Below are positions 1-64,000 of a stretch of 64,000 nt of DNA, piece by piece. The DNA comes from Octopus sinensis (taxonomy: Eukaryota), in contig NC_042997.1 of NCBI RefSeq assembly GCF_006345805.1, positions 152,272,001 through 152,336,000 on the forward strand, read 5' to 3'. The first letter of the stretch is position 1; each line of letters begins with the position of its first letter. Both the position numbers and the translations under genes were made by a program. The notes beneath the pieces are model-generated. The model saw only the letters and a program-made list of their open reading frames with translations, did no database searches and was not told where the DNA came from.

Positions 1-594
1 AAGGATTTTCTATAAAGCTAGATTTTATACATTGAATAATTATGGAGGTCCACTAGAATAAAATAGTAATCAAAGTGGTCCATAGATAAAAAAATGGCTG
101 GAAACCTGATTATCTAATATCTTATTCTTGGCAGTGTCCACATTCCCAAAGGACCATGATTGGTAGCTAAGAATGCTATTTATCATCATATTGGGAAATG
201 ATGTGTTATCTTATACTTTCAAGAATAAAATACTAGATGACAATTGCAGATTATATTAACTAAAATTTTATGTCACTAAAAATACAACCTAAATATGGAG
301 TTTACAGTTCATAAAAATAGAGAAACCTTTAATCTAACAGTGGACAAAAGAACCTATTCTAGTTCTAATGCCACTAGTGGTCGATGTTGGGAAGAAGATT
401 CAGGTGCAGAATTCATGGCTAAAATTGGATCATATTAGCAAGACAGTCTTAATCTGTCTAGGACAGTAACTCAAACCATGACCTGTCCAGCCAATATGAG
501 CACAGACATTGGACATAGGTGAACATTAGAGGATGAATTGCTGGCTGATCTTATATAAAGAGAGAAATAAGGAAAAGCACACCAAAAAACTCAC

Positions 595-690
595 CTTAAC
601 TGTAATAACACCATCCCGGCCAACTTTTTTCATAGCACTGGAGATAATGTCCCCAATGGAACGGTCACCATTAGCAGAAATGGTAGCTAC
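595..690 (-). CDS. HSPD1: HSP60 coding exon 3 ([32 protein letters not shown])
   Basis: GroEL/HSP60 motif; acceptor ctttataaag| at 691, donor AAG|GTGAG at 594; 96 nt, phase 0/0. Later exons lie left of the window. Confidence 0.97.
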
Positions 691-776
691 CTTTATAAAG
701 AAACAAAAATTCAATTTCAGATATAGCAGCATGGATTGAATGCAATTCATTTACTTAACAAAGAAAAATACTGAAT

Positions 777-896
777 ACTTGTCTCCAAAAACAAGTATAA
801 CTGTTATCAACAGCCATTTACTGAATAGGAGTTTTACTTTAGCACCAGTACGAAAATTCAGAGACAAATGGTCCAGAATTGTAGGAAATAAGTGCA
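777..896 (-). ncRNA. Candidate box H/ACA snoRNA in HSP60 intron 3
   Basis: Minus strand. Hairpin 1 (GCAC/GTGC lower stem, AATTC..GAC/GTC..GAATT upper stem); H box AAAGTA (840-835); hairpin 2 (CTCC/GGAG lower, TGGCTGTT/AACAGTTA upper); ACA at 782-780 plus 3 nt. 120 nt long, ending 86 nt before the acceptor. Folded by eye. Confidence 0.6.
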
Positions 897-1315
897 TTTT
901 ATAATATAAGAAAGAACATAGCACACTAAAGCTATATGTTCCTAGTCGTGGTATATGACCTACTTAAGTTACCAACCATATACAAATTCAACTTTTCTGC
1001 CTGCCTATGTTCTCTCTTGTGGGTTTGAGGTAGTTGTGAATTCTTGGCAGAGAAGAAGTAAAGAGACTCTCTTTGTTACAAAATACAAAAAGAAAATGTC
1101 ATGAAGAAAGACAAGAGAGCAATTCAGGAGATCTCATTGAAAGAATAGACAGGAAATTAACTATCGCATTTTATAATGTATGCAATAATTTGCTGTCTTA
1201 TCACTTCTTACCCGTGATACACAAAAATAGCAAGATTGCCAATGCATATTGGCTTAATATTAAAAGTTTGACAGAAGAAACAAGAGACAGAAGATACAAT
1301 ATAAATTTTCCATAC

Positions 1316-1651
1316 CTGAGCAATCTCTTCCGGTGTTGTGACTTGCCTGGACTGGCTCTTTAGTTGCTCTACGACAACATCAACAGCATTCATAACACCG
1401 TGTCTAATTTCTATGGGATTAGCTCCACGACTGATCTTGTCAAACCCTTCTTTGGCAATAGATCGAGCAAGCACTGTAGCTGTTGTAGTGCCATCACCAG
1501 CCTCCTCATTTGTATTGTTGGCAACATCTTGCACCAACTTAGCTCCAATGTTCATAAATTTGTCCTTCAACTCAACAGCCTTGGCAACAGTCACACCGTC
1601 TTTAGTAATCTTAGGGCTTCCCCAGCTCTGTTCAATGATCACATTTCGTCC
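1316..1651 (-). CDS. HSPD1: HSP60 coding exon 2 ([24 protein letters not shown]...[13 protein letters not shown]...PEEIAQ)
   Basis: Contains the chaperonin GDGTTT ATP-binding motif; acceptor ttttgtaag|, donor CAG|GTATGG; 336 nt, phase 0/0. Confidence 0.98.
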
Positions 1652-2234
1652 CTTACAAAAAGAAAAAAAGAAAATATTACAACAACCGTTCCAACCTAAA
1701 CTTATTTATGAGAACCCAACAATATGTCTAACAATATTTGCTGCACAATTCTTAACTCATAAAAGAGGTGTGTTTTGAGTCAGACAAATCTAGGGCAGTA
1801 AATGTAGCCAAAGCAGTGAAACCCCAATATCCATTCAGCTACATGTCTTGCTTTCATGTCTTTCTAGAAAGTAGGTCATTTCTATACTCTGAATGACTGA
1901 AACAAGTAAAAGAGAATTAGGTCAAATTAGTGGCTCCCTGTATAATCTCAAAAGCATCTGTATCTCAATGCTGAACAAATATATCAAAGTGCTTCATGTT
2001 TTTCTTATTGCATTTGCTGTTAAACATCAGCATAAAGTTTACCCAAACACGTCTGCAGCTTCTATCTACCAAATTCTGTCCACACGAAAAACCAGTCCAC
2101 CTGATGTTATGAGAAAACACTTGCTAAGGTGCTAAGTGGAAGTGTGAATCTAAGACAAACATGATTGTGAAGAAAGCTTATGCGAAGAACCACACTAGCA
2201 GCCAACAAAGCTTGTATCTACAAACAATCTTTAA

Positions 2235-2455
2235 CCTTTTAGTATTCAGATTAAACTGTCAAATCTAATGTTTATTTATTCACATCATTTTGAACTAATC
2301 CTGCATTATCTCATAGCTTCATAATTTCAATGATGTGATTTATATATTTTCGGAAAAACACTGTAGGATAGGTGTGAGAGGCTAGTTATAATCAGTTTGA
2401 ACATAAAATAAGTTGTATATGTGGACCAGATTTGGCAGACTTAAATGCTAAATGG
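2235..2455. mobile_element. TTAA-flanked MITE (piggyBac-like), copy in HSP60 intron 2
   Basis: TTAA|CCTTTTAGTATTCAG ... AAATGCTAAATGG|TTAA; same family as 3791, 16298, 19278 and 27059. Confidence 0.75.
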
Positions 2456-2545
2456 TTAATTTAGAAACAGGATCCAACTAATCTAGTAGTAAAAATAGCA
2501 GTAATTTGTACTGCTCAACTTATAAAGGTGAAAAAAAAAAATCTA

Positions 2546-2962
<417 letters not shown>

Positions 2963-3052
2963 TAAATGAAAATCAGAATGTGATTAGTTGAACGTTTATT
3001 ATCACCCAGCTCTGTAATTTAACAAATAGAAGTGTTTAGATTCACACATACG

Positions 3053-3357
3053 TCATCATCATCGTTTAACGTCCGCTTTCCATGCCAGCATGGGTTGGAC
3101 GATTTTGACTAAGGACTAGCGAACCAGATGGCTGCACCAGGCTTCCAATCTTAATCTGGCAGAGTTTCTACAGCTGGATGCCCTACCTAACGCCAACCAC
3201 TCCAAGAGTGTTGTGGGTGCTTTTTACGTGTCACCAGCACGAGGGCCAGTCAGGCGGTACTGGCAATGACCTTGCTCGAATCTTTTTACACATGCCACCA
3301 GCACAGGTGCCAGTAAGGCAATGATGGTAATAATCACGCTTGAATGGTACCTTTTAC
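3053..3357 (-). mobile_element. 3' tail fragment of an RTE-type LINE/SINE family ending in (GAT)n
   Basis: Matches the 3' end of the element at 24510-25390 (...GCATGGAAAGCGGACGTTAAACGATGATGA). Further copies at 7435-7622, 9395-9582 and ~20915-21525. Confidence 0.8.
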
Positions 3358-3790
3358 AAGTAAATACAAGAAACACATTTTTTACTTCATTTCATGGTCA
3401 CTAAAATTTTCACAGTATAAAAGTTCAGTGAGTTAACTTGGTATGAAGAAGAGAAAGACAAGTCTTTATTTCTTCAACGAAAATGTGTGTATGTGTATGT
3501 ATATATACACACACACTCACTCACAAGTGCTACTGGCAACATAGTCTGGTACAACCTACTTATTGCATGATCAGGTTGTCAACAAAGAAAGACCTGTCTG
3601 GTGAGGAGAATTGCAAAAAATTCAATAGCTGGAAAGCAATATCTATTAAAAAAAAGAAACTGATGTACCCAGTGCAGGGTAATATGACTATCAATAACAC
3701 AGTTACTTCAAACTTCCAGTTTGGAATCTGCCATGGCAAAAGAACACTAAGAGTGAAGCAGCCCTTGGCTTTCATTAAAGAAAGCTTGAA

Positions 3791-4010
3791 CCCATTAGCA
3801 TTTAAACAAACCACATCTGGGCCAAATATTCAACCAGTTTTATGCTTAAACTGGCCAGATCTTGCCTCTCACACACACCCAACATTGTTTTTCTAAACAT
3901 AAACAGTCACATAAATAAAATCTGAAAGCTACAAGACAGTACATGTGTAATTCAAACTATCGTGAATATATAAGGATTATAGTTAACAGAATAATCTGAA
4001 TGCTAAAGGG
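3791..4010. mobile_element. TTAA-type MITE (piggyBac-like)
   Basis: CCCATTAGCATT ... AATGCTAAAGGG|TTAA termini; interior matches 16298-16512. Confidence 0.75.
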
Positions 4011-4310
4011 TTAAGAAGGCACCACTGTGTTCACAGCTACACTAGCAGTATAACTGGGCAAGAAGGTGATCTGAGCTCAGTAGCCTTGGAAGGCAGCCAG
4101 ACTAGATCAACTCTTGAACTGCTTCTAAGTGTCTGCAAAGAGAAGACAATACTGACAGTAAATCAGGAGAACTTTGCACCTCCATCAACACCACCAGACC
4201 CTATCCACTCCAAAGACAGTTTGAAGGTGGGCAACAAATGGGTTTTCAGCCACGAAAAGGAGAATATTTACCTACATATATATCCACACACATTTTATGA
4301 AATCACAAAA

Positions 4311-4439
4311 ACATGTCACAAAATTTATGCCTTCACTGTTACAAAGACACAATGAAGGAAAGTGATAGTGTATTTATGTAGCAACAAACAATTATTCCAG
4401 AGAGAAAAACTCAAGAAATATACATAAAAATTGTTGCAA
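4311..4439 (-). ncRNA. Candidate box H/ACA snoRNA, copy B, HSP60 intron 1
   Basis: About 100 nt nearly identical to 2836-2936; H box ACATAA (4379-4374); ACA at 4316-4314; identity with copy A stops 1 nt past the ACA; 129 nt. Confidence 0.72.
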
Positions 4440-7187
4440 TATGTGGATGGAGGGTAAAAAATTATTAGTTGAATACATTAAGACCTGCTTAGATTTACAT
4501 ATATAAACACAATATACAAAACCCATTTGTTCACTTTACATTCACTAAAATATTCAAACTAAACAAATATACATAACAAAATTTGCCTCTTTCTGCTGTA
4601 GTCAAAACTCAGTTAAAGGGGTGAAGTCTTGTGAAGTGCACTATAACTTCACAAGTGCTGGTACCACGAAAAGAAAAAAAAAGGCATTATTCTATAAAGT
4701 GACTGGTTTATGAAATAAAGTAGAAGCTATACCAAAAGAGACGGGAGGGGGGGGACATGATGCAGTCCTTGGTCCTGCCAGATCCCATCAAACCAAGCCA
4801 GTAGAGAACATGGATATTAAAATATGATACACACATGTCAGGTTGCTTACAAGTACTACTGTTACATGAACGACAATGACTATCAGTAGCACAAGAACAT
4901 AGAACCTTTGAATTGGGATCCAACAGGCTATGTAAGACGAGTGAAGTGAAGCAACCCTTATTGCTTGTCAAAGAATGTCTCTAAAAGGAGACACTACTTT
5001 GTACGGCCAAACCGATATAGCTGTTAGTTAAACTGGGCTTCGCAGCTCAGAAAGACAAAAATGAACTTCAGAAACGCAACCACATGTGGATTGTTGGTGA
5101 TTTTTTTTCCTTAGACTTTCCAACGAAGAGCTAAGCTTGAAATGTTAACAACTCTCTCCTTTCACCAAGTGTTAAATTAATATATTGCCTGTGCACATCC
5201 TCACATTTGCTTTTCCTTTCTGCTCTTTAATTACTCATTCTTTGAATTGACTAAGAGAAGGCCAACTAGTACAAGCCCTCACTGCTGTTGGTGCCTGCCA
5301 AGAGAAAGGGAGCCAATCCTAAGGGATTGGTTGCCTAAGGGAGCCAATCCCTTAGGGTAAATCAAGTCAGAAGAGAAATACTCACACCAACCCTCAGGCT
5401 CTATTTATGCCAAAGAGAGCCGGAAGATTCAATGAATGGGGTGTCCTAGAGGATTCTAACCCTGAGTCATGACAATGGGAATATTCATTTACTTTTTAAA
5501 AGGCAAGTAAAAGGAGTTAGTGCCAAGAAGTGCATTCAGCTGTAAGCTACCTAAAAACAGTCCCTTTTAACCAGTGCCAGCATGAAGAAGCAGGTGTCAA
5601 TGATTATCATTCATACCACAAAACTAATTAAGAATTGACGTGAGAAGAGTGAGGTGAGCCAGCAAGAATTAATGTGAATAGTGTTGGATCGGTGAAATGG
5701 AAGATGAAAATGCTGACTTTGTGACTTAGAGGAGTTAGAAGATAAGTGGCAATAAAAGCAAATGAGAGAGCAGGAGATCACTTCACTGCAACTCAGGTCT
5801 ACTCAGCATAAATTAGAGTTCTTTGCATTGTACAAGACCCAGTCACTTTACTGAAATGCAGGATAATTAGTATGCATCAGCATATCTAAATGAATACAAT
5901 TAACACAAGAAAACCAACAGAAAAATTTTGAAGTGGAGGCACATTATTCACATCACAAACTTATGAGGAAAAGGTTGAATGCCACAGCTTGTTCCATTTA
6001 TTCCTACTATAAATCAACTGTGGGAAATGGTTGAGATCAAAGTGAACCTTTCTGAAACATCTAGCTCAATAATAAAGAAATTAAGTTCTTTCTAAACACA
6101 GTCAATAAAATACCATTATTATAGAAACCATGTTATTTGTGTCTGAGCTTTGTTCTGTTTGCAAATTGAGTACACTAAGGGAAGTCCTTATAAAAGGAAG
6201 ACGCAAACACAAGCCTGTTTTTGGAGGGAGCAGGGGACATTAACAAGTAAATGACATAGGCAGGCCACAGACATTGTTACAAGTTACTATGTAAGTTACT
6301 ATACAAAAAACATCACTCATTTCATTCCAAGAAATTAGTGTTACAACAGATTGGACACAAAAGAAGAACCAGTGCAGCAGGCCTAAAGGAGGCCCATCAC
6401 CAGAGATCGAAGAGAATTCAGATACACATGGCTCTATTAGCTTTCTAAACATCACCGTCAGTAAATAAAGCAATTAACATAGACGATTCATGCCATTTAT
6501 TTGTTCAAGTATCTTTTTCCGTTCATAAAAGAATGCTTAGGGTAAAAAAACAGCAGCAAAAGTAAAGAATACGTACAACCTGATGGGTTTTTGTTACGCC
6601 GAAAACGGGTGGTGTATGTATTCTTTACCTCAACCGAAACAGCTTCCAACTGATAACAAAGCCCCTGCGGTTTAAGAGAAAGGGGTGAAGCGATCACTCG
6701 CCTTTACTTTTCCAAGAACATTAGTACCATGTCAAAATAAGGGACATCAACCTCTCAGGGGTTACCACCTACTACAATACAAAACGCACGATGATCGACA
6801 AAAATTGTCACAACAAAACGAGTAAGTTTTTTTTTAACATAGCAACACAATATATTCCAAACGTTCTGTTGTATTTAATGTTTCCCATGCGTATAACTAT
6901 TCTATTATAGAAATAAAATAGCAAATAAATGGGAAGGAAAGCATCAACAGAAGATGCTAAACCTCAAATAAAAGAGATTCATTGTCTCTTACCAGATTAA
7001 TCACCTTCAATCATCTTTCCAGACCACAACTAATACTGTCAGTCCTCAAACTGAAATCTTAATTCAATATGTTAGACATGGTTTTAAAACCATACTGCCA
7101 TTAGGCTGCAAAAATACATGTATTTATAAGCTTAAGACTGCAGAACTGAAGTGAGGACATCTTTCAAGTTAGTAGAACAGTACAGAT

Positions 7188-7350
7188 CAATGGTTCTCAA
7201 CTAGGATCCAGATAAGATTTTGCTGTCAAATTTTACAGGCAATAAATTGGTTATGTTTCTACAATATACAAATTAAACATTTTTTATAGAACTCCTATAG
7301 GAACCAAAGGGGTCCACGGGCAAATAGTTGAAAATAGTTGAGAAACACTG
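7188..7350. mobile_element. hAT-type (Charlie-like) MITE remnant inside the tandem unit; second copy at 9155-9310
   Basis: CAATGGTTCTCAACT ... AGTTGAGAAACACTG termini resemble the intact MITE at 59922-60268. Confidence 0.65.
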
Positions 7351-7909
7351 ATATAAAGATCTAGCAATGCGTAACTTTTATGAAGTCCTGAGAGTTGATC
7401 AATACATCTCAGTAATTTAGTACAGCTCGTTTTTGAGCGTGGCCGTTGCCAGTACCGCCTGACTGGCCCTCTCTCGGGGTTGTTGGCGTTAGGAAGGGCA
7501 TCCAACTGTAGAAACTCTGCCAGATCAAATTGGAGTCTGGTGTAGCCATCTGGTTCGCTAGACCTCAGTCAAATCGTCCAACCCACGCTAGCATGGAAAG
7601 CGAACGTTAAACGATGATGATGTTTTTCGGCTGTAACAAGGAATCCTATTCCAAGGAAACATGATCCTTTATTTTGAATATTGCCAACCTAATGTAATGA
7701 AAATGGAAGTTTATAATTGTTAAATATACTCGAATTATTACTCAACAACTTCCCGTTAGTTTGCTTCAGATTCTCACCATAGGAAAATACTAGATCCATT
7801 CTTAATTGGCAATAAAATTAAGGCAATATTTTAAAAACAGCTAGATCCAACATTTTTAAGATAAGGGGAAATTAGAGTTTTTCCAAATTTTACTTCTAAA
7901 GAGGAACCT

Positions 7910-8179
7910 TTGGGCCACCTTCGACTTCGAACGAATCCCTTCGTTTTTTATGACCTTGCTGTTCCCAAGGTCAACTCTCTTTACCCCCAAAACATTTTTA
8001 TCCTACATAAAAAACCCTATGCCATAAACGTAGAAGATATACAACGAAGGGCCCAGCACTTAAGAGAACTTTTAAATAAAACAACTTTAAGCTTTACATG
8101 TCCCTGCCTACAGAAGACCAAGAGGGAAATATTAAAGGTTTTGAAGATCATAAGCGGAATCTACGACAAAGTTATTTGA
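7910..8179 (+). mobile_element. Decayed CR1/L2-type LINE reverse-transcriptase C-terminal remnant; duplicated at 9870-10139
   Basis: VEDIQRRAQHL...LQKTKREILKVLKIISGIYD resembles the CR1-clade motif xExVQRRATK...LExRRxRGDLIxxxKIxxGxxD. Not a host gene. Confidence 0.6.
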
Positions 8180-11100
8180 AAATATAAGGGAACACAATAA
8201 GAAACATGACAGCAACAAGTGAGAATGAACGAGAGAGTAGTGACTATTTAGAAGAAAGCCCTTCTATAAGATGATGCAATCTGAAAAGATTTATCCACAC
8301 CAGGAATAATATAGAAACAACGAAGACGAAAATACGTAATCGCCGTGACCACTACCAAAAGAAGAACTAGTGCAACAGGCCTAAGGGAGGCCCATCACCA
8401 GGGATCGAAGAGAATTCAGATACACATGGCTCTAATAAAGAATAAAGTTTCTTTGCTTTTTAAACATCACTGTCAGTAAATAAAGCAATTAACAGACGGT
8501 TCATGCCATTTATTTGCTCACGTATCTTTTTCCGTCCATAAAAAAATGCCTAGGGTAAAAAAAAAACAGCGGCAAAAGTAAAGAATACGTACAACCTGAT
8601 GGGTTTTTGTTACGCCGAAAACAAAGCCCCTGCAGTTCAAGAGAAAGGGGCGAAACAATCAGTCGCCTTTACTTTTCCAAGAACATTAGTACCATGTCAA
8701 AAAACGGGACATCGACCTCTCAAGGGTTACCACCTACGACAATACAATACGGACGATGATCATAAAAAAATTGTCACAACAAAACGAGTAAGTTTTTTTT
8801 TTAACATAGCAACACAATATATTCCAAACGTTCTGTTGTATTTAATGTTTCCCATGCGTATAACTATTCTATTATAGAAATAAAATAGCAAATAAATGGG
8901 AAGGAAAGCATCAACAGAAGATGCTAAACCTCAAATAAAAGAGATTCATTGTCTCTTACCAGATTTATCACCTTCAATCATCTTTCCAGACCACAACTAA
9001 TACTGCCAGTCCTCAAACTGAAATCTTAATTCAATATGTTAGACATGGTTTTAAAACCATACTGCCATTAGGCTGCAAAAATACATGTATTTATAAGCTT
9101 AAGATTGCAGAACTGAAGTGAGGACATCTTTCAAGTTAGTAGAACAGTACAGATCAATGGTTCTCAACTAGGATCCAGATAAGATTTTGCTGTCAAAATT
9201 TATGGGCAATAAATTGGTAATGTTTCTACAATATACAAATTAAACATTTTTTATAGAACTCCTATAGGAACCAAAGGGGTCCACAGGCAAAAAATAGTTG
9301 AGAAACACTGATATAAAGATCTAGTAATGCATAACTTTTATGAAGTCCTGAGAGTTGATCAATACATCTCAGTAATTTAGTACAGCTCGTTTTTGAGCGT
9401 GGCCGTTGCCAGTACCGCCTGACTGGCCCTCTCTCGGGGTTGTTGGCGTTAGGAAGGGCATCCAACTGTAGAAACTCTGCCAGATCAAATTGGAGTCTGG
9501 TGTAGCCATCTGGTTCGCCAGACCTCAGTCAAATCGTCCAACCCACGCTAGCATGGAAAGCGAACGTTAAACGATGATGATGTTTTTCAGCTGTAACAAG
9601 GAATCCTATTCCAAGGAAACATGTTCCTTTATTTTGAATATTGCCTACCTAATGTAATGAAAATGGAAGTTTATAATCGTTAAATATATTCGAATTATTA
9701 CTCAATAACTTCCCGTTAGTTTGCTTCAGATTCTCACCATAGAAAAATACTAGATCCATTCTTAATTGGCAATAAAAATAAGGCAATATTTTAAAAACAG
9801 CTAGATCCAACATTTTTAAGATAAGGGGAAATTGGAGTTTTTCCAAATTTTACTTCTAAAGAGGAACCTTTGGGCCACCTTCGACTTCGGACGAATCCCT
9901 TCGGTTTTTATGACCTTGCTGTTCCCAAGGTCAACTCCCTTTACCCCCAAAACATTTTTATCCTACATAAAAGACCCAATGCCATAAACGTAGAAGATAT
10001 ACAACGAAGGGCCCAGCACTTAAGAGAACTTTTAAATAAAACAACTTTAAGCTTTACATGTCCCTGCCTACAGAAGACCAAAAGGGAAATATTAAAGGTT
10101 TTGAAGATCATAAGCGGAATCTACGACAAAGTTATTTGAAAATATAAGGGAACACGATAAGAAACAGGACAGCAACAAGTGCAAATTAACGTAAGGAAAC
10201 ACTACGAGAGAGTAGTGAATATTTAGAAGAGAGCCCTTCCATAAGATGATGCAATCTGAAAAGATTTATCCACTCCAGAAACAACGAAGACGAAAATACA
10301 TAATCGCCGTGACCACTACCAAAAGAAGAACTAGTGTAACAGGCCTAAAGGAGGCCCATCACCAGAGATCGAAGAGAATTCAGATACACATGGCTCTAAT
10401 AAAGAATAAAGTTTCTTTTCTTTCTAAACATCACTGACAGTAAATAAAGCAATTAACATAGACGGTTCATGCCATTTATTTGCTCACGTATCTTTTTCCG
10501 TTCATAAAAAAATGCCTAGAGTAAAAAAACAGCGGCAAAAGTAAAGAATACGTACAACCTGATGGGTTTTTGTTACGCCGAAAACGGGTGGTGTATGTAT
10601 TCTTTACCTCAACTGAAACGGCTTCCAACTGATAACAAAGCCCCTGCAGTTCAAGAGAAAGGGGCGAAACAATCAGTCGCCTTTACTTTTCCAAGAACAT
10701 TAGTACCATGTCAAAAAAACGGGACATCGACCTCTCAGGGGTTACCACCTACTACACGATGATCAACAAAAATTGTCACAACAAAACGAATAAGTTTTTT
10801 TTAACATAGCAACACAATATATTCCAAACGTTCTGTTGTATTTAATGTTTCCCATGCGTATAACTATTCTATTATAAAAAATAAAATAGCAAATAAATGG
10901 GAGTAAACGAGGTAGCAATAATGTCAAATTGAGAAAAAATTTTTAACGATTCAAAAGAAAAAAAAAATCAGGCAACAATTCGCAAATCAGACCGTTAAAG
11001 CCGACTAGAATGTTCGTTCTAGTTATTAACACCACTGATTTATATAAGATGTTGTCATTTCAAGGGCATTGCGAAAGGAGTCAAATTCTGTAGAAAATAC

Positions 11101-11433
11101 CTTAAATATAGAAACCTCCTTAAAATAAAACCTTCGAGGTTAAACGGAAAATGATCAAACGGATATGATGAACTTGAGTCGGGGGAAAATGAAAAGGAAT
11201 GTATGACCTTTTTTTAAGGTCAAAGGTTCGTTTCATAGAGTGAAAAGGGAAAGCAGAAGTTCAATGTCCTTTAAATGTTTCAATATTAAGCCCCACAGAC
11301 TTACAAATAAATTACAATCACGAGCACCAAATTAAAATCTGTAAATGGAAGAGGTGGTTAAGGGTATAGAGACCGGAGTCTACGACCAAGAGACGTCTTC
11401 GTTACTTTTAATTGATGTGCACACACACACACC

Positions 11434-11471
<38 letters not shown>

Positions 11472-12393
11472 GTACACAATAATCTGAACAGAGAGCCTGC
11501 AGAACGTGATATTTGATGGTCCTCCGAGACCAATGAGAATAAAACTATTTATACATTCTGTCCAAAGCTAAGTGGACGGCTACAGGAAAATTGTGAAGGG
11601 AGGGATTCCTGGGTGGCGATTTGTGGGAAGGACAGGGCGTAACTTTATATCAGACGTGATAACTGAATTACGTTGGATATCATCAGATAAGAAACAAAGA
11701 ACCTATTTAAAACAAAATTTATTCACAATAATTACCAGCAACAGTTAGCCACCAAAAGATTTCACTTTGTAATGCATGAACACGTGGATGTAAATAACCA
11801 CGTGGGTTTATATAACGAACATTACATTGTTCATTGAAGCTAAAATTCTAAAAATATTTAAATGTCTTTAGAGATTGCTATTATAAATCAGCAGCAGACA
11901 ATTATTTTCCTTTGAAAAAAAAAAAAATTTTAATGAATGAAATTGGTGAAATACGTTATATTGATTAAGGCAATAAAAAAAATCGGGATATATCAATTGC
12001 ATTAATTTATTACCTATTTTTATTAATTATCAATTTTTATTTTCTGTAATATTTAAAACAAGAAAATCAAAAACTTTTCCATTTCAATTTCTATTATGAG
12101 ATTTGCATGTATCTATGTTGAAAGAAGTGGGTTAAAGAGACCTCCCCTCTTTTCGTTAGCTTCAACACCGGCTTGCCGGCATGGGCTGGAACAGGTGCAC
12201 GATTAATTAACGCCAGGCGAGCTTCATTGCATTATGTTGGACATCCAATTTATGTTCGTTATAAGGCAAATTGAAAAATATTTAAAACTAACTCAAATGA
12301 GCGTCATTATAAAATAAATCATAGACTGAACAAAAACACTTAAGGAGGAGGGCACGTTTAAAGGATAAAGCAGCTCATGATATTTTAACTTAC

Positions 12394-12520
12394 CAAATTA
12401 TTCAGCAGACTGCTGTCTGAGTCGTTTCTCACGGCGAATAACTGATTTTAAGGCCTACACCACTACGCTCCTCCACCGTTAATCAGCTGAACTATTGAAT
12501 ATCCGGTGACACGCAGAAAG
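12394..12520 (-). other. HSPD1: Probable non-coding exon 1 of HSP60 (5' end approximate)
   Basis: Consensus donor TTG|GTAAGT at 12393-12388 at the edge of a CpG-rich island next to the HSEs. Implies a 9.65 kb intron 1 (2740-12393). The TSS is not determinable from sequence. Confidence 0.6.
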
Positions 12521-12730
12521 TCTGCGGCCCGGGACTCGGCATATTAAAACGAAATAGCTTTATTATAAGAATTATTTTCAACTCATTTGTGTACTTCAAA
12601 ATGAATTTCTGCAAGAAATATCGATTAAATGAAACTTTTTGTATGCAAATTAAGCATATTGCGAAATCATTTAAATTTAAGACTAAATCTTCTGTTTGGA
12701 AATTACATTATACAGGGTTAGGTTTTATAT

Positions 12731-12745
12731 TGAACTTTCTAGAAA
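12731..12745. promoter_or_regulatory. Heat-shock element (three units)
   Basis: tGAActTTCtaGAAa = perfect nGAAnnTTCnnGAAn. Confidence 0.85.
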
Positions 12746-12867
12746 TACTGCTCGACTTTTTGGAGTTCAATATTTTAAACCACTTTTACGAAGTGTTACG
12801 TTTATTAAACAAAATTGTAAATCAAAATAATAACAGTAAGTCATTTTAAAGTTAATTACACTAAGCA

Positions 12868-12882
12868 TTTCTAGAAGCTTCT
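12868..12882. promoter_or_regulatory. Heat-shock element (three units)
   Basis: tTTCtaGAAgcTTCt = perfect nTTCnnGAAnnTTCn. Confidence 0.85.
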
Positions 12883-13070
12883 AAGAATGAATACGGATAA
12901 TTTGGAGTTACCGACAGGTCATTGCGACTGCGCATTGATACATAAGCCGCGCATGGGAAAGGCCGGTCATTGATCCTTCTAGTTATTTACTAGTAAATCA
13001 CGTCCGAACATTCTTGTCGTCCTGAAGTTTTGTCTGCTTTAAACCAAACCTTGAATTTAGAAAAACAACA

Positions 13071-13073
13071 ATG
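13071..13073 (+). CDS. HSPE1: HSP10 exon 1, coding part (ATG only)
   Basis: AAAAACAACA ATG|GTATGT. Exon 2 begins in phase 0 without a Met. ATG-only first coding exon as in vertebrate HSPE1 (from memory). Confidence 0.85.
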
Positions 13074-14134
13074 GTATGTGTGTTTCATCAATGCATATAA
13101 ACATCTGATATGTCTATTGATGTGTTTATGTTTCAGCGACCGCTAAATGAATGAGTTATGTAAAAGAACGTTTCCTGCCCACCTTGTGATAATTTCCACG
13201 TGTTCTCTGTTCTTTGTAGATAGATTCTCTTTAAAATTATGGTAACCGGTGTTGGGGTAATTGTTCTTTTGCTATTATTACCCTAGCTAGGTCCGCTTTT
13301 TCAATGGGAAGTTTCGAAGTTAAAATAATAAACAAATTTGTAATCCAACATGAAATAATTTACGCTAATGTAAATTATTACTCTGTTTTAATTCATTTTT
13401 ATCTATTCTCCTATATTTATGTAACTCAATCTGTTGCTTTTCTATTCGTCTCATTAAAAAGAAAATGTTCGATTGGATTTAATAATTAAAAGTTAATTCT
13501 TCAAATATATATAAATCTTGAAATATATGCCTCTGTGTAAATAGTGACTTTTTTGTAAGACCTGTGCTTTTAATTATTTGATATAAAGACAACTATCTCT
13601 GAAGTGTTTCATAATATTCTGTAATCATTTTACACGTTTGTTTTCTAAATTTTTAATTACATATTAAAATACTCCCTTAATCCTTTGTTGACCTTTAGGG
13701 TACCTTCGCTTGGTGCACACCTTTTTTCGCTATGCATTGCCTTCATGTATGACATTGAATTTTTGACCTTGTCGAAACTAAGTTAGGGTCTGAAGATCTT
13801 TCTTCGTAAGGACGCCCTAAATTAACGCGAACGGTCTACTGAAGCTATTCGTGCATGTAACACTATACAGCCGTTGAGGTATTAAAGAGGGCTACAACAT
13901 TTAGGAATACCCTTTCCGTTCGTTATCTTATATAAATATACATTTTTTTTTTCTTAGATTACGTGTTTCTGTTTCGCCCACGTGAAACGAACTCCGAAAC
14001 TATCCATTTACACTCATCATGCCCTTGAAAAAGACTTTTTTTCTTTATGCTAATTTTATTGGCTTTGTTTTAAAGACATTCCTCGTTTGTGCGATCGAAT
14101 TCTGTTCCACTGTAATATTAAATTATAAATTAAA

Positions 14135-14425
14135 GGCGGCGAGCTGGCAGAAACGTTAGCACGCCGGGCGAAATGCTTACCGGCATTTCATCTGTCTTTA
14201 CGTTCTCAATTCAAATTCCGCTGAGGTCAACTTAGAGCCCCACCCCCACCCATTTCTCCCAAATGTGTTTAATTAAAAAAAAAAAAAAAAAAATTGCCGA
14301 AAACCCCGTTTTCGTATACGGAGGTTCCGGAAAATTGCCAAAAATCAGTATTGTTAAATTTGGCCCCCTAAATTATTCTTGTCATTCATCCTTTCGGAAT
14401 CGATAAATTAAGTACCAGTTGCGTA
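14135..14425 (+). mobile_element. Copy of the most abundant SINE family, interrupted by ~150 bp of unrelated sequence
   Basis: Head GGCGGCGAGCTGGCAGAAACGTTAGCACGCCGGGCGAAATGC; body TTCATCCTTTCGG..TCGATAAATTAAGTACCAG. Confidence 0.8.
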
Positions 14426-16297
14426 CTGAAGTCATCTTATCAACTAGTCCCCTCCCCCAAAATTTTGGGCCTTGTGCATAAAGTACAAAAGAATATTAAA
14501 TTTTAAATTGAAGTTGTCAGCAAGCACATCAGAATTACTCAGTTTTCCCAACATTTACGGGATAATCAACAAAAAACCTAATAGAGCGAATGAAATTAAC
14601 CTTCAACGTCTCGTGTTTTCATATTTAAAAACGAATTTCGGTGTCGAGTTCTGTAAAGCTAACTTTAAATCACAACCCTTTAAAAAATAGTGTCCGATAA
14701 TGAAATTTTAGTGAAGTTGATTTTATTAAAAGTATTATGATAACGTTTTCTTTTCTTTTTGATACGGGCTAACTGTTTAACTTTCCCACTCGCCCCCCTT
14801 TATTTATTACGATTTGTGTTATGTTACTGTGACCTTTTTTTTTCTTTTAATATCTCATAATGGATCTGCGAACTATATTTTATCTACGGGCGTTTTTTTG
14901 GGTTAGGTAAAACAATTTTAAGTCTCTTTATAATGAAGCATTACTTGTGATAAGGATTTGATCCCCTAAATGATTTTATCACTCGTTAATTCAGGTTTAT
15001 ACAATTTTATCTCATAAGGGTAGTTTAAAGGTCAACTTATCTTAGTTAAAAATTCTCCGCTCCCGAAAACTAGGTTATGACTTACATTTACTTAATTTCA
15101 GACATTGGACCGCGGCTGTTCTAGGGCACCGTCTTTCAAGGACTTACTCGGTTCATACCTGAATCGCACCTCTCTTGAAAAAAAAACTTTTTTTTTATAT
15201 ATTCCCGATTCTTATGTTTTAGATATCGGAGATTACGAATATGCAAAAAAACACGTTTTCAAAATTTTAAATTCAATAAGCATAGATATATGTATAAAGA
15301 AATAGATAGATAGATATGAATGCCTTCCTGGGGATCTAAAAACAAAAGTAACTATATAAACTCATGGTCGTTATTAATCTATTTAAAATGAGACAAGTAA
15401 TTCACTGTATAGACCAGATGTGAAGAAAACTGAGGCCAACTTACTTATTGATCAGTTCGTAGGAATTCAGTGTTTGCAACTAGATTTTAGGACCAGTGGT
15501 GGTAGATCAGTGCTTTTTCATTATGATCCATTGCACATGTCGCAGTTCACTTGGCCACCCGAATATATGAAACAGCAGGGTGCAAATGTTACAATCTTAT
15601 AGGTAACTGAACGTTGTTGCTTATATTGCAAACAGAATTGTGTTAGGTTGCCAAAACCTGCAGAGCTCAGTAGCATAATAAAGTATGTTTCTGAAAGTTG
15701 GAGATCCCAGCATTCTGGAACCAGTAGCACCTTGATTGTAGTGACAGCAGGTGCTAGGTGGAATGACTTCTTTTCTTTGGTATCAAGGAAATTGTCAGAT
15801 TAAGGATTAAGCAGATGTCTCTGGTTGAACGTATACTTTGACCCAAGTTCTGTTGCTTTGTATGCCAAACTAAGATGAACTAGAAAACTTTAATCCAGCT
15901 GATCATCTGTTTCTGCCAACTGTGTTGAGAACTTGAAGTTAAGGAGCCTCAGGTTTGGAGATAGATGGTCAGGTCCTGTGTATGTAATCACTTTTCGATG
16001 TGAATAAAGAAATTACATCACTTGTCAGTTATTGGCAAATATATCTACGTGTGAGAACCAATGTAAAAAAATTTTAAAAAAACATTCTTATCTTAAATAC
16101 TGTGACTATTAAACAAAATTGTAATTAAGCAATATAGTATCAGTGCAGATAGACTCTCTGTTGAATGCATATCATATTCGTTAGTTACTATTAAATTTCA
16201 AAATGAATATACATGTGTGTTAGCATACCGGGCGAAATGCTGAGTATTTCATCTGCTGTTACATTCTGAGTTAAAATTCCGCCACGGTCGACTTTAA

Positions 16298-16512
16298 CCC
16301 TTTAGTGTTTAAACAGGCCATATCCAGCACAAATATTCTGTCCTGCTTTATGTTGAAACCTGCCAGATATGACCTACAGCTACCTTAGAATGTCATTCTA
16401 AAAATAAGCAATCACATCATCAAAATCTCAAAGCTCTGAGATAATACTTGATTAATTCAAAGCAATGTGAATAAACATTACATTTTGACAAATTAATCTG
16501 AATGCTAAAGGG
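16298..16512. mobile_element. TTAA-flanked MITE (piggyBac-like) directly after a truncated SINE
   Basis: TTAA|CCCTTTAGTGTT ... AATGCTAAAGGG|TTAA; 215 bp. Confidence 0.85.
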
Positions 16513-17622
16513 TTAAGCCAGTCTATTAGGGAGTACTTTTCGATGATGCTCTGAAATATATAGGTTTTTGGTGGTTTTTGATTATCTCTTATCAGCTCTG
16601 CTTTAAAGTGGCAGCCAGGTCACATAATTGCTCTAATACACACTTTTCCATGCTTGCATGTGTTGGGCAAAGCTTAGTCTGATTTTTCTATGGTTGAGTG
16701 TCCTTGTTGCCAAGCCTCACTTAATTCTGCACAAGGTAATATTTCCCTATGGCCTGATATGTTCTCACAGATTACTAGAAATGCATGACTTGTGTGACAG
16801 TAATGCTCATCTATGACTATCACGCAATGTCAAGTCAAGGAGATACACGATGGCCTTCTTTCAGTGTCTACCAAATCCACTCAAAAAGCTTTAGTCAGCC
16901 CAGTGTTATAGTAGAAGACATTTGTCCAATGTGCCACACATTGGGATTGAACCCAGAACCATTTGATGGGGAAGCAAACTTCTTACCACACTGTCATGTC
17001 TGCACCTAATTATCTGATTTGTTGCACATAAAAAATGAAATAATTAGCAAGGCATATAAACCCACGTTTGAATTGAAAGTATATACACCTAATTATAGGC
17101 AAAATGCTATTATTACTTAAGCCATCTTGTTGCTTGCTGTGTTCATCTGATGCTCCCACTAATCTCAGTCCTTCTACTACAGATCATCTGCCTTTCTAAT
17201 TGTTTTTCCTGCAATCTTTTAACTTCATAATAATACTCAAATTGAACATCAGCCTATTAATTTCACATGGTCTCAGCAGGCCTTCAAAGGTCATAGATAA
17301 CGACTTTCTTTGTGATGAGATTTTTTTTTTAAATTGGACCTGTTGCAATAAATGCATAGTAATATTTTTTTTTTTACATTATTAGAAATGTCAAGTCACT
17401 GAGTTTACTTGTAAGCAAGCTGTTTTAAATTAAGATTGTCTTCCCAATATAAAAGGCTAAAAGGTGTTCCTTGGAATTTGGCCTCTACAGTGAGCTAGTT
17501 ATGTTGAAACCTGTTGATGATTATGTATTACAGTTGTAATTTTCTAAAATATAATTTGCTAATCTGCCATTTGTAATAAATTTATGAATCATACATAAGA
17601 CTTTTTATTATTATTATTATAG

Positions 17623-17784
17623 GCTCGTGCTTTTAACAAGTTTTTACCATTATTGGACCGTGTCCTTGTGGAGCGATTTCTGCCTGAACTAAAAACTAAA
17701 AGTGGTCTCATGATCCCAGAGAAGTCTCAAGGCAAGGTTGTCCAGGCAACAGTGGTGGCATGTGGTCCAGGAGGCAGAGCTAAA
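17623..17784 (+). CDS. HSPE1: HSP10 exon 2 (ARAFNKFLPLLDRVLVER...TVVACGPGGRAK)
   Basis: Cpn10 PLxDRV motif and mobile loop KTKSGLMIPE; AG| and |GTATGT; 162 nt. Confidence 0.98.
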
Positions 17785-19164
17785 GTATGTATTTTTCTAT
17801 TTTTGCATTTTTACTCCCCAGCATCATCTGCATGCAGATGATGGGCAGATTGTATACTGCTTGTGTGGGAAGTTCAATACTGCTTAGTGGTGCGGTGTGG
17901 GCTCTGAATGTAGCTGTTGTTTGGCAAATTGAGTTGAATGAAGCATGAATGTTTTGATGTCAGTGTGAATGAACAATGCAAATGAGCTGAAAGAAATGCT
18001 GAGCATAGGGAGGATCAGATGTAGTGTGCAACAGGGAAGACTGCTGTTATGGGTGTGTGATATGTATAGAAGGTGTCAGCTGTATAAAGAAGCGTGGGGC
18101 CCTCAAAGCAGATGAAATCTATTGAGTAGTGACTCAAGATGAAGTGTTGAATGCAATCAGAATGTTGAACCCCATGGAGATGACAGGACTTAGATAATTA
18201 GTGACACAGTGTCAAATAAAAAATCATTGTCTTGTACAAGTATAATGAAATCAATGCTAAATTTGTTAATTGCATAGACTGGACAGTATGTGTATTTGCA
18301 CAAACACATGCTTTTGCATCTCTGATCCAATATACCTCTCCCCTGTCTTTGGTACCCACTTGCTTCCCTATATTCATTCATTTGTTGTGTGACTGATGAA
18401 GGCATGGCATCCATCACTATTTATTCATCTGTGCTTCTATTACTCTATCTTTTTATTAGCTCTTTCCAGTGACTGTTTCTTTGTACACATGCACACTAAT
18501 CTCAAGTATGTTACCTTGAATGAATACAGAATGATGAGTGTTCTTAAGGAATACAAAGCAACTGGTGCCAGGATAAAATGTACCAAGTACACTCTGTAAA
18601 GTGTTTTTAGTGAATGAATTGAGAAAGTGTAATTAGAAGTCTTTGTCTTGCTGAGAATATTACAACCTCAATAAAATGCCCCCCAATACAAAAAGTAGTT
18701 GGTTGATAGGAAGGGCATCTACTTGTAGAAAGTAGATCAGATTTGCAATGTTTAAGTGGTCTGTCAACACACTTAAGATAGTAACTTTGAAAAGGAACCA
18801 GCTCTCCAACCCATGGAAAGTCATGGTCTATTTGAGTTGTAAAGTTAGTTGATAAAATGTTGCAGATAAGTTTAGTAAATTGCTGGAAATTAAAAGCATT
18901 TACTGTGAGATAATAATTGTTGATGGGGACATGTACTTTATATGGATTATGTATGCTCAATAAAAAGATGTCATAAGACTGAAAATGTTGCCACTGATAT
19001 TCTAAGCGTTTATTAATTACAGAGTTGAGAAACAAGATAATTTTATCAGTTCTATTTGGATTATTGAAGATTACATGCAAAATATAGTATGAATAATTTA
19101 CATTTTCAAACAATACTGTATCTAGCTGCTATTTTATGCATTTATTTTTGCAATTGTTTTACAG

Positions 19165-19254
19165 GATGGCAGTACTGTTCCACTTACTGTCAAGTTTGGT
19201 GATGTTGTCCTATTGCCAGAATATGGTGGCACAAAAGTAGAATTAGACAAAAAG
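19165..19254 (+). CDS. HSPE1: HSP10 exon 3 (DGSTVPLTVKFGDVVLLPEYGGTKVELDKK)
   Basis: ttttacag| acceptor, AAG|GTGAG donor; 90 nt; PEYGGTKV motif. Confidence 0.97.
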
Positions 19255-19277
19255 GTGAGATGTGTTTTAACTGTTAA

Positions 19278-19751
19278 CCCTTTAGCATTTAAACCGGCCA
19301 AAATATTCTGGCCATATCCAACCTATCACACCTACCCTACAATATCATTCTGAAAATAAACAATCATATCATTAAGATCTCTAAGCTTCTAGATAATGCA
19401 TGAGTAACTAAAAACTGAATAAATAAGCTATATCTCAAGGGTTCCCAACCATTTTTTATCTATGGATCCCTTTGATTACTATTTTATTCTGGTAGACCCC
19501 ACCATAGCCATTTGGTGTTTAAAACTAGTTTTACAAGAAACTTCTTTCGGAATTATTTCGTTTTTAGCACATTAACTTGTGTAAGCTGAACTATGTAAAA
19601 TGTTACTAACTGCTTCTTGCAATACATATATCTAAAGCAAAACTTTTTTCAGGGGTCCTTAAAATAAGATCCCCAATTTACTACTTCGTTGCGGGAACCC
19701 TGGTTGAGAACCACTGCCATACATTAACAAGAGTAATCTGAATGTTAAAGG
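19278..19751. mobile_element. TTAA-type MITE carrying a nested hAT MITE
   Basis: TTAA|CCCTTTAGCATT start; degenerate CTGAATGTTAAAGG end; interrupted at 19436-19716. Confidence 0.7.
19436..19716. mobile_element. hAT-type MITE
   Basis: CAAGGGTTCCCAACC ... GGTTGAGAACCACTG termini; degenerate 8-bp TSD CTATATCT/CCATACAT. Confidence 0.65.
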
Positions 19752-19837
19752 AAAGAAACTTTTTTTAAAAAAACCCGTGTAGCTCCAGTATCTAAAAACT
19801 CACTATTTTACAGCTTCTAGTTTTGAAATATCAGTGA

Positions 19838-20337
19838 CTAGCAGTATCGCCCGGCGTTGCTCGGGTTTGTAAGGGAAATAACTATATAAGCATTTTTAGA
19901 GAGTTACTTCCCTTATAGATGCCAATTCGGGCTTTCTTAGCCATTTCTGTTTTGGTGTCTTCAAGCCATGAAGTCGTGGTTCTAAAAGAACGCTGGTCTC
20001 CTTGACAACGCATTACGACGTTGATTTCCTTACACTCCCTTCCCCACAGCTTCACGAGGGAAAGAAGAAGGGGAGAAGCAAACAGGTGCAGGTGTGACCA
20101 TGGACGCCAACTCCGCCGCCATCGACACACGAAAAATTATGCATTAAAATGGAATAAAAAATGATGTTAAATTATTTTTAAAATCGTAGACGTGCGCTAA
20201 TACTCAGACAGGCTCGATATGAATCACGACTATAAGATACCCGAATTTGGTTAAACTGCACCGCAAAATGTGGGAGTAGTTAGGAATCTAAATCAAAGGG
20301 GACAGACACTCACACAACTACAGTTTATATATATAGA
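19838..20337 (-). mobile_element. Non-autonomous Helitron (500 bp)
   Basis: Minus strand: A|TCTATATATATAAA start; subterminal hairpin CCCGAGCAACGCCGGG; CTAG|T end; no TSD. Confidence 0.8.
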
Positions 20338-21102
20338 TATATTCAAAGTAAAGTTGTGGAAAAGTTACTAGGGAAAACTTCTGCTAAAGTTTCTATGGCT
20401 GTTTATAAGTTTTCTCTATCATGACATATGCTATGGAGAGCAGAATGTTTTAATATTTCAAATTCTTTGTCTTCAATGTGAAGTACAGAAAAATAGTGTC
20501 ATTGGCCTTTTAGCTTTCTCTTCTCTTTTTAAAGGCCAAGATCCAAAGTTTAGATTTCTCACTCCAGGGAGCATAAATGCATAGGTGCTTGATTAAACGG
20601 CGAAGATTGTAGCAATTATCTGTTCCAGTTAATGTCATTGAAAGAGTTACTTCCCTTGTTCTGGAAGTTGAAACTCGAGTTTTCTTATTGATATTAGCTT
20701 TCCTTGTCATGAAAATATCTAGTTGGTGTACTGAGTAGCTGTTGGAATTCACCTCTCTTTGTTTTGTTTTTACCTTTTGTTGGTTAAATACTTAGCTCTG
20801 AGAACCTGTGACTATCAAAATAGCAGACAAAAGTAAAATTACAATATTTATTTTAAAAGGGACTCATGAGAAAATGTAGTCCTGAACTGATCAGAGGATC
20901 ATAGCTGAAACGTTTTTGCCCTTGGGTCTTTAAACAATCGCCATCTTCCTGTGACGATCTGTTTTCCACGCTGGCATGGGTTGGACGGTTTTGATCAAAG
21001 CTAGTAAGCCAGAGAGTTACACCAGGTTCCAGTCTCGTTTGGTTTCTATGACTGCATGTTCTTCCTAATCCCAGCCACTTTACAGTGTGTACTAGGTGCT
21101 TT

Positions 21103-21502
21103 GGATCTTTTCGGTTTGACCGTAAGTTTTTTTTAATAATTTCCACGTAACTAAACACTTTTAAACTTCGTATACTGGTAGAATGTGTTTATAAAACATC
21201 TTTTTCTCTTGGCTTTATTGAGAAAATTCTATAGTTTGTAAGATATTTGTTGTTTTTTTTTCTTCAATTTCTGAAATTTCAACCAATCAATGACGTCTAT
21301 TGAGGTGAAAACATTCTGTGCCTTATGAATATGTCCCTCGTTTGAGAAACAGATTGGGTTTATTTACATTTCTGAAGAAAAAAAAGATACCCTAACCCTA
21401 AAACAGATTGAAATGCAATAGATCGATACTAGGGTCATAATTATGGGTGACAATTTCATATGACGCCGCTAGAAAAAACTGCCGTTCAAACCAAAAAGAT
21501 CC
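21103..21502. mobile_element. 400-bp non-autonomous DNA transposon with GGATC-starting TIRs and 8-bp TSD
   Basis: GGATCTTTTCGGTTTGACCG ... CGTTCAAACCAAAAAGATCC; TSD GGTGCTTT/GGTACTTT; splits an RTE-tail copy. Left half recurs at ~31872-32069. Confidence 0.8.
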
Positions 21503-21642
21503 GGTACTTTTAATGTTCCACCAGCAGGACTGATTTATGGGCTTTTAAACGTTTTTACTCATTTCATTTCTTATTTGCTGATTATTTTTGCTTACTATGT
21601 TATTATTAAATCATTGTTAACTGTTTTTATTTTCTTTTGCAG

Positions 21643-21693
21643 GAATATTTCCTATTCAGAGATTCTGATATACTTGGAAAATTTGAATCCTAA
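21643..21693 (+). CDS. HSPE1: HSP10 exon 4 (EYFLFRDSDILGKFES*)
   Basis: ttttgcag| acceptor; conserved FRDxDILGK; TAA at 21691-21693; total protein 101 aa. Confidence 0.97.
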   Translation, partial: EYFLFRDSDILGKFES

Positions 21694-22309
21694 TGTTGTT
21701 TGTTAGTCTAAGGCAGATTCTGGCATACTATTATGTATAAATTAGAACTTGAGAGGAAGAAAGACGCTGTTAATTTTATGAGCTTGCAGACCAGTGATAC
21801 ATGAAGATGTGTGCAAAGCTACATGTTCAAAAGTACTGACATCACCATAACTCATGTTCAAAATTAACTTATTGGGAGTCTACTGGAAGCGATTTGGGAG
21901 TGTATTTTTGTGTTTTGCTTGTTATTGAATTTAGTAGTTTTTCTTTTAAGCTAGGTTTCTCTAATTTTTATTTCCATTGCTTTGTCTGCTGGGGTTTTTT
22001 TTACGTATAAATCTATGTTTAGGGAAAAATCATGGGTGCTACCTAAATGATAACTTCTACACTTTAATACATTATGTTCATTTAAGCAAAAACTCTTGAG
22101 GCTTCTCACTGTCAGTGCTTGGTCTCTTCCTCTTCATCATGTGCCACAAATCATTGAAATCATTTCTACCTGAAAACAAAATGTTCTATATTTTATCACT
22201 GATTTATAGCCCATTCTAGCATGTGAAAGAACTGTAGAGTTTTTTTTCTTACACGTTGTCAGAAACTCCCAAATATTCTGTACATATGATCATTTTGAAG
22301 ATTGTGATA

Positions 22310-22315
22310 AATAAA
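22310..22315 (+). terminator. Probable HSP10 polyadenylation signal AATAAA
   Basis: First AATAAA I found downstream of the stop (~620 nt), followed by a T/GT-rich tract. Confidence 0.55.
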
Positions 22316-22448
22316 TATCTCAAAATACACTATTGTTTCACTATTTCTCAAATTTCTAAGTTTTTGTGATTTGTCTTTTTTGTTTTACTTTTCCCTGTGA
22401 AAATGGTTTTGTCTATCTATTTACTACTGAAACTTTGCTTGCTGGCTT

Positions 22449-24043
22449 GTCTGTCATTTAATACAGCCAAACTGGCACATAATGGAAAATAATCTTAAAA
22501 GTAAATACCCCTGAAATGTGAATACAAACAGAATAAAACAGTTTCATGTAAATCTGACTACAGGTTTCTGAGATACAGACTTTCGTGAGGGTTTGTTTCC
22601 ACAAATTTAAGTAGTAAAGCTTGGAGTTTTTGCCCTTCACTCAACAAATACCATTTAGATGCTGTGGTTTCAGAGATTTATGAGAAAGAATTCTGAGTGG
22701 GTGGGGAGGAGTTTTGGAAAATTTACATGAGCCAATTTTTTTCCCGCATAATTTTCAGGAAAATGGATTTCTTTTAGTGAAATTTTATACAAATACCTTT
22801 CCAACGGCATGGATTACGATCCTTAAAATTTATGGGGAAACTTTTTATGAGGAGTATTGGATTTGGAAGACCAAATAAGTTGAAACTACTGTTTTCACAG
22901 ATTTTTCCCACTCTTTTTCACCACAGACTTCAAAATGTCTTTATATGAAAAAAAGTTTGGAAAATTTTTTTAATTCTTCACCATCCCACTTTGGACTGAT
23001 TTTGGCCAAGGGAGGAGCCTTTATGGTTAAAAAAAAAAATTGTAAATACTTTCAGAGGAAAATAGTACAATTCAAGGGAGATTTGGCTGTTGTTTCTAGC
23101 ACATCCCAAACCACACTCCGTTTTCACTCTCACATGTATTACTGTTTTCTCTTTTTCTCCCATTAAACACATTTTGTGGAACAATGCTGACGTAACACAT
23201 GTGGTCCATTAGTGTAATATAAGCAAAAAAAAAATTGTAATTTCAATTTTTATCCTTACCTCAATCAGTCAGTGTGCGTGTAAGGGAAAGCATTTTCTAA
23301 CAGAAAAGTATGCTATTAAAATGAATTGTCATTTACATATCACTGGATAAATGCCAGCAATGACCTCAGGCTCTCCAATATTTTAATTCATAAACAGAAG
23401 TAATTGGGGGCAGGCAGTGAGGTTGCCAAAAAAATTTTTTTTTTTTTTATACCATATACATGTATTTATGGGGAGGAAAATATTGAAAAACATCAATACA
23501 TTCAAGAGTGAAAAGAAATGGGGGTTACCTTGGGATGTGCTAGAAACAACTGCCAAATCTCCCTTAAATCACTTTTTCTTCTGAATATATTTCTTCCTGA
23601 TCCAAAACTCCAGTTTTTCGAAACTCATTTTCCCCATATATTTCTTTATCATAATCTATACCATTTGAAAGGTATTTGTATAAAATTTCTTTGAGGGGAG
23701 AAAGAATTTGGATCATGTGAATTTTCCGGAACTCCTCTCCCTACCACCTCAAAAAACTTTTTCCTATAAATCCCTATTTACTCTGAATCTACAACATCTA
23801 AGTGGTATTTGTTGAAAATTTCATTAAAAAGTAACCATTTTTCTGGAAGTTATGAGGCAACAATGTTGGTGGGGTACACATCTGTAAGTATGCCAGTTTT
23901 GTTTGCATACATGTCTGTAATTTAATGCAGCCAAACCAGGCACATCATGGGAAAATACTCTAAAAGTAAGGTACTCCTAAAATGTGAATATAAATGGAAT
24001 AAAACGAGTTTTGTGTAAATTGGACCACAGATTTGTGGGGATT
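22449..24043. repeat. Complex foldback: long imperfect inverted arms bracketed by a ~125-bp direct repeat
   Basis: Arms ~22641-23108 and ~23531-23815, with three anchor blocks matched by eye; direct repeat ~22449-22575 / ~23912-24043. Confidence 0.7.
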
Positions 24044-24509
24044 TTTTTTTTTTTTTTTAGGAGTACCTTCATAATTAACCATGCATAATGGGGAAAATAC
24101 TCCGAAAGTAACATAACCCTTAAATGGGAAAATTGATTCCATTAATTTTATGTTTACATTATATAACAATTCCTTTTGCATTTTTCTAGAAGTGTGTACA
24201 TATGCCATAAATAAATACTGTTTCTGGAAGTTCAAGTTTATCCACAGAAATTCTATGTCTATTAGATGCTGCAAATAATCAATAAAACCTTTTACATGAG
24301 CTTGTAAACCAGACCCATGATGACATGAATGAACTGGAATATTTAACTGAATCATCATAAAATTAACTCATTTCAATGCAATGCTGAAACCAGCTTCAAT
24401 GTTTTATAACCTGAATCGTCAGTCACCCAACGGGTCTCGGGTAATCTAGTATTCTCTTAAACCTAACAATTTCTTTAAATTCTCAAATACTACTATTGGT
24501 ATGACTATG

Positions 24510-25390
24510 CATGAAGCCAGCTTGCTCTGATGGATGTGTAATGTCAGTGTGCATACTCGACAGAGTGTTAGTGCCTTGAGAGAGAGGTTGGACCAAAGAA
24601 GCATCAGATGTGTGCAAGAGAGACGACTGCACTGGTATGGCCATGTGGCGAGGATGGATGTGGATAGCTGTGTGAAAAAGTGCCGCACCCTAGCAGTTGA
24701 TGGAACTTGTGGAAGCGGAAGACCTGGGATGAGGTGGTGAAGTATTACCTTCAAAATCTGGGCCTCACCGAGGCATTGACTAGTGACCGGAATCTCTGGA
24801 AATATGCTGTGCTTGAGAAGACTCAGCAAGCACAAGTGAAACCATAATCTTGTGGCCTATGCCAGGGGTGTAACCATTCCACTTCCTTCAATGGACACTA
24901 AACTCTGCTTGCGAAGACTTGTTGAGGCTAGTGAAATCGAAATCAAATTCAATGACTGGCATCCGCGCTAAGAGTACCATACGAGTGAGATCGGGGCCAG
25001 AGCAACAAGCTGGCCTCCGAGCCGATGGCACATTAAAAGCACCAATCAAGCGTGATCGTTACCTTCATCGCCTTACTAGCACTTTTGCTGGTGGCACGTG
25101 GAAAAACATTTGAGCAAGGTCGTTGCCAGTGCCACTGGACTGGCTCCTGTGCAGGTGGCACATAAAAAGCACCATTTAAGTGTGGCATTGCCAGTACCGC
25201 CTGACTGACCCTCATGCTGGTGGCACGTAGAAGTACCCACTACACTCTCGGAGTGGTTGACGTTAGGAAGGGCATCCAGCTGTAGAAACTCTGCCAGATC
25301 AGATTGTAGTGTGGTGCAGCCATCTGGTTCGCCAGACCTCAGTCAAATCGTCGAACCCATGCTAGCATGGAAAGCGGACATTAAATGATA
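24510..25390 (+). mobile_element. 5'-truncated RTE-clade LINE: ORF C-terminus plus 3' UTR with internal repeats
   Basis: ERRLHWYGHVARMD...GRPG motif typical of RTE ORF ends; the tail matches the dispersed copies. Confidence 0.85.
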
Positions 25391-26267
25391 TGCATAATAT
25401 TTATAAACACTAGGTTTTGGGGGGTTTTTCTACACTATAATTAAACCCCCTTTTCTTTAATAGTATTTCTGTGTCACAAAAAAAGACTGGAAGTTTAATA
25501 TTTACTAATTGCTTATTCCTGGAAATAATGCCCATTGATTCTTTGTAAGAATATTTTTCTGTGGGTGATATTACAGTGAATGGTTTGTGTATCTATTGCA
25601 AAAGGTTTTACCATGTCCTACAATGATTTCATACAAATGTTTTTTGCTCAATGCTTCTCTGTTAACATCAGTTATTTAATTCTTCCTTGCGTAACCTCTA
25701 CATACATCTGCAAACATTCTGTTTTGTCAAGAATAATTTTGTTCTTACCCGGCTGTTAGAGACGGATTTGGTTTTCATATCTGACGAAGTGTAACAACAA
25801 GGAAAATATCGTACAATCCAATGGCGTCATTCACCACTGACAAACTTCTTTTTTTTTTTTTTCAAGTATAAGTGAAGAAATTTCTCCCAAGACTATCTCT
25901 GCAGTGGAAAAGTGTTATAACATCCAAATATACTTAAACAAGCTAACATGGCTTTACTGGCCATTACATTGTTCAATTAGACATTTCCAAATCAGTGAGT
26001 GTGGACTTAGCCCATCAAATGAAGGGTTGACAGCTCATGATATATGCAGTGTTGCTTTTAGAGATTTTGTCTTAAATGTAAATAGATATGATTTGCAGTG
26101 AACACCAGGAGCATTGTACAATGAATATACTATTAGTTGGCAACACTGAATACCAATTTTACCATGATAGGAAGGGAATTGATGTGAATGAGATGCTATT
26201 TAGGTTTCTCTCAGGACAAGGTACAAATGGGGTTTTTTTTTTTCTCTTTTTGAAGTTTGTAATGACG

Positions 26268-26400
26268 AGCAAGCCTCTTTATCTAGCTTTCATTGATTCA
26301 AAGAAGGCCTTTAAAAAAGATTCTGATCTGAAGGAAATTATACAGATGAATGACTTGTAAGACCTGTATTAGCCATGTGCATGAGTGCTGTTAGTAAGGA
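26268..26400 (+). mobile_element. Short RTE-like RT remnant
   Basis: KPLYLAFIDSKKAF resembles KPLYLAFVDLEKAFD. Confidence 0.55.
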
Positions 26401-27058
26401 CAGGCAAGCAAGAACGGTTCAAGGCTAGTTGTTCATGGGAATTCCTGAATGTTGACGGCCTAATTATTGTCACCAAACAAATGGAAAAGTTCTTGAGGTG
26501 GCAGATTTTAGAATCACTCTTAAAGTAAATATAGCAAAGACAAAATTTTAGTTGGCTCTAGAATTTTGTATTCTTATTTGATATGTAATATGCAGAAATA
26601 TAGCCATTCCTTATATTGTGCCCAATGTAAACTTCAAATGCATAAGAGATTCAGCATATTACAGGCAACTGCACTTAAATCTCATGGCTGTTTTATGACA
26701 GCTTGTTTGGTGTTAGGCAGAGCATTCAGCTGTAGAAACCATGCCAAATCAGATTGGAACCTGGTGTAGCCTTACAGCTTACCAGTTTTAATCAAACCTG
26801 TTTCTTTACTACCCACAAGGAGTTAAACACAGAGAGGACAGACAAACGGATTAAGTTGATTACATCGACCCCAGTGCGTAACTGGTACTTATTTAATCGA
26901 CCCCGAAAGGATGAAAGGCAAAGTCGACCTCGACGTAATATGAACTCAGTACGTAGCGGCAGACGAAATACCGCTAAGCATTTCGCCTGGTGTGCTAACG
27001 ATTCTGCCAGCTCGCCAGCATGAAAAGCAGATGCTAAATGATTATATTGTAAATCTAA

Positions 27059-27255
27059 CCCTTTAGCATTTAATTCCAACTTCAAATTTCTACCTGTTTT
27101 ATTTTAAAACAACCACTCAAACCTGCCTATACCATTCTAAAAATAAACAAATGCACCATTGAAATCTTGAAGCTACAAGATAGTGCATGATTAATCCAAG
27201 ACAATGAGAATAAAAAAGCATTACATGTGACAAAGAAATCTAAATGCTTAAAGGG
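27059..27255. mobile_element. TTAA-type MITE copy
   Basis: CCCTTTAGCATT ... AATGCTTAAAGGG; interior matches the other copies. Confidence 0.7.
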
Positions 27256-28549
27256 TTACAGTGATTGTAAGCCATTTACATAACCATTCAAATGGACCTT
27301 TAAGCAATCTATTGCTCAACAATAATATTTTGTTAGAAAATCAAGAATTTATGAGCTTTTTTTTTAAATCCAATTTCATGCTTAAAAATGCTAACCAAAA
27401 CAATAAACAGTCACATAAGAATGAAGAAAAATGTTTATTTTGAATATTTCAGGTGTTTTATGACACAGTATTTACTCATGGTTGTTTTGCTGAAGCAATG
27501 TAAATAGCAGATTTCAGCACTCATTGGCGTGGAACATTCTGTAGCAACATCCACTGGTAATGTCTGCTGCAAACTGCTACTGACTCACTACAAAGTGAGC
27601 TGATGAGTTTCACACTTGCTTCCAAGTTATAAATCATATCGTAGACTGTGGCCATGCTGGGGCACTGCCTTGAATTATTTTTAACTAATTGACTACAGTA
27701 TTTGTTTTTATTTTAATTTACGGTACTTATTCTCTCGGTGTTTTTTGCCAAACTGTTAAGTTACAGGGATGCAAACCAACATTGGCTGTCAAGTGGCAGT
27801 GGATATTGTAGAAGATACTTGGCTAAGGTGCCACACAGTAGGATTAAACCTGGAACTATGTGGTTTAGAAGCAAACTTCTTACCATGCTTGCACCTCTAA
27901 CTTTCTGGTACTTAATTTATCGGCCCCAAAAGGATGAAAGGCAAAGCTGACCTCAGCGGAATTTGAACTCAGAACGTAAAGACAGACGAAATACTGCTAA
28001 GCATTTTGCCCGGCGTGCCAACGTTTCTGCTATCTCACCACCTTAGTACTATAATAATATTGCTGTTATTAATAGTCTTGTATTTCTGTCTGTCATATAG
28101 GTACATGTGTTTATGCATTATGTATATAAGATAGTCGTTAGCACACCGGGCAAAATGCTTGGTATTTCGGCTACTGAGGTTGACTTTGCCTTTCATCCTT
28201 TCGGGGATGATTAAATAAGTACCAGTTATGCACTGGGGTCCATGTAATCAACTTACTCCTTCCCTGCAAATTTCAGGTCTTGTGCCTATAAGAGAATGGA
28301 TTATGTATATAAGACGTATAATGGTTTCAAATTTTGTTGCAAGGCAAGGAAGGCTGTGGGACGGGCTAAGCCAATTACATCGACTCCTGTGTATGACTAG
28401 TACTTCTTTTACTGACTCGAAAAGGATGAATGGCAAAGTGGACCTCTCTGAAATTTGAACTCATAACAAAGTGCTAGGAGAAAGATCACTAAGCATTTTG
28501 TTTACCTTACTAACGGTTGTGCCAACTCACTGCCTTATATAAGTATATA

Positions 28550-29765
28550 TTGGGTCATCCCATAAATAATGCTGTTTTTTTTATAGTTCTTTTATTTTTC
28601 AAAATTATGATAAATTTAAAATATACTCTCCTTCATTTTCTACAATGCTTTTCCATTTATCTGGTGGTAGACTTGCAAGGCTCCTCATCCAAAATTCACT
28701 TGTCTGTTATGAAAAATACTCTTCTAGTACTGTTCTGACCTCATCTACAGAATTCTTATATTTTCTGTCCAAATGATTTTGAAGACTGCGGAATAAATGA
28801 GAATCAGATGGGGCAATGTCCGGCGAATATAGTGGATGGGGCATCGTTTCCCATTCAAACTGCTCCAGCCTTTGGAATGTCATCCTCACTGTATGTGGCT
28901 GAGCATTATACTGATGGAAGAACATCTTTTGTCTTGAAACCAAAGATAGGCATTTTACTTCTAGCGCTGACTTAAGCTGCTCGCAGTAGATCTTTGGTAT
29001 CATTTGGTTTGGGTCTAAAAGTTTAAAGTGGACTAAACCTTACATATCCCACCAAACAGATAACAACAAGTTACGTGGATGAAGACCTTCTTTAGCCTAG
29101 GGCACCAGTGTTTCTCCCTTCCCTACCCACTGTCTTCGGCACTTGACAGTTTTATAGAAAACCCAGTCCTTGTCACCAGTCACTATTCGGTCCTAAAAAG
29201 GTTCATACGTGAGACGTGACAGTAAAGAAGAGCAGACGTTCACTTTCTACGCACAGTTAGACTCGGAAAGTTGTGAGGAACCCATTGACCCAATTTGCTG
29301 TCTTTCCCAATGGCACGCAAGTATCGATGAATGGTTGATCCACTTATTTTCTGATCCCCATACACTGCATCAATATTCCTCGCAGTTTCCGTTGCGTTGT
29401 TGCCTTTATTGAAGTCATTGAGCAAAATATGCCAAATATGCTTCTTTATCACTTCCATTTTAGCTTTGAAAAAATAACTGTTAAAATCGAAATGCACTCT
29501 GCAAAACTTGCACTAAGAATAAGGCGATTTTTTATTGCCTTCAAGGAACCAACATAGTACAACAGTATTTAAACAGTACAACAATATTTAAACCACAATA
29601 CAACAGCAATACAAACCAAATACTTCAAAACTTGCACTAAGAATAAGGACAAGGTAAAATTACTACCTGCTTTTATAGCAAGTTGATGCAGATAGCTTAT
29701 TCCGCCCCTTTCCGACTATTAGAGTATGCAACTGAATAAACTGCATTATTTATGGGATGACCCAA
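28550..29765 (-). mobile_element. Near full-length degenerate mariner transposon
   Basis: TA|TTGGGTCATCCCATAAATAATGC perfect 23-bp TIRs with TA TSD; broken transposase with HPLYSPDIAPSD (HPPYSPDLAPxD) and WVPHN motifs. Confidence 0.92.
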
Positions 29766-30800
29766 TATGAGGTCACTTTATTTTATTTATTTATTTATTT
29801 GGATTGAAGCTTTCGTTCAGCTACACAGTAGTAAATCCAGCACTGGAAAGAATCTGTCATCTCGTCGTCTATCTATCTACATAGATGTAGGTCTGACCTG
29901 AGGGGGATCTGATATCTTGATGAGCTGCTTCTGTCTGAAACCCCTGATATGTTCCCTTGCTTTTCCTTCGAGTTTGTAATGGCTCATTTGTACTCTCCTA
30001 GATTTACCTGTATGGCCAGAATCGTAATTGCTACACGTTTTTTTTGTTTCGTTTTTTTTAAATCACAAACACATCTCAGAACTGTTTCACAATCCACTCT
30101 AGTGTTATGTTAAATTCTCATCTAAATTTTAATGAGTGGAACTTATATCAAGTTTGCATGCTGGTTTCGAACCTTAATTGTTACCATTACTTTCCCCATT
30201 CCTCTTGTGTTTACTTAAAATCGTAACCATTAAGAAAATTGAGGATATACTTGGGGATATTAAATGACGAGGTACCATAGATATTTTCTAAATACCGGAT
30301 TTACAATGATGCCGCTAAACCAAGTCCCCACAAAATGGAAGCCCATAAGATACAAAATAAAACGACACCGTCAATACATGTATAATGCACTCGCACTCAA
30401 GCAGACATATATATATTCTCCTAGTAAGGAGGCCATTATAAATGGACTCTCCCTCTCGCCTATACCTTCGTTTCCATAGAACTTGCTAAGTTTTGAAGAT
30501 ACCGCGTACTTGCAGTATAACTGAGTTAAAACTAGGATCATCCGCCTTAGTTTGGCAAACAGCCTAAGAGAAAGATAACTCTGACTCCGAAACCGAACAG
30601 AGAGAGACTATTATCTTTGCCAGGTTATCCATCTAGGAAAGGGAAACTAGACGTAGCACCGGCAACTTGAGGACCACACTAATTTGTGCTTCACTGCACA
30701 TACATACAGCATTGACGGGAAGATTAACCCGTCCTGGACATATGATAGGTACATTACAACCCACCTAGATAGATATACCTTCGCTATACAGGAAGAGGGC

Positions 30801-31350
30801 GGAGGCGCGTGGCTTAGTGGTTAGGGTGTCAGCACCATGATCGTAAGATTGCGTTTTCGATTCCTGGACCGGGCGATGCGTTGTGTTCTTGAGTAAAACA
30901 CTTCATTTCACATTTCTCCAGTCCACTCACCTGGCAAAAATGAGTAACGCTGCGATGGACTGATGACCCATCCAGCTGGGGAGCACATACGCCATGGAAA
31001 CCGGGAAACCGGGCCCATGAGCCTGGCTAGGCTTTAAAAGGGCGCAAGTGGAGGCGCAATGGCCCAGTGGTTAGGGCAGCGGACTCGCGGTCGGAGGATC
31101 GCGATTTCGATTCCCAGACCGGGCGTTGGGTGTGTTTATTGATCGAAAACACCTAAAAGTTCCACGATGCTCCGGCAGGGGGTGGTGGCGACCCCTGTTG
31201 TACTCTTTCGCCACAATTTTCTCTCATTCTCTCTTCCTGTTTCTTGAATAACGCTGCGAAGGACTGGTGTCCCGTCCAACTGGGGGGAACACATACGTCA
31301 CAGAAACCAGTAAACCGGGCCCATGAGCTTGGCTAGGCTTGAAAAGGGCG
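30801..31350 (+). mobile_element. Two adjacent tRNA-derived SINEs with different heads and a shared tail
   Basis: A/B-box-like heads at 30801 and 31050; both end in AAACCGGGCCCATGAGC.TGGCTAGGCTT.AAAAGGGCG. Related heads at ~41610, ~46535 and ~61015. Confidence 0.75.
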
Positions 31351-31479
31351 ACGTTTATCGTTTTTTTTTTTTAATATATGAGGAAGAGGAGATAGCTATT
31401 AAATACCTGATAAACAAGAAGGACAAAAATACCATCAAACCTCCACGTTATGATAGAATATGCCGGCTCAGTTAAACCA

Positions 31480-32240
31480 GTGTGGGAGATATCACCCACA
31501 TCATCAGCAGCTATCCAAAATGTCAACAAAATACTATCTGCCTCTGAGGCATGATATAGTTGCAAAGACTAATTACAATACAATCCACAGGAAGGATTGC
31601 CCTGAAGTATAAAACAAAGGTATGTCAGAATTAGTATTTATCCACCATTTGAAAACAAGAATACTGGTGGAACACCCAATAAAAACATCAATTCGGTACA
31701 AACCTAACAGGCCTGATATTGTTCTATGGGACAGAGAACAAATAGCATGCACGGCTATAGCGATCAGCTGCCCAGCGGATGTGAATGTACAATCAAATGT
31801 CTAAGTGAGAGAGTAAAAAAATAACATTTATGGTGAATTAATGCAGAACCCTGACTATAAATTCTATTTTGGGATCTTTTCACTTTGACCGGAAGATTTT
31901 AAAAATAATTTCTTTGTAACTAAACACTTTTAAACTTCGTATACTGGTAGAATGTGTCACATAAAACATCTTTTTCTCTTGGCGTTCTTGAGAAAATTCT
32001 GTAGTTTATAAGCTATTTCTTGTTTAATTTTGGTATTTCGGCAATTTCTACCAATCAGTGACGTCTATTTTGTACCTGTCATTATACATAGGTGCATTAG
32101 GCTATGTACCTATAAGTTTACACAAAAACATAGAAATACTAGGTTTTTTGAAGATAAACAAAAGCAACCGACGCGGATTCCTTGAAAACCAATCTGTTAG
32201 TGGCACAGTGAAGATTTGTATGACATTCCAAAGATTCTCC
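31480..32240 (+). mobile_element. Decayed R4/Dong-like non-LTR C-terminus (CCHC finger plus restriction-like endonuclease), split by the GGATC-element fragment; second remnant at ~44915-45218
   Basis: HIISSYPKMSTKYYLPLRHDIVA, NRPDIVLWD, ISCPAD and IGALGYVP motifs read across broken frames. Confidence 0.65.
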
Positions 32241-33135
32241 ATCTGAGACTCTTTAGGTGAATAGATGCCCACGCTTCGGTGTGTGCATGGACAGCTCAAC
32301 TAACACAAACTTAACAATACATTTACAAACACCGGGAAGTCTCTTAACTAATAAAGTCTTGTCGCATTGTTTGCGACCGGTTTGAATTCTCTTAAGAAAG
32401 TAAATAAAACTCAAACATACACACGCAAGCACACGCACTCACATACACACGTAGGTATGCACCTGTATACGTGCTCAGGAGAAAGTACGAGACGATGATA
32501 AAATGGGACAAAAAATTCCAGAAAGTAAAATGTATTAAAATAGCAGGTTTTTCCCCCTTTAGAGTAACCTCCCTTGTTAACGTATTAAATAACTCCCTGA
32601 AGGTGTCGCAATCGATTTGTTCCTAATCATGTCGCCGAGCTATAATGAAGTTGGCAACGTAAACAAAACTTTGTTTTGACAGTTTCATTACTAACTGCAT
32701 CATGGTTGACAATCAATTTGTCGAGGCAGTCACTGCCTCTCTCATTCGGGAATATCTTAGTCGGAAGGTAAGTTAAATTCTAATTGTGTTGGTTTTTTAT
32801 TTCTTCATATTCTGATTTTCTTTTCGCTATTATCATTTGGTTAGCAACACTCAGAAATTATTATCAAGGAAAGATTATTAATTAAAAAGCAAAAAAAAAA
32901 AAATGATTGTTATTATTGTTTCCTTTTTCGATAGAAATTTCAATCTTCTTAATGCCAATATATATATGGAATAACTCATCGGCAAGTTTTATAGATGCGT
33001 GATTCCATTCTAAGCAGTTATACATGTGGATATAAGCACACGCTTCTACCTTCTTTCTCTCTCCCTCCATCTCTCTCTCTTTTTTTCTCACAACGTACAT
33101 ATATCCATGCAGACATTAATGTCAATGCGTGGGTA

Positions 33136-33184
<49 letters not shown>

Positions 33185-34869
33185 ATGTGTGTAGGGATTA
33201 CATTACACATATACACGTACATTCGTATACACATATTCATACATACACGCATTTATATATATGTATATATGTATATACATACATACATTCATTATACATA
33301 TATTTCGTTTCTCGTTGTGTTCTACGTTTATTTGTGGTGTCCTGTACTCATATATGCATGTATATATACATATAGATGTAGGTATGTACATATATGTATG
33401 TATGTATGCATGTGTTTTATTTATTAAATTGTTATCATATATATATATATATAGTTATTAGAAAGTGACAATGTACTCTAACAATATTTTTTTTGTTATT
33501 TCGGATCAACAATAACAAAAGGAAAAGTAAGCGAGCAAGCAAGCAACAAGGCGACTGCTAAAAATACACATTGCAATATGTATACATAAAAATATTTGAA
33601 GTGAAATACGTTTAGGAATAAGCGATAAGGGTACGTCCTTATCACAAATGATGCTGACTACTGTGCGAAGGTTGGTGGTGGTGATGGAATGAGAGTCACA
33701 GGAAAGTTTAGGGACACTGTTTTCTGTCTTATAGTTCATTATCATCATCTTCATCACCATCATCATCATCATCATCATCAACATCTACTTAAGAGTTGAA
33801 GAACTTTTCCAAAATTATTTGGTGTTTATGGCGCATCATTAGGAACTGAGTTTGTTATAAACTCCTTTTGGCATTTTTATGCTACGTTCACGATTAGGCT
33901 TGTTATCAACAAAAAACCTGCAGACTTCCCTCTCTATAAGTGCTAACCCTTTAGCAACATTCTTTTTCTGTCAATACAAGAAGTGTTAGCGGTAATTCCA
34001 TATTTTCAGCTTGCTCTTCTTCTAACTCACTGTTTCTCAACCGGGCTCCTAATGGCTCTTGAGGGGTTCATATAAGATTTCGTTGTTAAAGTTCATGTAC
34101 AATAAATCACTTGTACTTCTACAATTCATAAAATATTTTAAAATAAATTTTCTAATACAATTCCTTATAATATTTAATAATAAAACTATAATAATTGCAG
34201 CGTGGAAGGTGTTTATAAGCCATTTAAGAAAAAGTGATCGATAAAATAAGTCCAGGCTTAAAGAGAAAATAAGTACTGGAGTCGATTAGTTCGACTAAAA
34301 TTCCTCAAGGCGGTGCCCCAGCATGGCCGCAGTCTAATGACTGAAACAAGTAGAAGAGTACATTATTTACATTCGACGGATATTTGTGTGTTTCTTAAAT
34401 GGCTTATAAACACCTTCTACGCTGCAATTGTTTTGGTTCCAGCGCACGATCTCAGATCAGGTCACTTGCTATGCAAGTACATCTCCGTAAAACTATAATA
34501 GGATTGTTTTTTTTAAAAAACAGCGAATGGCTATGGTCGGGGTCCCGTAGAGTAAAATTCTAACCAAAGGAATTCTTGGGTAAAAATGATTGAGAAACAC
34601 TGTTTGAACAGCTGTAGCTCTTCGTTAGATAAACTTACCTTATAGAATACTAGCCACTTAGTCACACCATCCTATATGATTTCTCAGGCTCTAAATCATT
34701 TGCAAGTGTCACAATATTTTTCTGAATTTGATGTAGACGTTCTGCTTGCTGTCACGGATAGAATGTGGCCATGTATTTTTGCAATCACCTTTCAAAGTTG
34801 AGGGTTTCACTTCATCTTTTGATTTGGCTATTTTATTCACAGAATCCATTACTCTTTTACTCCTTTACT

Positions 34870-35265
34870 TGTTTCAGTCATTTGACTGCGGCCATGCTGG
34901 AGCACCGCCTTTAGTCGAGCAAATCGACTCCGGGACTAATTCTTTGTAAGCCCAGTACTTATTCTATCGGTCTCTTTTGCCGAACCGCTAAGTGACGGGG
35001 ACGTAAACACACCAGCATCGGTTGTCAAGCAATGCTAGGGGGACAAACACAGACACACAACCCCCCCACACACACACTCACATATATACATATACATATA
35101 TACGACAGGCTTCTTTCAGTTTCCGTCTACCAAATCCACTCACAAGGCATTGGTCGGCCCGGGGCTATAGCAGAAGACACTTGCCCAAGATGCCACGCAT
35201 TAGTTACTGAACCCGGAACCATGTGATTGGTTAGCAAGCTACTTACCGCATAGCCACTCCTGCGA
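34870..35265 (-). mobile_element. tRNA-headed SINE with a CORE-like TTGGGCAAGTGTCTTCT segment; opposite-orientation copy at ~35405-35765, others at ~42340-42670 and ~34245-34350
   Basis: Mutual similarity of the copies; tRNA-like head; central (CA)n spacer. Confidence 0.7.
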
Positions 35266-35839
35266 ATTTTCCCCAAAAGTTTTTAACTATAGGTTTTATC
35301 CTTTTTAGTTGTTTTCGTAAGTTGTTTGGAAGTTCTTCTCAGATAATAATGCCTTAGAGTCAACTAATTTTGATTCAGTGTCTGGAGTAAAAAAAAGCAT
35401 TCTTGTGTGGCTGTGTGGTAAGAAGTTTGCTTCCCAACCTCATTCCCCTGGGTTCAGTCCCACTACATGATACCTTGGGTGAGTGTCTTCTGCTATAGCG
35501 TCGGGCTGACCAAAGCATTGCGAGTGGATTTGGTAAACGGAAATTAAAAGAAGCTCGTTGAGTGTGTGTGTGTGTGTGTGTGCCCACCTCTACTTGACGA
35601 CCGATGTTGGTGTACTTACGTCTCTGTAATTTAGCGGTTCGTCTAAAAGTGATCGATAAAATAAGTCCAGGCTTAAAGATAAAATAAGTACTGGTGTCGA
35701 TTAGTTCGACTAAAATCCCTCACGGTGGTGCCCCAGCATGGCCGCAGTCTAATGACTGAAACAAGTAGAAGAATGCATTATTTACATTATCTACATTATT
35801 TACATTTGACGGATATTTGTCCTCATCTTGTCTGTTGTT

Positions 35840-35885
35840 AACACAACGTTTCGGCTGATATACTCTCTAGCGTTCATCAGGTGTC
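35840..35885 (-). ncRNA. Minimal type I hammerhead ribozyme motif (copy A)
   Basis: GACAC-CUGAUGA-A-(stem II, two substitutions)-GAAACGUU-GUGUU. Confidence 0.65.
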
Positions 35886-36466
35886 TTGGGAAATTTCGAA
35901 CCTGGGTTCTCATTCCTAAGGTATTTTTCGATGTTGTTGTTGTTGTTGTATTCAAGAGTAATACAACACTTTGCAAATATCACCAATCGAAAAGAATATG
36001 ATCAAAAACTGTGTGTACTCCATCCTGTGCAGCTGTGGTAGGTTATATAAAGGCGAAACATGCCGCCCCCTCAAAATAAGGGTAGAGGAACATTGCAAAA
36101 CTGTGACACGGGGTGATATTGATAAATCGGGTATATCTGATCATGTATGGAAAAAAGGAAACCACCTTCCCCTGTAGGATGAAGTTAAAATAATAGACAG
36201 AGAACACCACTGGAAAATACGAAAAATAAAAGCAGCACATATGCTAGGTCGCAACAACCTCCTAAGTAGACCGAGTGTAGATATGAATAGCATATGGGAA
36301 CCGGTATCAAGGAAGGATAGGATAATTTATAAGCCCTAAAATTCAATCTATAATTGCCCACGGGCATATGCCGTAGTGGTTAAGAGTGCGGGCTACTAAC
36401 CCCAAGACTCCGAGTTCGATTCCAACAACTATAGCAATGAATGAGAACCCAGGTTCGAAAGTTCCC

Positions 36467-36508
36467 CACCTGATGAAGGCTGGAGGGTATGTCAGCTGAA
36501 ACGTCGAA
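36467..36508 (+). ncRNA. Hammerhead motif, copy B (stem I lost by deletion)
   Basis: CUGAUGA-A-GGCUG/CAGCU-GAAACGUC; the sequence after GAAACGU is deleted relative to copies A and C. Confidence 0.5.
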
Positions 36509-37282
36509 TGTAAATGATGTAAATAATGTACATAATTCCTCATCTCTTAAATATAGAACAAATAGAAGAGATCTGAAAACTTAAGTTCATTGGGTGGATT
36601 GGTGCATTATCTAAAAGAACAATGCTTCGTTTGAAATATCATATCTGTCCCAACCCACTCTATGAAAAACCTTCTCATTCGAACGCCAAATCAAAAGCAA
36701 ATTAAACTTTGCATAAGCCTTAAAAGCCCCTGGATTTTTGGAGTGATACATGAGTAAAAACATATCCCAGATGAAGCACGGGACAAAGTTTTGGATGCTT
36801 TAAATCTTGGTGTTGATTTTTCTTCTCGAGAAATGTAAGTTCTAGCAAGTATGTGCTTCTAGAAGTATGTGTTTCATCAACAGTGTACACTTATGTAGCT
36901 CTTTCCCACTATCATTTTGTTTTCAGTTAATATATATATATATTTGTTCTATATTTAAGAGATGAGGAATTATGTATGTATATGTGTATATATATATGTA
37001 TGTATGTATATATATACATATATGTGTGTATATATATAAATATATATATGTATATATATATAAATATATATATGTATATATATGTATATATGTATATCAC
37101 GTGACCGACCAGACCATCAGATGTTGTTACACATCGCTGGTCACAATGCATTCGCATTGTTTTAGCCTTCGAATGACGCCACCCCGCTGGCTAAGCGAGC
37201 AGGCCAATATATGTATATATATATATGTATATATAGTAGAGATTTGTTACAAAAAGAAAATATAAAATATATACATACATAT

Positions 37283-37314
<32 letters not shown>

Positions 37315-37316
<2 letters not shown>

Positions 37317-37656
37317 AGGAAAATTTTTTTAAAATGCAGAATGCTCAAATGAAAGAAAATTTTAATAAAATGAGAAATTAATAAAATATATAAATATATA
37401 TTTATTCAACCGGTTTTCGTCATTGTTAAGAAAATTGCATTGTTTTTTGTAAAAGAATAATGATAAAAATGCAATTTTCTTTTTTTCCCCTTTCTAATTT
37501 TTAAAAAAACTTTTTAAAACATAAATATTCTTGACAAGTCATACAATGACGAAAACCGGTTGAATAAATATATATTTATATATTTTATCAATTTCTCATT
37601 TTATTAAAATTTTCTTTCATTTGAGCATTCTGCATTTAAAAAAAAAATTTTCCTTA
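37315..37656. mobile_element. AT-rich MITE-like foldback with ~112-bp near-perfect arms
   Basis: 37315-37426 vs 37543-37656 differ by only a few positions; TA at both ends; inner 14-bp inverted repeat AAGAAAATTGCATT. Confidence 0.8.
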
Positions 37657-37702
37657 CTTATCATTTCTCCACGTGCGGTCAACACAACCCCACCATTATT
37701 GA

Positions 37703-37775
<73 letters not shown>

Positions 37776-37988
37776 GTATATATATGTGTATATATATATG
37801 TATAGATCGCTAGTTTCTCTCCTTGTTTCTTTCTGTGTTCCTTTCTGTGGAAGAGCGTAGGCTCGAAACGTTAAAGACTCTTTCAATTCCCGAGCATTAT
37901 ACTAATACATCTGTTTGTTTTCTACACCACCCGTCTTCGTCTTTTATTTTGTTTTTTTTTGTGAATTCTCACTATATATATATATATA

Positions 37989-39854
37989 TCAGGCAGAGTA
38001 AAAAGTAAGCGACGTTTTGAAACATGAGATTCATCACAATATATTTCAATATTGCAGAAATTTTTGTACCATTTCAATCAGCACATTTTTGCCAACGAGT
38101 TACAAGTTTGTTTATTCCGGTAACATAAAAATCTGTAATACTGGAGCTGATGAACCGTTTGAACGTACTTTTAGCATCAGTTTGATGTTTGAACTCCCTC
38201 TCTCGTAGGAAATCATGAAGGTGTTTTAAAAAGTGTTAGTCGGTAGGAGAAAGGTCTGGGAGAATAAGCTGGGTGGGGAAGAACTTCGTAGCCAAGTTCC
38301 CTCACCTTCTGGAGCGTCATTAGTGAAACGTGTAGTCGAGCATTGTCATGAAGAATGATTGGCCCTTTTATGTTGATCAGTCTAGGACGGAGAAGTAGCA
38401 GTTTTTCGTTCATTTTGGCAATTTCGTAGCAATATGTTTCTGAAGTAATGGTTTGTCCGGCTTTTAAGTTATAGTAGATGAGTCCAGCAGTACACCACCA
38501 GACAGTCACCGTAACCTTTTTGAAGAGCTCGGGTTTAGGGAAGGTTTTCTCTGCTTCATTTTGGTCTAACCACTAATAGTCATTATTGTACAGAATCCAC
38601 TTTCCATAATAAGTTAGAATACGGTCGAGAAATGGATCGGTCTGGTTAAGGAGAAAAAGCGACGAGCAAATTTCATATCTGCGCATTTTCTGATTTTCAT
38701 TCAAATCGTGTGGTACCCATTTGTCGAGCTTTTTTTGATTTTCCGATCGCATGCAAATGGTTGCTGGCAGTTTTCTGAACAATAGCGTGCAGGACGGTTT
38801 CCACGTTCCGCCCGCATCTTGGACAGGCCGACGACCCAGGATGGCCGTGTCTGGCGAGCTTATCGCGAACGGGTAGGGCTCCTCGGTAACATTGCAAGGC
38901 CAAAGACTTTTAGAAGTTATCCAGTGTCTTCGGCCCGAATGTTCTTCGGAACAGGCTGTCTAACTGATTATCATCTAGACCCAGGGTCCTCCCCAGGGCA
39001 TCATCATTTCCAGCCTCTACCAACCTACTATAGTAAGCCGCGGTGGTACTGAAACCGCTGGCGTTGCCCGAGCTGCGAAACTGGAGAAGAGCCTTGCGGC
39101 ACTCCGTATACCTGCTACTCAACCTCGATCTTCGACGAAACCAGTTTTCTCTACCACCAAAACTAGTAAAGCTGGGGAACATCCCTCTAGTGAACGGAGA
39201 CCACACCCGTTCACCATCCCGATAGAGCCAGCGGTGCCTCAACCTCAGCGCATTTTTGCGCATCAACAGCCAAGGCATCCCTAACCCACCCTTTAACGGC
39301 TTTTGGCAGCAAATAGTATGTCTAGCCTCTCCAATTTGCTCAACCACAAATCTGGACAAGGAACGACGGTTGGTTAGGCAGTAAACGATGACCGATGCAA
39401 TAAACACATTGGCCACCTTCGCCCTCACTTTCAAGGATAATCTCCACCATGACCAGGTCTTGACTGACTATGTTGGTCACCTTGCCCGATACCTCGGACC
39501 AGTTCTTTTCTCTCTGGAGATCTGGGCCAAACCAGATTCCTAGCAACTTAACCAGGCCCTCCGGCTAACGTCCCACGACGCTATTCGAAGGCATCGACTT
39601 GCCCCTCCAGGTGCTGAGTTGCAAGCCGACCGATTTTTCCCGGTTAATCTTTGCTCTTGTCACCGTCTCGTAAACCTGAATGGCAACGGTGAAAAAAATA
39701 TCAGTGTTAATTTATTGATGCATGTGGGCAAGTCTATGCCTGTATTATCAGAGAATTACAAAAAAATGTTTAAAAAGAATTCAAAACTCTGCATAAACCC
39801 GGTACAAATTCTTCATGGTTCAAAACGTTGCTTACTTCTTTTTACTCAACCTGA
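37989..39854 (-). mobile_element. Degenerate mariner interrupted by a LINE fragment
   Basis: ~40-bp imperfect TIRs TA|TCAGG..GAGTAAAAAG; WVPHDL, ILHDNAR and PHPAYSP motifs. Confidence 0.88.
38775..39620 (-). mobile_element. L1/Tx1-like LINE ORF2 fragment (post-RT region plus zinc-binding domain)
   Basis: YLGIWFG-like MLGIWFG, KGGLGMP and CPRCG...ETVLHA motifs in frameshifted ORFs. Confidence 0.75.
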
Positions 39855-41174
39855 TATATATATATAGTCAATTTGAAGATATAATGTCCTCCTTAGGGAT
39901 TATAAAATCCAGTGATCAACTGGTGTCATCAATGATATATTGGGAGAATTCTCTCAATATATAACGGATAAACAGTCTAATATACATTTATTACTATAAG
40001 GAAACGGAGGAGACATATTGTGGATACTTATTTTATTTGTATCAATAAGAACATAGCAAATAGTTTAATACAAATAAAATTTAAATGAACATAAATTAAC
40101 GTAAAATGAGAATAAAAAGTGCCTACACTTGTTTCAGTCTGGTCACTATGTTAGCAGTGCTTCGGATCCACAGGGTTCGGATCATGTTAAGAGTTTTAGA
40201 TGTAAAAAAAAAAATAATACAATGTGACCAGATATCTTCAGGGCAGCCTCGTGCAAAAGGCTAATGCTTACACATTTTTTTCACAGGAATTCAAGTTGGG
40301 GGGGGGGGTAATAAAAACTTACTAAATAAGATTGATGAGGACCACATATTCATATGTTAAGTATCTACGTAATGTAAACATTAAGTTAGAAAAGTAAGAG
40401 AGTACGTCGAAGGAGTATTAGGGGAAGGTTTAAGCTAATCAAAACTTTCTAAAAAGTTATTAGGGATTTGAAAAAAAAAAAAAAAGACGGGTACGTGTTT
40501 TGAGGGGCATTTTGTAATCATTTGCGAAAATATATAGGCGGTTAGGGGTTGTGAGGGACATTATGTAATTAGGGTAAGATACTGTGAAGACGTTAAGCAA
40601 ATAGATTTAATTAAAGGGAAGAAAATGGAGCGATAAGAAAAAATAGAAAAATAAGAATATAGAGGGAAATAGATTTGCTATGGGGAAGAATAACGAAATG
40701 AAAATTTTAGTTCATTGAAAGAAGCGAGAAAAAGCCCTAAGTGATTAGGGATATACAATGTAAAGTATATGTGTAGATTTTAATATTTTAAGGTTATACC
40801 TAAGAAGGATTAGACTATATTGTATACTTAGGTAATTCTAAAGTAGGAATTTAATTGAGGTTCACTGGTAAAGAGGCTTGTATCTTCACAGGTTAAGATC
40901 AATTAATAGCGGAGGGTATATATGTAAAATAAAATTTAAAGATACAGCTCTTTCGTTAGATTATAAAGAAAAATTTTCGTTACTTATTATTGTTATTAGT
41001 ATTATGTAGCATTTCAATGCACTATCAGATACATTCAATTATACGGAAAAACTATTTGATAAAAAAAAAAATTATGCGCTTTTTATGTCAGACACACTCG
41101 AGCGTCACTTGGCACATCTCTACTACATTGCGCAGCAGAGTCAAAAGTATTTACTCACAATCAACTTTTATTTC

Positions 41175-41567
41175 GTCTTACAAGTGTCCAATGTGGCCAC
41201 CACTGGCAACATATATGCGATAAGAGAATTCCTCCCAGACGCGTATCAGCATATCACGATCCACTGAGTATCCAATGAGTACTTCTTTGGCTGTCTGGGT
41301 GAATGATTTACCGAAGTTTTTCTATTTCCCTTCTATGTCAATATCTTCTGGAATATCATCAAGCAAAGCAAATTTATTCTTTAGTTCTATGATGAACTTG
41401 CTTTTGATATGCTGATACGCGTCTGGGAGGGATTCTCTTATCGCATTGATGTTGCCCGTTGCTGCAGGTTGGGCCACATTGAACTCTTGTAAACTGGAGT
41501 TTTCTGTTACTTTTCCTTATTAAAATATTGCGTAATGAAATCGGTTCATTCTTTTTGAATAACCCAG
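41175..41567. mobile_element. Two inverted copies of a Tc1/mariner transposase 3' end
   Basis: DMLIRVWEGFSYRIDVARCCRLGHIELL* on plus (~41405-41491), mirrored on minus at ~41175-41275. Confidence 0.6.
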
Positions 41568-42796
41568 TGTGTGTATGTATGTATGTATGTATGTATGTAT
41601 GTATGTATGAAAGCACGTAATTCAGTGGTTAGAGTGTCGGGCTCACAATCCTGAAGTAGTGAGTTCGATTCCTGGATCGGGCTGTGTGTTGTGTTCTTGA
41701 GCAAGACACTTTATTTCACGTTGCTCCAATTCACTCAGCTGGAGAAATGAGTTGTGACGTCACTGGTGCCAAGTTGTATTGGCCTTTGTCTTTCCTTTGG
41801 ATAACATCGGTGGCGTGGAGAGGAGAGGCTGGTATGCATGAGCGACTGCTGATCTTCCATAAACAACCTTGACCAGACTTGTGCCTCGGAGGGAAACTTT
41901 CCAGGTGTAATCCCATGGTCATTCATGACCGAAGGGGGTCTTTACCCTTATATATTTAGTGGAAACCTTTCTGTCAGCTTTGTCAGTTTCACTAATCATT
42001 TTTAAGTTGTATAAATTCAAGTACTTCTTAAACTTTTCGAATCAGCCTTTACTAGCGAGTACATGCGTCGCTAAGGGGTCGCACTGGACGGCACTGCCTC
42101 CTCACTATTCATTAGTGCAACCTCGGATGTACAGAAATACACTTATTTTGAAGTTCCAGTTTAGTATTATTTCAAATTAGTGCCCACCCAGAATTTTCTG
42201 AAGCACCCCCAGGTACCGAAGTCTGGCGACGGACCTGCTTGAGAGAGAAGAATTTTCATTAGAGGTTTCTCTTTCATTTTTATGCAAATCGAAAAATAAG
42301 CGTTTAGAGATTTGTTTCTATTGTCATCGTGCTTTTCGACCCATTACGTCTAGTTTGATTCACGATCCATAAACATGCGTGGCACATTGAGCAATTGTCT
42401 TCTACTATAGCCTCGGGCCGACCAAAGCTTTGTAAGTGGATTTGGTAGACGGGAATTGAAAGAAGCATGTCGTATATATTTATATGTGTGTGTGTCTTTG
42501 TATCTGTATTTGCCCCCCTCTTATTACCGTTAGACAACCGGTTCGGCAAAAGAGACCGATAGAATAAGTACCAGGCTTTAAAAAAATAAGTCCTTGGGCC
42601 GATTTTTTTCGACTAAAAGGTGGTGCTCCAGTATGACTGCAGTCATATGACTGAAACAAGTAAAAGAATAAAAGCTGTCTTATTTGACGTATCTAAGAAA
42701 ACCTAAGATCCGAGAATTATAAAATAAAACCTAATATCCAAACAGTTAAGAGGGGAACTTTTTGAACACTTGATTTAATTTTTCCATCTGTTATAA

Positions 42797-43028
42797 GGCA
42801 GCGAGCTGGCAGAATCGTTAGCACGCCGGGCGAAATGCTTAGCAGTATTTCGTCTGTCGCTACGTTCTGAGTTCAAATTCCGCCGAGGTCGACTTTGCCT
42901 TTCATCCTTTCGGGGTCGATAAATTAACTACCAGTTACGCACTGTGGTCGATGTAATCGACTTAATCCCTTTGTCTGTCCTTGTTTGTCCTCTCTATGTT
43001 TAGCTCCTTGTGGGCAATAAAGAAATAA
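42797..43028 (+). mobile_element. Full-length copy of the abundant SINE; a second partial copy follows at 43031-43175
   Basis: Complete head, body and ...GGGCAATAAAGAAATAA tail. Other copies at ~26803-27018(-), ~27890-28045(-), ~28135-28250(+), ~28370-28530(-), ~43590-43735(+), ~53691-53977(-), ~57750-57935(-), ~60672-60897(-) and ~62368-62578(+). Confidence 0.88.
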
Positions 43029-43939
43029 GAAACGTTAGCACGCCGGGCGAAGTGCTTAAAGTTATTTCGTCTGCCTTTACGTTCTGAGTTCAAATTCCGC
43101 CGAGGTCAACTTTACCTTTCGGGGTTGATAAATTAAGTACCAGTTGTGTACTGGGGTCGATCTAATCAACTGGCCCCCTCCGCCCAAAATTTCGGACCTT
43201 GTGCCTAGAGTCCTAGAGTAGAAAAGAATTTTCCATCTATTATCCCGTATTGTTCTCACTCTAGACAAGTGTTTCTCAACAATTTTTTTTACTTATAGAT
43301 CATTTTGATTCCAATCGCGATTCAAAGTTAAGGGTTTCTCTTTGTATCCCACTTTACTCAGGTAGATCCGCACAGTCATTCATGCTTTAAAAAATCCAGT
43401 TATATTTTTATAATTAAATATTATTAGGAATTGTATTAAAAGATTGTTAAAATATTTTGCTTATTGTAGAAGTACAACCAGTTTCTTGCAGATAAATTTT
43501 AACTACTAAATCTTATATGGAACTCTAAGGGCCATAGGGACCCCAGTTGAAAGCCACTGCTCTAGACGTTGCAAGCGTTAATATTTTGGCAGTCGACTTA
43601 GCCTTTCATCCTTTCGGGGTCGATTAAATAAGTACCAGTTACGCACTGGGGTCGCTGTAATCGACTTAATCCCTTTGTCTGTTCTTGTTTGTCCCCTCTA
43701 CGTTTAGCCCCTTGTGGGCAATGAAGAAATAAAATATGTTGGCAATAAGAGCGAAGTTACAGACTGTATCCCAAAATTAGTAGTCTTACTTTACAAATTC
43801 TGTAAATTCGAAATCCTGTAACCCGAGGTAAACCGTAACACGCGGTATGCCTGCTGATACATACATACATATATACATACATCATAAATATCATATGTAT
43901 TACATGTATACATATCACGCGCTCTGTTTCTTTTCCTTT

Positions 43940-43944
<5 letters not shown>

Positions 43945-44014
<70 letters not shown>
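43945..44014. repeat. (CT)n microsatellite
   Basis: Pure run. Confidence 0.95.
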
Positions 44015-44021
<7 letters not shown>

Positions 44022-44402
44022 GTCACTCACTCACTCACTCACACGCACACAGAGTAGGAAGGAAGACACATGAAAATGTATATGCTTCTATGACAGAGTA
44101 TGCGATTTCACGAAATTCTATTTCTGAACCTCCAAACTTTTTCTTTGTTTTCCTCTGTACCCAGTCTTCCTGAGTATTTGCTAGCTTACAGGTTCTGACA
44201 AGCAAGCAGTTATGTGTCAAGGTGTGGTGATGGTTAGCAGGTAAATAGAATGTGTCTTTCGAGTAACAGAAATGTATTTATATAACTGAATGTATAAATA
44301 AATAATGTACGTATATTCTATATATACGGTTCACATTCTTGTGCAAGAAGGTAATGGTCTACATACTTTAACGCCATTGGGTCACTGTGTTGCACGTTAC
44401 AC

Positions 44403-44858
44403 TACATACATACATACATACATACATACATACATACATACAAACGTACATCACACACACACCAGAAGCAGATACATACATGCATACATACACACATCAC
44501 ACACACCATACATACATACATGCATCACACACACCACTCACAGATACATACATACATGCATACATACATATATACATACATATATGCATACATACATACA
44601 TACATACATACATACATACATACATACATACATACATACATACATCACACACACCACGCATACATACATACATACATCACACACACCACGCACACATACA
44701 TCACACACACACCAAGCGCATATACATACATACATACATACATACATACATACATACATACATACATACATACATACATACATGCATACATACATACATA
44801 CATCTCACACACCACACATACACACACACCACACGCAGGTACATACACACACATACAT

Positions 44859-44910
<52 letters not shown>
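44403..44910. repeat. (CATA)n/(CA)n compound microsatellite
   Basis: Explains the H/T/Y/I and V/C/M/Y pseudo-ORFs. Confidence 0.95.
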
Positions 44911-44916
<6 letters not shown>

Positions 44917-45818
44917 GGATACTCGTGGAACATCCCAATAAAACATCAATTTGATGCAGGCATTACAAATCTGATATCGTTCTATGGGGCAGGAAACAAA
45001 AATGGTACACTGTTGTAGCGGTCAGCTGCCCAGCGGATTGTATGTTCAGTCAAATGTAAAAAAAAAGAAAAAAAATGAACGTTTATGGCGCATTAAAGCG
45101 AAACTTACAGCTCTTGTATCCTAACTATGGATTCTTATTTGTACTTATCATCATACGTGCATTTGGTTATGTACCAAAAACTTTGCGCAAAAGCCTAGAA
45201 ATACTCGGCTTCACGGAAAAATTAAGTTGGCGTGTGTGAAAGTAAAGCCTTACGCAGGGACATGACATTTGACAGGCACAGGGAGGAATATAGATGTTGC
45301 ACGGATGGTAGTCGAACCAAGAAAGGTCAGGCTTGGCCCAACACCGGCCACGTGGAAAGAGAAGAGAGAGAGGCAGAGGGATAGAAGAATTAAGGAGGAG
45401 CGAGAAAAAAAATTAAAGACACATTCCTCCCTGTGCCTGTCAGATCTTATGCCCCTGCCGTAAGGCTTTGCTTCCATACACGCTAGCTTAATTTAATCTG
45501 TCCTTAGTCGAAAGACACCTGTTGTTATGTCCTGTTATTTGCATTTGTATTTGTGTAACATTTCTCCGTTTTTTTCCCTATCCTTGTTTTCGTATACATT
45601 CGCTGCTTTCTTCCAAGGAATCTTATGCTCTTAGCTTAGTTTTTCCTTGGGGCTGGCCAGATTGGAGCAATCTCGAGTATAACCAGCCGAAATTGCAAAG
45701 ATAATCTGGAACTCAACTGAGGAAAGCAAACTCTGAATGACTCGTCTTTGTTTCCTTGTATCGTCTGTCTGTATGTTTTGCGTTCTTGTCCCATTTTTGT
45801 ATCATATATGTATGTGTA

Positions 45819-45824
<6 letters not shown>

Positions 45825-45854
<30 letters not shown>

Positions 45855-45980
45855 TGTATGTATGTATGTATGTATGTATGTATGTATGTATGTGTGTATG
45901 TATATATGTATGTATGTATGTATGTACGTACGTACGTACGTATGTATGTATGTATGTATGTATGTATGTATGTATGTATG
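45825..45980. repeat. (TATG)n microsatellite
   Basis: Direct reading. Confidence 0.95.
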
Positions 45981-46932
45981 TACAGGTGCGTGTGTGTGTA
46001 TTTATTGTACCTCTGTGTCTATGCTTAAATGTCTATGTATATATGGGTGTACATGTCAGTGTTCGTATATGCATATACATGTGTGTATCCGTTTGGGTCA
46101 ACACACCCTAAATTCCTGTTTAGTCTGAGTATGAAAATGTCAAGCGACACGCACGGATGAACGCCACTTGTCAAAAGACACATGCCTAAGTTCTCGGATG
46201 AGCAACCCAATAGTATATGATTCATCTTTTATCTCTTAAAAATTTCGATGATCTTTTTGTTCTTCGTTCCTTTTGTCTTTCCTCCTTTATTCCAGCAACT
46301 GTTGTGATCGTCATATGTACGTACATAGTCACACATAACTTAGGTAAATTAGATATGTTTGGACCAAAGATTGGTCAAGGCCATGTCTAACTTAATATCA
46401 CCACCTGATAGGATTAGCTGTGTGACTATATATAGATACTATATATAGATACATATAGATACATACATACTGTATGTGTGTGCGTAATTGTCTGTCCGAG
46501 TACTCTTATGTGCAGGTGTAGGTATGTGTGTGTGTGGTAGTAATGATTTAGTGGTTAAGGTATTGGACTCAAGATCGAAAGGTTGTGGTTTCGATTCTTG
46601 GACCGGCCGACGCATTGTGTTCTTGAGCAAAACACTTCATTTCACGTTTGCTCCAGCCATTCAGGTGGCAAAAATGAGTAATCCCGCGATTACTCCAGGT
46701 GGGGAATATATACGCCACAGAATGCAGAAACCCATTTTATGAGCCTATGACTTGGGAAGAACCTTTGATACTTTTTTTTATATGTATGATATGTATAATA
46801 CATACATACATATATGTATTTTGTGTGTATATATGTATGTTTATAAGTTGTTTATAAATTTAACCTTTAAAGGTATTTTTTAATATGCTGGCCATTGATA
46901 AAATTTATTTCGAAAAATTTTATCCTATATTC

Positions 46933-47005
<73 letters not shown>

Positions 47006-47472
47006 TATAATTAAAACACAATTTTAAACCAAAAAGGAAATAATACACCGTTACTAAAAGTAACCAAGTGTGCAGGGAGCACTGGCATTGCCAGAAATAA
47101 CAGTGAAAGACTCTATAGTCACAAACAAAATACATGTTCTATGTACTGACAAGGGAGGGAACCTCTCCACTGCAAGCGAGGGCATTCGATTGGCATGCTA
47201 ATTTCGCATGAAATTAATGCTTACTCCAATGGTGGTAAAGTTGAAATTACATTTGTCAGTCTCTATAGAATTTTCCATAGGAATCAATGGCTGAATCAGC
47301 AAAATGGTAATGTGAAAATTATAAAATAATTAAGGTGGCTAGACGCGATATAAAACGAAAAAGGAAATAATTCACTATCACTAAAAGTAACCAAGGATGC
47401 AGGGAGCACCAGTATTGCTAGAAATAAGAGTCAAAGACCCTTTAGCCACAAACAAAGCACATGTTCTATGTA

Positions 47473-48704
47473 CAGTGATATCTCACTACTTCGCGGTTCA
47501 ACTATCGCGGATTCAAAGAGGAAGTAAAAGCCTCTGGCATTAAATCATACAAGGATCGTGTGACCCACGTGATGTGTGGCAATGCTGCGGGATTTTTGTT
47601 AAAGCCAGGACTTATTTACAAGTCTAAAAACCCAAGGGCTTAAAAAAACACACAAGAATCTGCTACATTGGATGCACAGTCCAAAGGCGTGGATAACGAA
47701 GATGCTGGCCTTCGACTGGTTCCACCAGTGTTTTATCCTGCAAGTCAAGGTGTATCTATTAGAGAAGTGCTTGCCATTCGAAATTCTTCTCCTTATGGAT
47801 AACGCTGGTGTCCATGCTACTGATCTATCGCATGAGGGCATTCAGATTGAGTTTCTGCCGCCCAACTCTACGTCACTTATTCAACCAATGGACCAGGGTG
47901 TTATCAGAGCATTCAAGGCCCTATACACAAGGAATGTCCTGGCGAACCTGGGTGCTTCTGTAGATGCCGCCCAAGAAGACGAAGACGAAAATTTTAACTC
48001 GGAGGCATACTGGCAGCAGTACACAATTGCCACGTGCCCCCAAAATATTCAGAAGGCATTGCAAGAGATGAAAGCTGCCACCATTAACACGAGCTGGGGT
48101 TATTTTCGACGACAATGGATTTACACCTGCCGAAATCCAACCTGGCTAAAGAATTGAAAGAGGGGTCACAGGAATGGGACGACGATATGGTTCGTTCTGT
48201 GCAATTTTGCAACAAGGTCAATGAAGTCATGAATCCCTACAAGATGCTCTTTGAACGGAAAAAGAAGCAGCGGCAGCAACTTCCTATCACAATGTTTTTG
48301 CAGCCTCGCAAAAAAGAGCCAGTTCCTGCTGCTACTACTACGGTTGCACCTTCGGAAGAAGTGGAAGAGGTGTCCCAGGCAAGGGCACCGCTGTCATTTC
48401 ATCATCATCATTTCTACTGCGCAGCAAATTCATCACTATCATCATTCAAATTTTACTTCAACTTCTTTCGTGTTTAGTACAGTAACAATCTTTATTTTTA
48501 AATCTAAAGTGTTATTGCTTAACAATTGTCCTTGTTTATTAATAGACTACTGTAATGGGTGGGTTGTTAACAGTACAGGGAGGGTTTTGAAAGTCCAAAT
48601 ACACGTTAAATAAATACTGTAAATATGGTGTCCCTACTTCGCGGAAATTCAGTTATCGCGGCCGGTCTCGGAACCAATCTGCCGCGATAAACGAGGGATC
48701 ACTG
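47473..48704 (+). mobile_element. Internally deleted pogo/Tigger-type DNA transposon
   Basis: TA|CAGTGAT...CGCGG and CCGCGATAAACGAGGGATCACTG|TA termini; DDE_1-type ORF ILLLMDNAGVH...FLPPNSTSLIQPMDQGVIRAFK. Confidence 0.92.
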
Positions 48705-49489
48705 TACTGACAAGTGTATTTATATGTGTGTGTATATATATATATATATATAAACAACTGTTTGCAACGTTAGACCGTAAAAGAAAATTATAGCTGTCAG
48801 CTAAACTTGATTAAGGGTGTGAATAACACCTACATTGCTAGAAATAGGAGAGCCATCTTCCGTAATGCCAGCTCATTCGGTTGATTCCAGTTAAGAGGGG
48901 AACTTTTTGAACACTTGATTTAATTTTTCCATCTGTTATAAGGCAGCGAGCTGGCAGAATCGTTAGCACGCCGGTTAAAAATCTCTGGACGATTTAGCAG
49001 ATCACTAATGTGTATACAAAAAATTAATACAAACCGCTATTTGCAACGTAATACCGTGAAAGAAAATTATAGTCGTCAACTAAACTTGACTAAGGGTGTG
49101 AATAAAAGTCTACCTTGCTAGAAATAAGAGCTAAAATGCTCCAATGGTGTTACAAATCACGTAACATATATATACTCTGATAGGAGCTGCAATCGCCCCG
49201 AAAACCGAACCGAGAATTCCTATAGTTCTTCGAACTATCAACACTATTTATTCTCGTTCAAGAAAGATATTGAATAATCCTCCAGTTCAGTGTAAAGTTG
49301 CTCTTTCTTCTAATTCGACGGAAAAACAAGCATTTATACACACACATACGTGCGCGCACACACACACACATATAGTGTTTGAGGTTTCCTATCTGTTTAA
49401 AAGAAGCAACTTTTACATTCTCATTTATTAACGTGCTGTCAACTATGAAAGTTAAAAAGGCTTCAGAGATTTATTTGGTCATTGACACG

Positions 49490-49620
49490 TTAGAAATGCA
49501 AACGGAGCCAATGAACTGAGATGCCGAGGAATTGGGTTACAAATGTCGTTTAGAACTCTTTGACACTCAACAGTTCGTTATGCCGTTAAGAAACGAACGG
49601 AAATGACGGCAACTGCTTTT
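49490..49620. promoter_or_regulatory. Possible housekeeping-type promoter (CCAAT box plus ETS-CRE-like composite)
   Basis: AGCCAATGA at 49506-49514; CGGAAATGACG at 49598-49608; local CpG enrichment. Direction and target gene unknown. Confidence 0.35.
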
Positions 49621-51734
49621 TTCGTACTTTAAATAACTAAAATGAATCTTTCAAGACGTTTCGATACGCGATTTCAAATATCACATCATTTCCAGACAAG
49701 TACTCATCCCTCTTCTCTCCCAATTTCTATGCGTTTGTCTGTCTGTCTGTCTCTGTGTGTATATATACCTACGTATGTTGTTATTTTTTGTTGTTTGTAT
49801 TCGTAATTGTGTACCATGTTCTCCGTTTTTTTTGTTTATTTGTCTTTGTTGCCGTACACATTCGCTAGCTTTCTTACAAAGGGGTCTAATGCTCTTAGCT
49901 TAGTCTGTTTTGGGGGCAACCAGATCGAACCATCTCAAGTGTAACTGCCCAAAATGGTCGTGACTGTGCTAAGGAAGTCTCTTAGCACAGGACCACGCTT
50001 GTGCAGATTTTATCTTATGTTCCATCTTTCTATCACCCATTCCGTATGCAAATGTTTCTCAAGTCTTGGAGGATCCTCGGAAGGAAGTGTTAAGTATTAG
50101 TTTCTGGGTGTGAAGAAATCTACCCCTGGGTATGGTGCCAATATATCCTATTAATGCCATGAATCATCTCTAATCGACTTAAACCCACAAAACTTGAGTT
50201 CAGCAGAAGCCCTTGGGGCACAGAGGACGTGTTACAACCCCATCTACAATCAGTTCTCAATCACCAGCCCTTAAAAGCTCCTTGGGACACAGGACATTTC
50301 CCTGTACGTTTCGTAATTAAAAGAATGTAATACAATTCACTTTTTTAATACCTTTGTCAGAGCTTCCAAGACTTGTAGCGAGGAAGGAGGAAGATATACT
50401 TAACTAGACACCTGACTCAAATACTTGCTTGAAGTTGGAGGGGGGATCCCTCTGCTAAAGTTGTTAGGTCGTGGGTGGAAGTGGTGGTTTTAAACCGTGT
50501 GGTGGAGTAAGTTTCCTCCAACTCAAGTAGACGAAAGCGAAATTTGAACTCAGAATGGAAAGAGCTGGAAAAAATATTGAAAGGTACCCCGTTCGACACA
50601 AACGATTGCTCCATTCCACTGCTAACAACTGGCACTTTATTTTATTGAACCCCTAGCTAACCATGGAGAGATCTGAAATCAGAACGCAGGAAACCATAGA
50701 CACCTCAAGACATTTCATCCAATGCTGTAACGACTCTGCCAATTTGCTGCCCGTTGATCATACCCCAACTATTTGTAGATTTGTGTCTCTGTGCAAATCC
50801 TCTCTCGAAAGATCAAAGCAAGTTAAAGAGTTACTTGTCCTGCTTAAACGAAATCATACTCCATGTATTATAAAAGAAACTCTACATTTATGAAACTAGT
50901 GACTCACAGCACCCAACTTGGCGTCCGTTCAACGGAGAGTGAGTTTTGTAATATCAGTTGCATAAGTGTTACAAAAACAGAAAAAGAAGATCGTGTCTGT
51001 TGGGCATGTAGGCTTCTGACAGACTTTAACTTGCAGAAAAAAGTTAGTAAATGATCCCAAATCCCGTGAGATGCTTGAGAATCGGTATTAAGCCTTGGTT
51101 TCTCGAATAAATATTCCGCTGCGTATAGTTTCTCTCTGTTGTGGATAACAAGTATGATTTCTAACTGTTTGGTGCCTTGATCCAATGTAGAATTTATGAA
51201 TGTACTACCCAAATATGCAGGCTATGAATGTACTACCCAAATACATAAGTGTGGATTTGTACCATTTCTCTTCTACCGATAGCCCAGTCTATTTAGTTGT
51301 AGATAGGTACAATTGTTAAACAGAGCCTATACTACAAATGACAAATATTTTGTTACGTTGCATTGCTTTGCTTTCATCATTCGAGATATAAAATCATTGC
51401 AGTATATGCTACATTTAACTACTCTAATAAGTGCTGTTCAGACATGGTCTTAACCGTGATGTGATGGTTGCCACAAAGAACTGATGATCTTACAATACAA
51501 TCATTGTTGTTTAGCCCCACTCGCAGGTCATTCCTGATGAATCAGACCGACATTTAGAGCTATTTCAGCTTTGACCGTCTTGCATTCTGTCAATGAGACA
51601 GAACCCATGATCACATCACGTTAGGCAACATGTCCTTTTACAAGAGTGTACAGCAATACCTCGATTATTGCAAGTGTTACATCCCCCCCTTATCCCCGTG
51701 ATAGGTGAAAATCCGCGATATAGAAACAGTACTG

Positions 51735-52780
51735 TCTGAAGCTCTAGGTGTGATTGCTGAACCTGGCTTTGAAATTCCCCTCTGTGAGACCCACATATTT
51801 CTTTGACGAAACTATGTCCTTAGTGGTTGTAGAGTCTACGGTGGCTTCATAAATGATGGTCTCGGACATGCAAGTTCCATTTAGCGGGTTCAAATTTTTA
51901 TCCCTGCATGAACAGCTGGTTTCATTTTGTTGTTTTTGTGTGTTGTGTGCAATTATATTTTTAAAATTAGTAGTTGAGCTAATAACTAATTTTTAGGTTA
52001 TGTCTATTGAAGAGTTTTCGGTAACTATCTATAAGTGATAAGAAATATCTACCTATATTAAAGGTCACTTCGGGGGAGTAAGGGGATGTAAACCAGATAG
52101 TTTTCCTATTCCTATGTTTCCTTTTCTTTATTATTGGACTGGTAACAGGTGTATAGGTTATTTCCTCGCTAAATCCACTATCTTTTAGAGCTTTATTATA
52201 TATTGGGGCAACACTATTAAAAATGTTCCTATCGGAGGAGAGGCTAGAAATTCTCTTGCTAATGTTTTTGACTAAATATTTAAACACTATGAGGGTATGG
52301 CAGGAACCTACATTAATATAACTAAGTCTATCGTTGGGCTTCCTATAAGGTTTGTAAGTATTCTTATTTAAATCTAAGGATACATCTAGGAAATTGACAA
52401 CCATCAGGTTGGTATTTGTAGTTATGCTAAGACCGAAAGTTTTCATTATTTGGATAATGTCTTTCCTAAACCGATCTTGTGCTGGTCCATTGGTATTTGT
52501 GGTTAAAGCTAGGGCGTCATCTTTGTAAATGGTGAAATATACACCAGGAAAAGTCTTGCCCAACGTATCGAGTATGAATAGTCCAATGAGATCGCATATG
52601 CCTGCTCCATCATATGACCCCATGCTCACATCGAAAGCACCCTCTGTATCGATAGTCTTGACCCACTCTGCATTCTCACTGAAGAGTAAAGTCCTTCTAG
52701 CATGGAAGATTATGTCCTTATCTTGTGTACTAATTTCTATAAATTCGCTTGCGAAGGTTAGAGCTTTATCTAGCAGCCCC
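51735..52780 (-). mobile_element. Penelope-like element: RT C-terminal half plus decayed GIY-YIG
   Basis: FDVSMGSYDG...IYKDDAL...VNFLDVSLDL...KPYRKPND...KISY, then CSCRDK...IIYEATV...KYVGLTEGNFKARFSNH. Confidence 0.9.
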
Positions 52781-53165
52781 TTATAGATAGAGGCATAGAA
52801 ATATAAGGCCTGGAAAACTTCGAAGCGGACCTACTGAAGCTCATAAACAAAATAAAATTTCGTTAGTCTTTTAACACTTTCCAACAGAAACTGAAAAAAA
52901 GATATCAAATACATAAAGATTTAAAAAAACAAACAAAAAAAAAACAGCACTTTTCTTCTGATAAAACCAAGAACTTATACCTTGTAGACAACAGCACATT
53001 CTTACAACTCCTACATAACAACATTATTAATAATTACGCTAGGTCACAAATTTATAACAAAATTAATAAAGAAGCTAGCATCATCACCGCTAGGCTTAAA
53101 TTAGATTTAAAAAATAGAGGACCTTCCAAAAAAAAAAAAAAAGAGGCCTTTATAACTATTAGACA
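52781..53165 (+). mobile_element. Inverted upstream segment of the same Penelope-like ORF
   Basis: LENFEADLLKLINKIKFR...SDKTKNLY...KINKEASII...EAFIT read on plus across stops and frameshifts. Confidence 0.7.
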
Positions 53166-53417
53166 CCAATTAGTAAAAGGTGATAGTTACATAGCAAAGC
53201 TAAATGTGTAACACTAATTCATCATCGTGGAGTGTCATTTTGATTTCCATTTAGAACTAGGTTGTTGCTAGAATAGACTTGATACAATGCCAAATTCAGA
53301 TACGGGCTAACAGAAAGCACTTTGAAACACAGAACTAAATACTGTACTGCTACATAACAGCCCATTTTGAAACATATGTGCGTAACTTATACCGTTATTT
53401 GTGGGCGTGTATCTGCG

Positions 53418-53451
53418 TAATAATAATAATAACAACAACAACAACAACAAC

Positions 53452-53503
<52 letters not shown>
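53418..53503. repeat. (AAT/AAC)n microsatellite directly upstream of the hammerhead-bearing repeat
   Basis: Direct reading; explains the poly-N and poly-L ORFs. Confidence 0.95.
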
Positions 53504-53506
<3 letters not shown>

Positions 53507-53554
53507 TCGAAAAATACCTTAGGAATGAGAACCCAGGTTCGAAATTTCCCCCAA

Positions 53555-53600
53555 GACACCTGATGAAGGCTGGAGGGTATATCAACCGAAACGTTGTGTT
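53555..53600 (+). ncRNA. Minimal type I hammerhead ribozyme motif (copy C, best preserved)
   Basis: Stem I GACAC/GTGTT; CUGAUGA at 53560-53566; stem II GGCUG/CAACC (one mismatch); GAAACGUU at 53588-53595. Confidence 0.72.
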
Positions 53601-56600
53601 AACAACAAACAAGATGAGGACAAATATCCGTCAATTGTAAATCATGTAAATAATGTAATTATTTTCATTTTCATATATATATATATATATTTCTTTACTG
53701 CCCTCGAGGGGCTAAATGCAGAGGGGACAAGCAAGGACAGACAAAGGGATTAAGTCGATTACATCGACCCCAGTGCGAAACTGGTACTTTATTTATCGAT
53801 CCCGAAAGGATGAAAGGTAAAGTCGACCTCGGTGGAATTTGAACTCAGGATGTAACGACAAATGAAATACCTATTTCTTTATTACCCACAAGGGGACAAA
53901 CTCAGGACGTAACGACAAATGAAATACTGATAAGCATTTCGCCCGGCGTGCTAACTTTTCTGCCAGCTCACCGCCTTCAATTTTCATATCTATAATCATT
54001 AAGCAGGTACCCATACTTCCTGCGTGATTTCATTAATGCAACCCACACTTAACGTTACTATGCTGATATGACAGAAGGAAAACAGGAGTGTCATCTATCT
54101 CAGTGGCTTTTCGGTGGGCAATCGGGTGTATCAAAATCCCTTCTCTTTACAGGATTTCTTCTCTGGGATCTCTAACGTCATGTGGGTAGCTCTCTCTCTC
54201 TCTCTTTCATCTCTCTATTCCAACTGGGGTACCCATGTATCCCCTCAGTTCCCGTAGCATTCAAACCGGCCATATCCGGCCAAACTATTCTAGTTGTTTT
54301 ATGTTGAAACTAGCCAGATCTGGCCTCTCACACCTACTCTACCAGAATTACTGGTTTACAACCTTTACAATGGCAAGAATGACAGGGGATTGATGGGGTA
54401 GCATGGACAGAACATTTATTAGAATTGATTCCGTTTGAAGGCACCGATTTTTCTAATCCCCACAACGCATCATCCTAACAATCCCTCCCTCCATCCATGC
54501 TCACCACATCCACCCCACCATCTTCCACTCTCCTTTCAGACTCTTGCAAAATTACCTGCCCATTCACCCTATCCAACCCCCAGTACCACTTTGCTTATAA
54601 TTCATCACCTTGTAACTTCAGGGTCTATCCTGACACCTCTTCACAACAATCTTCTCTCTTCCTCTCCAACTATCTCCCCATCTCTCTCTCTCTCATTATC
54701 TTGTACCTGTCGATTGGCAACTTTACCAATTTGAAGTTCTCAGAGATTTCCATTGTACGTTTATTGAAGATTTTCATTGTACTTCTATTATTACACTCTG
54801 ATTCTTTGTCTCCATTTAGTGCTATGTAAGATGGAGATTTTATTTTTATTTTTACTTCTTTCTAGCTCAGAATTAGATGTGTGTGCAATTTGCTGTTGTG
54901 GCTGGAGTTGTATATTTTGTGTTTGTCTACTGGGGTTTTTTCTCTTGTCTGTTCATTGTTTTTACGTGTAAATTTTCTTTTTGTCATTGTTAATGAAAGT
55001 GGTAGCGATAGTGTATTTATTGTTGTGCATTTAGTAGTACTTGGGATTAATATGGAAATTTGATTTTGTGTTTTCATTTTTGTTTCTTGTTCTGTTTTTT
55101 CTTTTCTTGTCCCCCTTCGATATAAGAGGTTGTATGGTCGGAAATTTCCGCCTCGGAGTGGGGGAGAGGTAGAAGCAGGGGCATATTTTCTTATTTGTTC
55201 TATATCTGTGTCTGTGCATGAGCAGGAGGAAGAACAGATGGTTTAGAAAGACTGCTGAATTGAAATTTCCCCAGGGTGGCGATTATTTTGTGATTATCAT
55301 TATTTTCCACCACCTCAGATTATCATTATTTTCCACCTCGTCAGTTCTACTGCTGACGAATTAGATGTTAATGTTGATGTTTCTACAGTTGCTGCTGTAG
55401 TTATAGATGTTGCCGCTGTTGCTATTGTTGATAGTACAGATGTCGTTTATATCGTAGCTCACTTTCTTTACTCTTGCTAGTGTTACTACTGCTTCTATAG
55501 GTGCATGTTGATGTTTTTGCAGTGATCCTGTCAGCAGCTATTGATCACTCTTTTTTCCTTTCCTGTTTTGGTTGGATTGACAGAAAGTTCTATCCTTCCA
55601 CAGATGTGATACCTCGGTCTTCTTTCCACGATTAATATAGTCAAGAACTCTGGGATACTTTCTCGATGTTGAGGTTTTACAAGGAAAAATACCTCCAGTT
55701 TCTTCCCAACCAGTTCTGTTGCCTCGTTCTCTTTACATGCTGCAGAGTATCTCTCTCCTCAAACACTACGCATGCCAGGATCCACCAGCGATCTAGCTCT
55801 AGCAGAAAAAGTGAGTTAAGTCGTCACTGCAACGAGAAACTACGAAGCGTTGTACTGCGAGAGCTCCATTGTCAAATAAAACCTCCTCTCGCCAACTCTC
55901 TTGCCGTAGATGTATATGATGTATGTCCTACGTCTTGTCATACATTATGGAGGATTTGTTCTACTTGTGCGTTCGTGGCCGCCTCTTTCAGACAAGGTTT
56001 GAACGAATAACAGTAATGTATTATTAATGTTGTAGAAGTTGCAGTTAGAGTTTCAGGTGGGGTGCAAAAACTGCTTTTTTGCTCCGAGTTCCCCAATTTT
56101 CCTAAATTGACCGGTGTCTTAGTTTGGAACACCTGTCTTCTAAGAAGAGCTTGTATAAACCATTTGTTGATGCTACTCCAGGAAAGGAAACTTTGTGATC
56201 GCCGTTGTTGTTGTTGTTGTTGTTGTTAGTGGTGGTGGTGGTATTGTTTTGTGTTCCGCCAGTATTATTGCTTTCGTGCCTACTATCATTGTCGTTATTC
56301 TTGTTCCTGTTGCTGCAGCTGCTGTTGTTGTTATTGTCATTGATGTTGCTGTTACTTTTGTTACTGTTGCTGCAGTTGTTGACTGTTAATGCTGTTGATG
56401 TTGTAGCTGTTGTTGTTTTTGTTTTACTGCTACTATCGTTTGCTGGTGTGGCAGTAATGCAATTGTTTGAACTTTGAACGCTAAAATTACCTCTTCCACT
56501 TCCATGAGTAGAGTGTTACCTTTGCTGTCACTGCTGCGGCTGCTGCTATTGCTGTTGCTTCTGTTAATGCAATTGTAGCATTTTGTTGTTACTGCTACTA

Positions 56601-57936
56601 CCTGTTTACCACTATACAATTATTTGAACTTTCAACTTTCAACTTTTGAAAATCATCCTTCTCCACTTAAATGAGTAGATTAAGCAGGAGGAATCTTGGC
56701 TCATGCTGCTTCTATCTTTGAAAGTCACTTCCTACCTTTCCCTTCAGTTTTCTGGCTGTGAAAACTGACACTATGCTTGTAAAGAAAATGTTTACCAAAA
56801 TCTAATTTAAAAACTTTTGCAACAAATTTGAGCCCTTCAAGGGTTGAAAAACAGAAAAAAAAAATGTCTTTAGGGTTTGGGTTAGCTTAACAAGAGAAAA
56901 TTTAAGCACTTTGCAAATCTATTAAAAAATTAACAAAATGAGATAAAAATCCATGACTGTGAAAGATTTTGGAACATCTATAAAGAGAAGGTCTTACAGT
57001 TGTTTCCAGGATATTTTATATATCCCTTCATCAGAGACGGTGTGAGAAAATGGTTAAGCAATAGTTATTCTAGAGAAGATATGAAATAGAGAGTTAAGGG
57101 GAGGAATGAAAACAGACGTGAGCTATGCAGGGATATTGTATCTGCAGATCTATTATTTAAGCTGAATGGTATACATACAAGTTTCCTGTACCTTGTTTGT
57201 AAGTTCCAATAGTATTTAAAATTGGTCATTCCAAGCATAGAGTTTGTAAACGGTATTATTGAATGAAAGGTTTTTTTTGAAGTGACTTAAAAGTAGGGAA
57301 TGTGTTTGTAAGGTCAAATCAAAAACAGGAAGAGAGGGAAAAAAAGAAAGAAAGAAAAGAAAAGCAGGGAGAGAGATAATAAAGAAATGAAGAAAAGGGA
57401 AAGTGTACTGGTTAGTGACCAGTCAGGATAAATTGATAGAAGGAATGGGGAGGTGAAGGTGATAGAGAGATTAAGATATGAGAGTGTAAAGAGATGAGAG
57501 AGTAATGAGTAAAGGAGTGTCAGGTATGTAGTGATATAGCCTAAGTGAAAGGGGTAGGGGTAGTGAAATGGTGGAATGAAGAATTTGGAATTACAGGTTA
57601 GGTTGCTTAGAGGACAGGTCAGTGCTTAGTAGTAGAAGAATAAGCAAATAGACAAACTCATGAGAAATCCAATGTGCATCTTGCCAATGCAACCATAATA
57701 ATAATAATAATAATAATAATAATCCCTTCTACAAAAGGTACAAGGCCTGAAATTTGCTGGGAAGAGACTAATCCATTACATTGACCCCCTGTGCTTCACT
57801 GGTACTTAATTTATCAACCCCAAAAGGATGAAAAACAAAGTCAACTTCGGTGGAATTTGAACTTAGAATGTAGTGACAGGCAAACTACTGCTAACCATTT
57901 CGTCCACCATCCTAATCATTCTGCCAGCTTGCCACC

Positions 57937-57937
<1 letters not shown>

Positions 57938-57976
<39 letters not shown>

Positions 57977-58030
57977 TGAGGATGATGATGATGGTGGTGG
58001 TGGTGGTGGTGGTGGTGGTGGTGGTGGTGG

Positions 58031-58079
<49 letters not shown>

Positions 58080-58091
58080 ATGATGATGATG

Positions 58092-58133
<42 letters not shown>
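57938..58133. repeat. Compound trinucleotide array (TAA)n(TGA)n(TGG)n(TGA)n(TTA)n
   Basis: Direct reading. Confidence 0.95.
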
Positions 58134-58135
<2 letters not shown>

Positions 58136-59308
58136 ATAAATAAATGCCCTGATGCAGTACCAGACAATGGCTCTCATGGCTTCTGATCTTAACTGATTGG
58201 AAGTGTTATCATGTACATTGTTTTGTCTTGGTATAAAAGATGGGCTACAGCAAATATTCTGCTCAATACCACAGATTTGCTTGTCAGTTGTTTGACCTTA
58301 ACCAGTTGAGCATGTCCCTTAGTGGCTGACGATATGTGCATTGTAGTGGGGGAGCATCTTGGCCATGTGTTGAAAGGAATTCTTGGAGGTTTGGATAATT
58401 CACCTTTGGAAACATGGGTGGTTAATTCAACATCCTTAAACAATCCTTATTCAGGGACCTTTTGAGCTGGATGGGCTATTTGACCAGAAGAAAATTCTAA
58501 CTGGGTCCACCTGCAAGGTCATGCGCTGTTTATCTTGATATGAGATCATCATGTTGTGCACATATGGTTGTGATGCATGTGCCTGGTGTACCCTTATCAG
58601 ATGGGTAGTCATGATGGATATACTGGGCTTCGTATATTTTACCCCAGTGTCATTTAGATGACATTCACTGCTCTCTCACCCAATAATAATAATAATAATA
58701 ATAATAATAAGATAGCATTTGGGAACATATATCTAATTTCAAAAGAGACATGTCTGGGCAGAACTGACTAATCATATTTCAAAAGATATCTATACATACA
58801 CTGCATAAATAATTGATTGAAAAAGCATTTTAATTTGTCTTTTTATCATAAATACTTCATCGCTTTTGTCAAAAGGATGAAAGTTGATCTTAGCTGACTT
58901 TGAATTAAAAGAGTATTGAGGCAGAATAATTACTGCAAAATAATCTGTCAGATGCTCAAACAACTCTGCCTACTGGTTGCTTCATATCTATCTATTTGTC
59001 TGTTTGTCTGTCCATCTAGCTATCAGTCTGTGTTTGTCTAACTAGTTAGCTAACTAACTAGCAAGCTATCTACCTATGAATTGACATGTGAATATATGCA
59101 TGCATGTACATGTACAAAATGAAAATGAGGGAATGTGGAAATGCAAAAACAAAACAGGAATAAGCCAGAATACATGCTGGTGGCATGTATTTGAAAAACA
59201 AAAGCAGAGAAGGGTGTATTAGATAAGATACAAGACAAATTTTTGTTTTGTTGAAGTTATCTCTGCTTTTAAATAGCATAAACCAATCAAGTGGTAGCTT
59301 CATCATCC

Positions 59309-59348
<40 letters not shown>

Positions 59349-59609
59349 TATCGTCATCATTATCATAAATAATGTCTGTTTTCCATGCAGGCATGTATTG
59401 GATGGTTTGACAGGAGCCAGCAAAGACAGGGGATGCTTGAGATTCCATAGTTTGTTGCTTTTGTTACTGCTGCAGCTGTTGTTGTAATTGAGGAGAGATG
59501 GTTTCAAGAACCAAGAATTCTGCAAACTTAACATGCTACTAAAGAAGAGATAGAAATAATACATTTCTAAATCTCTCAAAGAGATTTATGCAGTAGCAGC
59601 ACAATAAAG

Positions 59610-59820
59610 TGATAGTATGTTGTCAACTTAATGTGACAGTCCCATGAAAGGGAAGAATGCTACTGTTATTTAGCCCTAGAAAACACCATTTACTGTTGGG
59701 CTTGACACATTTCCTGTGTCCTTGCTGTGTCAAACAGGAAACAATGTTTCCTAGGGCTAAATAACAGTAGCATTCTTCCCTTTCATGGGACTGTCACATT
59801 AAGTTGAGAACATACTATCA
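59610..59820. repeat. Near-perfect inverted repeat, 76-bp arms and 59-nt spacer
   Basis: 59610-59685 vs 59745-59820; 2 mismatches by eye. Confidence 0.93.
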
Positions 59821-59921
59821 TTTTAAAGAAAAGATAGTCTGATTGTTTGAAGACATGATGACAGCTGTGGACATGAGTTTCTGTCTCAATAGGTATCATC
59901 AGTATAGCAATTGCTCTACAT

Positions 59922-60268
59922 CAGTGTTTCTCAACCTTTTACCCTTGTGTAACCCTTAAAATAAATTACATGTCTCAAGGAATCCCTGCACAAAAAAATT
60001 ATATACCATATCTTTCTCATATCTTTTTCATTATAGTTCACATGGTAAATGTCATATATATATATATATATATATATGGTTGTTATATTTTTTGATAACA
60101 TAATAGGTTAGATAGGATGATGTCTATATTATGATATTACAATAACCAATATGTTGCACATGTATAGTAATATTACGATCATGAAATTAGCATTAGCTTT
60201 CTTGGGGAACCTTTTGGAAACTTTTGTGAAATCCTAGGGTTCCAGGGAACCCCGGTTGAGAAACACTG
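59922..60268. mobile_element. Intact hAT-type MITE
   Basis: Perfect 15-bp TIR CAGTGTTTCTCAACC and perfect 8-bp TSD CTCTACAT. Confidence 0.93.
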
Positions 60269-63200
60269 CTCTACATAATCTTCAGCAGATGAAGCTCTTC
60301 AACATATACAAAAAAGATTAGATGACATTTATGGCCAAAGTAATTTCCATAAGAGCTAAGACATGAGAAATGAGCTAAGACAAGTAACTCGAAATAACAA
60401 TTGGCATATAGTTGAACTACAAAACAAATATAGGTATATTAAATAATATTCAAGATAAATTCTTGTTTCATTGAAATTATCTCTGATTCACTTGGTAGCA
60501 ATTGTTACCAATTCCAAATATGAAGGGGAGGTAATCTCAAGAATCAAAGTTTCTCCAAAATTGACATGTCATTTAGGAAAAGACACTTTGTCTGAAAACA
60601 AAAGCATAGTTGTAGGCATGTATTTCTACCTCAAGAGCATCATTAGCATGGTAATGGTTTGAATACATACCTATTTCTTTACTACCCACAAGGGGCTATA
60701 CACAGAGAGGAAAAACAAAGACAGACAAACGGATTAAGTCGATTACATCGACCCCAGTGCATAACTGATACTTAATTTATCAACCCCGAAAGGATGAAAG
60801 GCAAAGTTGACGGAATTTGAACTCAGAACATAGCGGCAGACGAAATACCATGAAGCATTTCGCCCAGTGTGCTAACGATTCTGCCAGCTTGCTGCCTTTG
60901 AATACATACCACTGGCAACTCTTTTAGTTCATTTTCTTTTCATTTATGCAAATTATTTATTCTATATGTTCTGTTTTTCTTTTGTTTATGTTGAAGTATG
61001 TTATCTGCTTTGAAGGCACATGGTCTGGTGGCTAGAGTGTTGCACTTAGGATCACACGATCATTCTGAGACCAGTTTTGATTCTCAGACCAAGTGGGGCA
61101 GTGTGTTCTTGAACAAAACACTTCATTTCATGTTACTCCAGGCTACTCAGCTGTAAATGAGTAACCCTAAAAAGGATGCCATGAAAACCAAGTAACCAGC
61201 CATGTGAATCCACGTGAAGCCATATGACAATTTTTACTTTTTTTCTTCACTCATCTGCTGAAGATAAAGTAGGACAATTGTATGTTTTCTTCTTGATATG
61301 TGTAATGCCCATATTATTATGCTGTTTAAGTGAACTACATTCCAAAAGGACATCTCTGATTCTATAAACTACAGATCTATCACTCTCACTATATCTCAAG
61401 GCCAACAAGGGAGTATCTCTATAGTAACTGAACATGTTAAAATAGCAGTCAAATCTCCTGTTTCCACATTTTACCAAGTATTATGCCAGCACTCTCAAAA
61501 TATCTCAAAGCCAATAAAGGAAAATTTACATTGCCACTTCAAATAGATATTTTTTAATTGGCCATGAGACATGTTGGCCAAAATCTTCTTTAAATCAGAT
61601 GTAGTTATTTAAAAAAACAAAGAGTTCTGCATTTGAAAATTAGATAGAAACTGCTTGATCAGACATATGATTAAAAGTATTCCAGCCATGGCCATCTTGC
61701 TTTTTTTTCAGGCCTAGTGTATTGCCAACAAAGTGTCTTTTTCTTTTTAAAAATGGTATGGTTTAGTATGGTGAAAATTTAGCTGCTATTCTTAGCACAA
61801 GAAGCTACTATGCAGAGGCTCACTCATTACCTTGGCTTGAGCAGATAGAGTCAAGTAGACTCTGTACTTGAACAGTCTTTCCAGAAACTTCTATTTTAAG
61901 AGTTTAGAGCCCAGTGATACAGACAGAATTTGTGCAGCTCAAGAAAGACCTTGAGTACCTCATCACCATGCAAAATACAATAGTATATTTATAGAGTTCA
62001 GCACCCCACTAACGACAAACAATCCACTGCAGGTAGATTGTCCTCCACCTTTTTCATTTCATTTTAGCTACACAATTCTTAGAGCCTATTGTGATAAAAT
62101 TTTATAAATAGATTCTCATGTCAGACATGGTTGGACACCTTATTGATGTCAAAAGTAATTACATTGTTTTTACTGTATCTGTAATGTATTAGATCAGATC
62201 ACTGGTAAATCTGCCTCTATAGCAACCATAACGGTAATCAATGAAGAGATAACAAAAAATGCAAGTTCATAAAGTAATCAATTACAACTCTCCATCAGTC
62301 ACATAGCTAGATCTGCGTAGTCCTTGAGTTGGCTGTCTCTGCCCATGAAAAGCAACACTATACATATGAGCTGGCAGAAACATTAGCATGCCGGGCGAAA
62401 TGCTTAGCGGTATTTCGTCTGCCATTACGTTCTGAGTTCAAATTCCGCTGAGGTTGACTATGCCTTTCATCCTTTCGGGGTTGATAAATAAAGTACCAGT
62501 TACACACTGGGGTCAATATAATCGACTTAATCCGTTTGTCCCCTCTGTGTTTAGCCCCTTGTGGGCAGTAAAGAAATACATATATAATGTGCTGTCTTCC
62601 AAAAATGCCACTTGGGATGAATTGTTCCCTACTTTCCTCAATTTATCTATGCTAGTGGTTTCAATAGCCTCTGAGCTATTTGTTGTTGAGCATATGGCCA
62701 ACCTTCATTGAGCTGGACTGTCATCAAACATATTCCTGTCAAGATAACCTCATTTGTTTTCCAGGTATAATGGCATATTTCATTATGAAAAGTGTTCTTC
62801 CATTTTTAAGGCAGTAGATTATAATTTGAGGGAGATTTCCCTACTATTTCCAGCAAGTCGAACAACATATTGTGACACCTTTGTTGATTCAACCTTTCAG
62901 ATATTGAACATGAAGAAATGATATATCAGTAGTTAAGTGACTCACAATCATTATTATAAAATAAACCCTTATCATAATACAAGAAACTATTGTTATTATT
63001 AGACTCTGGCATGCAGATATATTCCTTGCTTATTTTTATCACAGGTGGATAATAACCCCTTGAAGGTGATGAGGTGCATTATTGTGTATATCCATTGCTT
63101 ATGATGGCAATAGAGCAAATAGCAGCCACATTTCCCTCAAACTGTACCCATGAAAGTATGGAAAAAATTACTTTTTTTCTTAGACTGATCTGGAGAAAAT

Positions 63201-63772
63201 GCTTTGTGTGTATCATTCATAAACACTAATATGTTGAAAGTAAAATAGCAATATAGAGTAACTGAAAGCAATTAGCCACTCCAATGAAGGAACTTCAACC
63301 TTGTTGCTCAACCTGCAAGAAATAATAGCTAAATTTTCCTCAAATCATAACCAACCGCCATAAGAAAAGGACACATTGGACATTAGAGGCTAAGTATATT
63401 ATGTCCGCAAAACATGTATGAGAGTTAAAAAATAGAATGCCCTTGATCACAGGTCTGCTTGATCAGGGTTACCTGGGGTTAAATAACAGCGACAACAACA
63501 ATAACTAACCTCTAACCGATATAATGTGGGAGTCTTTATGTGGTTGCTTGATCAGATAGAAATAACAGGCAGATCTCCTTCAAATTGCACCTGACCATCT
63601 TTAAAAATAGTTTAGAGCACATTGGATGATAAAGCTTAAGATGCCTTTCAAAAGACTGGATGGCCATGGTTGGAATGTATTTACTCATAGATTAAAGGTT
63701 AAGCAACAACAACCAAAACAACAACAATGACAGCAACTAACCTACTTAATAAGCCCTTTTGTATGTTTCCAG

Positions 63773-63892
63773 GGTCTGAAAGCAACCCTTCAATCAATGG
63801 ATATCGAAATGCCAAGAACTGAGAGCAGTATCAACAACCGTGTGGCTCTCATGAAACAACTGCATATTGAGAAACTGATGAAGAAGAATAAG
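63773..63892 (+). CDS. Isolated internal coding exon of an unidentified gene (GLKATLQSMDIEMPRTESSINNRVALMKQLHIEKLMKKNK)
   Basis: ttttgtatgtttccag| acceptor and AAG|GTATGT donor; 120 nt; only one frame open, phase 0/0. Protein not recognised. Confidence 0.7.
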
Positions 63893-64000
63893 GTATGTAT
63901 GCCACCTCTGCAGCTGTATCATTTCAGTTCAACTTTTTAACTTTTATTTAAGGTCTTTCCTCCTTATTGAGCATAGGGCATTGATGGCTTTTTATGACTG

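Follow-up and report, generated by a model that had tools for sequence, protein, structure and literature searches.

A predicted orphan box H/ACA snoRNA in intron 3 of a mitochondrial HSP60 gene

Positions 896..777 of the window (the whole 64-kb stretch of DNA analysed here), read on the minus strand, hold a predicted intron-encoded box H/ACA snoRNA of about 120 nt, which on balance we believe to be genuine and which would be both new and orphan. We lean towards this reading because the strands of its first internal loop are conserved, the boxes and their spacing are kept, the fold is strand-specific, and the element is a single-copy sequence lying in an intron in the sense orientation of its host gene. 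The layout, the boxes, their spacing, the strand-specific folding and the conservation across saturated divergence are direct observations. Taken on their own, the layout, the fold and a 9-nt match to rRNA are not more than chance; in our sequence comparisons, the candidate exceeds chance through its conservation in a deeply diverged relative, L081.

Host intron and anatomy of the candidate

The first 2.9 kb of the window hold, on the minus strand, the 5′ part of the mitochondrial HSP60 gene, the exon translations of which have chaperonin 60 proteins as their homologues. An earlier coding exon has its 3′ end at about 2562 (…AVAVTMGPK). The exon that precedes the host intron (1316..1648) ends in …TTPEEIAQ, the host intron itself, HSP60 intron 3, occupies 691..1315 (625 nt, GT…AG, GC content of 32%) and the downstream exon lies at 595..690, all three on the minus strand. 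The position of this intron (between …EEIAQ and VATISANGD) is common to many animals. At this position the length varies from ~160 nt to >6 kb (the latter in L086) across the fetched loci; in L007 the homologous intron (between exons, at about 460–620) measures only ~162 nt and the gene caller reads through it in frame. Elsewhere in the window, on the plus strand, positions 6440–10780 form a tandem array of two to three copies of a unit of ~1.96 kb (89–99% identity), which appears in the ORF list as duplicated mechanical ORFs.

The candidate (777..896, minus strand; orthologous element at 10906–11029 in L081) is a 120-nt succession of hairpin 1, a hinge with the H box, hairpin 2, and an ACA box with three further nucleotides. 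This is the hairpin–H(AAAGUA)–hairpin–ACA+3 layout that the initial annotation had described on the HSP60 sense strand, and all of its sequence facts are correct, including the 86 nt that separate the candidate 3′ end (777) from the acceptor AG (692–691). One detail has to be amended: the lower stem of hairpin 1, previously counted as 4 bp, has 5 bp including one U•G, GCACU (891..895, minus strand; GCACC in L081) pairing with GGUGC (842..846, minus strand, read as 846–842; 5/5 conserved in L081). The first pocket opens above this stem. Its 5′ arm, UAUUUCCUAC (881..890, minus strand, plus A880), is identical in L081 (11/11). Its 3′ arm was taken as the 9-nt UUCGUACUG (846..854, minus strand; UUCGCACGG in L081); the arm proper is UUCGUACU (854–847), G846 really being the first base of the lower stem. 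The pocket is topped by the upper stem-loop AAUUC.GGAC-CAUUU-GUCU..GAAUU (855..880, minus strand), which is divergent in sequence in L081 and kept there as a stem-loop (CUGGAG/CUUCAG).

The H box AAAGUA (ANANNA; 835..840, minus strand) lies one base (U) 3′ of the lower stem in the window and in L081 alike, and reads AAAUAA at the same place in L081. The distance from the top of pocket 1 to the H box is 14 nt in the window and 16 nt in L081, both within the 14–16 nt criterion. Hairpin 2 (783..831, minus strand) has a lower stem formed by CUCC (831–828) and GGAG (786–783) and an upper stem at about 817–809/805–797; its pocket is 15 nt from the box, with an 8-bp upper stem, and L081 has a hairpin of equal length with a poorly conserved sequence. 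The ACA box (780..782, minus strand) comes directly after hairpin 2 and is followed by AGU, with AUA at the equivalent spot in L081; the spacing from the H box to ACA is 52 nt in the window compared with 53 nt to AUA in L081. The lower stems of the candidate are short (4–5 bp). The CAB box UGAG, on which assignment as a scaRNA would depend, is absent from the apical loops, which are CAUUU and GAU in the window and UUGUCU and GUAA in L081. The candidate is single-copy and not a repeat, both in the 64-kb window and in all fetched loci, and a 57-aa ORF running over it matched only spurious repetitive proteins in a representative protein library.

Folded at full length (120–126 nt), the window RNA has a z-score of −1.1 to −1.5. 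Its centroid structure keeps hairpin 1, and its minimum free energy (MFE) structure is not the H/ACA fold because a competing 8-bp hairpin (ACUUGU/ACAAGU) within ACUUGUUUUUGGAGACAAGU (window 777–800, minus strand) buries the ACA box; L081 has no equivalent of this sequestering hairpin. Folded in isolation, both window hairpins take the H/ACA shape, with z = −2.45 for hairpin 1 (−2.30 in L081) and z = −1.73 for hairpin 2 (−2.83 in L081).

Arrangements of this kind are frequent. A layout scanner (lower stems ≥4 bp, upper closing stem ≥5 bp, pocket-to-box distance 13–16 nt, ANANNA and ACA) found 35 distinct minus-strand loci and 29 plus-strand loci with the loose H/ACA layout in the window, and in block-wise dinucleotide shuffles the layout occurred 36–49 times (mean of 41). 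The scanner is a crude control and not a detector: it missed the L081 orthologue because the upper stem of that copy has an internal loop. As for the match to rRNA, the rRNAs of contig L022, which carries a metazoan-type rDNA unit, contain exact complements of 2% of the 9-mers that make up the window; the probability of an exact 9-mer rRNA match is 0.02 for one pre-specified arm and about 0.28 over the ~16 arm windows of the two pockets. Nine nucleotides of perfect rRNA complementarity in a pocket arm are close to what chance would give, and by themselves are no ground for assigning a target.

Conservation in L081 and other relatives

The HSP60 exon translations were compared with a protein collection and the encoding contigs were fetched, giving eight informative HSP60 loci. 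The evidence for conservation of the element comes from one informative orthologue (n = 1), L081, a 314-kb ENA contig that is the next-closest HSP60 locus after L001–L005. The HSP60 exons of L081 and the window are 78–83% identical (90% for the exon 3 protein), with only 48–50% identity at third codon positions and 35–40% at four-fold sites, so that synonymous divergence is saturated. A BLAST comparison of the first 3.2 kb of the window with L081 returned three exons and, besides short low-complexity matches, a single intronic match: window 896..827 against L081 10906..10977, in the homologous intron, in the same orientation and with E = 8e-6. Smith–Waterman alignment of intron 3 between the two gave a score of 59, compared with 27.1 ± 2.7 (maximum of 42) for 1000 dinucleotide shuffles; the score is thus ~12 sd above the null and was reached by none of the 1000 shuffles. 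The conserved block (827..896, minus strand) starts at the first base of the candidate (896) and reaches through hairpin 1 and the H box into the beginning of hairpin 2. It is the only alignable island in introns that are otherwise saturated. The orthologous L081 intron also contains a poly-T tract of ~65 nt (10500–10570), and the upstream HSP60 intron is ~6.2 kb long in L081 compared with ~0.9 kb in the window.

The L081 element reads CUGCACC-UAUUUCCUACA-GUUUCUGGAGUUGUCUCUUCAGUUAU-CUUUCGCAC-GGGUGC-U-AAAUAA-AAC-(50-nt hairpin)-AUA, with the H box at 10965–10970. Identity to the window is 11/11 in the 5′ arm, 5/5 in the 3′ strand of the lower stem, 10/11 in the hinge and H box (the L081 hinge has one base deleted and ANANNA is still readable) and 7/9 in the 3′ arm. 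The apical stem-loop of hairpin 1 is only about half identical, its stem being re-formed with different bases. In the lower stem of hairpin 1, the U•G of the window becomes C-G in L081, a one-sided pair-keeping change, and in both species the isolated 5′ hairpin has the same shape: a stem of 5–6 bp, an internal loop of 10 + 8/9 nt and an upper stem. Hairpin 2 has the same length in both species and is followed directly by A-C/U-A. Its lower pairs, in box-relative register, are C-G, U-A, C-G and C-G in the window and U•G, U-A, C-G and U-A in L081, which amounts to one one-sided and one two-sided pair-keeping change in a hand-read, alignment-dependent comparison. As far as the aligned sequences tell, this pattern is that of a guide RNA: the arms and boxes are kept, and the apical stem-loop and hairpin 2 have diverged.

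The L081 element also folds as expected for an H/ACA RNA. Its MFE structure is hairpin–hinge (AAAUAA)–hairpin–AUA, at −31.6 kcal/mol with z = −3.05 on the sense strand, compared with z = +0.52, no better than shuffles, for the reverse complement. This fold is strand-specific, and the element is therefore assigned to the HSP60 sense strand. Conservation above the intron background, with the boxes kept, had been set beforehand as the test of the candidate. L081 bears this out for the H box, the lower stem, the arms and the two-hairpin length; as to the second box, AUA stands directly after hairpin 2 where the window has ACA. Some H/ACA RNAs are on record with AUA in place of ACA.

The same conservation could have another cause. 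A conserved intronic element with a different role (a regulator of HSP60 splicing or expression, a protein-binding site or another small RNA) might be merely H/ACA-like, the resemblance arising by chance since an intron with a GC content of 32% readily offers A-rich hinges and short stems. Significant conservation is confined to about 70 nt, running from hairpin 1 through the hinge into the start of hairpin 2, the sequence of hairpin 2 and the ACA box are not conserved, ACA having become AUA, and the chance frequency of the loose layout, the negative target search reported below and the lack of Rfam membership would all be expected of such an element. However, the unpaired loop strands are conserved above the stems, an uncommon pattern where the role is purely structural. 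Both species have a second hairpin of equal length with A[C/U]A equally far along, and the folding of L081 is specific to the host sense strand. A coding micro-exon is excluded by indels that are not multiples of three. We regard another role for the element as unlikely, while considering it the most serious alternative to an H/ACA snoRNA.

Among the other relatives, the closest one (Logan contigs L001–L005; exon 3 protein 95% and four-fold sites 90% identical to the window) is uninformative on the element because its intron 3 cannot be aligned after the first ~60 nt (L001 880–1569 against window 1315–691) and because the contigs stop 690 nt into this intron, before exon 4. In its upstream intron, the last 250 nt are 76% identical to the window; that intron 3 is unalignable despite such closeness implies that one of the two lineages has gained or lost a large segment. 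Elsewhere in the window, the L001 intron 3 has a match for a 50-nt piece only (16902–16951). In five more distant species (L007, L082, L084, L085 and L086) the element is absent from the homologous intron, which speaks against the H/ACA reading, a count from which L006 was left out as having too little upstream sequence.

Is the candidate then simply a chance layout in a neutral intron, devoid of function, with a similarity to L081 due to assembly contamination or to a mobile element that both share? Neither the layout nor the 9-mer exceeds chance level, the fold of the window RNA is not significant and the partial intron of the closest relative shows nothing. Yet the L001 contig stops short of the intron part in question, the alignment with L081 stands far above its null at saturated divergence, in the same intron and in the same orientation, and the element has no second copy in the 64 kb or in any fetched locus. 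We consider an absence of function improbable and retain the H/ACA snoRNA as the preferred reading.

Search for a target of the guide pocket

The rRNA set consisted of 71 metagenomic contigs containing CAGTACGAATACAGACCGTGAAAGCG, in three of which Rfam identified complete eukaryotic LSU, SSU and 5.8S; L022, with a metazoan-type 5.8S, was used as the metazoan-like rDNA unit. Another metagenomic contig with a metazoan-type rDNA unit, L020, carries two histone 3′ stem-loops (Rfam Histone3) at 694–739 and 3016–3062, which suggests that histone genes adjoin the rDNA there.

The initial annotation had pointed out that the 3′ arm, which begins 14 nt before the H box, is exactly complementary to CAGUACGAA, and this can indeed be read in the window and in the L022 LSU: UUCGUACUG occurs once in the window, and CAGUACGAA occurs once in the LSU (position 3036), where it is followed by U-A-CAGACC. 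The CAGUACGAA-U context is conserved eukaryotic LSU sequence, and the U after CAGUACGAA would, according to the initial annotation, be human 28S Psi4282. U4282 is a known human site, SNORA2B being listed as the guide for human 28S U4263 and U4282 (PMC3766210). The perfect 9-nt complement, correctly placed relative to the H box, could thus designate an H/ACA guide whose first pocket directs pseudouridylation of this 28S uridine. Four points make this very unlikely. The best-conserved part of the pocket, the 5′ arm, cannot pair with ACAGACCG downstream of the U, a shortcoming already noticed from the sequence alone and borne out here, ACAGACC being left unpaired. The 3′ arm of the L081 orthologue, UUCGCACGG, has two mismatches with CAGUACGAA. 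A 9-mer complement is expected by chance at 2% for a single window and at about 28% when all arm windows are taken together, and the human guide SNORA2 does not match the candidate. In the original proposal of an H/ACA snoRNA with an arm directed at 28S, the core snoRNA call gains support from the conservation in L081, whereas the 28S arm as a function is not.

The 8-mer CAGUACGA recurs at the sarcin–ricin loop, 296 nt downstream of CAGUACGAA in the L022 LSU. Both arms had been said to fit this loop with no U in the pocket, and we can read the corresponding pairing of 8 + 5 nt (14 with a U•G) on either side of one loop G (CAGUACGA-G-AGGAA) in the window, the UUCCU half of which is conserved in L081. 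A non-modifying H/ACA RNA that pairs across the sarcin–ricin loop as a folding chaperone or shield would account for this arrangement. Such a role has to reckon with a pocket devoid of uridine, with an L081 3′ arm in which the same two mismatches (C·A and G·A) are disruptive changes against a universally invariant target, and with an 8-mer that is the same coincidence as the match to CAGUACGAA; of all the readings weighed here, it is the one to which we give the least credence. Since the L081 mismatches, the unpaired 5′ arm and the lack of a SNORA2 match remove support from both rRNA target readings, the 28S and sarcin–ricin matches are best explained as one coincidental 8–9-mer.

The bases kept in both species predict a substrate of the form 5′-CGAAA(G)-U-N-(U)GUAGGRRR-3′. 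A canonical bipartite search of the L022 rRNAs gave best scores that were no better than those of shuffled arms (p = 0.32–0.64). The search for sites fitting both orthologues, drawn from the 71 LSU-bearing contigs, yielded only spacer matches or G•U-rich single-locus matches in ten metazoan-like rDNA units, and a regular expression for the predicted target matched the rDNA contigs only in ITS or IGS spacers. Three individual sites, namely GAACGAAAG-U in 18S, UGAAAA-U-C-GUGGGGAG in the LSU and GCGAAA-U-U-GAAAUACC, were dropped, as in each case one orthologue fails or the conserved CUACA is unpaired. No target site fitting both orthologues was found in human snRNA sequences, and a scan of viral contigs for the 28S motif found nothing.

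Proposed function and comparison with known H/ACA RNAs

We infer that the RNA is expressed, protein-bound and guides pseudouridylation. The snoRNA would be transcribed within the HSP60 pre-mRNA and freed from the spliced intron by exonucleolytic trimming, against which dyskerin/Cbf5–Nop10–Nhp2–Gar1, assembled on the two hairpins and the H and ACA boxes, would protect it. Its working part would be the 5′-hairpin internal loop, whose two strands, 5′-UAUUUCCUACA and 5′-YUUUCG, hold the best-conserved bases. These strands may clamp a substrate RNA and present one uridine, 14–16 nt upstream of the H box, for isomerisation, and the 3′ hairpin looks structural only. A more specific version, in which a lineage-restricted orphan H/ACA RNA uses its conserved 11-nt 5′ arm on a non-canonical substrate (a spacer or pre-rRNA, an mRNA, or a non-modifying pairing such as that with the sarcin–ricin loop) and has its output tied to stress-inducible HSP60 transcription, strikes us as doubtful.

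If confirmed, the candidate would add an unannotated H/ACA snoRNA, without an Rfam family, to a poorly annotated invertebrate lineage, and would make HSP60 a snoRNA host gene in that lineage, which is routine for snoRNA biology. Because HSP60 is stress-inducible, the amount of guide RNA could then follow the mitochondrial stress response. The extra interest is modest and lies in guide arms that are strictly conserved over saturated divergence without an evident rRNA target.

By the tests run, the candidate does not appear to belong to SNORA54, to SNORA2 or to another Rfam family. At gathering thresholds there was no match in the whole window, and the Rfam check proposed in the initial annotation returned no family at threshold for either the window or the L081 copy. 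Permissive Rfam scans gave only sub-threshold hits to SNORA54 (RF00430), at 15.0 bits for the window and 18.9 bits for L081 against a gathering score of 60. SNORA54 is the best H/ACA model for both copies, with GCAC...GUGCUA-A--A flanking the H box and a 3′-terminal GGAGACA in common; it differs in that the E-values are 0.11–3.4, the scores lie below the gathering threshold, the alignment leaves out the 5′ hairpin and its guide arms bear no relation to those of the candidate. The Rfam SNORA2 model matched neither copy at E ≤ 10. SNORA2 (ACA2) would have complementarity of the 3′ arm in common with the candidate only if the assignment of CAGUACGAA as target were right, whereas the 5′ arm of the candidate does not pair with ACAGACC and the complementarity of its 3′ arm is lost in L081.

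The only precedent for the sarcin–ricin reading is snR30/U17 (SNORA73), which likewise pairs with rRNA without a uridine in the pocket. In snR30, it is the m1/m2 motifs of the 3′ hairpin that pair with ES6 of 18S, and snR30 itself is described as universally conserved. The sarcin–ricin pairing of the candidate differs in lying in the 5′ hairpin and in not being conserved.

With regard to the host gene, the literature searched contained no H/ACA snoRNA hosted by HSPD1 (HSP60) and nothing relevant on mollusc snoRNAs. The location 19q13.2 does not fit HSPD1. It is the location given in a table entry 'SNORD105B/HSPD1' (PMC11495440). Chaperonin genes are known as hosts of H/ACA snoRNAs: SNORA29 is hosted in TCP1 and SNORA15 in CCT6A. 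Human SNORA20 is likewise an H/ACA snoRNA in the chaperonin gene TCP1 (PMC3766210). Compared with the intron-encoded H/ACA snoRNAs of animals in general, the candidate differs in being an orphan without an Rfam family, in its lower stems of 4–5 bp and in the AUA of its orthologue. What it has in common with them is a length close to ~120–130 nt, the order hairpin–H box–hairpin–ACA, a pocket 14–16 nt from the box, an intronic location on the sense strand of a highly expressed housekeeping or chaperone gene, and guide arms conserved above the stems.
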